DNA of 64,000 nt from an uncultured delta proteobacterium. Its GTDB lineage: Bacteria; Desulfobacterota; Desulfuromonadia; Desulfuromonadales; JACZKF01. A program made the translations under genes and the position numbers. The notes below the pieces were generated by a model, which made no database searches, was not told the origin of the DNA, and worked only from the letters and a program-made list of their open reading frames with translations. Every line of letters starts with the position of its first letter. Position 1 is the first letter of the stretch. This document shows, piece by piece, positions 1 to 64,000 of the stretch. The stretch spans positions 352,001-416,000 of the forward strand of contig CAWFKQ010000005.1 in assembly GCA_963816395.1 (NCBI GenBank), written 5' to 3'.

Positions 1-218
1 AGCCCCCCTTTTTCCCAGGCGGTCCAGGCGGCCGGATACAGCCAGCCCAGGAGGTCGCAGATCTCCAGCGACAGGGCCGCCGACAACCCGGCCAGCAGCG
101 CCCAGTGGGAGGGGCCCTTGCCCTTGGCGGTTGCCAGCAGGTAAAGGCAGTAAGCGGCAACGAGCAGAATGGCGATGGCGGAAACAGACGTTTGCAGCAT
201 TTCCCGGAAGCGGTCCAT
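1..218 (-). CDS. N-terminal part of a membrane sensor kinase, PrsK-like (PEP-CTERM system); runs off the window
   Basis: Manual translation MDRFREMLQTSVSAIAILLVAAYCLYLLATAKGKGPSHWALLAGLSAALSLEICDLLGWLYPAAWTAWEKGG has hydrophobic helices resembling Geobacter-type PrsK N-termini; alternative ATG at 200. Confidence 0.45.
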   Translation of the reverse strand, partial: MDRFREMLQTSVSAIAILLVAAYCLYLLATAKGKGPSHWALLAGLSAALSLEICDLLGWLYPAAWTAWEKGG

Positions 219-446
219 TTTGGCTGCAGCGGCAACCGCCGGAGCAGCACAGCGACGACAGACTTGTGATATCGGAGTTTAATTAATTAATATTTATATC
301 GCAGAACCCGGACTTTGGCAAATGAGAGCGGGCCGGCCCCTGGCGAGGCGGTTCCCTGGTCCCAGGACAGCACTGGCATCCTGGGCCGTTGCAGTTATGC
401 TTGCAGGAAAAGGACGGCCCGCCTCGGCGGGCAATGGAGGCACACA

Positions 447-1410
447 ATGAAAGCGATTCGGGTAGAGGAATTCGGTGGTCCGGAGGTGATGCGAATCCAG
501 GAGGTTCCCGACTTGCGGCCGGGCCACGGGGAGATGGTGGTGCGGGTAAGGGCGGCGGGGATCAACCCGGTGGACACCTATATCCGCGTCGGGGAGTTAT
601 GCCCGCAAGCCCCCCCTCCCCTACACCCCCGGGCAGGACGCGGCGGGAACCGTGGAGGAGGTCGGCGAAGGGGTCGGTCATCTGCGCAAAGGGGATCGGG
701 TCTACGTTGCGGGGAGCCTCAGCGGCACCTATGCCGAGCTGGTGCTCTGCCGGCAGGAGCAGGTGCACCCGCTGCCGGAGCGGGTTTCCTTCGCCCAGGG
801 GGCGGGAATCGGCACCCCCTACGGCACCGCCTGGTACGCCCTGTTTTTCCGGGCGCACGCCCTGCCGGGGGAATTCGTCCTGGTGCACGGAGCGAGCGGC
901 GGCGTGGGAACCGCTGGCGTGCAGATCGCCCGGGCCGCCGGCCTGCAGGTGATCGGCACCGCCGGCAGCGACCGCGGGAGGGAACTGGTCCTGGCCCAGG
1001 GCGCCTACCACGTCCTCGACCACCAGCAGCAGGGTTACCTGGAGGCCATTCCCCGCCTCACCTGCGGGCACGGCGCCGATGTGGTGCTGGAGATGCTGGC
1101 CAATGTCAATCTCGGGCGAGACCTGCAGATCCTCGCCCCCGGGGGGCGGGTGGTGGTGATCGGCAGCCGCGGCACCGTGGAAATCGATCCCCGCGAGGCG
1201 ATGGGGAGGAATGCCGCCATCCTCGGCATGGTGCTGTTCAACGCCACCGAAAGCGAGCAGCGCACCCTGCACGCCGCCCTCGTCGCCGGCCTGGAGAACG
1301 GCACCCTGAACCCGGTGGTCGGCCGGGAGCTGCCCCTGGCGGAAGCCGCCCGGGGGCATGAGCAAGTAATGGCGTCAGGGTCGTACGGCAAGATCATCCT
1401 GGTGCCGTAG
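447..1410 (+). CDS. qor: NADPH:quinone oxidoreductase (zeta-crystallin/MDR family), frameshift near 590
   Basis: MKAIRVEEFGGPEVM...AAGINPVDTY in one frame; VLVHGASGGVG and GKIILVP in another; GGAGG SD upstream. Confidence 0.85.
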
Positions 1411-1439
1411 ACAGGACGGCTCAGTGGGGGAGAAATCGG

Positions 1440-2345
1440 TCAGGCGATGGCGGCGCCCTGGACGGCCAGCCGGCCGGAGCGGCCGGGGATGGTCGCCATG
1501 ACGACCTCGTGCACCGGCAGCGCTTCATCGCGCAGGGTGCGGTGCAGGCCGGAGAGGGAGACCAGCTCGTCTCCCCTTTCCCGCCAGCCCTGCAGAAGTT
1601 CCTCGAAGAAGGGAAGATAGCGCATCCCCTCCAGTTCGGCATGCAGGGTGTAGACGTGGCCGTGCGGCGCCGGACGGCTGCTGAGCTGCAGCAGGTGAGC
1701 GGCCAGGCCGGCTTCCGTCAGGCCGCCGGTGCCGAGCAGTTCGTCCAGAGTGGGGAGGGTGGTGGGGAGTTGCGGGCAGGAGAAGACCGTCCCGCCCATG
1801 GCCGGCAGGAAGGGATGGCTGCCGCGGGTGTCGCTGCAGCAGGCAAGGCCCATGGCGTCCTGCAGGCGCAGCGCCGCGGCGCTGGTCTGCCATCCCGGAG
1901 CGCCGCAGGTGCGGGAGGGAGCGGCGAAGATCTCCCGGAAGCGGTCGGCGGCCAGGGTCAGTTCGCGCCGCGTCCACTCGTAGTCCCTGGCGGTCACCTG
2001 ATCCTGCCAGCGGACATGGTCCCAGCAGTGAATGCCGACCTCAAAGCCGGCATCCCGCACCTGCCGCATGATCCCGGCGCATTTGCGGCCGATGTCCGGA
2101 CCGGGCAGCAATGTGCCATAACAGAGGGTTTTCCAGCCGTAGTTGGCCCCGACGCTGGTCCGCGCCACCTTGCGCAGGAAACCGCGGCGGAAAATCCGGC
2201 GGATGGAGCGGCCGGTATGGTCGGGGCCGAGACTGAACAGGAAGGTGGCCTGGGCGCCGCAGCGCCGCAGCGCCGCCGCCAGCGCCGGCACCCCCTGGAG
2301 GGTGCCGCGGTAAGTGTCGACGTCGATTTTCAGAGCGATCTGCAT
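1440..2345 (-). CDS. arnD: ArnD-like L-Ara4FN-undecaprenyl phosphate deformylase (polysaccharide deacetylase family)
   Basis: ALKIDVDTYRGT, FLFSLGPD, GIHCWDHVRWQD, HVYTLHAELEG motifs; operon context. Confidence 0.88.
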   Translation of the reverse strand: MQIALKIDVDTYRGTLQGVPALAAALRRCGAQATFLFSLGPDHTGRSIRRIFRRGFLRKVARTSVGANYGWKTLCYGTLLPGPDIGRKCAGIMRQVRDAGFEVGIHCWDHVRWQDQVTARDYEWTRRELTLAADRFREIFAAPSRTCGAPGWQTSAAALRLQDAMGLACCSDTRGSHPFLPAMGGTVFSCPQLPTTLPTLDELLGTGGLTEAGLAAHLLQLSSRPAPHGHVYTLHAELEGMRYLPFFEELLQGWRERGDELVSLSGLHRTLRDEALPVHEVVMATIPGRSGRLAVQGAAIA

Positions 2346-2360
2346 AGAAACCAGTTAGAG

Positions 2361-2427
2361 CTTTCAGTTATCAGTTAGCAGTTTTCAGTTTTTTCAGCCT
2401 TCCACTGATAGCTGCTAACTGAAAACT
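2361..2427. repeat. Inverted heptamer tandem repeat (TTNNCAG units facing CTGNNAA units)
   Basis: ctttcag-ttatcag-ttagcag-ttttcag ... ctgatag-ctgctaa-ctgaaaa. Confidence 0.8.
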
Positions 2428-2432
2428 TGTTG

Positions 2433-3473
2433 TCAGATCAGCCCGCGGGCTTCCGCCACCTGTCCCCGGTAGAAATCGAAGATCAGATGCAGCGCCTGGC
2501 GCATGTCCACCTGCGGCTGCCAGCCGAGCTCGGCGCAGGTGTTGTCGATTTTCGGCACCCGGGTCTGCACGTCCTGGTAACCTTCGCCGTAGTATTCCTG
2601 CGACAGCACCTCCACCAGCCGCACCTTTTCCGCCGATTCCCGGTACTCTTCGATGCTGCGCCCCAGGTCCAGCATCATCGTCGCCAGCTCGCGCACGGAA
2701 AAGTCGTTGACCGGATTGCCGATGTTGTAGATCTTGCCGCTGGCCACCCCGTCCGGGTTCTCGATGATGCGCAGCAAGGCGTCGATGCCGTCGCTGACAT
2801 AGGTGAACGCCCGCTTCTGGCGGCCGCCGTCGACCAGGCTGATGTTTTCCCCGCGCACGATATGGCCGAGGAACTGGGTCAGTACCCGGGAGCTCCCTTC
2901 CTTGGGGGTGTGGATGCTGTCCAGGCCCGGGCCGATCCAGTTGAAGGGGCGGAAGAGGGTGAAATCGAGCCGCCCTTCCATGCCGTACCCCCAGATGACC
3001 CGGTCCATGAGCTGCTTGGCGCAGGAGTAAATCCAGCGCGGCTTGTTGATCGGTCCGAGCACCAGCTCCGACTGGTAGGGATCGAAGGATTCGTCCCGGC
3101 ACATCCCGTAGACCTCGGAGGTGGAGGGGAAAACGATGCGTTTGCCGTACTGCACGCACTGGCGGACGATCGGCAGGTTGGCCTCGAAATCGAGCGAGAA
3201 GACCCGCAGCGGATCCTTCACATAGGTGGCCGGGGTGGCAATGGCCACCAGGGGCAGGACCACGTCGCACTTGCAGACATGGTATTCGACCCATTCCCGG
3301 TTGATCGTGATGTCCCCTTCGAAGAAATGGAAACGCGGATGCGCAAGCAGGTCGGCCACCCGCTCCTGGTTCATGTCCATGCCGTAGACGTGCCAGTCGG
3401 TGTCATCGATGATGCGCTGGCTGAGGTGATGGCCGATGAAACCGTTGACGCCCAGGATCAATACCTTCTTCAT
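2433..3473 (-). CDS. arnA: UDP-glucuronate oxidase/decarboxylase (stand-alone ArnA C-terminal domain, ArnA2)
   Basis: LILGVNGFIGHHL, VLPLVAIATP, PSTSEVYG, RWIYSCAKQLMDRVI, FRPFNWIGP. Confidence 0.92.
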   Translation of the reverse strand: MKKVLILGVNGFIGHHLSQRIIDDTDWHVYGMDMNQERVADLLAHPRFHFFEGDITINREWVEYHVCKCDVVLPLVAIATPATYVKDPLRVFSLDFEANLPIVRQCVQYGKRIVFPSTSEVYGMCRDESFDPYQSELVLGPINKPRWIYSCAKQLMDRVIWGYGMEGRLDFTLFRPFNWIGPGLDSIHTPKEGSSRVLTQFLGHIVRGENISLVDGGRQKRAFTYVSDGIDALLRIIENPDGVASGKIYNIGNPVNDFSVRELATMMLDLGRSIEEYRESAEKVRLVEVLSQEYYGEGYQDVQTRVPKIDNTCAELGWQPQVDMRQALHLIFDFYRGQVAEARGLI

Positions 3474-4403
3474 GCTTCTGCTCCAGGTTGTAATAAATGC
3501 CCGCCGAACAGGGTGGACAGCTCACCGGCCGGCAAGGCCGGAGCGAATTCATGGGCCAGGATCTCCAGTCGACGGCCGTCCCGGCAGTCGGCATAGAGCC
3601 TGTTGCCCTCCAGGTAAAGGCAGGGGGCGGCAGTCGGATGACGGGCGGCTTCGCTGTCGATCCGGCTGCGCAGTATCCGCAGGGTCCTGCCGGCCAGGGT
3701 GGTGAAGGCGCCGGGATATGGCGGGGCCACCGCCCGGATCAGGTTGTGGATCCGTTCGGCGGAGAGCTGCCAGTCGATGCGCCCGTCCGCCGGCCGCCGG
3801 CCGCCGAAATAGCTCCCCTGCCGCAGGTCGAGAGGGATGCGGGGCGCCTGCCCGGCAACCAGCAGCGGCAGGGAGCGGTGCAGGACCAGCTCGGCCGCCC
3901 AGGTGACCTTGTGGAACACCTCCAGGGCGGTATCGTCGCCCAGGATCGGCACCGCCTGCTGATCGACCAGGGGACCGGCGTCCGGCTTCAGCTCCATGTA
4001 GTGCAGGCTCGCACCGGTCTCCCGCTCGCCGTTGATGATGGCCCAGTTGACCGGGACCCGGCCGCGGTAGCGCGGGAAGGAGCGAGCCGTGCATGTTGAG
4101 GGCACCGCGGCGGGGGATGGACAGCAGCCCCTCCTTGAGCATCTTGCGGTAATAGAAGGAGAAGATGAAATCGGGCTGCAGCTCGCGCACCCTGGCGATC
4201 ACTTCAGGGGTATTGGGGTCCTCCGGGGTGATCACCGGGATGTCGTGCCGCTGCGCCAGTTCGGCGACGCTGGCGAACCAGAGGGTCTCGCCCGGGTCAT
4301 CCCGGTGGGTGACCAGCAGGGAAACTTCCATCCCCCCATCGAGCAGGACCGACAGGCAGCGGTAGCCGACGTTGTGATAGGCGAAGACCACGCACCGGTT
4401 CAC
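3470..4403 (-). CDS. UDP-L-Ara4N formyltransferase (stand-alone ArnA N-terminal domain, ArnA1), frameshift near 4085
   Basis: VVFAYHNVG, DFIFSFYYR, NMHGSLLP in one frame; YRGRVPVNWAIINGERETG in the next. Confidence 0.88.
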
Positions 4404-5398
4404 TTCCCGGCCTCCTGCAGCGGCTGACACACGGGCGATTCCTCCTCGAGAATGCCGCTGATCAGGTAGCGGGGACGCTCCCGGACCTGCTGGTAGATGC
4501 GCCCGACGTATTCCCCCAGCAGGCCGATGCCGAAAAGCAGGATGCCGATGAGGAAAAAGGTGATGGCGAAGAGGGTGAAGACCCCCTCCACTTCCGGGCC
4601 GATGATCAGCCGCCGCAGCACGAGGTAGATCACCAGGATGCCGGAGAGAAGGGAAATGGCCATGCCGGCGAGGGAAAACATCTGCAGCGGCACCACCGAG
4701 AAGGCGGTCATCAGGTCGAAGTTGAGGCGGATCAGCTTGTAGAGGGAATATTTCGACTCCCCCGCCTCGCGCTCGGCATGCTCGACGACGATTTCCGTCG
4801 GCCTGGCCGCATAGAGATAGGCCAGGGCCGGGATGTAGGTATTGAGCTCGCGGGTAGCGTTGATGGCGTCGATCACGGCACGGCCATAGGCGCGCAGCAT
4901 GCAGCCCTGGTCGGTCATCCGGATGCGGGTGATGCGCTGGCGCACCTTATTCATCAGGCGGGAGGCGGCCTTGCGCCAGAAGATGTCCCGGCGCTTGTTG
5001 CGAATCGTACCCACGTAATCGAACCCCTCGTCCATCTTCGCCAGCAGCTTGCCGATTTCCTCCGGCGGGTTCTGCAGGTCGGCATCCAGGGTCACGATCC
5101 GCCGGCCGCGGCAATGCTTGAAGCCGGCCAGGATGGCGGCATGCTGGCCGAAATTGCCGCTGAACAGGATCACCCGGGTCTCGGCCGGCCGCTTCTCGTA
5201 CTGCTCCCGCAGCAGGGCGGCCGAGCGGTCGGCACTGCCGTCCTCGACGAACAGGCATTCGTAGGAGCGCCCGGTGGCATCGAGGGCCCGGTAGAGGCGA
5301 TCGAACAGGGCGGGGAGCACCGCCTCTTCGTTGTAGACCGGGATCACCACCGAAATTTCCGGTAGCGGTTCCCCCTTGATTTTACTTTTGGTTGCCAT
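4400..5398 (-). CDS. arnC: Undecaprenyl-phosphate L-Ara4FN transferase (GT2)
   Basis: SVVIPVYNEE, NFGQHAAILAGF, TLDADLQNPPEEI, DQGCMLRAY, two C-terminal TM helices. Confidence 0.9.
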   Translation of the reverse strand: MATKSKIKGEPLPEISVVIPVYNEEAVLPALFDRLYRALDATGRSYECLFVEDGSADRSAALLREQYEKRPAETRVILFSGNFGQHAAILAGFKHCRGRRIVTLDADLQNPPEEIGKLLAKMDEGFDYVGTIRNKRRDIFWRKAASRLMNKVRQRITRIRMTDQGCMLRAYGRAVIDAINATRELNTYIPALAYLYAARPTEIVVEHAEREAGESKYSLYKLIRLNFDLMTAFSVVPLQMFSLAGMAISLLSGILVIYLVLRRLIIGPEVEGVFTLFAITFFLIGILLFGIGLLGEYVGRIYQQVRERPRYLISGILEEESPVCQPLQEAGK

Positions 5399-5413
5399 AT
5401 GGGCGTCAATCCT

Positions 5414-5484
5414 GTAGGGGCGCCGCTTGCTGCGCCCGATTTGCCGGGGATAATCCACCAGGGCGCAGCAAGCGGCGCCCCAAC
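5414..5484. repeat. GTAG-type REP doublet (REPIN-like inverted repeat)
   Basis: GTAGGGGCGCCGCTTGCTGCGCCC (5414-5437) and near-perfect reverse complement GGGCGCAGCAAGCGGCGCCCCAAC (5461-5484). Confidence 0.8.
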
Positions 5485-5509
5485 GTGGTATGTCGAAGGC
5501 TCATGCACC

Positions 5510-6636
5510 TCAGCCCCCGGACAGCACCTCGCGCAGGGCGCGGCAGACCCTGTCCACATCCGCCGTCTCCATGCCCGGGAAGAGCGGCAGGGTGACCGTC
5601 TCCCGGCCGATGCGCTCGGCGTTGGGGAACTGCCCTCCCCGGTACCCCATGGCGCGGTACAGGCTGAACAGGTGCAGGGCCGGGTAATGGATGCCGATGC
5701 CGATCCCCCGCTCCTTCATCGCCTGCTGAAAGGCGGTCCGGCTGAGGCCGAGCCGCTCGAAGGGAAGCAGCAGGGTGAACATGTGCCAGCTGTGCCCGGC
5801 ATCGCCCGGCGCCGGCAGTACCCCCGGCGGCTCCTCCCGGAAGGTTTTCCAGGTAGCGGGCCGCCAACAGGCGGCGTTTGGCGTTGAACTCCTCCAGCCG
5901 TTTCAGCTGTCCCAGCCCGACGCGGGCGGCGACGTCGGAGAGGTTCATCTTGCCGCCGGCGACGGTGACGTCCATTTCTCCCGCCGAGTCGCGGGAGATG
6001 CCATGGAAGCGCAGTTTGTCCAGGCGGGCGAGGAGCGCCGGATCGCCGACCGAGAGCGCTCCCCCCTCGATGGTGGTCATGTTCTTGTTGGGATGGAAGC
6101 TGAAGCCGACCAGGTCGCCGAAGGCGCCGATCCGCCGCTCCCCGCCAGGCGCTGCCGATGGCGTGGGCGGCGTCTTCGATGACCCGCAGACCGCGGCGCT
6201 CGGCCAGTCGGTAGAGCGCGTCCATGTTGACCGGCAGGCCCGAGAAATGCACCGGCATGATCGCCCGGGTGCGCGGGGAGAGGGCCGCTTCGACCTGCTC
6301 CAGGTCGAGGTTGCGGGAGGCGAGCTCGACATCGACGAAGACCGGCCGGGCGCCGGCGCGCACGACCACGTTGGCGGTGGCGGCGAAGGTCATCGCCGGC
6401 ACGATCACCTCGTCCCCGGGCCCGATGTCGCACAGGGCCAGGGCCACTTCCAGCGCCGCGGTACCGGAGCTGAAGGCCCGCACCGTCCGCCCGCCGCCCA
6501 GGTAATCGGCCAGGGCCGCCTCGAAAGCGCTCACCTGCGGGCCGGTGGCGAGCCAGCCGGATTGGAGCACTTCCACCACCCCCTCGATCGTCTCCTGATC
6601 GAGGGTGGGCCGGGTAAAGGGGAGAAACTCGGTCAT
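5510..6636 (-). CDS. arnB: UDP-4-keto-arabinose aminotransferase (DegT/DnrJ family), frameshifts near 6140 and 5825
   Basis: FLPFTRP, SGWLATGP, VIEDAAHAIG; then FSFHPNKNMTTIEGG; then GIHYPALH, TLPLFP across three frames. Confidence 0.88.
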
Positions 6637-6731
6637 TGCTCTTCTTTCTTCAAAATGCCGATGCCCTGATAAAAGAAAGGGGAAACCCAGTCAGGCTGAG
6701 CAAAAATGCCCAGATGCAAGGCCGCCTGAGA

Positions 6732-7200
6732 TTATCCTTCGGCATAAGGGGAGGCCGAGGGTACGTCGTTGGCGAAGGATACAAGCCGCCCAACGCCGCA
6801 GAAGGGGGTTATTAATCGGCCGCCTGAGCAGCTGCGGGCGACGATATAGACGCCGACAATAATCACCCCGATCCCCAGCAGGCGGAAGGGTGTCACCGCC
6901 TCGCCGAAAAGGACGTAGGCAGCGGCGGCGTTCACCACATAGCCGATGGACAGCATCGGGTAGGCGATGCTGACTTCGACCCGGGACAGGGCGAGAATCC
7001 AGATGACGACGCTGATGACATAGCAGCCCAGGCCGCCGAAAATATGCGGTTCGAAGGCCAGTCGCCAGCCGGCGGCAACCAGGCTTTCCCACTTCAGCTG
7101 GATGGCGCCGAGGCTGCGCACACCCGGCCTTCAGCAACAGCTGGGCGGCGGCGTTCAGCAGGACGCCGATCAGGATCAGAATGAAACTGGTCGGATTCAT
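6732..7200 (-). CDS. SMR/EamA-type undecaprenyl-P-L-Ara4N flippase subunit (ArnE/F/G-like), frameshift near 7122; 3' end uncertain
   Basis: GVLLNAAAQLLLKAG then WILALSRVEVSIAYPMLSIGYV. Confidence 0.8.
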
Positions 7201-8849
7201 GGTTTGGTCACCACCACTCGCCGCGGGTCGCGGGCGATCTCGCGCATGGGGATGTCCTGCCGGCGCAGCGCGGTAAAAGGGCGGGCGACATCACCGCCAG
7301 GGCCTTCGGCTCCGCCAGCCAGCGGGCCACGAAGCCGGGAACATCCGGAACCCACTTCTGCGGTTCCCGGGAAATCCCGAAATCCAGCTCCCCCCGGCTC
7401 TTGACCAGGGTCAGCGTGCGGTTCAGATAGAAGGGAAGAGTCTGATCATAGCGGCCGACACAGTAAAAAGGGATGTCCGAGGTATTGTAGGGAGCAACCT
7501 GGTGGGCGAGAGCATGCGCGGAATAGGAAGGGGTCAAGGCCTGCGCCCCGGTGAGCCAGAGGTGCACGGCGAAAAACCAGCTCAAGGCCAAGGTCCCGAT
7601 AACCCTTTCGAATCTCGCCTGCCGAAGCCACCGCCAGGCCGCCAGGGTTCCCAGCAGAATCAGCCCTAAACCTGCCGTCAACCATGGGGTGAGGGCGGCA
7701 TAGAGTTCCGCCGGGGCACTGGGCCGGCCGAAACGTTCGAGGCCGAACGTCAGCACGAACAGCAAACCGCCGAGGGCGAAAAGGCCGGAGAGCAGGGTGT
7801 TCCAGCGCAGTTGCGACCGGGCCGGGCTGGCCAGCCGCAGGCCGATAAGCAGCGCCAGCGCCGGGAATACCGGCTCGATGTAAGGAGGCAGCTTGGAATC
7901 GGAGAGGGAAAAGAAGACCAGGATGGCCCCCCCCCAGGACCAGAGGAAACGCTGCGCATCGAAACCTTCCGCGCGGTTCCTGCCGGCGCCATCCCTCGGT
8001 CAGCACCGCCAGCTGCTGCGGCATCCAGGGAAGACTGCCGACGATCAGGATCGGCAGAAAAAACCACCAGGGTTCATAGCGATGATGCACCTTGGTGAGA
8101 AATCGCTCGAAGTGTTCATGGATGAAAAAGAAATGGAAGAAATCGGGGTTCTTCAGAGAGACCAGGATGAACCAGGGCGCCCCCAGCAGCAGGAAGACGG
8201 TCAGCCCGGAACCAAAATGCAGACGTCGCCAGAGTTTCCAGTCCCGCTGCAGCAGGGTATAGAGCACCACGGCGCCGGCAGGCAGGACGAGCCCGATCAG
8301 CCCCTTGCTGAGCACCGCCAGGGCCGCGCTGCCCCAGGCCATGAGCATCCAGGACCGGCTTTTCCCGCCCTCGGCGGCGGCCTGCTGCGCCAGCAGAATA
8401 CCGACCATGCTTGCGGTCAGGAAAAAAGTCAGCCCGGTATCGAGGGTATTGAAGCGGCCGAAGGAGGCGAAGTAGATCGTGCTGGCGAGCGCGACGGCGG
8501 CATAGAGGCCGGTGCGGCGGTCGAAAAGGCGGCGCCCGGCCAACCAGACCAGCAGGACGGTGCCGAAGCCGGTCAGGTACGACCACAACCGGGCCGTCCA
8601 GTTATGCAGGCCGAAGGCGCTGTAAGCGGTTGCCGTTGCCCAGTATTGCAGCGCCGGCTTTTCAAAATACTTGAAGTCGTCCAGGCGGGGGGTCAGCCAG
8701 TCTCCGCTTGCCACCATTTCCCTGGGGATCTCGGCATAGCGGCCTTCGTCCGGATGGAACAGGTCGCGGTACTGGATATTACTGAACCACACTACCGCCA
8801 GGAGGAGAATAATCAGAGCGTGGTTGCGGATCTTCGAGGATTCATTCAC
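7197..8849 (-). CDS. arnT: L-Ara4N transferase (GT83/ArnT), frameshifts near 7970 and 7270
   Basis: PDEGRYAEIPREM, YFEKPALQYW, LSKGLIG, SDSKLPPYI; corrected C-terminus ends in ATGA overlap with the flippase. Confidence 0.9.
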
Positions 8850-9038
8850 AGCGGGTATGCCGGTTGGTTCGGAGAGCGTCAGCAGGCCTTGCGGCGACCA
8901 GGGGATCTCGGGTTTCCCTATAGAGTACTTGCTTCAACGACCCGCCGAGTCTACACCTGAGCCCCAGGAATGGAAAGAGAAAAGATCGACCACCGGGGCC
9001 GGGGCTGCCGCCGCTTCCGGCCAGGGGCGGTGGTTTAT

Positions 9039-9293
9039 CTAGAACAGGATGACCCCGATCAGCCCGAGAACGGCCACCCCGATGGCCCCCACCGCCAGAA
9101 CAATGGCGGCGATGCTCAGCAGGCCACCGCCGATGCGCGGTGAAGCGGCCATGACCAAGCCGATGATGCCGAGGGGGATGGCCACCAGCGCCGCAATCAA
9201 TCCGTAGACCGGGTGAGCGGTAAAGGTGAGGAAATAACTGGCGATGGCGGCGATGATGGAAACCGTTGCGCTGGTACCGGCTTTCTGTTCCAT
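9039..9293 (-). CDS. Small hydrophobic membrane protein (84 aa)
   Basis: Three hydrophobic segments, ATT/ATG start region with plausible coding frame. Confidence 0.6.
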   Translation of the reverse strand: MEQKAGTSATVSIIAAIASYFLTFTAHPVYGLIAALVAIPLGIIGLVMAASPRIGGGLLSIAAIVLAVGAIGVAVLGLIGVILF

Positions 9294-9484
9294 TAATTTT
9301 TCCCCGGGTGGAGGCGGCCGGCGACCTGCGGCCGCGAATTATCTCCAGTTTATCACTGTTGAAGAGCAAGAAAACCATCTCCGGGCCGCTTTGCTCCAAC
9401 AGAGAAATTTTCTGCTTGCGAGTTTAGACATTCGGGAGAAAGGTTTTATTCTTTCAGGAGGGTCAAGCAACTTATGGAGAGAAA

Positions 9485-9979
9485 ATGACGAACCAGGAAC
9501 CTGCCTACATTTCCCGGGTACGCATCGAACGCCTGAAGGGGCCGATCCGCCTGGCCTATCTGCCAGCAGAAAAAGAACCGGTGGTCTTCGGCATGCACGG
9601 ACCGGTGGCGGAGCACTACGGCCGCAGGGCGGAGGAAGTAAGAGAGCCGCACGCCACTACCCTCGACTACGTGGTGGCGGCGACCGGCGGCTGAATGGTC
9701 GGCACTTTTGCCGGCGCGCTGGAAGCGCGTCAGATCCCCGCCGGCGGGGGGCGTCTAACCGCCGAAGTCCGCGGTGAAATCGAACTCGAAGACAATGTTC
9801 TGGTCATCCGCCGCATCCATATCGTCTATCACCTCACGGCCACTCCCGGCCAGCAGGAAACCATCGACCGGGTCCAACGGATCCACCATCAGGGGTGCCC
9901 GGTCTACCGTTCGCTGCACAAGGGAATCGAGATCACCTCCGAAGTGCAAATCAAGGAGGAGCAGGCGACTACCGGTTGA
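9485..9979 (+). CDS. OsmC/Ohr-family protein with in-frame TGA (9692-9694), candidate selenoprotein
   Basis: ORFs 9485-9694 and 9695-9979 share one frame; DYVVAATGG*MVGTF places TGA at the first catalytic Cys position; second Cys motif CPVYRSL present. Confidence 0.8.
9713..9731 (+). promoter_or_regulatory. Candidate bacterial SECIS hairpin
   Basis: GGCGCGCT-GGA-AGCGCGTC: 8-bp stem with a G-first apical loop 26 nt after the TGA. Confidence 0.6.
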
Positions 9980-10103
9980 AATTTCCGCTTCGGGCCGCGG
10001 CCCGGAGATAAGCTCGCGATTGGGAACCGCTCAGGATCCGGGATATCGGGGTGCGGAGTGGAGGATGCGGGCTCGGGGGCGGAACGCTCCGGTTCACATC
10101 CCT

Positions 10104-11072
10104 TTAGCGAAAGACGCTCAACACCAGGTAGGCGAGGTAGCCGAAATAGCAGGCCACGAGCACCGCACCTTCACACCGGTTGATCCGACCGCCCCCCCGC
10201 AAACCGTAGCCGATGGCAAAAAGGGAGAGGGTCAGGATTCCCATGACCAACATATCCCGGGAGAGCACTTCCGGGGCAACGGTCATGGGGTGAATCGTTC
10301 CGGCGATGCCGACCACCGCCAGGGTGTTGAAGAGATTTGAACCGATGACGTTGCCCAGGGCGATGTCATGCTCGCCTTTGCGGGTGGCGATCACCGAGGA
10401 GGCCAGTTCGGGCAGCGAGGTGCCGATGGCGACAATGGTCAAGCCGATGATCAGGTCGCTGACCCCGAAGCCACGGGCGATCTCCACCGCCCCCCAGACC
10501 AGAATACGAGAGCTGACGATCAGCAGCACCAGACCGAGCAGCAGACGGAAGATGGCCCGGCCGAGAGGCATGGCATGCAGTTGGAGTTCCTGCTCCGTCT
10601 CCCTGCCGAGGGGGTCGGCCCCCTGGCTCAGACCTTGCCGGATGGCCCAGGCCATCAGGGCGGCGAAGACGCCCAGCAGGACGACTGCATCGGCGCGGCT
10701 AAGCTCCCCGTCCCAGAGCTGAAAGGCGGCCAGCACCGTCACGGCGATCAGGATCGGCAGTTCCTTGCGCAGCACCTGCGAATGGACGGAAATGGGGCTG
10801 ATCAGCGCCGTCAACCCAAGGATCAGGGCAATATTGGTGATATTCGAGCCGTAGGCGTTACCCAGGGCGATCCCGGGATTGCCCTGCGAGGCAGCCAGGG
10901 CCGAGACCACCATCTCCGGCGCCGAGGTGCCGAAGCCGACGATAACCATGCCGATCAGCAGGGAGGGCATGCCGAAATAACGGGCCGTAGCGGCTGATCC
11001 TTCGACAAAATGGTCGGCGCTCCAGACCAGGAGCGCCAGACCGAATAAGAGGGCAAGAGAAGCCAGTGTCAT
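10104..11072 (-). CDS. yrbG: Calcium/sodium antiporter (CaCA, YrbG family)
   Basis: Alpha repeats GTSAPE...GNAYGSN and GTSLPE...GNVIGSN. Confidence 0.92.
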   Translation of the reverse strand: MTLASLALLFGLALLVWSADHFVEGSAATARYFGMPSLLIGMVIVGFGTSAPEMVVSALAASQGNPGIALGNAYGSNITNIALILGLTALISPISVHSQVLRKELPILIAVTVLAAFQLWDGELSRADAVVLLGVFAALMAWAIRQGLSQGADPLGRETEQELQLHAMPLGRAIFRLLLGLVLLIVSSRILVWGAVEIARGFGVSDLIIGLTIVAIGTSLPELASSVIATRKGEHDIALGNVIGSNLFNTLAVVGIAGTIHPMTVAPEVLSRDMLVMGILTLSLFAIGYGLRGGGRINRCEGAVLVACYFGYLAYLVLSVFR

Positions 11073-11090
11073 ATACCTGAGTGACCTTCT

Positions 11091-11507
11091 CTAATTTTCA
11101 CGCTCGGCTCTTTCAAAGGCAGCTTGCGCCCCAGGCAGGTCCCCGAGTTTACTTCGTGCCCGGCCGATGATCCGCCAGTTTTCAGTCAGCAGGCGCTTGT
11201 CATCCCCGCCGAGGGCATTGGCTTTGGCAGCGAGGTTTTCCGCTTGCCGGTATTGTCCCTGATCCAGTCGGACGCGCGCCAGTTCCTGCCACAGCAGGGG
11301 ATTGCGCGGTTCGATGCGCAAGGCGCGTTCCAGCGAGGCGCCGGCGGCCTCCGAACGGCCGGCGGACAACTGGGTTTGTGCCTGGCCCAGCAGGGCCACC
11401 ACCGCCTCGTTCCGCGACGGTGGCGGCGGCGCACCCGGCTGCAGCCCCGCACACCCGGCAAGAAGCAGGACCGCGGCAATTATCGAAGCACTGCGCATTC
11501 CGGTCAT
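11091..11507 (-). CDS. TPR lipoprotein, LpoP-like
   Basis: Lipobox LLAGC, Pro-rich linker, TPR ASLERALRIEPRNPLLWQELARVRL; overlaps the PBP1B stop. Confidence 0.8.
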   Translation of the reverse strand: MTGMRSASIIAAVLLLAGCAGLQPGAPPPPSRNEAVVALLGQAQTQLSAGRSEAAGASLERALRIEPRNPLLWQELARVRLDQGQYRQAENLAAKANALGGDDKRLLTENWRIIGRARSKLGDLPGAQAAFERAEREN

Positions 11508-13793
11508 CGGTCGAATATCCTTTCGAACCAGCCTTTGATCGACCTGCCCAGGGAGCCCGGCCCGCACGGTGCGGACTCCGTCGGCGCCGAGCCGGCAATG
11601 AACGGAATTTCGACGGCATCCCGACACCCCTTGCCGCTGCGCAGGCCCGATACCGGGTCGATCCAGACCCGTTCGATATTCTCCGGTTCGGGCAGGATCA
11701 GCGGCTCGGGGTTCAGGCCGGCCATCATGTCCCCCCAGACGGTCATGGCCCCGGATGCCCCGGTCAGACCCGTCGACACATTGTCATCGCGTCCGACCCA
11801 GACCACGGCCAGTCGATCCTCGGTAAAGCCGGCGAACCAGCTGTCGCGAAAGTCGTCGGTGGTGCCGGTTTTTCCCGCGGCATCGAGCGCCGGCGGCAGA
11901 TAACCAGCGAGCCCGCGCGCCGTCCCCTCGCGAACCACATCCTGCATGGCCGTGGTCAACAGGTAGAGAGGCGCCGGCTCGATGGTCTGCTCCACGTTGA
12001 GCGGATAGCGCTGCAGCGGTTCACCCTCGGCGGTCAGCACTGCCCGGATCGCCCGCAGCGGCGTGCGAAAACCGCCGCCGGCAATCGTCTGGTAAACTTG
12101 CGTAACCTCCAGGGGGGAAAGGGCGTTCGAACCGAGCAGGCTGGAGGCAAACTCCGGCAGATCACGGTCAATCCCGAGCCGCTGGAGGTTGGCCATCACC
12201 CGGGAGACGCCGAGGGACAGGCCGAGCCGCACCGTCGGCACGTTGTACGAGTTCGCCAGGGCGGCTTGCAGCGACACCTCGCCGTGGAATTCCTTATCGT
12301 AGTTCTGCGGTGCCCAGTCGCCGGTGCCTGCCTGCTGCAGAACCAGTGGGCTGTCGTCAAGCAGCGTCGCCAGGGTGTAGCTCTTCGGTTGCTCCAGGGC
12401 GGTGAGGTAGACGACCGGTTTAATCAGCGAGCCGATCGGTCTTTGGGCGTCGAGAGCGCGGTTGAACCCCTCGAAACGCGGGTCGCGCCCCCCCACCAGG
12501 GCCTGGACCTCGGCGTTCTGAGTGCTGGTGACAACCAGCGCGCCCTGCAGCGTGGCGGGCTTTATGGCGCGGTCCTTTTCCAGACGCGCCAGGCGCTTGC
12601 TCAAAGCGGTTTCGGCCGCGCGCTGCACCCGGGGATCCAGGGTGGTGAAAATCTGCAGTCCTTCTGAACGCAGATCCTGGTCGCGGTAGTCGCGCGTCAA
12701 CTGGCGATACACCAGGTTCAGAAAGGCCGGATACGGAGAGGTGCCGCGGGGCGGCCTCTCGACCACGCCAAGGGGCGCCGCCTGGGCCGAACGCTCCTGC
12801 TCGGCGGTAATGACCCCCGCTTCGGCCATCTCCCCAAGGACGAGATTGCGCCGCTCCAGGGCGCGCTGCGGATGGCGGCGCGGGCTGAAATAGGTCGGCC
12901 CCTTGAGCATCCCCACCAGCAGGGCCGCCTCGGGGAGATCGAGATGGCTCAGAGGCTGATCGAAATAGAAGGGGGCCGCCAGACCGAATCCGTGAATCTC
13001 GCGGTTGCCGTCCTGCCCCAGGTAGACTTCATTGAGGTAGGTTTCGAGGATCTCGTCTTTGCGGTAATGGATCTCCAGCAGGACCGCCATCACCATTTCG
13101 GTGAGCTTTCGCTGCAGCGTGCGCTCGGCGGTCAGGTAGAAATTCTTGACGAGCTGCTGGGTCAGAGTGCTGCCGCCCTGCACGCTCTCGCCGCTTGCCG
13201 TCGCGAGGAGTGGCCCGAGCGATGCCCCGCGGATCGATGCCGTGGTGGGAATAGAACCGGCGGTCCTCAACCGCGATCAGGGCATCGACCACCTGCCTGG
13301 GTACATCGGCGAGTTTTACCAGAACCCGATCTTCGTTTTTCCCGGGATAGATGCCGCCGATCAGGGCCGGGTCCAGGCGCACGAGCGGTAACGGTTTATC
13401 CCCGGCGAGAGCGCGCAGTGCTCTCACCTGGCCGTTCCCGAACTCGACGCGCAGCGATATCGCCTCCTGGGGACCGTCGGCGAAGACGAAGGGGCGCGTG
13501 ACCAGATCCAGGGTGTCGTTGCTCCAGTGGTAAGTGCCAGGGGCCAGAGGATGCGGCGTCTCGCGGTAATCGAGCAGGGCGAGTTCCGTGTTCATTTCCG
13601 CAGGCCGCAGGCCCAGGCCCGGATACAGCTCCAGCGGCCGCGCATAGACCCGCGCCGGCAGCGCGAACCGCTTGCCCTCGAAGCGTGCCCGCACCGTGAA
13701 GTCCAGGTAGACTGTATAGATAGCGGCAAGGAGCAGTCCTGCCAGGGCAAAGAATAGCAGAAATCTTATTTTCGGATGCCGGCGTTTAGCCAT
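11504..13793 (-). CDS. mrcB: Penicillin-binding protein 1B with UB2H-like domain, frameshift near 13210
   Basis: LPARVYARPLEL, EDRRFYSHHGID, QGGSTLTQQLVKN, GSLIKP (SxxK), SYN, GKTGT. Confidence 0.9.
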
Positions 13794-14334
13794 CGTCTTT
13801 CCTAGGTCCCGCAGGAGGCCCGTTTTCTTCCTTGAAAAGAATTCTGCCAAGCCGCTTCTCGGCCTGGACCCGGTGTTGCCGAAGCCTCAAAAGGCCTCAA
13901 TCTACCACATTCGCTCTTTGATTCGAACACCTAGTTTTGTCCGTCCCCGCGATTGCTCCGCTTTTCCTCCGCTCATCAGAGGAGCCGGAAAAAGTTCCCT
14001 GTGGTTTTGGCAGATGCGAAAGCCAAGAAGCCGGCGGGGAGGTTCGAACGGACACGCCGCAACAATCCGCCATGGAAGCTTGGGCGGCCGCCGCATTGTG
14101 TCACGGCCGGATGCGATACCGCTTATTTCTCAGCTTCTTGGGCCGACGTAGCGCCCCGGCGGACAGCTGGCAACTCATTTCGCAACTGTCCGGGTGCAAG
14201 GCGCGGGATTTGCACTCCCGTTCTGAGTCATGCCGACTGCAGACGATACCCGAAGACCCTTCCATAGCTGCGAGAAATATTCCAGCAAGAAATGTTCCCT
14301 TTCCCAAATGCGGGCGCCGGTGCTTATGTCAAGA

Positions 14335-15322
14335 ATGAAGTTTCCCAGCAGTCTGATTCTGTTAATAACGTGGGTCTGTTTACTGGCACCCGGTATCCCG
14401 GCCGAGGCGGCGGAAAGCGAGTTCGCCGCCTGGCTGGAGAATGTCCGCGTGGCGGCCCGTTCCGCCGGCATTTCGGAAAAAACCGTGCAGACCGCCCTGT
14501 CCGGCATCCAGGAGCCGCTCCCCCGGGTGGTCGATCTCGATCGGAAGCAGCCCGAGTCCCTGCAGAGCTTTGCGGATTACGTCGCGGCCCGGGCCAATGA
14601 GAAACGGATCGCCAAGGGGCGCAGGATGACTGCGCCGCTATCCGACCTGGCTGGGCAGGGTCGAACGAAAATACCGGGTACAGAGACGCTTCCTGGTGGC
14701 TCTGTGGGGGATCGAAACCAATTACGGCGAACACTCAGGCAGCTTCCCGGTCATCCAGTCCCTGGTCACCCTGGCCTATGACGAGCGCCGCGGCCCCTAT
14801 TTTCGCAGGGAGCTGTTCGATGCTCTGCGGGTCCTCGACGCCGGCCACATTCCATTGGAGCGCATGAAGGGCTCCTGGGCAGGGGCCATGGGTCAATGTC
14901 AGTTCATGCCCTCCTCTTTTCGCCGTTTTGCGGTCGATGCCGAAGGCAACCATCGCATCGACATCTGGGACTCGGTTCCCGACGTGCTGGCTTCGACCGC
15001 CAATTACCTGGCAAGTGCCGGATGGAAGGATGACCAGACCTGGGGGCGTCCGGTGCGGTTGCCAAAAAATTTCGATTTCTCCCTGGCCGGACTGGATACC
15101 CGTCTGCCGCTTTCTCGCTGGCAAGCCCTCGGGGTGCGGCGCAGCAACGGCCGCGCCCTGCCCCGGCGCAATCTCGAGGCCTCGCTGATCGCCCCCGAAG
15201 GCCCCGAGGGACCGGCCTACCTGGTGTATGACAATTTCCGGGTGCTTCTGGCCTGGAACCGATCCAAATCATTTGCAGTGGCGGTCGGGACTCTTGCCGA
15301 CCGGGTTGCCGGCCGGAGATGA
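14335..15322 (+). CDS. Lytic murein transglycosylase (MltB/SltB family), frameshift near 14630
   Basis: Signal peptide, LDRKQPE, ALWGIETNYG, GSWAGAMGQCQFMPSS, YDNFRVLLAWNRS. Confidence 0.88.
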
Positions 15323-15339
15323 CAGGGGTCACACCCGGT

Positions 15340-15652
15340 TCACACCTGCACTACCAGGTCGGAATAGGCCGCCAGCGGCCGATCGGCAGTGAGAAAAAAG
15401 AGAGGTTCCGTCATGGCCTGGGCGCGCAGGATGCGGTCGAAGAGTCCTTGTGGTCCGCTACCCGGACGAGTGCTGCGGCATGCTCCGGGGTAACGGCGAG
15501 TGACTCGAAACCGCTTTCGCCGATCCCCCGGAGCAGCTCGTCCGGCTCGGCTTGCAGCTTGCCGATCCCGATCTTATGACCGATTCCCAGATGGAAGCGG
15601 CGCTGACGAAGACCGCCTCGGCGTTCATGATCCGCTCCCGAGCGGTAGTGGA
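15340..15652 (-). pseudogene. vapC: VapC/PIN toxin body, frameshifted, lacking its own 5' end
   Basis: STTARERIMNAEAVFVSAASIWE / KIGIGKL / GFESLAVTPEHA / HKD.FDRILRAQA.TEPL..LTAD...AAYSDLVVQV*. Confidence 0.8.
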
Positions 15653-15739
15653 AATCATCCGCGCTTTCGAGGGTGCCGCATGAGGCTGCTTCTCGACACC
15701 CATGTCTATCTCTGGTGGCTCGGCGATTCTCCTGTACTC
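15651..15739 (+). pseudogene. Inverted fragment: antitoxin C-terminus plus VapC N-terminus
   Basis: EIIRAFEGAA* overlapping (ATGA) with MRLLLDTHVYLWWLGDSPVL from 15680. Confidence 0.75.
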
Positions 15740-15780
15740 ACCTGTCTCGCGTCGCAGGTTCGTCGCACTGAAAGTCGCGA

Positions 15781-16419
15781 TTAACTTCCCGGTTCCGAGG
15801 AACACGCTTGAAGGCCCCGGATCTGGTGGTCGTGAAGGCGCGAGAAGAGCAGCAGGGCCGCTGATGCCCCGATAAGGGCGAAGAGCATGTCCGACTGGGT
15901 GTCCCAGGGATCTCCCTGCGTCCCCAGAAACGCATCGGCGCCCTGCCCGAGCCCGACGGCGGCCGCCCATTCGATGAGCTCGTATGCGGCGCTGATCGCC
16001 ATAACGATGCAGATCACGATGAAGGCGAGCATTTTTCTGCCGCGCACGTACTGACCGCGGATGAGGATCTCCCGGGCGACCAGGGCGGGGACGAGGCCCT
16101 GGAAGAAGTGGCCGATCTTGTCGTAGGGATTGCGGTCGAGATCGAAAAGGTCGGCAAGGTAGAAACCGAGGGGCACCCTGGCATAACTGTAGGCCCCGCC
16201 ATCAATGAGCACCACGGCATGCAGGAAGATGAAAGCATAGAGCAGACCGGTCAGCGGAAACCGGCGCCAGGTCGCCCACAGGATGGGCAGAGCGATGAAC
16301 ACCGGGAAAACCTCCAGCAGCCAGGTCGTGCGGTCATAGGGGTGGGCGCCGGAGAGCGCCAGCAGGCCCAGCAGAGCAACGGAGGCAAGGGCCAGGAATT
16401 GCGGGCGGGTTATCGACAT
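15781..16419 (-). CDS. yjdF: DUF2238/YjdF-family inner membrane protein
   Basis: PYDRTTWLLE, GGAYSYARVPLG, RNPYDKIGHFFQG, YELIEW, FLGTQGDPWDTQSDM. Confidence 0.85.
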   Translation of the reverse strand: MSITRPQFLALASVALLGLLALSGAHPYDRTTWLLEVFPVFIALPILWATWRRFPLTGLLYAFIFLHAVVLIDGGAYSYARVPLGFYLADLFDLDRNPYDKIGHFFQGLVPALVAREILIRGQYVRGRKMLAFIVICIVMAISAAYELIEWAAAVGLGQGADAFLGTQGDPWDTQSDMLFALIGASAALLLFSRLHDHQIRGLQACSSEPGS

Positions 16420-16479
16420 ATGCGGACCCTCCTGTATCTGGGGTTTTCTTTCGCGCTTCAAGGCGGGCACGGGTCATCC

Positions 16480-16762
16480 GTTCCCGAAGCCAAAGGCGTT
16501 CCCTGTCGTTCTCAGCGAGAGTGTCTCTCAGGTAGTCAGCGGCAAGTTTCTTGATCTGAGTTGCTGTCATTATTCCTGGCCTCATCAAAGCGAAAGTTCT
16601 CTCGGAGCGTTCGAGGTGTCTGGAGAAGTGAAGCCTTGCTTGCTTGCGGTCGGTAGTCTTCAGGGACTTCCTGATGTCAGACCTTGGGAACCACTGGGAC
16701 AAGTCGGAGGGGATTTTAACTCTCAGGTAAAAGACACCGCTTCGCTGCTGCAAGTATGGCAT
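16480..16762 (-). mobile_element. Truncated integrase N-terminus (DUF6538-like) next to tmRNA 3' end
   Basis: MPYLQQRSGVFYLRVKIPSDL...DIRKSLKTTDRKQAR; no catalytic R-H-R-Y domain follows. Confidence 0.7.
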
Positions 16763-16862
16763 AGAAAAGCCTCTCTAGTGTAACCCTCTGGGGGTCCAGT
16801 TGGGGTCACACTTGAGAGGCTCGGCTATGGAAACCAACGTAACTATCTGATTTCCTTCGATT

Positions 16863-17218
16863 TGGTGGAGGTGGCGGGAATCGAACCCGCGTCCGAACGT
16901 CTTTCACGTAAGGCTTCTACATGCTTAGTCTGTATATTGGATTTAACCCGCCGGAGCTCCCACAGACAGGATATCCGACGGGCGATTCTGCTTTATTTCG
17001 CCCCGGCACCGCAGACCCTTGCCGGGACTAGCCCACTAAATTGACGTCTCAGGCCCTACGCGGGCGATAGAACATGAGACGTGACGGCAATTAAGCCGCC
17101 AGTGCGTACTGAACGTCGTTGTCGGCGTTTGTGTTTGTGCCAGTTTTTTAACGAGGCCAACTGGCGTCCCCGGCATGCCACCTTCGCTTCCGACCTCCGT
17201 CGAAACCAGGTCACCCCC
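16863..17218 (-). ncRNA. ssrA: tmRNA, tag reading frame ADNDVQYALAA* (17126-17091)
   Basis: 5' GGGGGTG pairs with 3' CACCTCC-ACCA; T-arm GGTTCGATTCC; tag ending YALAA; adjacent to smpB. Confidence 0.97.
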
Positions 17219-17314
17219 CTTGAATCAGGTCCAAAATTCGCAGTGCAAAGTTGAAAAGCTATAACCGACTTCTTTTATAAACTATTTTCGTCGGAAAATC
17301 AAGGGTTTTTGGGT

Positions 17315-17776
17315 CTATTCCTGGTATTTTCCCTTGATGATTTTCCCCATCTCACGCGCCGCCTCTTTCTGCTTGAGGGACTCGCGCTTATCGTGCAGCT
17401 GCTTGCCGCGGGCGACGCCGATTTCCAGCTTGGCCCGGTTTTCCTTGAAATAGAGTTTGGTGGGGACGAGGGAAAAGCCGCGCTCCTCAACCTTGCGGTA
17501 CAGCTTGCCGATTTCCTCCCGGTGCAGCAGCAGCTTGCGCATCCGCGTCGGATCGGCGGGATTCTCCCGGCTCCCCTGCTCGTAGGGGCTGATGTGCATG
17601 TTGTTGATGAAGACTTCGCCATTTTTGATCCGGCAGAACGATTCCTTGAGGTTGACTTTACCGTCGCGCACCGATTTCACCTCGGTGCCGGTCAACATCA
17701 GACCGGCCTCGTATACCTCGTCGATAAAGAAGTCGTGATAGGCCTTCTTGTTGGTGGCGATGATTTTAATGCCCAT
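17315..17776 (-). CDS. smpB: SsrA-binding protein
   Basis: [37 protein letters not shown]. Confidence 0.97.
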
Positions 17777-18242
17777 TCTGCAGGTCCGCGACGAAGGTCT
17801 CGTCTTCGGGTAGGATTTCGGTGATCCGCGGCATGTAGTTTTCCCGCGGCAGCGCCCGGGTGCCGACGCGAATGATTAGAAAAGCGCCGACGAGAAAGGC
17901 TGAGCCGAAAATAGCCGAAAGGAGGTTGGGATTGAGACCGGTATCCAGTCTCTCCCCTAGCACCTGCCCGATGATGCCGCCGATGACCAAGGAGATCAGC
18001 GGGACGATATACAGCATAAAGGAAGATTTCAGGAAGCTCTTGGAACTGGTCACCACCCGCACCTTGTCCCCCACCTTGGCGCCGATGACGTTATGCGCTT
18101 CGACCAGCATGGAGCGATTGTCGTTTCCCACCTGGCAGCTTTCCATTGAAGCACAGTGGTTGCAGAAACTGCCTTTCTGGCAAAGGACGACGGCGGTGGA
18201 TTTCCCCTTCAGTTCGACCACGCTGCCGGTTTCAACGATCAT
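17766..18242 (-). CDS. RseC/MucC family membrane protein
   Basis: ETGSVV, CxxC...C cluster ([10 protein letters not shown]), [11 protein letters not shown], two TM helices with YIVPL. Confidence 0.8.
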
Positions 18243-18344
18243 GCGCCACCTGCCCTTCCCTGTTTTGCATTTTTAGTATAACAGAGCCGATTCCCCGCCG
18301 TCACGACCCAGGCGTAAGTTTCCGATTGTAAAGGCGATGGGGTT

Positions 18345-19613
18345 TTAATGCAAGACTTCGCGGCCGGCCAGGTAAAGAAATCGCACCTCAGCGGTGCGCC
18401 CGGGGCTGCAGAGGAATTCCTCCAGATCCTGGCGAAGCGGCAGTGACGGCGGAACCAGCACCTGGAAATGCGCGCCCAGTCCCGGAGTGAGCTGCCCCAT
18501 CTCCTTTTCCAGGCCGAGGGCCTGTGCGCCGCCGCGGGTGGCGACGGCCAGCCAGGCGGCCGGATCGAGAGCACCGGCAAACCAGCTGCAGGCAAAGGCG
18601 AGTTCATCCCAGACCGACAGAGAATCGTTGCTGGCGCGGCTGTCGGTGCCGAGGGCGAGGGTCACCCCGGCCTGCCGGTACATCTCAACCGGTGCCCGCC
18701 CCACGCTCAGCCGGTTATTGGAGCGCGGGCAGAGGACCACCGCCGCCCCGACCTGGGCCAGACGGTCGGCCTCGGCCGCCGTCACCTGCACCCCATGCGC
18801 CAGCAGGACCCCATTTTTCAGCCCGCCGCGCTCCGCGAGATAAGCGACCGGCGAGAGACCGGCAGGCGGCGGCACCAGATCCCCCCAGCCAACGAAAGGG
18901 TAGAGTTCCTCAGCTATTGCCCCCGTACCGGTAGCGAAAAAATCGACCTCGGCAGCCGATTCCGCCAGATGAATAGTCAAGGGACTCCGGTGCCGGCGGG
19001 CGGTGGCAAACACTTCTTCCAGATAGTCGGGAGAGAGGCTATAGGGGGAGTGCGGAGCGAAGCCGTAAGTCATCTCCCCGACCAGCCTCTTACGGAGGAT
19101 TTCCTCGATGGCGATGAGGACCTGCCGGTTGGTCCCGGGGTCCTGTCCCAGGGTTTCCAGGAAAATCCGCCCGCGCAGAGGAGTGCCGGCATAAGCCTTG
19201 CGGGCCGGGAAATAGGACAGGATATCTCCCACGGCACCGGTGCCGGCAGCCAGTGATGCGGCAATCCCTGCCGCTACCGAAAGGTGGAAGCGCTCCCCGG
19301 AAACCTGCCGCTTGACCCGGATAACCTGGCGTATCCAGTCGACAAAGGAGGTCGCCCGGGCAGTGACGCCGGCGGATCTTGCCCACTGGGGGAAATGAGT
19401 GAGTTCGAGGTGGGTGTGGGCATTTACCAGCGGCGGCAGCAGCACGGCCTCGCCGAAATCGACGACGGCGGCGCCGGCTGAGGCGGTCCGCACTTCCAGC
19501 CACGGGCCGACGGCGGCGAGTCTCCCCGCCTGCACCAGCAGTGCGCCGTCCTCGATAGCAGGCCTACCGATGGGAAGCAGATAGCGGGCGCGGAAGAGTC
19601 TGGCTTCTGGCAT
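18345..19613 (-). CDS. Metal-dependent amidohydrolase/deaminase (SsnA-like)
   Basis: VNAHTHLE, APHSPYS, IHLAES, AHGV, LGTDSRASN. Confidence 0.85.
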   Translation of the reverse strand: MPEARLFRARYLLPIGRPAIEDGALLVQAGRLAAVGPWLEVRTASAGAAVVDFGEAVLLPPLVNAHTHLELTHFPQWARSAGVTARATSFVDWIRQVIRVKRQVSGERFHLSVAAGIAASLAAGTGAVGDILSYFPARKAYAGTPLRGRIFLETLGQDPGTNRQVLIAIEEILRKRLVGEMTYGFAPHSPYSLSPDYLEEVFATARRHRSPLTIHLAESAAEVDFFATGTGAIAEELYPFVGWGDLVPPPAGLSPVAYLAERGGLKNGVLLAHGVQVTAAEADRLAQVGAAVVLCPRSNNRLSVGRAPVEMYRQAGVTLALGTDSRASNDSLSVWDELAFACSWFAGALDPAAWLAVATRGGAQALGLEKEMGQLTPGLGAHFQVLVPPSLPLRQDLEEFLCSPGRTAEVRFLYLAGREVLH

Positions 19614-19648
19614 CTGTTCTAATGGAACCTCGATGGCCCAGGGGCAGA

Positions 19649-21328
19649 TCAGCTCGCCCTGGCACAAGCTGGTGTTGAAGGGGGAGTGGCAGAGCCCGAA
19701 CAGAGGCTCTCGATCTGCTGCAGCAGATTGCGGATCTCCGGTTGCTGGACAATGGCGCACTGCTCGGCGAGGACGGCCGCCAGAATCTCATCCGTGGTCA
19801 GGGGATTGGCCAGAACGACCCGCAGGACGGAAATTTCCTGGCCATAAGCAGCCACCCGGAGCCGCGTCCTGGAAACGAAAGTCTGCCCTGCTTCCCGCTG
19901 GTACTTCTGCAACAGCTGATTGCCCTGGTCGAGAAAGGCATTGATGCACGCGGCCTGTTCCGCCGTCGCTTGGGCCAACTGCTGCTGCACGGCCAACGGA
20001 CAGTAGCGGTAAGTGAGGATGTTCAGTTCAGGTGCACTCGTGAGTTCAAAGTCCGGATGCTGCCGCACCATTTCGGCAAAAGTCCGGGCCCGCTCGATCC
20101 CCATGTTTATGAGAAGCTCGTACCCTTTGCGGCCGATGATCGACAGGCCGGCATGAACCAGCATCGCCTTCCCCGGTCGCGAGCCCTCGAGGGTATGGCT
20201 GCCGAGGTCCTTGGAGCCATGGCGCAGGATATACGCGGCGTGGTGCTCAATAGCCGAAACCGCGGTTGGGTCCTTGAAGACGACCATCCCCGCTCCCATC
20301 GGCACATAGAGCTGCTTGTGGGCATCGATGGTGACCGAGTCGGCCCGCTCGATGCCGGCCAGGAGATGGCGATGGCGGTCGGAAAACAGGGTCGGCCCCC
20401 CCCAGGCAGCGTCGACATGGAAATGGCAGCCGAGTTCGGCGGCGAGGTCCGCCAACGCCTCCAGAGGATCGACGTTGCCGGTTTCGGTCGTTCCGGCAAT
20501 ACCGATGAGCGCCATGGGCCGAATATTCGCGTCCCGCAGCCGGGCGCATTCTTCTCTCAGTTTCTTCAGATCGATGCGGCTCTCGGCATCGGTGTCAACC
20601 ATAACCAGGTTGTCTCGGCCGAGGCCGAGGAGGTCCGCAGCCTTGCCAAAGGAGTAGTGCCCCCGCCGGGAAACCAGGACGGCGATTCCTTCGCAACGCA
20701 GATGCTTCAGCCCCCGGGCCAGTCCCTCCTGGGCGATGCCGCGAAACTGCCCATCCGGGGCGAAGAGGCGGTTGCGCGCTACCCAAAGAGCGGTCAAGTT
20801 GGCGATGGTGCCGCCGGAGCAGAAAGCCCCGAGGGCATGCCGGCTGTCATGAATCCAATGGTCGTAGAAAGCGTCGTCCCCCCGGTAGACCAGACGGTGG
20901 AGCATGGCCAGCACCTGGCGTTCCATCGGCGTGAAGGACTTGGACGTTTCCACCTTGACCAGATTCTGGTTGAGGGCGATCATGATCCGCGACAGCGGCA
21001 GCATGAAATAGGGGAGCGCCGAGGTCATGTGGCCGATGAATCCGGGGGCGGCGGTATGCACGGAATGCGCGACCAGCTTCTCCTTGATGAACTCGGTGTA
21101 CTCGGAGACGAAGGTCGGTTCCTCGGGGATGGCGGAGGCGGAGAAATCAACCTCGATCTCCTCAACCTGGCGCTTCAGGGCGACGATGTGGGTCTGCAGG
21201 AAACCGGCTACATCGCCGCTGATGGCCTGATCAATGGCCCCGAGTGTCGAATTGGGCGCCTCGGGGACGGTAAAGATCCGGTAGAGATTCTCCAGGTTGG
21301 CGCGAGCTGTCTCCCTGTTCTTTGACAT
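19649..21328 (-). CDS. panP: PLP-dependent aspartate 1-decarboxylase (PanP type)
   Basis: Group II decarboxylase motifs FIGHMTSALP, LNQNLVKVETSK, HVDAAWGG, IDAHKQLY; directly after panC. Confidence 0.85.
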   Translation of the reverse strand: MSKNRETARANLENLYRIFTVPEAPNSTLGAIDQAISGDVAGFLQTHIVALKRQVEEIEVDFSASAIPEEPTFVSEYTEFIKEKLVAHSVHTAAPGFIGHMTSALPYFMLPLSRIMIALNQNLVKVETSKSFTPMERQVLAMLHRLVYRGDDAFYDHWIHDSRHALGAFCSGGTIANLTALWVARNRLFAPDGQFRGIAQEGLARGLKHLRCEGIAVLVSRRGHYSFGKAADLLGLGRDNLVMVDTDAESRIDLKKLREECARLRDANIRPMALIGIAGTTETGNVDPLEALADLAAELGCHFHVDAAWGGPTLFSDRHRHLLAGIERADSVTIDAHKQLYVPMGAGMVVFKDPTAVSAIEHHAAYILRHGSKDLGSHTLEGSRPGKAMLVHAGLSIIGRKGYELLINMGIERARTFAEMVRQHPDFELTSAPELNILTYRYCPLAVQQQLAQATAEQAACINAFLDQGNQLLQKYQREAGQTFVSRTRLRVAAYGQEISVLRVVLANPLTTDEILAAVLAEQCAIVQQPEIRNLLQQIESLCSGSATPPSTPACARAS

Positions 21329-21340
21329 CGTCTGGTGGCC

Positions 21341-22183
21341 TCAAAGAAGAAAACTGTTGTCGATCAGGCGGGTTTTCCCGATCTGCACGGCCAGCAGCAG
21401 GACCGAATCGGGGGTAATCTCCGCCATGTTCTGCAGCGTCTCGCCATGGCAGATCTGCACATAATCGATTCTGGCGTCGGGCTCCCGGCCGATCCGCTCA
21501 CGGACCTCCCGTCGGACTGCCTCGGCATTCCTCTCCCCATTTTTGACCATGGAGGAAGCCAAGCGGAGCGAATCGACCAGAGCGAGAGCCTGCTGCCGTT
21601 CCACAGGCGACAGATACACGTTGCGCGAGCTCATCGCCAGCCCATCCTTCTCCCGGACGATCGGCATGCCGACAATCTCGACGGGGAAGTTGAGATCAAC
21701 CGCCATCCGGCGGATCACCGCCAGCTGCTGGAAGTCCTTGCGGCCGAAGTAGGCGACGCTCGGCTGCACGATCTGGAACAGCTTGGCGACGACCGTCGTC
21801 ACCCCGCGGAAATGCCCGGGGCGGCTGCGACCGCACAGGGTCTCGGTAAGCCCTTCGACATTCACGTAGGTAGCATAGCCGGCCGGGTATATTTCCCGGG
21901 CCTCCGGAGCAAAGATGAGATCGACGCCGGCCGCACGGGCCATCTCGGCATCCCGGACGAAATCGCGCGGATACTTGTCCAGATCTTCGCCGGCGCCAAA
22001 CTGGGTCGGGTTGACGAAGATGGAGAGGACCAGCAGATCGCCCCGGTTCCGCCCGGCCTCCAGCAGGGAGCAATGCCCGGCGTGCAGGTATCCCATGGTC
22101 GGGATAAAGGCGATGGTTTTCCCCTGCCGGCGGGCCGCAAGGCAGAGCTTCTGCATGGTCTGGATATCGGCGATGGTTTTCAT
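21341..22183 (-). CDS. panC: Pantoate-beta-alanine ligase
   Basis: PTMGYLHAGH, SIFVNPTQF, RPGHFRGV, FGRKDFQQ, GLAMSSRN, RLIDN. Confidence 0.97.
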   Translation of the reverse strand: MKTIADIQTMQKLCLAARRQGKTIAFIPTMGYLHAGHCSLLEAGRNRGDLLVLSIFVNPTQFGAGEDLDKYPRDFVRDAEMARAAGVDLIFAPEAREIYPAGYATYVNVEGLTETLCGRSRPGHFRGVTTVVAKLFQIVQPSVAYFGRKDFQQLAVIRRMAVDLNFPVEIVGMPIVREKDGLAMSSRNVYLSPVERQQALALVDSLRLASSMVKNGERNAEAVRREVRERIGREPDARIDYVQICHGETLQNMAEITPDSVLLLAVQIGKTRLIDNSFLL

Positions 22184-22200
22184 ATATCAAGAGTCAGAGT

Positions 22201-22254
22201 TTGAAGGTTGAAGGTTCAGGGGAAAGTATAGCCTTTGCCAGGCCTCAGGCCTGA
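22201..22254. repeat. Degenerate heptamer repeat element between panB and panC
   Basis: ttgaagg-ttgaagg-ttcaggg ... caggcct-caggcct. Confidence 0.5.
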
Positions 22255-22259
22255 TCACC

Positions 22260-23063
22260 CTATTTGAACGTATGTTCTTCCCCCGGGAATATCTCTTCCT
22301 TCACTTCGCGGATGTAATCCTCCACCCCCTGGCGAATGATGCCGGAAATGTCGGCGTACTTTTTGACGAACTTGGGGGAATATTTTTCGCATAGGCCGAG
22401 AATGTCGTGCAGAACCAGTACCTGGCCGTCGCAGTGCACGCCGGCACCAATGCCGATAGTGGGGATGGCAACCGTTTCGGTAATCTCCCTGGCCAGAGTA
22501 GCGGGAATTCCCTCGAGGACCAGGGAAAAAGCGCCGGCCGCCTCGACCGCCCGCGCGTCAGCCAGCAACTGCCGCGCCTGCTCTTCCTGACGTCCCTGCA
22601 CCTTGTATCCCCCCATGCGGTGGACCGATTGCGGGGTTAGCCCGATATGACCGACGACCGGGATATCCATATCGACGATGGCACGAATCGTTTCCGCAAC
22701 GTTTTCGCCCCCCTCAAGCTTCACTGCCTGGGCGCCCGCCTCCTTGATCAAGCGGCCGGCATTGAGCCGGGCATCACGCAGGTCGGTCTGGTAGGAGAGA
22801 AAGGGCAGATCCGCCACCACCAGAGCACCGACGGTCCCCCGCATGACCGCCCGGGTATGGTAAAGCATTTCCTCCATGGTCACCGGCAGGGTAGTGTCGT
22901 AGCCGGCGACCACTACGCCGACCGAATCGCCAACCAGCACCATGTCGATCCCCGCCTGGTCAACCAGGCGGGCCAGGGGGTAGTCGTACGCGGTGAGAAC
23001 GGCAATTTTCGTCCCCTTCGCCTTCATCTCCTGCATATCCAAAATGGTTTTGCGTTTTTTCAT
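22260..23063 (-). CDS. panB: 3-methyl-2-oxobutanoate hydroxymethyltransferase
   Basis: [34 protein letters not shown]. Confidence 0.97.
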
Positions 23064-23100
23064 CTCTCTCGCTCCACGCCGGCGCCCGAAAACAGAAAAG

Positions 23101-23203
23101 CCTTCCAGGAGCGAGTCCGAAAGGCCGTGACCAGAAGGAGATTTCTCCACCCCTTGCCGGTGCCGCTATTGCCTTCCGTCCCGGTCCCATCGGATCCAGG
23201 CGG
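23101..23203 (-). ncRNA. pan RNA motif-like leader (two bulged hairpins) upstream of panB
   Basis: Sense strand CCGCCTGGATCCGATGGGACCGGGACGG (23203-23176) and second stem CCTTCTGG...CCTGGAAGG (23138-23101). Confidence 0.65.
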
Positions 23204-23494
23204 TATTGTTTCGTTCAGTAAAACCTGCGGCTGTTCGCTCCGGTACGGGTTCCGGGCTGACCGCAACAAAATCCAAAAAAACGTTTTATCCTATACCATA
23301 TGCAGCAAAAGTTGTCCAGAAAAATTCGCGACCTTCATCCCCCACCGACAGGCCGAGAACGTCAGGTGCTTCGGGCTTTTGCGGGGGGGCCGAAGATCGC
23401 AGACGGTCCCTGGGAAAACGCTGCGGGTTGGCAGTTGCATTACCGGCAGATTGCGCTAATTATATGAATGTGGGTTTGCTAACCGGAGGTGTTT

Positions 23495-23746
23495 ATGCTG
23501 GGTCTGAAGATCCGTGACGAAATCCGTTGGCACGACCGATGGTCGGCCGAGATCGGGCGCCGGCTTCAGGTCAAGGACAGCACCAATGACCTGTATATTT
23601 TCGACGAACGGCACAGCCGCAAGGACATCCTCTCCATCCTGAAGGAAGCCCCGAAGGAGCTGTATGAGTTATTTGAAGTCCGGGAGGCTCCGGAGGAGGA
23701 ATGCGATTACATGGCTGATTCGGGACGTTGTTACAGCCGCAGGTAA
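23495..23746 (+). CDS. Small hypothetical protein
   Basis: GGAGGT SD before ATG; MLGLKIRDE...CDYMADSGRCYSRR. Confidence 0.65.
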   Translation: MLGLKIRDEIRWHDRWSAEIGRRLQVKDSTNDLYIFDERHSRKDILSILKEAPKELYELFEVREAPEEECDYMADSGRCYSRR

Positions 23747-23839
23747 GTCATGGGTCGCTCGGCCCCTTTCCTTTCATCCTCTGCAGAAAAGAGGATTCGC
23801 CCGTCCGGGTCAGGGACGGGCGAACAGGGAGAACCAATC

Positions 23840-24040
23840 ATGTTGATGGCTACTGTCCGTCTGCAGATGGCGAACGGACATGAAGTTTACTTCCGCGCCC
23901 GCCGCAGCGAAATCCACCGGCTGGTGCTCAGCCGTCACCAGCGCCAGCCAGAAGTTGTTGGGCAACATATCATCACGACGGAAAAGAACGTCCCCATCAC
24001 CGTCGATCTGCAGGAAATCCGGACGATTCACATCATGTAG
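23840..24040 (+). CDS. Small hypothetical protein
   Basis: GGAG SD; MLMATVRLQMANGHEVYF...PITVDLQEIRTIHIM. Confidence 0.55.
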   Translation: MLMATVRLQMANGHEVYFRARRSEIHRLVLSRHQRQPEVVGQHIITTEKNVPITVDLQEIRTIHIM

Positions 24041-24112
24041 CCGCCTTCGCAAGGCTTCGGCCCCCGGGGTTGGTTCGCCAGGCATCGACGACTAGATGGT
24101 TTTCTACTTCGC

Positions 24113-24643
24113 TCAGTAGCGGGCGTCGGCGAATTCCACCCAACCTCCCGCCTGCACCAGTGCCTTGTCGAAAGGGGAGATATCGAAGGCGAACACCTCG
24201 CTTCGGCCGCCCGCCCGGGCGGTGATCTGCTGTCCGTTCAGATCGACATCGAACTCCACCTCCCCTTCCCCGCCCAGGGCAAAGAGGCGATCGATTTCCG
24301 CTTTCGGCAATTCAATCGCCAGCATGCCGCCGTTGAACATGTTCTGGCGGAAAATCCGGGCATAGCTCTCGGCGATGATGGTATGGATATCGTTGACTTC
24401 GAAAACCCAGGGGGCATGTTCCCGCGAGGAACCGCAGCCGAAGTTTTCTCTGGCGACCACCACCCGGGCCGCCTTCAGCCGCTCCCCCTTGGGATCGAAT
24501 CCCTCCAGCTTGATATCCTCCAGGATGTAGGGACGAAGAGCTTCCTTGGTCACCTCTGTAAGATATTTGGCAGGAATGATTTCATCCGTATTGATATCGG
24601 AGCGATCAAGGAAGATCGCCGGTCCGCCGAAGGTCTTTTCCAT
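24113..24643 (-). CDS. leuD: 3-isopropylmalate dehydratase small subunit
   Basis: DINTDEIIPA, NFGCGSSREHA, SYARIFRQN. Confidence 0.95.
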   Translation of the reverse strand: MEKTFGGPAIFLDRSDINTDEIIPAKYLTEVTKEALRPYILEDIKLEGFDPKGERLKAARVVVARENFGCGSSREHAPWVFEVNDIHTIIAESYARIFRQNMFNGGMLAIELPKAEIDRLFALGGEGEVEFDVDLNGQQITARAGGRSEVFAFDISPFDKALVQAGGWVEFADARY

Positions 24644-24657
24644 AAGTTGTCTTCCTT

Positions 24658-25938
24658 TCAAATTTTCCGGGCATCGGTGATTACCCCGGCAATCGCCGTG
24701 GCAGCGGCCGTGGCTGGGCTCATCAGGTGCACCATCCCACCCTTGCCCATGCGCCCGTTGAAGTTACGGTTACTGGTGGAGGCGCAGACTTCCCCTTCCG
24801 CCAGTACCCCGTTGCTCATTCCCAGACAGGCGCCGCAGGTCGGATTGGTGACACAGAAGCCGGCATCCATGAAAATCTGGATGATCCCCTCGGCCAGGGC
24901 ATCACCGAAGATCTTGGGGGTGGCGGGAGAAACGATCCCGCGCACCGAATCGGCGATGCGCCGCCCCTGGAGAATCCCGGCAGCGATGCGCAGGTCTTCC
25001 AGCCGGCCGTTGGTGCAGGTGCCGATGTATACCTGATCGACGGGAGTACCGGACAGCTCTTTCGCCGCCTTGACGCAGTCCGGCTTGAAGCCATAGGTGA
25101 CCTGCGGTTCCAGGTCGGAGAGATCGAAGTCGAGAACCTTTTCGTAGGCGGCGTCAGAATCGGAATGCCACAGCCGGAAATCGGCCAGGGCGGCATCCCG
25201 ACTGGCATAGTCGTTCTGGATAAACGGCCAGAGGTAATCGACCGTGGTTGCATCGGGCAGACAGATGCCGGAAGTACCGCCGGCCTCGATCGCCATATTG
25301 CACAGAGTCATCCGCGATTCCATGGACATGGCATCGACGACCGGTCCACGGAATTCGATCACCCGGTCGGTAGCGCCATTCACCCCGAGACGGCCGATGA
25401 CGAAGAGAATGGCGTCCTTGGCGTAGACCCCCGGGGCCAGATGCCCATTGAGGTTGATGCGGATCGTCTTCGGTTCACGGAAAGCGCATACACCCTTGAG
25501 GATCCCCACCTCCAGATCGGTAGTGCCGACACCAGCGGCAAAAGCGCCGAAGGCGCCATGGGTGCAGGTGTGGCTGTCCCCCATGATGACCGTGTAGCCG
25601 GGGCGGATATATCCCTTCTCCGGGAAGAGGGCGTGACAGACGCCGTTACGGCCGACATCGAAGAAATCGGTGATGGCGTGGCGGCGGGCCCAGTCGCGAA
25701 GCATCTTGGCCTGGGTGGCGGTTTTACTGTCCTTGGACGGAGTCACATGATCGATGACCGCTTTGATTTTGCTGCGGTCGAAAACCCTATCCTTGCCGCG
25801 CCAGACAAGATCGGCAATGGCCACCGGAGTGGTGATCTCGTGGCAGAGGACCCGGTCGAGATCGAGGACCTTGGTCCCGGGAAAGGGCTCGTCCCGAAGA
25901 TGGGCATCAAAGATTTTTTCCGCAATATTCTTTCCCAT
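24658..25938 (-). CDS. leuC: 3-isopropylmalate dehydratase large subunit (short type)
   Basis: GDSHTCTHGA, IGTCTNGR, CGACLG, STSNRNF.GRMG. Confidence 0.95.
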   Translation of the reverse strand: MGKNIAEKIFDAHLRDEPFPGTKVLDLDRVLCHEITTPVAIADLVWRGKDRVFDRSKIKAVIDHVTPSKDSKTATQAKMLRDWARRHAITDFFDVGRNGVCHALFPEKGYIRPGYTVIMGDSHTCTHGAFGAFAAGVGTTDLEVGILKGVCAFREPKTIRINLNGHLAPGVYAKDAILFVIGRLGVNGATDRVIEFRGPVVDAMSMESRMTLCNMAIEAGGTSGICLPDATTVDYLWPFIQNDYASRDAALADFRLWHSDSDAAYEKVLDFDLSDLEPQVTYGFKPDCVKAAKELSGTPVDQVYIGTCTNGRLEDLRIAAGILQGRRIADSVRGIVSPATPKIFGDALAEGIIQIFMDAGFCVTNPTCGACLGMSNGVLAEGEVCASTSNRNFNGRMGKGGMVHLMSPATAAATAIAGVITDARKI

Positions 25939-25959
25939 GTTCTCTCCTTGGCAAATCGA

Positions 25960-26028
25960 AGGTATCAGGTGCCAGGTATCAGGAGCCAGGATTTCATCAG
26001 GAATTTTTGTACCTGCTACCTGTTTCCT
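25960..26028. repeat. Inverted heptamer tandem repeat between leuA and leuC
   Basis: aggtatc-aggtgcc-aggtatc-aggagcc ... tacctgc-tacctgt-ttcct. Confidence 0.7.
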
Positions 26029-26033
26029 TATAT

Positions 26034-27572
26034 CTACAGATGAACGCTGGTGCGTTTGACCACCGAAGCCATCTTATTGAGGGCGTTGAGGTAGGCCTTG
26101 GCGCTGGCGACGATGATATCGGGGTGGGCGCCCTGTCCGAGGACCTCGCGGCCGTCTTCCTCCAGGCGCACCGTGCATTCCCCCTGGGCATCGGTGCCAC
26201 CGGTAATCGCCCCGACCGAGAACTGCAGCAGTCGGGCCTGGCTCCGGGTCAGCTTCTTGATGGCCTTGAAGGTCGCATCGACCGGCCCATCTCCCATGAC
26301 CGCGGTCTTTCTAACCCTGCCATCCACCTCCAGTTCGACGGTAGCCGTCGGGGCGGCGAATGAGCCTGAAGCGACATTCATCTGCCGCAGCCGATAGCGT
26401 TCCGGCACCCGGATGATTTCATCGGCAACGATGGCGTCCAGATCCTCATCGAAAATTTCCTTTTTCTGGTCAGCCAGTGACTTGAAGCGGACGAAAGCCT
26501 TTTCGATGTCCTCCTTGCCGAGCTCATAACCAAGCTCCTTCAGGCGGTCAATAAAGGCATGTCTACCGGAGTGCTTTCCCAGCACCAGTTTGTTCTGATT
26601 GAGGCCGATCGACTCGGGCGTCATGATCTCATAGGTCGATTTTTCCATCAAGACCCCATGCTGGTGGATCCCTGCTTCGTGAGCAAAAGCGTTGGCCCCG
26701 ACTACGGCTTTGTTCGGTTGGACGACGATGCCGGTGATGGTGGAGAGCAGTTTGCTGGCTGCATAGATATGCTCGGTCATAACCTTGGTGGCAAAGGGGA
26801 GAATATCGTGGCGGGTGCGCAGGGCCATCACCACCTCCTCCAGAGAACAGTTGCCGGCCCGTTCGCCGATACCGTTGATGGTGCATTCCACCTGCTCGGC
26901 ACCAGCCTGAATTGCCGCCAGGGAGTTGGCGACCGCCAGCCCCAGATCGTTATGGCAGTGGACGGAGAGAATCGCCTGCTCGACGTTCGCCACGTTTTCC
27001 TTCAAGTACTTGATGAGGTTGAAGTATTCGAAGGGGATGGTGTAGCCGACGGTGTCCGGGATGTTGACCACCTTGGCGCCGGCCTCGATAACTGCCTCGA
27101 CGATTTTGGCCAGAAACGGCAGACGGGTGCGGGCGGCGTCCTCTGCCGAGAACTCGACGTTGGGAGTGTAGCGGGCGGCCCGCCGGACCGCTTTGATCGC
27201 CGTCTCCACAACCTGGTCCTCACTCATCTTCAACTTGTGCTGCATATGAATGTCACTGGTGGCGATGAAGGTATGGATGCGGCCGCGCTCACCGGCGAAT
27301 TTCAGGGCTTCCCAGGCCCGGTCGATGTCCATGTCGTTGGCCCGGCAGAGGCCGGCGATCTGTGGCCCTCTGATGGTCTGGGCGATCTTTTTGACCGCCT
27401 CGAAATCCCCATCCGAGGCGATGGGAAAGCCTGCCTCGATCACGTCGACATTCAACTTCTCAAGTTGATGGGCGATGCGCAGCTTCTCATCGATGTTCAT
27501 GCTGGCGCCAGGCGACTGCTCGCCATCGCGCAGAGTGGTATCGAAAATCTGGATCATCTTCGGCTTGTCCAT
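26034..27572 (-). CDS. leuA: 2-isopropylmalate synthase
   Basis: [28 protein letters not shown], regulatory domain GDGPVDA. Confidence 0.97.
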
Positions 27573-27738
27573 GACTCCTCCTTTTTAACACGCCGTCGAA
27601 AGAGCGGCCGTGGCGTTCATTTGCGGGATCGATATGTCCGGATAATGCAGTCCTAGCTCTCCCAGGTCCGATTCCATGCGACCACCCCCTTTCCGGGTAT
27701 CCCTACCTGCCCCGCATGAGGGCAGGCAGGACATAAAT

Positions 27739-27990
27739 AAAAAACTCCCGCCCCATCCAGGGGCGAGAGCAGAAGCTTCGCGGTACCACCCTGATTCACC
27801 CGCCGCCTTTCTCACGCTGCAGCGGGCCTTGTTGTCCTTTACGCAGACTCACGGCACCGGCTAAGCTGCCACTGGCAGACTCACCGATGCGGCTCCGAGG
27901 CGAGTTCGATTCCTTCCTGTACCGGCTTGCAGCGACCGCCGACTCTCTGCGACAGGGGGGAGAATCTACTACTCCTCTTCAACGCCTTTC
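27739..27990 (-). promoter_or_regulatory. Leucine T-box riboswitch with intrinsic terminator
   Basis: Sense strand: GAGTAGTAG, GCAGAGAG, CGCTGCAAGC, specifier GAA-CTC-GCC (CTC at 27904-27902), T-box GGTGGTACCGCG (27790-27779), GC-rich stem plus T-run (27768-27739). Confidence 0.9.
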
Positions 27991-28004
27991 CTTGTTATGT
28001 CTGC

Positions 28005-28035
28005 CTAATTAACCAGACCCATCGGGTCCTGTCAA
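28005..28035 (-). promoter_or_regulatory. Putative sigma70 promoter for the leu T-box leader
   Basis: TTGACA (28035-28030), about 17 nt spacer, AT-rich TTAATT. Confidence 0.5.
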
Positions 28036-28081
28036 GCGGTTTTTTCATCCTTCCGGACATCTCCAGTCCCGCCCCTGCCTG

Positions 28082-28831
28082 TTAACCTCGCCGCCGATTG
28101 CGCAGCAGGCGCAGCAGATAACCGATGGGACCGGCAATCATGTAGGCGAAAAAGAGGAGGAAAAACATGATCTCCGGTTGCGCCACCACGACGATGATGA
28201 TGAAGATTGCCAGCACCAGAAATCCGAATGGTTGCCGTTTGACAAGTTCCGGGTCTTTGAATGAATAGTAGCGAAAATTACTCACCATCAGAAAGGCCAG
28301 AACATAGATGAGAACCAGGATGGAAACCTTTTTGATGGTCCCCGAGCCACCCAGATGATAAAAAAGCAGGACGCAGGAGGCTACCATGCTGGCGGCGGCC
28401 GGGATCGGCAGGCCGACGAATCGCTTCGATTCGACGGTCGTCACCTGCACGTTGAAGCGGGCCAGGCGCAAGGCGCCGCAGACCACATAGAGAAACGCAG
28501 CGAGCCAGCCCAGTTTGCCGAAGGGTTTTAGCGCCCAGGCGTACATCAGCAGTCCCGGCGCTACACCGAAAGCCACCAGATCGGCCAGGGAGTCGTATTC
28601 CACCCCGAATTTGCTGGTGGTACCCGTCAGACGCGCCACCTTGCCGTCGAGAGCGTCAAAAATAGAGGAGACCAGGATGAACCAGGCAGCGAGATAATAG
28701 TTGCCCCCCATGGTGGCAACTATTCCGTAAAAACCGGCAAAAAGGCTGCCGGTAGTAAACAGATTGGGAAGGATATAGACCCCTTTGCGCAGACTTTCAC
28801 GCCGGTCCGGGGCCATTTTTTCGTCGATCAT
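28082..28831 (-). CDS. pssA: CDP-diacylglycerol-serine O-phosphatidyltransferase
   Basis: LPNLFT, DALDGKVAR...FGVEYDSLADLVAFGVAP, LRLARFN. Confidence 0.95.
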   Translation of the reverse strand: MIDEKMAPDRRESLRKGVYILPNLFTTGSLFAGFYGIVATMGGNYYLAAWFILVSSIFDALDGKVARLTGTTSKFGVEYDSLADLVAFGVAPGLLMYAWALKPFGKLGWLAAFLYVVCGALRLARFNVQVTTVESKRFVGLPIPAAASMVASCVLLFYHLGGSGTIKKVSILVLIYVLAFLMVSNFRYYSFKDPELVKRQPFGFLVLAIFIIIVVVAQPEIMFFLLFFAYMIAGPIGYLLRLLRNRRRG

Positions 28832-29472
28832 TGCATATAGCCCAGGACCGATTCGCCGGCAACGGCTTTATCGCCCACCCGGACCGTTACTTCCGCTCCC
28901 AGCGGAAAATACAGGTCGACACGGGACCCGAAACGGATCAGGCCGTAGCGCTGGCCACGCCGGAGCAGGTCGCCAACGACCGGATAGGAGATGATGCGAC
29001 GGGCGATCAGACCGGCGATCTGAACGAAGAGCAGGCGTTTGCCGCTTTCGGTCTCCAGGAGAATGCCGGCCTGTTCATTCTGCAGGCTCGCCTTGTCCAG
29101 GGAAGCGTTGAAAAACTCTCCCTTGTTGTAGAACATGTCAACAACCTTGCCGCTGAATGGGACCCGGTTGACATGGACATTGAAGACGGACATGAATATG
29201 CTCACCTTGACTGCTTCGGCCTGGAAATAGCGGTCTTCCCGCACCGTGCCGACGAAAACCACCTTGCCATCCGCCGGCGATACGACCGCCAGCGGGTCGA
29301 CCGGGGGGTGCCGCTCGGGATTGCGGAAAAAATAGATGGTAAACAGGCACAGCACCAAGCTGAGAACCGTCAGCACCGACCAGCCGAGCAGGGCGAAAAT
29401 CAGGGTGACGAAAGCGAACAGAGCAATGAAAGGGTAACCTTCGACCGCTACCGGCTGAGTCTGGTTGCGCAT
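28828..29472 (-). CDS. psd: Phosphatidylserine decarboxylase proenzyme
   Basis: FFRNPER, SPADGKV, SVFNVHVNR, IRFGSRVD cleavage motif. Confidence 0.95.
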   Translation of the reverse strand: MRNQTQPVAVEGYPFIALFAFVTLIFALLGWSVLTVLSLVLCLFTIYFFRNPERHPPVDPLAVVSPADGKVVFVGTVREDRYFQAEAVKVSIFMSVFNVHVNRVPFSGKVVDMFYNKGEFFNASLDKASLQNEQAGILLETESGKRLLFVQIAGLIARRIISYPVVGDLLRRGQRYGLIRFGSRVDLYFPLGAEVTVRVGDKAVAGESVLGYMQ

Positions 29473-29555
29473 GGGACTCCGGAAGGATAAGAGAAGGGAA
29501 GCCGGGGGTGAGGAGGAAAACCTTGGCTCCTCACCCCTTCGGCTGATTTTCCAGT

Positions 29556-30656
<1,101 letters not shown>

Positions 30657-30668
30657 TCATCCGGCCGC

Positions 30669-31166
30669 TTATTCACTCCCCCGCCACCCCTTGGGACCGC
30701 GGCCGAGAACCACCGGCCCCGAGCGCACCAGTTCCTTGATCCCCATCGGGCGCAGCAGTTCGATAATGGCATTGACCTTGCTGGGAGCACCGGTGATCTC
30801 GACGGTATAGGAGCGGGCGGTAACATCGACCACCTTGGCCCGGAAGATGTCGGCGATGCGCAGGACCTCGGCCCGCGAACTCTCCTCGGCGGCAACCTTG
30901 ATCAGGGCCATTTCCCGCTCCACGTAATCCTGTCCGGTGAAGTCGATGACCTTGATGGTGTCGATCAGCTTATTCAGCTGTTTGGTAATCTGTTCGAGAA
31001 TCTGTTCATCGCCGCTGGTAACGATGGTCATCCGTGAAATGCTCGGATCGAGGGTGGGGGCGACCGCCAGGCTCTCGATGTTGAAGCCCCGCCCGGAAAA
31101 AAGTCCGGAGATCCGGGCCAGAACCCCGAATTCGTTTTCCACCAGCACCGAAATGGTATGTTTCAT
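30669..31166 (-). CDS. ilvN: Acetolactate synthase small subunit
   Basis: SVLVENEFGVLARISGLFSGRGFNIESL. Confidence 0.96.
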   Translation of the reverse strand: MKHTISVLVENEFGVLARISGLFSGRGFNIESLAVAPTLDPSISRMTIVTSGDEQILEQITKQLNKLIDTIKVIDFTGQDYVEREMALIKVAAEESSRAEVLRIADIFRAKVVDVTARSYTVEITGAPSKVNAIIELLRPMGIKELVRSGPVVLGRGPKGWRGSE

Positions 31167-31197
31167 CGCAGTAATCTCCTCCATCGCAGAGAAACGG

Positions 31198-32895
31198 TCA
31201 GGACGCCAACACCATTTCATTCAAACCGGCGCCGGCGGGTACCATCGGCAGGACATTCTCCTCCCGGGCCACCTTGAACTCCATGATCACCGGCCCCGGA
31301 GTCTCCAGGGCCTGGCGAATTACGCCCTCCACCTCATCCGGCCGGGTGGCGCGCAAGCCGGCAGCACCATAGGCTTCGGCGAGTTTGGCAAAATCGATGG
31401 GGAGTTCGAGGCAGGTCTGGCTGTAGCGGCGGTTGAAGAAAAGCTGCTGCCACTGGCGTACCATGCCGAGAAAATTATTGTTGAGAATAGCAATCTTCAC
31501 CGGCAGACGATACTGCACCAGGGTCGCCATTTCCTGAGAATTCATCTGAAAGGAGCCGTCGCCGGAGATGTCGATCACCTGCCGGTCGGGGTAGGCGGCC
31601 TGCGCCCCGAGAGCCGCCGGCAAGCCGAAACCCATGGTGCCGAGACCGCCGGAGCTCAGGAAGGTACGCGCCTGGCGAAAATCGAAGAACTGAGCGGTCC
31701 ACATCTGGTGCTGCCCGACTTCAGTGGTGACAATGGCGTCATCGGCGGTCAACTCGCGGAGCTTCTCAATGACGTACTGCGGCTTGATCACCGAAGAGGA
31801 CGGCTGGTATCCCATCGGATGCTCTTCTTTCCAGCGGTTGATCTCGAGCAGCCAGGGTGCCGCTTCGGCGGTCAATTCACGGACCGCTTCATCCTGATCC
31901 CGCAGCTTTTTAACCATCTTCTGCAGGACATCCTTGAGATCGCCAACGATCGGCAGGTCAACCCGCACGTTTTTTTTGATCGAGGTCGGATCGATGTCGA
32001 TGTGGATGATCTTGGCATCCGGAGCGAAAGTAGCTATCTTCCCGGTCACCCGGTCATCGAAGCGGGCACCGACGGCAATCAGCAGGTCGCAATGAGTGAC
32101 GGCCATGTTGGCGTAGTAGGTGCCGTGCATACCCAGCATTCCCAGGGAGAGGGGATGGTGGCGAGGGAAGGAGGACATTCCCATCAGGGTGGTGGTGACT
32201 GGCGCCTGCACTGTTTCGGCGAAACGGAGAAGTTCCTTTGAGGCGTCGCAGGAAGAGGCTCCACCACCGACATAGATCACCGGTTTGCGAGCCCCCAAGA
32301 TCATCTTCACCGCCTTTTCCACCTGGCGCAGATTTCCGCTGTAAGTTGGTTTGTAGCCGCGCAGTTCGACCGTTTCCGGGTACTCGAACTTGGTGGTGGC
32401 AATCTGTACGTCCTTGGGCAGGTCAATCAGCACCGGCCCGGGTCGGCCGGTCCGGGCGATATAGAAGGCCTGTTTGACGATCCGGGCAAGGTCTCGGACA
32501 TCCTTGACCAGATAATTGTGCTTGGTTACCGGTCGGGTAATGCCGATGATGTCGGCCTCCTGAAAGGCATCATTACCGATCAGCGGAGTAGGGACCTGGC
32601 CGGTGATCACAACCAGAGGAATCGAGTCCATGTAGGCGGTGGCAATCCCGGTGATGGTGTTGGTGGCACCCGGTCCGCTGGTGGCGATGGCAACCCCCAC
32701 CTTGCCGCTCGCCCGGGCATAGCCGTCGGCCGCGTGTACGGCCGCCTGCTCATGACGGGTCAGGATATGGCGGATAGAGGAATCCATCAGGTCATCATAA
32801 ATATTGATGACTGTTCCACCCGGATAGCCGAAAACGGTGTCGACCCCTTCCAGCCGCAGGCACTCCAGAAGAATTTGAGATCCGGTCTTTTTCAC
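31198..32895 (-). CDS. ilvB: Acetolactate synthase large subunit
   Basis: [37 protein letters not shown]. Confidence 0.96.
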
Positions 32896-32920
32896 AAGGC
32901 CTCCTTAAAACAAAAGCACA

Positions 32921-34588
32921 TCATGCCTGAGTCACTGCTCCGGTGCCGGCGGAGGTAACCACCGCCGCGTAGCGAGCCAGCCAGCCAGTTTTGATCTTCG
33001 GCTCAGGCTTTCGCCAGTTGGCCCGACGGCCAGCCAGGGTATTTTCATCCACCAGCAGCTCCAGGCGCCTGGCGGGGATATCGAGACGGATGCGATCCCC
33101 CTCCTCGATCAGAGCGATCGGCCCACCTTCGGCGGCTTCCGGGGAGATATGCCCGATGCACGGCCCGCGGGTGCCGCCGGAAAAGCGTCCGTCGGTAATC
33201 AGGGCGACGCTTTCGCCGAGTCCGAGTCCCATCAGGGTGGCGGTGGGGGCGAGCATTTCGCGCATACCGGGACCGCCCTTCGGCCCTTCATAGCGGATGA
33301 CTGCGACATCGCCGGCGACAATGTGTCCGCCCATCAGGGCCTCCATGGCCGCCTCCTCGGAATTGAAGCAGCGGGCGCGGCCTTCGAAGACCATCATTTT
33401 CTCCGAAACCCCTGACTGTTTGACCACCGCCCCGTCGGGCGCAAGATTGCCCCGCAGAATGGCGATTCCTCCTTCCGGACGTACCGGATCGGACATGGGA
33501 TGCACCACCTCGGCGTCGACATCGGCGACACTGGCGATAATCTCCCGCACCGTCGGTCCGGTGAGAGTGGGATTGTCGAGGATCCGCTCGCGCAGTTGCC
33601 AGAGGACGGCCGGCACACCGCCGGCGGCGTCCAGGTCTTCCATGAAATGCACCCCGCCCGGGTTCATCGAAGCGAGTTGGGGGGTTTCCCGACTCAGCCG
33701 GTCGAAGGCGTCCAGGGGCAGATCGACTCCGGCTTCCCGGGCGATGGCGAGCAGGTGCAGCACGGTATTGGAGGAGCCGCCCAAGGCCAGGTCAACCCGG
33801 ATGGCATTCTCAAAGGCCTCCCGGGTGAGGATCTGCCGGGGAGTAATTCCGGCGCGCACCAGTTCCACAATCCGTTCCCCGGAGGCGAAGGCGATCCGCC
33901 GCTTGAGGGAAGAGACGGCCAGGGCGGTGCCGCAACGCACCAGGCTCATCCCCATGGTCTCGGTAAGAATGGCCATGGTGTTGGCAGTGAACAGCCCCTG
34001 GCAACTGCCGGCGGTGGGGCAGGCCTGGTCTTCGCACACCAGCAGTTCCTGGGCATCGATCACCCCGGCCTTGTAGCGGGCCATCGCCTCGAAGGTGTCG
34101 GTGACGAAGGAAAACCGCCGGCCATCCCGGCCGCGGCCGGCCATCATCGGGCCGGCGGTGACCACCAGACAGGGGATGTCGAGCCGGGCAGCCGCCATCA
34201 GCATTCCAGGGGTTATCTTGTCGCAGTTGGTGAGCAGCACCAGTCCATCCAGGCGGTGGGCCTCGGCGACCGATTCAATCATGTCGGCAATCAGCTCCCG
34301 GGTCGGCAGGGAGTAATGCATGCCCCGGTGACCCATGGCAATGCCGTCGCACACCCCGGGGATGCCGAAAAAGAAGGAATAGCCACCGCCGGTATGCACC
34401 CCTTTCTCAATGAACCGCTCCAGATCCCGCATCCCGGAATGACCGGGAATCAGATCAGAGAAGGAAGTGGCGACACCGATGAAGGGCTTGCCCATTTCCT
34501 CGCGGGGAACGCCGGTCCCCAGGAGGAGGGCGCGGTGCGGGGTGCGTTCGAAACCCTGGGTGATAAGATCGCTGCGCTTGCTGGTCAT
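32921..34588 (-). CDS. ilvD: Dihydroxy-acid dehydratase
   Basis: [37 protein letters not shown]. Confidence 0.96.
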
Positions 34589-34630
34589 GAAATCCGTTGT
34601 CCCTTTCTCTGCTTCGGCCAGATAATAAAG

Positions 34631-34652
34631 ACAGGGGCGAACTCGCCCCTGT
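34631..34652. terminator. Hairpin upstream of ilvD
   Basis: ACAGGGGCGA-AC-TCGCCCCTGT perfect inverted repeat. Confidence 0.5.
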
Positions 34653-34761
34653 CTGCCGAAGCCTGGCCGTCCCGGCAGTTGAATTTACCGTCTACATTCG
34701 GTATGGAGGGGAAAAACCCGGAATGACTTTCCGGGCCAATGCCCTTTTTATGCGCCGTTGA

Positions 34762-34983
34762 TTACTGGCGGCCGCTCTTCAGCATGCGGACCATCTCGTC
34801 CTTGCCCGCAAGCTTGAGTTTCTGGATTTTTTTCCTCACGAGTTCATCATCCGCTGACAGGTAGGGTCGTGAATCGAAGCTCAGGAGTTCTTTCTCAAGC
34901 AGCAGGTGCTCTTCGTAGAGCAAGCGAAAACGCGGGTTTTCGTCTACCAACTGCCGTACCCTGGACTGATCCAGTTCCTCCAT
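34762..34983 (-). CDS. DUF465/YdcH-family coiled-coil protein
   Basis: FRLLYEEH..LE, KKIQKLKLAGKDEM; GGAGGTGA SD. Confidence 0.75.
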   Translation of the reverse strand: MEELDQSRVRQLVDENPRFRLLYEEHLLLEKELLSFDSRPYLSADDELVRKKIQKLKLAGKDEMVRMLKSGRQ

Positions 34984-35056
34984 CGTTCACCTCCCGAGAA
35001 AGGGTTGACAAAGAGCGAAAAATGCCATTTTAAAATATCGAAACCCCAGGTTGATG

Positions 35057-35774
35057 TCAACATTCATTGAAGTTTTCGGCGGCTCGTCGGGCCCAGAGAT
35101 TTTCCGCCTCGGAACGACGGATGTAATGCGGCGTCAGTTGGCGAAGAGGAACAACGTTACCGAGCCGCAAATCGGCCAGGGCGAGGGCGGCGGCATGCCC
35201 GGCGCGCGGAGACTGCTGCGGCCAGGGAAGAAAATGGGCACGGACGCCAAGTCGGTGGACGATCACAGGCCGATATGCGGCGGCGCCGCTACCGACAAAG
35301 AGCACCTCATCCCGCAGGGTGTCGAGAAGGACCTCAGGCGCCAGGACCGCCTCCTCGCCCATGGCCATGGGCCGCTCTCCATCCCACCGATAAAGGCCGG
35401 CATAGACCTCCTTTTTCCGTGCATCGAGGAGCGCGCAGACCGGAAAACGGGGGAACGGGGCCTGCATGGCGAGGGTCCGCAGGGAGGAGACCCCGACAAC
35501 GGGGCGACCGGTGGCCAGGGCGAGGCCTTTGCACGGTGGCCACCCCGACACGCAGGCCGGTAAAAGAACCGGGGCCGAGGACGACGGCAAAGGCATCGAT
35601 GTCTGCCAGATCCGTTTCGGTATCGTCCAGGACCTGGCGAATACTGCGGAGCAGTCGGTCGGAGTGCGGGCTTTGCAGGTTGAGAAAGATCTCCCCGAGC
35701 AGCGTTTCGCCTCGGCTGACCGCCACACTGCCCGCCGCCGAAGCGGAATCCACGGTGAGGAGAAGTTCGGCCAT
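35057..35774 (-). CDS. tsaB: tRNA threonylcarbamoyladenosine biosynthesis protein TsaB, frameshift near 35525
   Basis: LTVDSA, GPGSFTGLRVG then KGLALA, LDARKKEVY, PHYIRRSEAE. Confidence 0.9.
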
Positions 35775-37114
35775 TTACTGGCCGCCGACGAAGAGGCGCA
35801 TGATGTCATTGTAGAAGGCGAGCACCATGAGCAGCAGGATCAGCACCAGCCCGATCTGCTGAGCGACCTCCCGGGTCCGCAGGGAAAGGGGGCGGCGAAA
35901 GATCAGTTCGTAGAGGTTGAAGAAAAGATGGCCGCCATCGAGGACAGGGATGGGAAACAGGTTCAGAATGCCGAGTTGGATGCTCAGAAATGCAAGAACC
36001 GAGAGGATGCTGGCCAGATCGGTCTGCGCGGCCTGTCCGGCGATCTGCACGACGGTGATGGGGCCGCCGATATTGCGCGCCGAGACGTGGCCTGCAGAAC
36101 ATCTTCTTGATGAAGATCAGGGTGAGATCAATCAGTTCCGTGCTCCGATTGAATCCAGCTTTGACCGCTTCGATCGGACCGAACCGCTTAAAAGTCGTTT
36201 CCTGCTCCGGGGCGATACCGATCAGGTACTCGGCCCCATCCGTTTTCTCCTTCATCGGCTGGATTTGGATCTGCTGTTGCCGGCCGTCCCGCTCGATGGT
36301 AAACGTCTGGAGCCTTGCCGTCGCCTTCCTGAATGAGCTGTTTGAGATCATACCAGGAAGAGATGGAGGTATGGTCGATGGCGACGATGCGGTCGCCTTC
36401 CTGCAGGCCGGCGGCCTGCGCCGGCATCCCCGGTGCCAGGGACCCCACCACCGGCGACTGCGGCGGAAGCAGCCCGAGAGACTGCAATCCCTCCATGCTG
36501 TTCTCTTTTGCCGGCAGGGTCAGCGTTACCTGCTTCCCGTCCCTGGTGACGGCAAACTGCAGGGGAGCCCCCGCTTGCGAGATCAACTGCCGGTTGGCCT
36601 CGGACCAGGTGGCGACGGATTCGCCGTTGATGGCAACGATACAGTCGCCAGCATGGAATCCGACCTGGCGACCAGGCGAATCGGGGGCGATGTAGCCGAC
36701 GCAGGGGCGCTGATCGAGAAAAGCCGGGACCTGGACCCCGACCAGAAAGGCGAGCGGCAGGATCAAAAAAGGGAAAACGAGGTTCATGAAAGGTCCGGCG
36801 GCGATGATCGCGGTTCGGCGGGAAACCGGCTGCTCGGCAAAGGATCGCCGCTTTTCTTCCGGCGAAAGCTCCGCTGCCGCACCCTCGCCTTCCTCCCCGC
36901 CCCCTTCGCCGAGCATCTGCACATAGCCTCCGAGGGGCACGGCGCAGATCATGTACTCCGTCTCTCCCCACTGGCGGGAAACCAGGCGGGGGCCAAAGCC
37001 GAGGGAAAATTTAAGGACCTTTACTCCGGACAGCTTGGCCACGCAGAAATGCCCGAACTCGTGGACGAAGACCAGGATGCCGAGCATGACGATACCTGCG
37101 ATGACAGTAAGCAT
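35775..37114 (-). CDS. rseP: RIP metalloprotease RseP, frameshifts near 36300 and 36095
   Basis: HEFGH, AGPFMN, PDZ domains, NLFPIPVLDGGH. Confidence 0.92.
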
Positions 37115-37125
37115 GAAACCTCCGG

Positions 37126-38283
37126 TCAGGGGATGGAGTCGATTACCCGGCGGGCATTGCTGCGCCCCCAACGGTCGGCGCGCAGGACTTCGTCGATGTG
37201 TCCGATGGGCCGGGACTGATGCCGGTCGAGAGTGGCTTGGATGACGGCGGGTATATCGAGGAAACCTATCCCACCGGTGAGAAAGGATTCCACAGCAATC
37301 TCATTGGCGGCATTGAGGACGGCCGGTGCCGTTCCTCCTTCCTGCAGGGCATGGTAGGCCAGGGACAGGCAGGGAAAGCGCAGGTTATCCGGCTGTTCGA
37401 AGGTCAGCTGCCCCAGTGCGCAAAGATCGAGGGGAGAGAGGTTCAGCGGCAGTCGCTCGGGACAGGAAAGGGCATAGGCAATGGGCGCTTTCATATCGGG
37501 AATTCCCAGCTGGGCGATTACCGATCCATCGATATATTCGACCATGGAATGGATCACGCTCTGGGGATGAATATGGACCGAGATCTGCCCGGGCGGCAGA
37601 TCAAACAGCCAGCGGGCCTCGATCACCTCCAGCCCCTTGTTCATCATCGTCGCCGAATCGATAGTGATCTTGCGCCCCATGCGCCAGTTGGGATGATCCA
37701 GCGCCTGGGCAGGAGTGACCTGCCGAAGATCGGCCAGCGTCCGGTTGCGGAAAGGCCCACCGGAGGCGGTCAGGATGAGGCGGCGCACGTCTTCCCGGCG
37801 ATGCCCCTGCAGCGACTGGAAGATGGCCGAGTGTTCACTGTCGACCGGGTGCAGGCGCCCGCCTTTGCGGGCTATCGCTGCCATTACCAGGGGGCCCGCC
37901 ATCACCAGGGTTTCCTTGTTCGCCAGGGCAATGTCCTTGCCGGCCTCGATGGCAGCCATGGTCGGAACCAGGCCAGCCGCCCCGACAATGGCCGACACCA
38001 CGGTGTCGACGTCGCCCGAGGCGGCGCAGGCGATCAGCCCCTCCACTCCGACCAGAATCTCCGGTCGGCCGGCGCCGAGGCGGCGGCGTAACTGGCTCGC
38101 CTGTTCCGCGGTCAGCACGGCGACCATCTGCGGGTGGAAGCGGTGAATCTGCTCCTCCAACCGGTCGAGATTATTGCCGGCGGTAAGGGTGACCACCCGG
38201 AACCGGTCAGGATTCCCGGCAACGACCTCAAGGGTGCTAACCCCGATAGAACCGGTTGATCCGAGAATGCCGAGATTCTTCAT
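37126..38283 (-). CDS. dxr: 1-deoxy-D-xylulose 5-phosphate reductoisomerase
   Basis: [35 protein letters not shown]. Confidence 0.97.
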
Positions 38284-39095
38284 TTGCTCATTCCCTGTGT
38301 GCCAAAGGACCAAAGAGCATAGTAATAGATCGGTGGAAAGGCAAACAGAAGGCTGTCTAATCGATCGAGAATACCGCCGTGGCCGGGGATCATCGTCCCG
38401 GAATCCTTGACCCCGAAACTGCGCTTGAGCATTGATTCGAAAAGATCACCGAGCTGGGCCAGGGAGCCTACCACCACTCCCAGCAACAGGCAGTCGCCAA
38501 CCTGCAGGGCCGGGAAAAACCAGAGCTTAGCGAGAAAAATGCCTGCCAGACTCCCCGCCAGGCCACCCACCGCACCTTCCACGCTTTTATTCGGACTGAC
38601 GGCGGGATAGAGCTTGTGCCGTCCCAAATTGATGCCGACGAAATAGGCGGCTGTATCCCCCATCATAACCAGCAGAAGGACGGTAAAAATCCATTGTCGC
38701 CCGAACGGCAGATCACGCAGCAGTGCCAGGTGGCTGAGCAGCAAAGGCAGGTAAAGGAAACCAAAGACGGCCAGCGCCAGGCGGTGCGCCACGGTTTTCA
38801 GATCATGATAGCGCAGCAGAAAGAAGATGGCGAAGAGCAACAGGGAAAAAGTAACGGCGGACATCCTTGCGACCGGCCCGGTGAAAACCAGACAGATGGT
38901 CAGCAGAGTGCCGCCGGCAACAATCAGAAGGCGGTCGTTCACCCGCTCCCCGGGAAGTGCCATGCCGCAAAACTCGATGAGAGCCAGCAGGGCGACCAGG
39001 CAGACCAGCAGCGAGAAGAACTCCGCGCTGGCAAAGAGGATGAACAGTATCAGCAGGGGAAGCAGGATGACTCCCGTCAGGATCCGCCGTTTAAT
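38280..39095 (-). CDS. cdsA: Phosphatidate cytidylyltransferase; probable ATT start
   Basis: [26 protein letters not shown]...[17 protein letters not shown]. Confidence 0.93.
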
Positions 39096-39837
39096 GGTTT
39101 TCCTCCCCTTCCGGCATGTTCTCCCCCTCGATCTGGGCACCGGTCAGACCGAATCGCCGCTGTCGCCTGCCGAATTCACGGAAAGCCTGGTGCAGCTCAC
39201 GGCAGCCGAAATCGGGCCAAAGCACTTCGGTGAAATAGAGTTCGGTATAAGCCAGTTGCCAGAGCAGAAAGTTGCTGATCCGCATCTCGCCACTGGTCCG
39301 GATGAGAAGGTCGGGGTCAGGCATCTCGGCGGTATCGAGAGCGCCGGCCAGAACCTTGTCATCGATGCTGGCCGGATCCATGAGCCCGTTCCTCGCAGCC
39401 TCGGCCAATCGGCGGACCGCCCGCAACAGCTCGTTGCGCGCCCCATAGGAAAGGGCCAGGGTCAAAACCATCTCGGTGTTGTCGGCGGTGCGGACAATGG
39501 TATCCTCGAGGACCTGCCGCACCTCGCCGGGCAGGCGGCCGGTTTCGCCAATCACCTTCAACCGGATGCCGCGAGCCAGCATCGTCTGCAATTCGCTTTG
39601 CAGGTAGCGGCTGAGCAGTCCCATCAGGGCACTCACTTCTTCCTCCGGTCGACGCCAGTTCTCGGAACTAAAGGCGTAGAGAGTGAGGTAGCGAAGCCCG
39701 AGGGAGCGGCATTCCTTGACAACCTCCTGGACAGTCTCCACTCCCCGGCGATGGCCGAGAATACGCGGCAGGCGGCGCTTTTCGGCCCAGCGGCCGTTGC
39801 CGTCCATGATGATGGCCAGATGGCGGGGGATGCGCAT
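39091..39837 (-). CDS. uppS: Undecaprenyl diphosphate synthase
   Basis: HLAIIMDGNGRWA, YAFSSENWRR, IRTSGEMRISNFLLWQ. Confidence 0.97.
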   Translation of the reverse strand: MRIPRHLAIIMDGNGRWAEKRRLPRILGHRRGVETVQEVVKECRSLGLRYLTLYAFSSENWRRPEEEVSALMGLLSRYLQSELQTMLARGIRLKVIGETGRLPGEVRQVLEDTIVRTADNTEMVLTLALSYGARNELLRAVRRLAEAARNGLMDPASIDDKVLAGALDTAEMPDPDLLIRTSGEMRISNFLLWQLAYTELYFTEVLWPDFGCRELHQAFREFGRRQRRFGLTGAQIEGENMPEGEENH

Positions 39838-39932
39838 GCGGAAGCTCTAACGAGAGACGCGAGTCAGAGAAAAGACAAAATTTAACACGAAAGGTCGCCC
39901 CAGGCAAGGCCGCACCCGGCGCAAAATAAGAA

Positions 39933-39958
39933 AGGGGCGCCCACTAACGGCGCCCCCT
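39933..39958 (-). terminator. Intrinsic terminator after ferredoxin
   Basis: GGGGCGCC stem pair followed by T-rich tract on the minus strand. Confidence 0.6.
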
Positions 39959-39969
39959 GGCCAGCGGTG

Positions 39970-40134
39970 TTAATCGACAATCGCGTTCACCGGGCAACTG
40001 TCGAGACATGCCCGGCATTCGGTGCAGTCTTCTGAAATACCGTATTTGTCGCCCGCTTCGGCAATGGCGCCTACAGGGCAGGTATCGACACAGGTACCGC
40101 AAGCGATGCATTCGTCAGTGATTTTCAGAGCCAT
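39970..40134 (-). CDS. 2[4Fe-4S] ferredoxin, 54 aa (absent from the ORF track)
   Basis: MALKITDECIACGTCVDTCPVGAIAEAGDKYGISEDCTECGACLDSCPVNAIVD; two CxxCxxCxxxCP motifs; AAGGAGG SD. Confidence 0.95.
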   Translation of the reverse strand: MALKITDECIACGTCVDTCPVGAIAEAGDKYGISEDCTECRACLDSCPVNAIVD

Positions 40135-40178
40135 GATAGTTCCTCCTTTGTTTTTTGGGTACTGTCGCGAAATCCGAA

Positions 40179-40736
40179 TCAGATTTCCATTACTTCTTTT
40201 TCCTTGACGGCCACGACCTCATCAATCTTCTTCACGTAAAGATCGGTGAGATCCTGGATTTCTTTTTCGCCATGTTTCATCTCGTCTTCCGAGATCTCTT
40301 TGCTCTTTCCCATCTTCTTCAGGGATTCGTTGGCTTCGCGCCTGGCGTTGCGAATGGCGATTTTGGCTTCCTCTCCCATCCGCTTGGTCAACTTCACCAT
40401 ATCCCGGCGACGCTCCTCGGTCAGGGAGGGGATGGCAATGCGCACCAGTTGACCGTCATTGGCAGGGTTGAGCCCCAGGTCGGATTTGAGAATAGCCTTC
40501 TCAATCTCCGGGATCAGCTTTTTTTCCCACGGCTGAATGGTAATCAGGCGCGGTTCGGGAACAGCCAGAGTACCCACTTGGTTGAGGGGGGTGGGGGTAC
40601 CAAAATAATCGATCCGGATATCGTCCAGCAGCGCCGCCGATGCGCGGCCGGTACGGACCTTGGCGAAGTCCTTTTTCAGAGCGTCAATGGCCTTCTCCAT
40701 CCCGGCACGAGTTCTGCCAACAACATCCTTGACCAT
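40179..40736 (-). CDS. frr: Ribosome recycling factor
   Basis: [27 protein letters not shown]. Confidence 0.97.
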
Positions 40737-40740
40737 GGGA

Positions 40741-41499
<759 letters not shown>

Positions 41500-42411
41500 T
41501 TATTTGGTTAGCGAGGCCACTTCGGCCGCAAAATCGTCTTCTTTCTTCTCCAGCCCTTCACCAAGCTGAAAACGGACGAAGCGGGTCAGCCGGACCTCTC
41601 CGCCGACCTGTTTAGCAAGGTTGTCGACTACCTTCTGCACCTTCTGGTCCGGGTCGATGACGTACGCCTGTTCGAGGAGACAAACTTCGCCGAAAAACTT
41701 ATTCACCTGCCCCTCGATAATTTTTTCGATGATGTTTTCAGGCTTGCCGCTCTCCTTGGCCTTGGCCCGCATGATCTCCTTTTCCTTTTCGACCACCGCC
41801 GCGGGAACCTCCTGGCGGTCAAGGAATTGGGGATTGGCAGCGGCCACATGCATGGCTAACTGGCGGGCGGCGCTGGCGACCCGCTCATCACCCGCCTGAG
41901 CGGTGGCGAGTTCGACCATAACCCCTATCTTGCCGGCACCGTGCACATAGGAGGCGATTATACCGGAAGGGACTTCAAAGCGGGCGAAACGTCGGATATT
42001 GATGTTCTCACCGATCGTTGCCACCTGGTGAATCTGCTCTTCGCCGATACTGCGGCCGGTGCCAGGGAAAGCCAGGATCTTGAGCGCCTCCAGGTCCGCC
42101 GGGGCCTGTTCCAGCACCACTTCGGCGACTCCGGCGGCGAAGAATTGAAAGCTATCGTTCTTAGCAACGAAATCGGTCTCGGCATTAACCTCGACGACAG
42201 CCCCCCGATTCCCTTCACCGGCAGTGACCACCAGCCCTTCGGCGGCGACGCGGCCGGACTTCTTGGCGGCGGCGGAAAGACCCTTCTTGCGCAGGATATC
42301 GACAGCTTCATCCATGTTGCCATTGGCCTCAGTCAAGGCCTTTTTACAATCCATCATGCCTGCGCCAGTCTTGCCACGCAGGTCAGCGACCATCGATGCG
42401 GTAATACTCAC
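41500..42411 (-). CDS. tsf: Elongation factor Ts
   Basis: TGAGMMDCKKAL, ETDFVAKN, DFAAEVA; GTG start after AGGAGG. Confidence 0.97.
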   Translation of the reverse strand: MSITASMVADLRGKTGAGMMDCKKALTEANGNMDEAVDILRKKGLSAAAKKSGRVAAEGLVVTAGEGNRGAVVEVNAETDFVAKNDSFQFFAAGVAEVVLEQAPADLEALKILAFPGTGRSIGEEQIHQVATIGENINIRRFARFEVPSGIIASYVHGAGKIGVMVELATAQAGDERVASAARQLAMHVAAANPQFLDRQEVPAAVVEKEKEIMRAKAKESGKPENIIEKIIEGQVNKFFGEVCLLEQAYVIDPDQKVQKVVDNLAKQVGGEVRLTRFVRFQLGEGLEKKEDDFAAEVASLTK

Positions 42412-42483
42412 GTGCAACCTCCTCTATCTGCTGACGGGCCGAACCCGTCATCATTTTCGGTGAAGCGGCCTTGACCGCCACGG

Positions 42484-42517
42484 GAAAAAGGCGGCCGGGT
42501 ATCCGGACCGCCTTTTC
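42484..42517 (-). terminator. Hairpin/terminator between rpsB and tsf
   Basis: GAAAAAGGCGG...CCGCCTTTTC inverted repeat. Confidence 0.55.
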
Positions 42518-42535
42518 ATCAAGACTGTTAGCCGA

Positions 42536-43318
42536 TCAGATCTCGGCAGCTTCGGCAGGAGCTTCGGCCTCTTGCGCGGCGGCTGCTTCCGGTGCCGACT
42601 CTCCCCCCTCCGCGCTGGAGCGCAGAGAAGCCTCACGGGCCTGTGCCCCTTCCAGGCAGGCATCCGCCATACGGGCAGCAAACAACCGGATCGCCCGGAT
42701 GGCGTCATCATTGCCGGGGATGATGTAATCGATGTCGTCAGGATCGCAATTCGTATCGACTACGGCGACCACCGGAATGCCAAGCTTGCGAGCCTCCTTG
42801 ACGGCGATCTGTTCTTTTTTCGGATCGATGACGAAAATCGCACCGGCCGGCCGGTGCATTCCCTTGATTCCGCCGAGGCTCCTTTCCAGCTTAGCCCTCT
42901 CACGTTCCCGTTCCAGGGCTTCCTTCTTGGTGATCAACTGGTAAGTGCCGTCCTCGGCCATCGTCTCCAGCTTCTTCAGCCGATCGATGCTCCCCTTGAT
43001 GGTACTGAAGTTGGTGAGCATGCCGCCCAGCCAACGGTTATTGACGAAGAACTGACCGGCCCGCTCGGCCTCCTCGCGGATGGAATCCTGGGCCTGCTTC
43101 TTGGTGCCGACAAAAAGGACCCGCTCCCCCTTCTCCACCGTTTCCTTGATGAAATTGTAGGCGGTGCGGAAATATCGGACTGTTTTCTGCAGATCGATGA
43201 TGTAGATGCCGTTGCGAGCCCCGAAGATATAAGGTTTCATCTTCGGATTCCAGCGCTTGGTCTGGTGGCCGAAATGAACGCCGGCCTCCAGCAGCTGCTT
43301 CATGGTGATCTGTGCCAT
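42536..43318 (-). CDS. rpsB: 30S ribosomal protein S2
   Basis: [30 protein letters not shown]. Confidence 0.98.
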
Positions 43319-43523
43319 GTTTCGATTCTCCTCGTTCGGTTTCTGCCTCCGCCCCGTTCCTTCCCGCCGGGACTCCGGCACCCTTGCCGGAGACCTCCCG
43401 AACAGGTCCGGGGGCGTGCGATTTAGTAACGTGTCTCTATACCATGCGCCCCCCGGCAAGGCAAGGGGAAAATGCCCCGAATCCGGTTTACAAGGGGCCG
43501 CAACTGTATTAGAATTTGCGGTC

Positions 43524-44699
43524 ATGCTTACTCACCGGCTCCATCGTTATATCCTGCAGGAAATCACCGTACCCGCCGGTTTGTCCCTGCTCATTTTCAC
43601 CTTTGTCCTGTTCATGGGGCGCATCCTCCGGCTGGCGGAAATGGTTATCAGCAAAGGGGTGCCCCCGGCGGAGATCGGCAGGCTGTTCCTTTTCCTGATG
43701 CCAACCTTCCTGGTGCTCACCATCCCTCTGGCATTTCTTCTCGGAATTCTGCTCGGCTTCGGCCGCATGTCCGCCGACAGCGAGATCATCGCCCTGAAGT
43801 CTTCCGGAATCAGCCTGTACGGCATGCTGCGCCCGGCCCTTTTAGCGGCCCTGGTTGCCAGCCTGATCACCGCTGCCCTCACCCTGGTCGTCGAGCCGGC
43901 CGGCAATGCCGCATTTCGCCGGGAAATCTTCCAGATCGCCAGCAGCCGGGCCAGCATCGGTATTCGGGAGAGGATCTTCAACGAAGATTTCGACGGCCTG
44001 GTTATTTACGCCAATGCCATCGATGAGCGCACGGGGCGCATGGACGGCGTTCTCATCTACGATGAGCGGGTCGGCGACACCCCCTCGACCATCCTGGCCG
44101 CCACCGGCCGCATCCTTGCCGACCGGGACGCCCTTTCCCTTGACCTGCGCCTGGAGAACGGCACCATCCACCGGCGGCCGCAGGATCAATCGGACGCTTA
44201 CCAGATCGTCGGCTTCAACACCTATGATGTCAATCTGAACCTTGGGCAACAGCTCGCGGAGCAGAAAAATCGCCGGAAAAAGGTCGCCGACATGGACACC
44301 AGCGAAATCATTCGCGCTCGTCGCGGCGCCGCCGCGGGGGAATATCGGCAAATGACTGCGGAACTGCATCATCGCTTCATCCTGCCGCTGGCACCCCTTC
44401 TCTTTGCCCTGATCGGCGTTCCCCTTGGCATCCAGGCCCAGCGCTCGGGGCGAGGCGGCGGATTCGCCGTGGGGCTGCTGGTTTTCCTGTCCTACTATCT
44501 CCTCCTCTCCTTCGGAGAAACCCTGTTTGTTGAGGGAGGGTGGCCGGCGTTCATTCTCTGGCTCCCCAACCTTCTTTTCCTGGCCGGCGGCATGCTGCTC
44601 CTCGTTCTCTCCGCCAGGGAACGACATCTGCCTCACTTCGGCAGCCTCCTCGATTGTTTGCGACGCCCTTTTCGCCGGCAGCCGAAGGAGGTTGGATGA
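43524..44699 (+). CDS. lptF: LPS export permease LptF
   Basis: [35 protein letters not shown]; YjgP/YjgQ architecture. Confidence 0.88.
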
Positions 44700-45778
44700 A
44701 ACACATTGACCGTTATATCCTGACCACCTTCGGCCGGATTTTTTCCCTCTCCCTGGCCGCTTTCAGCGGGATTTACCTGCTGGTCGACTTCTTCGAGAGG
44801 GTTGATCATTTCGTCAGCAACCAGGCGGCGCCGGCACTCTATCTCCTCTACTTCGCCAGCAAACTGCCGATGATCATCGTCCAGGTTCTTCCCCTGGCCA
44901 TCCTCATGGGGGTCTTCATGACCCTGGGCGGTTTTTCCCGCACCAGTGAACTGACCGCCATGCGCGCCGGCGGTCTCAGCCTGTGGCGCATCTCCGCCCC
45001 GCTTATTCTCGTCTCGGTCGGGGCCGCCATTTTCCTGCTGGGCTTTGGAGAATATGTCCTCCCGACCAGCACCCGCACCATGAATCATGTCTATGATGTG
45101 GAGGTCAAGGGCAAACCTGAATTGGAAAAACGGAGGGAAAACCTTTGGTTCCGGGAGGGCAATGCCATCGTGCACGTCCGCCTGGCGGTCCCCGAGGATC
45201 AATCGCTGGAAGGAATTACTATTTTCCGCATCGACGACCAGTTCCGCTTTCTCTCCCGGCTGGATGCCGCGCACGCGATTTATCAGCAACACGGTTGGCT
45301 TTTCCGCCAGGTCGACGAGCGGAATTTCAATCCGGCCACAGGCGATATTATCGGCCTGAAGCGTCTGCCGGAGCTGCCCTATGCCCTGGGCAAGACCCCT
45401 GCGGACTTTGCCGCACCGAGTGATGAAGACCTCGAACTCGGCATACGGGACCTGCAGCACCTGATCGGCAAACTCCAGAGCGAAGGCTATGACGCCACCC
45501 ACTATCGCGTCGATCTGCAGGCGCGGCTCGCCACTCCTTTCGCCTGCGTCATCCTGGCCTTTCTCGGCATCCCCTTCGCCCTGCAGCAAGGGCGCAGCGC
45601 CGGACTGGCCGTGGGGATCGGCATCAGCGTGGGGATCGGCATTCTCTATTTCATTCTGCAGGCAATGCTGCAGGCTTTCGGCTACTCGGCGGTCCTGCCG
45701 CCCCCGGTGGCTGCCTGGGCGGCCAACCTGCTGTTCGGCCTGCTCGGCGTCTGGTTCCTGCTGTCGGTCAGGGAATGA
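44696..45778 (+). CDS. lptG: LPS export permease LptG
   Basis: IDRYIL, SELTAMRAGGLS, PPVAAWAAN; ATGA overlap with lptF. Confidence 0.88.
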   Translation: MKHIDRYILTTFGRIFSLSLAAFSGIYLLVDFFERVDHFVSNQAAPALYLLYFASKLPMIIVQVLPLAILMGVFMTLGGFSRTSELTAMRAGGLSLWRISAPLILVSVGAAIFLLGFGEYVLPTSTRTMNHVYDVEVKGKPELEKRRENLWFREGNAIVHVRLAVPEDQSLEGITIFRIDDQFRFLSRLDAAHAIYQQHGWLFRQVDERNFNPATGDIIGLKRLPELPYALGKTPADFAAPSDEDLELGIRDLQHLIGKLQSEGYDATHYRVDLQARLATPFACVILAFLGIPFALQQGRSAGLAVGIGISVGIGILYFILQAMLQAFGYSAVLPPPVAAWAANLLFGLLGVWFLLSVRE

Positions 45779-45867
45779 CCGGCGGCAAAACGGCTTTTCA
45801 TCGCCTTCGCGTGGACCGCAGTCCGTGTGGAAATGCTATAATGAGTTTGTCCTGCAAGGGAGGCGAT

Positions 45868-46740
45868 ATGCACCGTCTGCTGCTGATAGTCTGGCTGGCT
45901 TTCTGGCCTTGCGCCGCCGGCGCCGTGGTCACCGGCATCGCCCCGGCCGCCGCCGCCCCGGGAATCCCGGTCACCGTCATCGGCGGCCCCTTTGACCAGG
46001 GGACACGGGTTACCCTCGGCGACCGCGAGATCATCCCGGAAACCATTGCCCCGCACCAGCTGACCTTTACCGTCCCCTCCCTGGCGGAAGGGGAATATGC
46101 CTTTTCCCTTCGGGGCACCGGGAGCAGTAGTGTTTCCCAGGCGTTTATCTTCCGAGTCGTCGAGACCACGCCTCGCATCGACGCGCTGTCCCCGGCTAGC
46201 CTCGATGCCTGTTCCCTGCAGGAGGGACAGAACCTGGTTCTCAGTGGAGAATTTCCGCCGAACCCACGCATCCTGCTGGACGGGTCCGTGGTCCCCGCCG
46301 AAAAATCAGAGAAGAATGAGATCGTTGTTGCCCTCCCACAGCTCAAGGGAGGCATCCACCGGGTGGAGGTGGCCGGCGGCGACCGGAACCGCTCCTTACC
46401 TTATGCGCTGTCCGTCAACAGCGTCCCTAAGATTGCCTCGGTCAGTCAGGGGGAAGACCACGTCACGTCCTATGAAGTGATCGTCCACGGCGAGAACCTC
46501 CTGTTCAATTCCACCCTGGTGGTCAACGGCACCGCCCTCAATCAGGTGGCCGAGGTCGACTCGGTTCCCGCCTATTCCGCCCTGGAACGCCTGGCCGGCG
46601 AGGACTATGTGCGCTATGTCGACTGCCGGACGATGATCTATGTCCGACATCCGGTTACCCGCGAACCGAAGACGGTGAGCCTGCAGGTGGTTAATCCCGG
46701 CAACGAACAGAGTCCGGTGTACATCCTGGCGATTCCTTAA
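45868..46740 (+). CDS. Secreted IPT/TIG (Ig-like) repeat protein
   Basis: Signal peptide, repeated P-x-I-xx-(L/V)-S-P/VTVIGG/GENL Ig-like starts; GGAGG SD. Confidence 0.65.
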   Translation: MHRLLLIVWLAFWPCAAGAVVTGIAPAAAAPGIPVTVIGGPFDQGTRVTLGDREIIPETIAPHQLTFTVPSLAEGEYAFSLRGTGSSSVSQAFIFRVVETTPRIDALSPASLDACSLQEGQNLVLSGEFPPNPRILLDGSVVPAEKSEKNEIVVALPQLKGGIHRVEVAGGDRNRSLPYALSVNSVPKIASVSQGEDHVTSYEVIVHGENLLFNSTLVVNGTALNQVAEVDSVPAYSALERLAGEDYVRYVDCRTMIYVRHPVTREPKTVSLQVVNPGNEQSPVYILAIP

Positions 46741-46745
46741 CAACC

Positions 46746-46828
46746 AGTGAGATAGCAAGTCGTGAGGTAGTGAGTTAGTCTACTCACTACCTCACTACCT
46801 CACTATCTCGCTACCTCACCATCCCACT
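46746..46828. repeat. Inverted octamer tandem repeat between convergent genes
   Basis: gtgaggta/gtgagtta units facing ctcactac-ctcactac-ctcactat-ctcgctac-ctcaccat. Confidence 0.8.
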
Positions 46829-46829
46829 C

Positions 46830-48302
<1,473 letters not shown>

Positions 48303-48351
48303 CGTTTTTCGCTCCTTTTTCAGATATGAGCCCGGCCGCAGCGGATCCCGA

Positions 48352-48384
48352 CGGATCTGTCCGATCGGTCTGATCCGCCGGATC
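48352..48384. repeat. Nonamer tandem repeat (cNgatcNgt-like)
   Basis: cggatctgt-ccgatcggt-ctgatccgc-cggatc. Confidence 0.55.
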
Positions 48385-49312
48385 AGAGGCGGCCCGGGCG
48401 CCTTGCCATCATTATAAAGACCGGCAGTTCCTCTCCCCGGCCCGCCACGGTCTGCGGCGCTCCCGGTTCGAACCCCGCCGCGGTCAGCCAGCCGGCCAAC
48501 TCCGCCGGCTCGAAGCCGAGCCACTGGTCGGCCATCCGCTCCCGCACCGACTCCTGCTCGTGGCGCAGCAGGTCGGCAATCACCAGCACTCCGCCGGCAG
48601 CGAGGACCCGGGCCAGTTCGGCCAGCACGGCCGGTGGTTGGGGGGCGTGGTGCAGAACCATGTTGAGGACGGCAACCCCGACGGCCCCATCCGGCAGCGG
48701 CAGATGGGACATCTCCCCGAGGCGCAGGTCGATGCCGCTCAGCCCCTCGCCAGCCACCCGAGCTCGCGCCTGTTCGAGCATGGCTGGTGAATGATCGACT
48801 CCGATCACCTCGGCAGCCCTGCCCCGCAACGCTGTCAGCAGAATTCCCGTCCCCACCCCGACCTCCAGCAGTCTCTTACTGACAGGGATGGTCGCCAGCA
48901 GCGCTTCATGATAGTCGACGAGGGGAAGTACCTCCCTGGACAGGGCATCCCACTGGCGGGCGTGAGCATCGAAGAATTCCTGACTTCGCCGACGTCGCGC
49001 CTCCAGCACCCGGGCCAGACCGTCGAGGTCGGCCTGTCGGCTAGTAAGATCATCCAGGCGCTTTTCCAGGAGCGGTCGCAGATCGGCAAAGAGAGTATTT
49101 TCCTCAGAAATGCGGTAATACCCCCAGGTCCCTTGCCGTTTGACTGAGAGGATTCCCGCCTCACTCAGGATCTTCAGGTGGCGGGAGACCCGGGACTGGC
49201 CCATGTTCAGGATACCGGTCAATTCCTGCACGGTAAACTCCCCGTGGCCGAGAATGGCGAGCAGCCGCAGGCGGCAGGGATCGGCAAGAGCTTTCAGGGT
49301 GGCTAAGGCCAT
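48383..49312 (-). CDS. sahR: ArsR-HTH plus SAM-methyltransferase fusion regulator (SahR type)
   Basis: [37 protein letters not shown]; directly upstream of ahcY. Confidence 0.8.
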
Positions 49313-49333
49313 ATCAGGATTTCCGGTTTTTCT

Positions 49334-49377
49334 TTATCAGGTTTTCTTGATATAACACGCCGCCTACAGTCCGTCAA
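49334..49377 (-). promoter_or_regulatory. sahR promoter with overlapping palindromic operator
   Basis: TTGACG-17nt-TATATC; operator ATATCAAGAAAACCTGATAA (49353-49334). Confidence 0.7.
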
Positions 49378-49382
49378 CCGCC

Positions 49383-49419
49383 AAAAAAAGCGGGCCGCCT
49401 ACCCGGGCGGCCCGCTTTT
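49383..49419. terminator. Intrinsic terminator, possibly bidirectional
   Basis: AAAAAAGCGGGCCGCC...GGCGGCCCGCTTTT. Confidence 0.75.
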
Positions 49420-49437
49420 ATCCTCAGCAAAGAAGAT

Positions 49438-50169
49438 TCAGAGAGGCAGAAAAACGGTATGCAGCTGCCCGCTGTCGGTCTCCTTCAGCTGCACCCTCAA
49501 CTGTCCGGCCGAAGGCGCCTCGCCCGGGAAAAAGAGGAAACCGCGCGCCAGCGAGCCGGGTTGGATGGTACGATTCTCCAGTTCCTTGGACGCCAGATCG
49601 TGGGCGATCTGGCGCTCGGCATCGGCGGAGGTGCCGGCTTCGACGCCGCCGTAAACGGCGCCGCCCGCACCGCCGACCGCCGCTCCCTTAGCCAGGGAGG
49701 TGCCGACGTTTTCGCCGGTCAGCACCCCGAGCGCGGCACCGACGATGGCGCCCCCGGCCGCGCCGAGCAGGGACCGTTTACCGGCCCCGCTGGCGATGCG
49801 GCCGGACTCGGTACTGCTTTCCACCCGCTCATAGGCGGTGCGCCGGTCGAGCAGGTTCCACAGATTCCCTTCGCTGTCGACCAGGAAGGTCTGCTCGGGA
49901 ACGATAGCCAGCGGGTGGGTACCCCTGTTGTCCAGGATGACCTGTACCGGCAGGATGCCGGTGCCGCGGATGTCGAAGCCGAAGGCATCACGGGCGGCCG
50001 ACTTGTCGGCGTAGTCTGCGGCCGCGATCTGCGCCCCGGCGACGACCTGCATACCGGGGTAAGCGGAAGGGGGGCGGAAGGATACTTCGCGGCTCTTGTA
50101 ATTGGTGCAGGATGGCAGAGTGATGACTGACAGAAAGAGGATCACGGTACAAAGAGCGGTTCGTCTCAT
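49438..50169 (-). CDS. Lipoprotein with glycine-zipper segment
   Basis: Lipobox-like TLPSC; GAAGGAIVGAALG...GAAVGGAGGA. Confidence 0.7.
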   Translation of the reverse strand: MRRTALCTVILFLSVITLPSCTNYKSREVSFRPPSAYPGMQVVAGAQIAAADYADKSAARDAFGFDIRGTGILPVQVILDNRGTHPLAIVPEQTFLVDSEGNLWNLLDRRTAYERVESSTESGRIASGAGKRSLLGAAGGAIVGAALGVLTGENVGTSLAKGAAVGGAGGAVYGGVEAGTSADAERQIAHDLASKELENRTIQPGSLARGFLFFPGEAPSAGQLRVQLKETDSGQLHTVFLPL

Positions 50170-50248
50170 GGCTCTGTCCCTTTCCCCTGAAGGTAAGAAT
50201 ATCTATAGTTTATCACAGCGACCCGGACCGACAACGGCCCGCCTGGAG

Positions 50249-50659
50249 TCAAGCGGCATCGGGTTGCTGAAGAACCATCAGTGTAGCGCTGCCGTGGGCA
50301 ACCAGCTGACCTTCACCGTTGTTCACCCGAACACTCAGGCTGACCGTGCGCCGGCCGAGGTGGAGAATCTCCGAACGGGCCACCAGACGGTCACCGATGC
50401 CGGCCGGCCGCACATAGTTGAGATTGAGGTTGACAGTGGTCACCACTTTTCCGGAAGGGAGCAGGGGGCGGGGGAAAAAGCAGGCGGTGTCAGCGAGGGC
50501 GGCGATCAGACCTCCGTGAGCGCCGCCGAGATAGTTGCCGTGCTTTTCACTGACTTCCACCGCCATGACCGCGTATCGCTCCCCGATTTCGGTCAAGTGG
50601 ATGTCGAGAGTGCGCAGCAGGGGAATGGCGTTGGCCGATTCAAGGGTGGCAGGTTGCAT
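50249..50659 (-). CDS. PaaI-family thioesterase
   Basis: HGNYLGGAHGGLIAALADTA hotdog motif, HLGRRT. Confidence 0.88.
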   Translation of the reverse strand: MQPATLESANAIPLLRTLDIHLTEIGERYAVMAVEVSEKHGNYLGGAHGGLIAALADTACFFPRPLLPSGKVVTTVNLNLNYVRPAGIGDRLVARSEILHLGRRTVSLSVRVNNGEGQLVAHGSATLMVLQQPDAA

Positions 50660-50662
50660 CTT

Positions 50663-51775
50663 TCAGACTCCTTTTCCGGTGCCGCGGCGCAGGAGATCCT
50701 TTTCCCGCCGGACCAGTTGCCACCAGGTCGTCCAAAACCAGCACCAGACGAGCAAGGTGCCCGCGAAACGTCCCGGCGGGGTATCTATGACAGGCTCTAG
50801 CCAGCGGTCGAAATGTGCAAGAATGGGGGTATCGCCGGTGCCGGGCGGCAGGCCGCGCCGGAAGCTACGTCGTACATCAAGTGCTAAGGCGATTTGCCAG
50901 GCATTATCCCGCACGTAACCGCCGGTAAGATACCAGAAGGTAAAGCGCCGGCGCCAGGAGTTTTGCCGCAGCAGATCTCGAACCAATTGAAAAAACGGGT
51001 ACAGATGCAAGCGGTTCGTGCGGGTTTGCCGGCGGTAGAGGCCTGAGGCTTTGGCGAAAAACCCCTGCCAGCCGACAGCGGCAAAATTCATCAGCAGGGC
51101 ATTGAGAATCTGACGCTCCCGCAACCCTTCGCTTTCGAAGCGCCGGGCCGAGGTGTAGATCTCGGCCGGCAGCAGCAGCCATTCCCCAATCTGGCGCACC
51201 CGCTCCGCCAGGCGGTCGTCTTCGAGCACCGGCAGGGAATCGTCGAAGGGACCAACCTTCTCGAAAAGGGCACGGCGCAGAAGAAATCCCTGATCACCGT
51301 GGATGCATCCTGGACGGTCCAGGCGCGCCTTGCATTCGTAGAAATAATATCCCGGCGATGGCCGTCCGGCGGCCCGCCGGAAGCGCAGAGCGAAGCGTCC
51401 AGCCGCCCGTCCGTCGCCGCGCTGTCGCAGCCGCTGGTCCAGAGTCGCCAGGCCGCGCTGCAGGGCGAGGGGGTCGGCAAAACACGAATCGGCGTGCAGA
51501 AACAGCAGGGTTTTCCCCCGGGCGGCTTCCGCCCCGGCGTTCAGCTGGCGTGCTCTGCCTGGTTCGCTATTGATGACCCGGCAGGGAAATGGGACCCCAT
51601 CGGCCAGCTCCCGGGCCAGGCCGGCGGTGGCGTCGGTCGAACCGCCGTCGCTGAGCACCAGTTCGAAATCGACCTGCCGCTGTGCCAAGAGCATGCGGAA
51701 GAGGTCCGGCAGGTTTTCGGCTTCATCGAGGGTTGGAACGATAACGGAAAGCGCGGGAGCGTCGGGAGCTGTCAT
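50663..51775 (-). CDS. GT2 glycosyltransferase resembling the TIGR04283 family
   Basis: SVIVPTLDE, DGGSTD, GRARQLNAGA, LLFLHADS, HGDQG, LEDD, TSARRF. Confidence 0.75.
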   Translation of the reverse strand: MTAPDAPALSVIVPTLDEAENLPDLFRMLLAQRQVDFELVLSDGGSTDATAGLARELADGVPFPCRVINSEPGRARQLNAGAEAARGKTLLFLHADSCFADPLALQRGLATLDQRLRQRGDGRAAGRFALRFRRAAGRPSPGYYFYECKARLDRPGCIHGDQGFLLRRALFEKVGPFDDSLPVLEDDRLAERVRQIGEWLLLPAEIYTSARRFESEGLRERQILNALLMNFAAVGWQGFFAKASGLYRRQTRTNRLHLYPFFQLVRDLLRQNSWRRRFTFWYLTGGYVRDNAWQIALALDVRRSFRRGLPPGTGDTPILAHFDRWLEPVIDTPPGRFAGTLLVWCWFWTTWWQLVRREKDLLRRGTGKGV

Positions 51776-51826
51776 CGGGGGAAGAGACGAAAGAGGGCGG
51801 GCCTTGCGGCCCGCCCCGGTTGATTT

Positions 51827-52996
51827 CTACAGGCCTGCACGCTTTCTCAGGGAAGCGGCGCGGTCGGTGCGCTCCCAGGTGAACTCGGGAAGCTCGCGGC
51901 CGAAATGGCCGTAGGCAGCCGTCTGCCGATAGATCGGCCGCAGCAGATCGAGGGTTTCGATGATCGCCCGCGGGCGCATGTCGAACTCCTCACGGGCGAT
52001 ACGCGCAATGTCGTTGGAAGGGATCTTGCCGGTGCCGAAGGTGTTGATCATCACCGATACCGGCTCGGCAACACCGATGGCATAGGCCACCTGCACTTCA
52101 CATTTCCTGGCCAGGCCGGCGGCGACGATGTTCTTCGCCACATAGCGGGCCATGTAGGACGCGCTGCGGTCGACCTTCGAGGGGTCTTTGCCGGAGAAGG
52201 CACCGCCGCCATGGGAACCCTGCCCGCCGTAGGTATCGACGATGATTTTGCGGCCGGTCAGTCCGCAGTCCCCCATCGGGCCACCGACAACAAAGCGCCC
52301 GGTAGGATTGATGAAATATTTGGTTTTCTCATCCAGCAGGTCTTCAGGAATGATCTGCTTCACCACCTCTTCGATGATCGCCTCTTTCAGCGTCTCGTAT
52401 TTGACTTCCGGGCTGTGCTGGGAGGAGACGACGACCGTATCGACACGGATCGGCTTGTCATTGATGTATTGGATGGAAACCTGGGATTTGCCATCCGGGC
52501 GCAGGAAGGGGAGCAGACCGCTCTTGCGCACCTCGGCCAGACGTTTGGTGAGCTTGTGGGCGAACGTGACCGGCATCGGCATAAGTTCGGGGGTTTCATT
52601 GCAGGCGTAGCCGAACATCAGCCCCTGGTCACCGGCGCCCTGTTCTTTGAACAGCCCTTCCCCTTCCGTCACCCCCTGGGAAATATCGGGGGATTGGCGA
52701 TCGATCGCAGTGAGAACGGCGCAGGTTTCCCAGTCGAATCCCATGGCGGAATCGTCGTAACCGATGTCCCTGATCATTTCCCGGACCACATTGGGATAGT
52801 CGAGGCGGGCAGTGGTGGTAATCTCTCCGGCGATCATGGCCATCCCGGTGGTCACCAGGGTCTCACAGGCCACCCGGGCTTTGGGGTCCTGGGCCAGAAT
52901 GGCATCGAGAATGGAGTCGGAAATCTGGTCGGCGACCTTATCGGGATGTCCTTCGGTCACCGATTCCGAGGTAAAAAGAAAATCGGTCATGGCCAT
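51827..52996 (-). CDS. metK: S-adenosylmethionine synthetase
   Basis: [35 protein letters not shown]. Confidence 0.98.
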
Positions 52997-53050
52997 GAGC
53001 CGCGCTCCTCCTGTGCTTTGGGATGGTCGATGGTCCGAGTCAAAGGTGGA

Positions 53051-53079
53051 ACTTTAATGGGAAGAACAGTCCATGTCAA
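53051..53079 (-). promoter_or_regulatory. Putative sigma70 promoter of metK
   Basis: TTGACA-17nt-TAAAGT on the minus strand. Confidence 0.55.
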
Positions 53080-53092
53080 GAAAAAGGGCGTC

Positions 53093-54880
53093 CTAAAATA
53101 GCGGAGCAGCGAACAGATCCGGGAATCGCCGGCTCATTTCTTCTTCCAGATAACGCGTCGCCTCCTGGGCGGTGGAGAACCGACGCAGCTGCAGCAGCAG
53201 TTCCTCTCCCTCGTTCCGCCGCACCTGCCGGAGGACCCGCTTGACGCGCGGGATGCTGGGGGCATTCATCGACAGCTCATTAAAACCCAGCCCGAGCAGA
53301 GCCAGCGCGTAAAGGGGCTCGCCGGCCATCTCGCCGCACATTGCCACCTCGATACCGGCGTTGCGACCGGCCTCGCAGACCGCCTGCAGGGCTTTCAGAA
53401 TCGCCGGATGCAGGGGCTCATACAGGTAGGCGACATGTTCGTTGCCGCGGTCAACGGCCAGGCAGTACTGGATGAGATCGTTGGTTCCCACCGAGAAGAA
53501 ATCGACTTCCCGGGCCAGCAGATCAGCAATCAGCACTGCAGCCGGCGTTTCGATCATGACGCCGATCGGGATTTCCGGCCCGAAGGGAATCCCCGACTGC
53601 CTCAGTTCGGCCGTGATCTCCGCCAGGTAGCCACGGCAGGCGCGCACCTCCGCTACCCCGGAAATCAGCGGGAACATGATGCGCACCCGGCCGTAGGCGC
53701 TGGCCCGCAGAATGGCACGCAGCTGAGTCTGCAGCAAGCGCACTTCTTTCAGGGAAAAACGGATGCCGCGCAGACCCATGGCCGGGTTGCATTCGTCGGC
53801 CAGATTGATCTCCGGGACGAACTTGTCACCTCCCGCATCGAGGGTGCGAATGGTGACCGGGTGGGGCGCCATTTTTTCCGCCAGCTCCCGGTAGATCCCG
53901 AACTGCTCCTCCTCCGTGGGCGGGGAAAGACGGTTCATGAACAGGAACTCGGTGCGGAAAAGTCCTACCCCTTCCCCTCCGTGGGCCTTCACCTGCGGGA
54001 TCTCCGCCGCCACCTCGACATTACCGCGCAGGACCAGGTGAGAGCCATCCAGGGTTTCGGCCGCCAGCTCGCAGTAGGACAGGAGTTCTTTTTCCTGATA
54101 CTCGTAAGCCTGTTTTTTCTTCAGGTATTCCCGGAAGGTAGCGGGGGAAGGGTTGAGAATGACGGTACCGGTGGTCCCGTCGATGATCAACGGCATCTCC
54201 TGAGGCACCATTGAGGAGATGGTCTCCAATCCGACCACCGCGGGGATGCCCAGAGAACGGCCGAGGATGGCAGTGTGCGAGGTCCGGCCGCCGACATCGG
54301 TCAGAAAGCCGATGATCTTCTCCCGATCCATCTGCATGGTGTCGGCGGGGGAGAAATCGTGGGCAACGACAATCGATTTGCGATCAATCTCGGCAAGCGA
54401 CTGCTGCGCCTCCCCCATCAGATTGCGCAACAGGCGATCGCCGACGGAATCGATATCGGAGCGGCGCTCCCGCAGATACTCGTCCTCGATGCTATCGAAT
54501 ACCGAGCGGAATTTGCGCAGGACGCGCTTCAGGGCACCCTCGGCGTTGACCTGCTCCCGCTCGATGGTGGCGCAGGTCTCACCGAGCAGCATTTCGTCTT
54601 CCAGGATCAGCAGATGGGTGTCGATGATGTACAGGTGTTCGCCAATCTGCTGGTCGGTTACCCGGCGTTTGACCTCCTCCAGCTGGTGGCGGGAGACCCG
54701 GACCGCTTCAAGAAAGAGTTCCTTTTCCCTGGCAATTTCTTCCGGCGCGATCGGCCGCTCGACAGCGGTCAGGCGGGCGCGGTTCACCAGGTAGGCCTCG
54801 CCTATGGCGATCCCCGGGGAGGCTCCGATGCCGATCAGGAAGGTATCGGTGGCGATGCTATTCTTCTCCGAAGCCGTCAT
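53093..54880 (-). CDS. ptsI: PTS enzyme I
   Basis: GGRTSHTAI (phospho-His), GLFRTEF, NPAMGLRGIR, SVGTNDL, MCGEMAG. Confidence 0.96.
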   Translation of the reverse strand: MTASEKNSIATDTFLIGIGASPGIAIGEAYLVNRARLTAVERPIAPEEIAREKELFLEAVRVSRHQLEEVKRRVTDQQIGEHLYIIDTHLLILEDEMLLGETCATIEREQVNAEGALKRVLRKFRSVFDSIEDEYLRERRSDIDSVGDRLLRNLMGEAQQSLAEIDRKSIVVAHDFSPADTMQMDREKIIGFLTDVGGRTSHTAILGRSLGIPAVVGLETISSMVPQEMPLIIDGTTGTVILNPSPATFREYLKKKQAYEYQEKELLSYCELAAETLDGSHLVLRGNVEVAAEIPQVKAHGGEGVGLFRTEFLFMNRLSPPTEEEQFGIYRELAEKMAPHPVTIRTLDAGGDKFVPEINLADECNPAMGLRGIRFSLKEVRLLQTQLRAILRASAYGRVRIMFPLISGVAEVRACRGYLAEITAELRQSGIPFGPEIPIGVMIETPAAVLIADLLAREVDFFSVGTNDLIQYCLAVDRGNEHVAYLYEPLHPAILKALQAVCEAGRNAGIEVAMCGEMAGEPLYALALLGLGFNELSMNAPSIPRVKRVLRQVRRNEGEELLLQLRRFSTAQEATRYLEEEMSRRFPDLFAAPLF

Positions 54881-55124
54881 CGATCAGTTGTCCGATCGCC
54901 ATTAGCGCCTCTTCGGCATCGGCGCCCGTGGCCGACGCCGATATGCGCGAGCCCTGGGGGGCCGCCAGCATCAGCAGTCCCATGATGCTCTTGCCATTGA
55001 CCTCAACCCCCTCCTTCTCGATGCTGATCTCCGAGCTGAAGCGGTTGGCGGTCTTGACCATCTGCGCCGCGGCCCGGGCGTGCAGTCCGAGGCGGTTTTT
55101 TATTATGAATTCTTTACGGAGCAT
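54858..55124 (-). CDS. ptsH: Phosphocarrier HPr
   Basis: GLHARAA (His15), NGKSIMGLL (Ser46). Confidence 0.95.
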   Translation of the reverse strand: MLRKEFIIKNRLGLHARAAAQMVKTANRFSSEISIEKEGVEVNGKSIMGLLMLAAPQGSRISASATGADAEEALMAIGQLIDDGFGEE

Positions 55125-55135
55125 TCATAATCCCT

Positions 55136-55887
55136 TCAGAAAAACAGAGCCAAAGCTAACAGCAGAGCGGCCGCCGCCAGCACCAGCAGCAGGGTGGAGA
55201 TTCCGCTGCGGGTCAGCCGCCCGGCAAGGAGAACCGCCGGCACGACGGCTAGCCCCCAGGCAGCCGGCAGCGATTCCGCCCGCAGAGTGAAGAAGGTCAG
55301 GTAGGCACAGAGGCCGCCCAGCAGAACCACCGTACCTTCCTTTAAGCGGATTGCCAGATCCGGAAGACGCCGACGCTGGAGCAGATCGACGATTTTCAGG
55401 CCTTGGGTATATCCCTGCAGCAGCCCTGCGCTGCGAAAAAAAGGTGCGGCAGATTGAACAGCACCAGGAACACAATGGGCGCCCAGAGAGAGCCGCGGAT
55501 GGCAAAAAACAGGCCGATGCCGGCAGCGACCGGACGGATCCCCCCCCAGAAAAGAGCGTCCCCGATAGCGGCATAGGGTGCCATGACCATGCGCTTGAAT
55601 TCCTGGACGCCGAGATAGCTTTTTTCCCCCCGGCATCGCTTTTCCTCCAGTGCCAGGATGGTACCGACAACTGGCGAGGCCATGAACGGATGCGTGTTGA
55701 AATATTCGAGGTGCCGCCGGCAGGCGGCAGTCAACTCCTCCCCTCGGTAAAGGAAACGCAATGCCGGAGCGAGGGCGTAAAATATTCCCAGGTTCTGCAG
55801 CCTCTCGAAATTCCAGCTGGCCTGGAGAAAGAACGTACGCAACAGAATAAGGCTCAGCAGCTTGCGTGGCAGAATCCTCTCTTCCAT
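55136..55887 (-). CDS. PTS mannose/fructose/sorbose family IID, frameshift near 55435
   Basis: QASWNFERLQNLG, FNTHP, AAIGDALFW. Confidence 0.85.
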
Positions 55888-55892
55888 TTTTC

Positions 55893-56585
55893 TCACATAA
55901 GCCAGAGCATCAGGAAAGCAGTGGCAAAGGAGGCGGCAAACAGGGTCATGGCGCGGCTGACATTGATCGTACCGAGAATGACCGCCGTGCCGATGAGAAT
56001 AAAAGCCAGCCGCATCCAGCTCGCCACCTCCCGGACCGGTTCGATCAGCAGCGGCGCCAACAGATAGAGGAAAAGTGAACCGCCGGCGATGATTACGGAA
56101 TAAGTGGCCAGAGAAGAGAGAGCGAAATGGCCAATCCCCTGCAGGTGACTGCGCTCGATCACCCGCAGGTGGCCGGCGGCCAGGGCAGCTTCGGACCTCT
56201 GCAGCAGGCGACCATTGCGCTGGCGTGCCAGCCGCTCGAATACCTGCCCGATTTTGCCGATGGGCAAGGCGGTCAGCACGGCCAGAACGGTGAAGGGAAA
56301 ACCGGCCAGCCCCAGATAATGTCCCATGGCTATAGCCAGAGCGGTGGCCCCGACCGCCACCTGGGTATCGTCGGGAGGAATGGCGGCCCCGATCGGCAAC
56401 CGGCCCAGCCACAGCAGTTCCACCAGGGCGCCGACCTGCAGACCCGTCAGCGGCTCTCCCAGCAGCCAGCCGACTAACGGTGCGGTGACGATCGGCCGGG
56501 AAACCATGAACTGGAAGGCCGCCGTGCGGTCCAGCCCGGCGAAAACGGATACCGCACCGGCGATCAGGTAATCGACTGCCAGCAT
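55893..56585 (-). CDS. PTS mannose-family IIC
   Basis: SRPIV, ELLWLG..PIGAAIPPD. Confidence 0.85.
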   Translation of the reverse strand: MLAVDYLIAGAVSVFAGLDRTAAFQFMVSRPIVTAPLVGWLLGEPLTGLQVGALVELLWLGRLPIGAAIPPDDTQVAVGATALAIAMGHYLGLAGFPFTVLAVLTALPIGKIGQVFERLARQRNGRLLQRSEAALAAGHLRVIERSHLQGIGHFALSSLATYSVIIAGGSLFLYLLAPLLIEPVREVASWMRLAFILIGTAVILGTINVSRAMTLFAASFATAFLMLWLM

Positions 56586-56586
56586 G

Positions 56587-57075
56587 TCATCCTTCCAGCC
56601 CACGGATCAGTTTGTGCCAGTCCTGTGGTCGATCGGCGGGAATGCACTGGGAGACGATCCGCACCCCCTCCCCTTCCAGGCCTTTCAGATTTTCAATATC
56701 CTCCGGGTCGAGAGCCAAGGTGCAAGACAGGCGCGTGGTCTTTTCACCGGCATGCATATTCCCCAGGTTGAGCTCAGGAAAGTTCACCCCCAGTCGATGC
56801 GCTCTCAGCGCATCGACCGAATTGGCGAAGAGCAGCAGGACCCGGCAGGTGGCCAGTTCCGGAGAATCGAGAACCTCTTTCGCTTCTTCAACAGTGACAA
56901 TGGCCACCCGGATACCGCGCGGCACTGCCGCCTCCATCAACACCCGCTGAAAAGTGCGTTCGGCAACCTGATCATTGGCGACCACGATGCAATTGGCCCG
57001 GATCGAGGGGACCCAGGCCTCGAGGACCTGACCGTGGATCAGCCGATTATCAATGCGGGTCAGGACGATTTTCAT
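56587..57075 (-). CDS. PTS mannose-family IIB
   Basis: RIDNRLIHGQV, LNLGNM. Confidence 0.92.
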   Translation of the reverse strand: MKIVLTRIDNRLIHGQVLEAWVPSIRANCIVVANDQVAERTFQRVLMEAAVPRGIRVAIVTVEEAKEVLDSPELATCRVLLLFANSVDALRAHRLGVNFPELNLGNMHAGEKTTRLSCTLALDPEDIENLKGLEGEGVRIVSQCIPADRPQDWHKLIRGLEG

Positions 57076-57098
57076 CGCTTCATTCCATGAAGGGACGT

Positions 57099-57500
57099 CT
57101 ATTTCTGCAGGAACTCGCTGGCCAGGGAGATGCTCTGCTGTCCATAGGCCTTGAGCATTCCCGCCAGTTCGGACAAGGACAATCCTTCCTGGGTATTGAA
57201 GAACTTCAGAATCATCGGCAGGTTGACCCCAGTCAGTACCTCAATTCGCTGGGGATCGAGGAATGACAGGCTGATATTGGCCGGAGTCCCGCCGAACATG
57301 TCGGTCATTATAACAACTCCGTCCCCGTCCGCCCCCGCCTCCGCCATGGCCTGGGTGATATTCTCCCGGATCTGTTCGACGTTGTCCTCCGTCCGGATGC
57401 AGACGGTCCGAACGCCGCGCATTGGACCAATGATCATTTCGGCAGCGTTAAGAAACTCCTCCGCCAACCGGGAGTGGGTAGCTATTACCAGTCCGATCAT
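57099..57500 (-). CDS. PTS mannose-family IIA
   Basis: IATHSRLA, DMFGGTPAN, GVNLPM. Confidence 0.92.
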   Translation of the reverse strand: MIGLVIATHSRLAEEFLNAAEMIIGPMRGVRTVCIRTEDNVEQIRENITQAMAEAGADGDGVVIMTDMFGGTPANISLSFLDPQRIEVLTGVNLPMILKFFNTQEGLSLSELAGMLKAYGQQSISLASEFLQK

Positions 57501-57503
57501 GCT

Positions 57504-58373
57504 CTATTCCTTGGCTATGTCCCTGTGAATCACCTCCAGGGTGATCCCTTCACCGGCCAGAGAGGGGCGCAACTCCTCAACGATGGCAACACTCCGGTGC
57601 CGGCCGCCGGTACAGCCGATGGCAATGGTGAGGTAACTTTTCCCTTCCTTCTGATATTGCGGCAGCAGGAACTGGAGCAACTCCCGGCAATGGCGAAGAA
57701 AGTCGCGGCAGGCCGACTGTTCCAGAACGTAGGCGCTGACCGCCCGGTCCAGGCCGGTCAACGGCTTAAGTTCGGGGACAAAATGCGGGTTGGGCAGAAA
57801 ACGGACGTCAAGAAGCAGGTCGGCATCGGCGGGAATGCCGTGGCGGTAGCCGAAGGACTGCAGCCGCACAATCATCGCGGCCGCCGAAGCCTCACTGCCG
57901 TGCGCATAGGAAATGACCTTGCGCCGCAGCTGGTGCACGGTCAGTCCGGAGGAATCGAACACCGCGGTAGCCGCCCGCCGCAAACCGGTCAGCAACTCCC
58001 GCTCCCGGGCAATGGCGGTAGGGACTCCGTCCTTCTGCACAAGAGGGTGTCGCCGGCGGGTTTCCGAATAACGCCGGATCAAGTCCTCGTCGGAGGCATC
58101 GAAGAAATAGATCTCCACCTCGTGCCCGGCGGCTCGCACGGACTGCAGGATAACGTCCCAGCCGGCAAGGAAATTGCGGTTGCGCACGTCCATGACAATG
58201 GCCACGTTTGGATTGTCTCGCACCTCCAGACCGGTCAGTTCAAGGAAGTGCGGCAGCAGGGCGAATGGCAGGTTGTCAACGACGAAGAATCCCTCGTCTT
58301 CCAGGGCACGGGCCGCCGTGCTCTTTCCGGAGCCGGACAGACCGGTGAGAATGATCAGGCGCAGTCGACTCAC
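57504..58373 (-). CDS. rapZ: RNase adapter RapZ-like P-loop protein
   Basis: GLSGSGKS, VDNLP, SETRRRHP, DVRFLPNP, GCTGGRHRSV. Confidence 0.95.
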   Translation of the reverse strand: MSRLRLIILTGLSGSGKSTAARALEDEGFFVVDNLPFALLPHFLELTGLEVRDNPNVAIVMDVRNRNFLAGWDVILQSVRAAGHEVEIYFFDASDEDLIRRYSETRRRHPLVQKDGVPTAIARERELLTGLRRAATAVFDSSGLTVHQLRRKVISYAHGSEASAAAMIVRLQSFGYRHGIPADADLLLDVRFLPNPHFVPELKPLTGLDRAVSAYVLEQSACRDFLRHCRELLQFLLPQYQKEGKSYLTIAIGCTGGRHRSVAIVEELRPSLAGEGITLEVIHRDIAKE

Positions 58374-59344
58374 TCGAGGTTATCCCCGATGATCAGGTGC
58401 GAATGTAGACGGGCCGTTTCGGCCATGCGCTCCTCCAGGCGATCTTGAAACTCCAGGGCGCTGTGATACCCCATCTCCTTGAGCAGTTGGTTGCGGGCCG
58501 CTACCTCAACGATGGTGGTGATATTGCGGCCGGGGCGCACCGGGATCTTCAGCAGGGGGATCTCCAGGCCGAGCAACGGATATTTTTCCTCTTCCAGCCC
58601 AAGCCGATCATATTCGTGGTTCTCTTCCCATGCCACCAGCTCAACCGCCAGGTCGATCTTCTTGCGTTCGCGAATCGCCGCGACGCCGAACAGGTGCTTG
58701 ATGTTGATGATCCCGAGGCCACGGATCTCCATGTGGTAATGGAGCAGGTCCATCCCCTCGCCGAAGAGCACAGAGGGGAGCTTCATCCGCACCCGGACGA
58801 TGTCGTCGGCCACCAGACGATGGCCGCGCAGCACCAGGTCAAGGGCGCATTCACTCTTGCCGATGCCGCTTTTGCCGAGCAGCAGGACGCCGACGCCCAG
58901 GACATCGACCAGTACGCCATGGATGGTCGTGGAGGGGAGCAGCCGCTCCTCGAGAAATTTGGTGATCAGGGAGATGAAGGCGGAACTTTGATGGTGGGTG
59001 CGCAGCAAGGGAGTATTGTTGCGCTCGGACTCGCGCAGCAGGAAGTCGGGAGGCACCTGCCCTTTGGTGATGATGAAGCAGGAGATATCCAGAGCGCAGA
59101 GCTGGCGCAGGTTTTCCTCTGCCCGCGCGGGCGGTAGATGCGAGAGATAACTTAATTCAGTGGATCCGAGGACCTGGATGCGGTCAGGGTGCAGGTTGAA
59201 GGAATAACCGGCCAGGGCGAGGCCGGGCTTCTGGATGCGGGGCACCTGGACCGTTCTGGTCAGCCCGCGCTCCCCCGCCAGCAGTTCCAGATCAAGTCCG
59301 GCTTCCCGTTCCCCCAGCAGCTCTTGGATACTTATTCCGCCCAT
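58370..59344 (-). CDS. hprK: HPr kinase/phosphorylase
   Basis: HGVLVDVLGVGVLLLGKSGIGKSECAL, LVADD, EIRGLGII. Confidence 0.95.
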   Translation of the reverse strand: MGGISIQELLGEREAGLDLELLAGERGLTRTVQVPRIQKPGLALAGYSFNLHPDRIQVLGSTELSYLSHLPPARAEENLRQLCALDISCFIITKGQVPPDFLLRESERNNTPLLRTHHQSSAFISLITKFLEERLLPSTTIHGVLVDVLGVGVLLLGKSGIGKSECALDLVLRGHRLVADDIVRVRMKLPSVLFGEGMDLLHYHMEIRGLGIINIKHLFGVAAIRERKKIDLAVELVAWEENHEYDRLGLEEEKYPLLGLEIPLLKIPVRPGRNITTIVEVAARNQLLKEMGYHSALEFQDRLEERMAETARLHSHLIIGDNLE

Positions 59345-59351
59345 AGCGCCG

Positions 59352-59813
59352 TTACAGTCGATCCTCCTCTTCGGCAATTATCCGGCAGATTTCCTCGCTC
59401 CCGTTCGCCTCAAGCAGCAGCTGCCGCACCATCGGACTCTTCAGCAGTTTGGAAATGCGTGCCAGCATTTTCAGATGGACGCCAACCGATTCCTCCGGTG
59501 CAACCAAGAGGAAAAAGAGGTGAGCCGGTTTTCCATCCATGGAATCGAAATCGATTCCGGCCCGACTGCGGCCGAAGGAGATCATCAGGTTTTCGATCTT
59601 CTTCAGCTTGCCATGGGGGATGGCAACGCCATCTCCGATCCCGGTGCTGCCAAGGCGCTCACGCTCCTGCAGCACCCGGACCACCTCATCGTGGTCGAGG
59701 CTGTTTTCAACCCGCAGCATGGCATCCGTCAACTCGGCCAGCACCTCGCTCTTTCCGGTTGACTTCAGGTCGGCGGCGACAGCGGCTGGATTCAGCAGGT
59801 CTGAAATTTTCAT
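59352..59813 (-). CDS. ptsN: PTS IIA-Ntr
   Basis: RERLGSTGIGDGVAIPH. Confidence 0.9.
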   Translation of the reverse strand: MKISDLLNPAAVAADLKSTGKSEVLAELTDAMLRVENSLDHDEVVRVLQERERLGSTGIGDGVAIPHGKLKKIENLMISFGRSRAGIDFDSMDGKPAHLFFLLVAPEESVGVHLKMLARISKLLKSPMVRQLLLEANGSEEICRIIAEEEDRL

Positions 59814-59877
59814 AGGGTAATCTGCAAATCTTTCCGGGATCGGGGGAAAGGGGAGAGCTCTCCCAGCGCCTGTACTA

Positions 59878-60423
59878 CTACTTCGCCTGCGGCACGATCA
59901 GACCGTAGTTGCCGTCCTTGCGCCGGTAAACCACATTGAGCTCCTCAGTGCGATCGTCGGTAAAGACCAGAAAATCCTTGTGCAGCAGGTCCATCTGCAT
60001 CACCGCCTCTTCCACCGACATGGGTTTCACCTCGAAGCTGCTGGTGCGGATGATGGTCGGGACCTGCCCACCCTCCAGGCTCTCGGCCGCCACCACGCTC
60101 TTCTCCACCCGCCGCTCGCGGCCGGCCGTCGGTTTGTGGTCCTTCAGCTTTTCCTTGTAGCGTTTGAGCTGGCGTTCGATTTTATCGACCACCGCATCGA
60201 TGGCCGCATACATATCATTGGTTTCCTCCGAGCCTTTGATGGTTATTCCCTTGGCGAGGATGATCACCTCGGCATTATGCCGAATTTTCTTCTCGACGGA
60301 AAGGACCACCTGGGCATCGATAGGTTCATCGATATATTTTTTTACCCGGGAAACTTTCTCTTCCGCATAAGCCCGAACCGGCTCGCTGGCTTCCATATGG
60401 CGGAACGTAACTGCTATCTGCAT
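59878..60423 (-). CDS. hpf: Long ribosome hibernation factor
   Basis: DMYAAID, KPMSVEEAVMQM, VVYRRKDGNYGLI. Confidence 0.93.
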   Translation of the reverse strand: MQIAVTFRHMEASEPVRAYAEEKVSRVKKYIDEPIDAQVVLSVEKKIRHNAEVIILAKGITIKGSEETNDMYAAIDAVVDKIERQLKRYKEKLKDHKPTAGRERRVEKSVVAAESLEGGQVPTIIRTSSFEVKPMSVEEAVMQMDLLHKDFLVFTDDRTEELNVVYRRKDGNYGLIVPQAK

Positions 60424-60509
60424 ATTTCCTCCTGATGATAATCCCTGTTGGGTTATTGGTAATTAAAGTATAGCGGTCTCGACGGCCATGCCAATACCGC
60501 TTTTTCCCA

Positions 60510-61964
60510 TTAAAAAAACCGCTTGCGTTGGGTGGAGGAGCCAATGCCGAGCATCTCCCGGTACTTGGTGACGGTACGGCGGGCAATGTCGATGCCATTC
60601 TGGCGAAGAATTTCGACAATTTTCTGGTCGGAATGCGGCTTCTTTGAATTTTCCCCGGCAACAATTTCGCGAATTTTGCTCTTGACGCTCTCCGAAGCGA
60701 GAGAGTCGCCTTCGGTGGTGTTTATACCGCTGTTGAAGAAATACTTCAACTCGAACAGGCCCTGGGGGGTTTGCACGTATTTATTGGTAGTGACGCGGCT
60801 GATGGTCGATTCGTGCATTTCGATATCTTCGGCCACATCCCGCAACACGAGGGGCTTCAGGTATTCGATTCCCTTATCGAAGAACTCGCGCTGAAATTTG
60901 ACGATGCTCTTGGTGACCCGATAAATGGTCCGCTGCCGCTGATGGATACTTTTGATCAGCCACACAGCACCGCGCAGCTTCTCTTGTATATACTCTCCTG
61001 CTTTTGCATCCACCGTGCTGCCGCTGGCCAGGGCATTGCGGTAAAAGGAGTTGATGCGCAAGTTGGGCAGTCCTTCATCATTGAGGACCACCATGTATTC
61101 CTCGCCTATTTTGTAGACGAAGATATCGGGAGTGATGTAATGCACTTCCTCCTGGCCATACGGGCGGCCCGGGCGCGGGTCGAGGCCGGAGATGAGTTTG
61201 GCGGCGCCCAGGACCTCATCCAGAAGGACCCCTTGCGCTTTGGCGATCGCCTGGTAACGGCGCGACTCCAGATCGGAAATATGGTCGCACAGGATGGATT
61301 CCACCAGGGTTCCCTCCATGTCGAGCTGCCTCACCTGCCGCAGCAAACACTCTTGCAGGTTGCGGGAGGCGACCCCCGGGGGGTCGAATTCCTGGACAAT
61401 GGTCAGGACTTTAGCGACCTGGTCGACAGCGGCGCCGGTGGCTCCGGCAATCTCTTCCAGGCTGGCCCGCAGATATCCATCCTCATCGATATTGCCGATA
61501 ATCTCGGCAGCGATCTGCCGCTCACCCTCGCCCATGCGGGAAAGGTTGAGCTGCCACATCAGATGGTCGGTAAGGGTGCTTTTACGGGTCAGGAGACTTT
61601 CAAAAGAAGGGCGGTCATCATCCTCCTCATAGGCATCAGATGCCGTACCACCGAGATTGTAGCCCTCCAGGTAAGTCTGCCAATCGATATCGGCCAATCC
61701 TTCTGCATCCCCTTTGACTTCCTTGATCTCTTCCGAGGCAGGTGGTGCTGCGTTTTCCTCGAAAGGCGCCGCTTCCTCAGGGGTCTCCTTCTCATCGGGG
61801 TTTTCCGCCCCCTCCTCGAGAATAGGATTCTCTTCCAGTTCCTGGCGGATGACGTCCACCAATTCCATCCGCGAGAGCTGCAGCAGCTTGATCGCCTGCT
61901 GCAACTGCGGAGTCATCACCAGTTGCTGACTCAGCTTGAGTTGTTGCCGGATCTCTAACGCCAT
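60510..61964 (-). CDS. rpoN: RNA polymerase sigma-54
   Basis: QLQQAIKLLQL, HESTISR, RpoN box ARRTVTKYRE. Confidence 0.98.
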   Translation of the reverse strand: MALEIRQQLKLSQQLVMTPQLQQAIKLLQLSRMELVDVIRQELEENPILEEGAENPDEKETPEEAAPFEENAAPPASEEIKEVKGDAEGLADIDWQTYLEGYNLGGTASDAYEEDDDRPSFESLLTRKSTLTDHLMWQLNLSRMGEGERQIAAEIIGNIDEDGYLRASLEEIAGATGAAVDQVAKVLTIVQEFDPPGVASRNLQECLLRQVRQLDMEGTLVESILCDHISDLESRRYQAIAKAQGVLLDEVLGAAKLISGLDPRPGRPYGQEEVHYITPDIFVYKIGEEYMVVLNDEGLPNLRINSFYRNALASGSTVDAKAGEYIQEKLRGAVWLIKSIHQRQRTIYRVTKSIVKFQREFFDKGIEYLKPLVLRDVAEDIEMHESTISRVTTNKYVQTPQGLFELKYFFNSGINTTEGDSLASESVKSKIREIVAGENSKKPHSDQKIVEILRQNGIDIARRTVTKYREMLGIGSSTQRKRFF

Positions 61965-62037
61965 GCGTAATTCATCACTCTGTTACTGGGTTCAGGTCAT
62001 TTGTAGGGCGGTGCTCCACCGGCCGGATAAGGGCGAT

Positions 62038-62763
62038 TCACAAACTGAATTTCTCTCCCAGGTAGATCGCCCGAGCGCGCGGACTGGCGGCAATACAAGC
62101 CGGAACCCCGTGCTCGAGAATCTCCCCCTGGTTGAGGATATATGCCTGGTCGCAGACCCCCAGGGTCTCGCGTACGTTATGGTCGGAGATCAGAATGCCG
62201 ATCCCCCGCTCCTTGAGCTGGACGATGATATTCTGGATATCCATTACCGCGATCGGGTCGATACCGGCGAACGGCTCGTCCAGAAGGATGAAGGCAGGTT
62301 CGATGACCAGGGCACGGGCGATCTCGACACGCCGCCGCTCTCCTCCCGACAGGGCATAGCCGGGGGAGCGTGCCACTCGGGTCAGGCGAAAATCCTCCAG
62401 CAAACGATCCTTGCGCTCGGCGCGTTCACCTGCTGTCAGCTGCTGCCCCTCCAGAATCGCCAGCAGGTTCTCCTCAACCGTCAGTTTGCGGAAAACCGAA
62501 GGCTCCTGCGGCAGATAAGAGATCCCTGCCCGGGCCCGTCGGTACATGGGCAGACCGGTCAACTCGAGATCGTCGAGAAAGACCTGCCCGCGATCCGGCC
62601 GGACCAGCCCCACCACCATGTAGAAAGAGGTGGTCTTGCCCGCGCCGTTCGGACCGAGCAGACCGATCACCTCCCCAGAGGCGACCTCCAGGTCCACCCC
62701 TCGGACCACCTGCCGCCCCTTATAGGACTTGTGCAGCCCGCGCGCGACCAGCCGACGGCTCAC
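62038..62763 (-). CDS. lptB: LPS export ATPase
   Basis: [44 protein letters not shown]. Confidence 0.96.
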
Positions 62764-63269
62764 TGCTGCCCTCCCGGCGACCCTTTTTCCCCCTTGGGGT
62801 GGAAAGTTGCCTTGACCCGGGAGCCTGCATCACTTTTCACGATACTCCTGGATTCATCGAGGAAGACGGTGATTTCATCACCGGTAACCACGTCCTCCCC
62901 CTGATGCACCTGGGGAGAACCGGTGAGAACGATCTGCCCTTTCTTACTCAGATAAACCCCTTTCTGCCCGGTCGCCACCCGTTCTCCCTGGACGATGCGC
63001 ACGTCGTCGAAAGCTTCGATACGGTCGATCTCCTGCCCCTTCGGCTGCAAGGTAACCACCATTTCCCGAGCATACAGAGTGACATCCCCCTGTTTGGCCA
63101 CCACATTGCCGATGAAATGGATCTGCCGTGCGGCATCATCGGCCTCCAGGCGTTCGGAGGTGATATCGATCGGCTGCTCCTGGCGGTGAGCACCATTGGC
63201 CGGAGCCGCCATCGCAGCGACCGCCGGCAGGAGCAGGGAAAACAGAAGCAGCAATACCGCTCGCATCAC
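62760..63269 (-). CDS. lptA: LPS transport periplasmic protein
   Basis: Signal peptide, [33 protein letters not shown]. Confidence 0.88.
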
Positions 63270-63844
63270 CCCGCCTTCTTCCCGTAACCGGCAATTCGAG
63301 CCTTGACCGTCGAGAGAAGGTCAACGGTCTGTTCCTGGACATTGAGACGCATACCGGTGCCCGTCACTTCCATACGATCGGAGACCAACCGTACCGGCGC
63401 ATCGGTCCGGGCGACCCGATCAGTTTCCCGGTACTGCAGCCAGTCAGTGTAGAGAACATACCCTTTTGGACTTCTGACCACCACATCACCGTTGACGACC
63501 ACCTCGCGGGTCTCCGAATTCAGCTCGCCGCTGCGGGCGGTCAAAGTGAGATCTCCCAGACCGTTCACGGAGTAGAAAGTCATATGGATATTCTCGATTC
63601 GGGTGGTCCCGGAGCCGATGTTATGGGCGGCCGAATCGGCCACCAGGGTCCAGCGCCGGGTTCCCTCACGGGTTTCGGTGTAACTGATCTGTTTCAGGGA
63701 AAGATCGACGTTCCGCGGCAGGGTTTCGATGATCTCCTGGGGGGCCGCCCCTTTGAAATTACGAGCCACCAGCACGGTCAGGCCCCCGGCCAGGACGAGA
63801 ATGGAAATAGCTAAAAGATTACGGATAGTTAACTTCCCGAACAT
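63266..63844 (-). CDS. lptC: LPS export protein LptC
   Basis: N-terminal TM helix, beta-jellyroll-like segments (TDAPV, GTGM); position before lptAB. Confidence 0.85.
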   Translation of the reverse strand: MFGKLTIRNLLAISILVLAGGLTVLVARNFKGAAPQEIIETLPRNVDLSLKQISYTETREGTRRWTLVADSAAHNIGSGTTRIENIHMTFYSVNGLGDLTLTARSGELNSETREVVVNGDVVVRSPKGYVLYTDWLQYRETDRVARTDAPVRLVSDRMEVTGTGMRLNVQEQTVDLLSTVKARIAGYGKKAG

Positions 63845-63854
63845 AGGTGCAGTC

Positions 63855-63883
63855 AGTATAACATCGTCTCGGTGGGGTGTAAA
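63855..63883 (-). promoter_or_regulatory. Sigma70 promoter of lptC-lptAB-rpoN
   Basis: TTTACA-17nt-TATACT with extended TG. Confidence 0.7.
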
Positions 63884-63925
63884 GGCGAATCTCCCGCGTT
63901 TGGCACGAGATTTGAATCGGGCGTG

Positions 63926-64000
63926 TTACCCGGAAAAATAGCGGGCGGTAACTACCGGCCATTGGCCGGTTTTCTTGAGGATAAGGTCGCAGACTTCCCG
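63926..64000 (-). CDS. kdsC: C-terminus of KDO 8-phosphate phosphatase (partial)
   Basis: REVCDLILKKTGQW...* and canonical position upstream of lptC. Confidence 0.75.
   Translation of the reverse strand, partial: REVCDLILKKTGQWPVVTARYFSG

Follow-up and report, generated by a model that had tools for sequence, protein, structure and literature searches.

The window, i.e. the whole stretch of 64,000 nucleotides that was analysed, lies on contig C5 of a host assembly that is 98.9% complete and comprises 16 contigs. The ORF listing contains an ORF of 69 aa (9485-9694, plus strand), which ends with DYVVAATGG followed by a TGA at 9692-9694, and a directly adjoining plus-strand ORF of 94 aa in the same frame (9695-9979), which begins with MVGTF. 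An earlier note on this DNA had pointed out this pair, separated only by a TGA, as well as an intact distal CPVYRSL motif, and both observations hold: the cysteine of this motif, Cys138, is encoded at 9896-9898. When the TGA is read as selenocysteine (Sec), the two ORFs become one protein of 164 aa, ...TLDYVVAATGG-U-MVGTF...CPVYRSL. The features of the locus are the following.

9425..9452 (+): sigma-70-like promoter match TAGACA-16-TATTCT, weak (1 found, 0.3 expected)
9476..9479 (+): GGAG, ribosome-binding-like site seen in the sequence, 5 nt 5' of the ATG at 9485
9485..9979 (+): predicted single coding sequence of 164 aa with Sec at residue 70 and an OsmC/Ohr fold (Pfam PF02566, structure prediction, Foldseek)
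9548..9550 (+): Arg22, where strand 2 begins, candidate equivalent of the catalytic Arg in Ohr (160/161 Sec forms; R/K in 36/44 Cys forms)
9596..9598 (+): His38, in a subfamily-specific GxHG..A.HY insert, candidate active-site residue (161/161 Sec forms, 36/44 Cys forms)
9665..9667 (+): Asp61 (TLDY), nine residues N-terminal of Sec, candidate active-site acid (161/161 Sec forms; D/E in 44/44 Cys forms)
9692..9694 (+): in-frame TGA, putative Sec70 at the peroxidatic-Cys position (aligned with the Cys of T. thermophilus OsmC 1ukk and of Ta0195; homologue columns)
9713..9731 (+): SECIS-like hairpin of 8 pairs, -11.8 kcal/mol, loop U-GG-A-A, closing pair U-A, 26 nt past the TGA (folding, homologous loci)
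9896..9898 (+): Cys138 (CPVYRS), putative resolving cysteine (Cys in 159/161 Sec-form rows and 44/44 Cys-form rows)
9977-9979 (+): terminal TGA of the 164-aa coding sequence (sequence)

The gene is solitary, with a divergent small membrane protein gene on one side and a convergent Na/Ca antiporter gene on the other. No redox gene adjoins it in the host genome, no conserved operon was found in the host's lineage, and no terminator-like site was found at the locus. Elsewhere in the window, a DUF6538 ORF (16334-16762, minus strand), apparently a truncated integrase-like gene, lies just upstream of a stretch near 16860-17040 that we take to be tmRNA-like.

Five genes near the locus are frameshifted, their pieces continuing the same Pfam profile (window 3470-8849, minus strand; 11504-13850, minus strand; 14230-15322, plus strand): a DegT-type aminotransferase (in three pieces), a formyltransferase, an ArnT-type glycosyltransferase, a transglycosylase/transpeptidase and an SLT transglycosylase. 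These frameshifts are likely indel errors of a long-read assembly, so a sequencing error at the TGA needed to be ruled out. The earlier note had named TGC or TGT in the reads as evidence against its interpretation; a contig of 116 nt assembled from public short reads, which differs from the window by one letter, spans the site and reads TGA, with a depth of 2 and possibly not independently of the assembly. Three of the four short-read contigs compared at the locus are less than 90% alike and belong to relatives. Among the public datasets listed as containing the locus, none is of RNA.

The codon itself is strictly conserved. TGA occupies the Sec column in 166 of 166 other homologous DNA loci (the host genome and two repeats not counted), and TAA, TAG, TGG, TGC and TGT occur there in none. 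In the first tallies, all 36 genome loci and all 80 metagenome loci spanning the column exhibited TGA, one further locus being only a fragment. These loci come from at least four phyla and include isolate genomes; the named sources are Acidobacteriota and Calditrichaceae MAGs, Geobacter argillaceus and Pseudonocardia adelaidensis. With regard to protein entries, an unfiltered profile search yielded 680 representatives at E <= 1e-10, the best 150 of which comprise 89 proteins spanning the column, 43 N-halves, 15 C-halves and 3 others. Among these best 150, 68 of the 89 spanning representatives have Cys at the Sec column, 3 have Trp and 18 another residue. The UGA thus stands at the catalytic Cys column, and homologues carry Cys or UGA there, as had been anticipated. 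Database Cys forms include WP_131969299.1 and MFL6333232.1. No DNA of a Cys form was found among 401 Actinomycetes, among 48 Acidobacteriota matches (out of 64) that were inspected at this position, or in plasmids, which gave no match. Full-length relatives with Gly, Ser or Ala at the catalytic column (P0158, P0160, P0161, P0170, P0183 and P0187), some of which lack the second Cys too, are possibly non-redox offshoots or errors.

The claim that gene callers split one 164-aa protein in two is also supported, the databases carrying half proteins. Among the best 150 of the 680 representatives, N-half and C-half proteins break at profile positions 66 and 68, and GenBank holds adjacent entries of 66 and 90 aa for one genome. 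Of the 120 matches listed in a database search, 51 are C-halves starting right after the TGA codon and 69 are long; at the Sec column, the long homologues among the matches listed exhibit Trp (53), Cys (13) or another residue (3). We rejected Trp as a real residue, since it is an annotation artefact of TGA-as-Trp translation: P0143 agrees at 160/160 residues, terminal TGA included, with locus L063 when the latter is translated with table 4, and the DNA of L063 has TGA. A second Trp at the normal gene end is found in 19 of 61 Trp forms, several of which share a cluster, compared with 1 of 16 Cys forms.

The earlier note had further proposed a SECIS-like hairpin, GGCGCGCT-GGA-AGCGCGTC (9713-9731), whose GGA loop lies 26 nt 3' of the TGA. 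Its position and its agreement with the published rules are well supported, whereas its folding energy, taken alone, is ordinary: in four windows the stability is not above chance compared with shuffles (z = -1.12, -0.25, 0.21 and -0.89), and we rejected folding energy as proof of a SECIS element for this reason. In the minimum-energy fold, an upstream 7-bp hairpin competes for part of the SECIS-like hairpin. The bSECIS model, as given in an excerpt of PMC13188914, describes a loop of 3-9 nt with G first or second, a stem of 4-16 bp, a spacing of 16-37 nt and an energy of <= -7.5 kcal/mol. The host hairpin agrees with all of these, with a GGA loop of 3 nt closed by U-A, 8 bp, 26 nt and -11.8 kcal/mol. 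Using our own script, which is not bSECISearch but implements these rules with at least 6 bp, we found such a hairpin in 148 of 155 distinct homologous loci. When moved to five other positions within these genes, the search succeeded in only 0-4 of 155, and in the host genome it succeeded after 167 of the 4041 TGAs at which long open frames end. The hairpin is above chance because it is conserved across loci, not on account of its folding energy.

This conservation is also visible in the codons and base pairs. In 113 distinct loci, the stem codons +8, +9 and +11 are frozen (Ala GCG in 105/106, Leu CTG in 112/113 and Ala GCG in 102/107), compared with 0.37 for each of the same three codons elsewhere in these genes, and the Glu codon in the loop is free, the loop's third base being variable. 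The seven inner stem pairs are kept in 124-131 of 133 rows (7 rows with a shifted hairpin left out); in these 133 rows, one pair is compensatory (27-35, G-C in 115 and A-U in 14), and the closing pair of the loop is U-G or U-A. Seven of the 155 loci fail the script yet keep the TGA. Three of these, from Actinomycetes (L043, L142 and L143), exhibit the TGA and the Sec machinery with no hairpin that passes the standard SECIS test, and possibly use a lineage-specific SECIS form. In divergent subgroups (L052-L057; L219 and L220), the TGA is kept and a different SECIS-like hairpin is found about 20 nt downstream, which suggests turnover of the SECIS element.

All four genes that had been named as a check on Sec decoding, selA, selB, selC (tRNA-Sec) and selD, are present on contig C10 of the host genome (G000), and selA, selB, selD and tRNA-Sec(UCA) all score above curated cut-offs.

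C10:86295-90668 (-): selA, selB and selD, adjacent (profile matches)
C10:104539-104630 (-): tRNA-Sec, about 14 kb from selA/selB/selD (above cut-off)

The host selD itself carries one TGA plus hairpin. Other in-frame TGA and hairpin sites in the host genome lie at C1:81772(-), C4:158638(-), C5:516650(-), C8:31631(-) and C16:542053(+), which, judging by motif, we take to be a thioredoxin-like protein (WUPHC), a DsbA-like protein (YIUPWC), two formate dehydrogenase-like proteins (RIUHS) and an MvhD-like protein (CTWUAY); the motif scan for other selenoproteins that gave these sites returned mostly noise. At least one of selA, selB and tRNA-Sec was found in 96 of 96 carriers tested (95 of 95 besides the host). 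In a set of 34 carrier genomes, each with at least one of these genes, selA is present in 32 and tRNA-Sec in 30; G015, which is 86% complete, exhibits tRNA-Sec only. Among Actinomycetes, selA is found in 5/5 carriers versus 117/401 sampled overall; two of these carriers, G106 and G113, are unpublished genomes, without which the count is 3/3, and their loci L139 and L143 also enter the codon and hairpin tallies. Among Acidobacteriota, 56 of 59 carriers have selA versus 241 of 342 non-carriers, against a baseline that includes the unpublished G505 and in which selA is common anyway (297/401); the three misses have selB and tRNA-Sec. The p-values of 1.8e-5 and 0.002 overstate the significance because carriers are kin and not independent.

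The alternatives to Sec decoding can be weighed against these observations. If the TGA were a true stop, the C-half could re-initiate at the next codon and the two halves could assemble into one fold. The next codon is indeed ATG in the host and in 84 of 165 loci, and gene callers annotate two proteins, as in the adjacent GenBank entries. However, CTC, CTT or CTA, which are not start codons, follow the TGA in 22 of 165 loci, so a second gene cannot start there, and inspection of the sequence upstream of the ATG at 9695 revealed no Shine-Dalgarno-like site. Moreover, the codon is TGA in 166/166 loci although TAA and TAG together end 1479 of 3548 long host frames, the split would remove the catalytic residue, and the SECIS-type hairpin is conserved, which makes two separate genes very improbable. 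A reading of UGA as Trp (codes 4/25) or as Cys could draw on the 53 Trp among the 69 long homologues in the matches listed, and UGA-to-Cys decoding by tRNA-Sec-like tRNAs is known. It is contradicted by the artefactual origin of this Trp (P0143/L063), by the absence of TGG from every locus, by tRNA-Sec being the sole UCA-anticodon tRNA of 49 in the host genome, and by TGA being the commonest stop of long host frames (2069/3548); we consider it just as improbable. A sequencing error, or a nonsense mutation that turned a Cys gene into a pseudogene, would fit an error-prone assembly with five frameshifted genes nearby and the lack of the gene in the 5 same-family genomes, the closest sampled. Nevertheless, 166 further loci, which span at least four phyla and include isolates, have the same TGA, the 116-nt short-read contig spans it unchanged, and both halves are conserved, which leaves this explanation with hardly any likelihood. 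Sec is very likely inserted at the UGA of 9485..9979, as predicted from sequence.

With regard to the fold, the whole protein matches Pfam OsmC (PF02566) with 46.3 bits (gathering cut-off 27.5), and the match, from 59 to 152, crosses the TGA; the C-half alone scores 33.4 bits and the N-half shows no OsmC match. AlphaFold2 predicts the 164-aa protein with a pLDDT of 90.5 and a pTM of 0.83, from an alignment in which, by our own count, 39 of 51 rows carry the artefactual Trp. The predicted model comprises three N-terminal strands, a short helix (39-44), a long helix (59-81) with residue 70, and, in the C-terminal part, two strands, a kinked helix with Cys138 and a last strand. All matches listed by Foldseek are of the OsmC/Ohr type, the best being Ta0195 with a TM of 0.73 over 153 columns, at identities of 9-18%. 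As this structural match extends over the whole length, both halves form one fold. In the alignment with 1ukk, the OsmC of T. thermophilus, its two Cys are matched by residue 70 and Cys138, which are 68 apart. A redox Cys pair about 60 residues apart is a mark of the Ohr/OsmC superfamily.

The N-terminal half had been described as atypical for OsmC, which is correct for its sequence and not for its fold, since the latter is OsmC-like over the whole length. What sets its sequence apart is an insert, some 15 residues long, that holds His38 and is absent from OsmC-like outgroups. His38, Asp61, Gly73, Leu79 and Gly97 are invariant in 161/161 Sec forms, the Gly at +3 from Sec being thus found in all of them; Arg22 (160/161) and Cys138 (159/161, the other two being a gap and an X) are nearly so. 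The alignments to solved OsmC/Ohr chains start past the region of the canonical catalytic Arg/Glu, and Arg22, His38 and Asp61 are conserved in the subfamily. The protein had also been suspected of belonging to a poorly described subfamily, and no NCBIfam model recognizes it at its cut-off.

Among the genomes sampled, the gene is carried by 13 of 61 from the host's order, by 59 of 401 Acidobacteriota (15%) and by 5 of 401 Actinomycetes; within the host's family it was found in 0 of 5. A WUP[YF]C peroxiredoxin-like protein is encoded within the flank, on either side, at 30 of 166 loci; these neighbours are of three sequence types, and none has Cys in place of U. The remaining 136 loci exhibit no such neighbour within short flanks, and the 30 loci are probably largely kin. 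Two of the WUP[YF]C examples are AhpC/TSA proteins, one of them fused to DsbD_N. Candidates are located at L024:2925-3986, L064:2498-3172 and in 28 other loci. The AhpC/TSA-DsbD_N fusion type, with a signal-peptide-like N-terminus and a best NCBIfam score of 58 bits versus a cut-off of 140, may be an unmodelled selenoprotein subfamily. In a quickly built tree with 107 rows, the Sec forms of the OsmC-like protein are interspersed with its Cys forms, with 17-18 changes, at least 6 of which are forced by starred branches.

Based on these observations, 9485..9979 very likely encodes one 164-aa selenoprotein with a predicted OsmC/Ohr fold, and we predict, with a probability of roughly 0.6, that its product is a selenol-based hydroperoxide reductase. 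In Ohr and OsmC, according to an excerpt of PMC5384416, the first Cys attacks the peroxide and forms a disulfide with the second; lipoyl groups then reduce this disulfide, and an Arg together with a Glu assists the reaction. In the proposed mechanism, SelB with Sec-tRNA would very likely bind the hairpin 26 nt downstream and decode the UGA as Sec70. Judging from fold and conservation, Sec70 very probably replaces the peroxidatic Cys; once oxidised by the substrate, it would form a selenenyl-sulfide with Cys138, to be reduced in turn by a dithiol donor. This donor could be lipoyl proteins, as in Ohr/OsmC (lipA is present in the host genome), or, in some Acidobacteriota, the neighbouring thioredoxin-fold selenoprotein. 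The substrate is probably a hydroperoxide, and the part played in Ohr and OsmC by the Arg/Glu pair would fall to Arg22, His38 and Asp61. Judging from the fold, a homodimer with two active sites is assumed in this model.

The main rival of a selenol peroxidase is an enzyme with another redox substrate, which is possible, if the less favoured choice: a Sec70/Cys138 selenoprotein acting as a disulfide/persulfide oxidoreductase, as a sulfur or selenium carrier or as a metal(loid) binder, in which the His-rich insert would shape a different pocket. In its favour, the host protein falls far below the cut-offs of OsmC and Ohr, the two families whose peroxidase activity is proven, and the insert of about 15 residues with its invariant His38 is lacking in OsmC-like outgroups. 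In addition, the residue aligned with Asp61 in YhfA-type proteins, whose activity is unknown, is likewise D/E, and the best structural match, Ta0195 (2onf), is itself labelled 'putative'. In contrast, the conserved Arg22 and Asp61 are found in roughly the same regions as the Ohr pair, and the recurrent neighbours are of the AhpC/TSA type, both of which favour the hydroperoxide reductase.

OsmC-like selenoproteins as a class have been known as predictions since 2005, when one with the motif UxxT was predicted from Sargasso Sea data (Zhang et al., PMC1088965). This type (NCBIfam NF041052, OsmC_like_Se; MCS5647933.1), likewise a prediction only, also belongs to PF02566, keeps the distal Cys and, in its members L174 and L206, both from one genome of the host's phylum, carries, at the helix position that Sec70 occupies, a Sec encoded by an in-frame UGA. 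The host protein nevertheless differs from it, and we rejected its membership on several grounds. It scores 23.4 bits versus a cut-off of 95, the best of 20 subfamily proteins and fragments scanned reaching 27.2; the motif is GG-U-[ML]-x-G-T (UxxG) in the subfamily and GF-U-LL-T (UxxT) in NF041052; and the identity is 24% over 108 aa with L174, none being reported with L206. The His38 insert is found in the subfamily and not in the NF041052 type. Tblastn with L174 and L206 found neither the host gene nor any of 116 subfamily loci; its single match within a subfamily locus, at L024:65-445, is a different, Cys-type gene, which we discarded as a subfamily gene. In a careful, unrooted tree of 38 rows, from which 10 of 27 outgroup rows (long branches among them) and most subfamily rows were left out, a 99/98 branch sets the subfamily apart, and the proteins placed between it and NF041052 have only Cys. 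On the deep alignment with two NF041052 members, the AU test rejects joining the two (p = 0.017).

The subfamily is uncatalogued in the published lists that we compared. The UxxT type is the only OsmC entry in the later selenoprotein lists, as far as excerpts of PMC9312934, PMC1976440 and PMC2398784 extend, and in Table 1 of PMC13188914 (119 families). The deep-Sep supplements gave 0 matches for the U-motifs of the subfamily, and OsmC is mentioned 0 times in the main texts of PMC12013277, PMC5029168 and bioRxiv 10.1101/2022.07.06.499078. The families of Haft and Tolstoy 2025, in the form in which a 2026 review lists them, include no OsmC, and the compared portion of PMC13326102 does not list the subfamily either. 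BSepDB or Deng et al. 2026 could list it; since tblastn with NF041052 members misses the subfamily, a homology pipeline like that of BSepDB would probably miss it as well.

A more far-reaching reading, less likely than not, is an uncatalogued, mostly Sec-encoded OsmC-fold family that gained Sec independently of the UxxT type, uses an Arg22/His38/Asp61 site and has switched many times between Sec and Cys. It would be among the common selenoproteins of Acidobacteriota from soils and sediments (15% of the genomes sampled), and in some lineages a thioredoxin-fold selenoprotein encoded alongside it, and not lipoyl groups, would recycle it. If the selenoprotein reading of the subfamily holds, a frequent selenoprotein is absent from the 119-family review of 2026 and from NCBIfam models, and its public entries are two fragments or a Trp protein. 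As it would be both absent from inventories and mis-annotated, the selenoproteomes of Acidobacteriota, the host's order, Calditrichota and some Actinomycetes would be under-counted. The subfamily would also offer a natural Sec/Cys series of one small, well-folded OsmC-type enzyme, with pairs within one 90% cluster, and thereby a direct test of the benefit of selenium to Ohr/OsmC chemistry and of the role of the superfamily's 'third group'.

Compared with OsmC peroxiredoxins (TIGR03562; E. coli 1nye/1qwi, T. thermophilus 1ukk), the host protein shares the fold over the whole length (TM 0.65-0.68) and the redox residues 68 apart. It scores 17.8 bits versus a cut-off of 85.8, at 14-17% identity, Sec replaces Cys, and the invariant residue in the loop preceding helix 1 is His in the subfamily, not Arg. 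With Ohr (TIGR03561; 1usp, 6eb4), it shares the fold (TM 0.62-0.64), a conserved Arg near the strand 1-2 loop and C-P-aromatic at the second Cys; the identity is 12-13%, and there is no TIGR03561 match. The acid of the subfamily is an Asp at -9, whereas that of Ohr is a Glu at -10. A third, 'Ohr-like' group without the canonical Arg/Glu is described as poorly characterised in excerpts of PMC5384416 and PMC8945050, the former reporting one such protein with no activity in one lab's assay. The host genome holds a second OsmC-like domain of this YhfA type, with Cys, at C3:79839-80186 (minus strand), at the end of a 438-codon open frame; its NF041052 score of 60 bits places it closer to that model than the host Sec gene. 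YhfA/'Ohr-like' proteins are the best structural matches listed for the host protein (Ta0195, 2onf, TM 0.73; Aq1549, 2egt, TM 0.69), share the D/E-Y nine residues before the first Cys and are likewise without the canonical Arg/Glu placement. In contrast to them, the subfamily is mostly Sec-encoded and exhibits the GxHG..A.HY insert in place of the DEP...GG loop. The rules of Sec decoding are unchanged by this finding, and Sec in an OsmC-like fold was already predicted; what is new is the UxxG subfamily.
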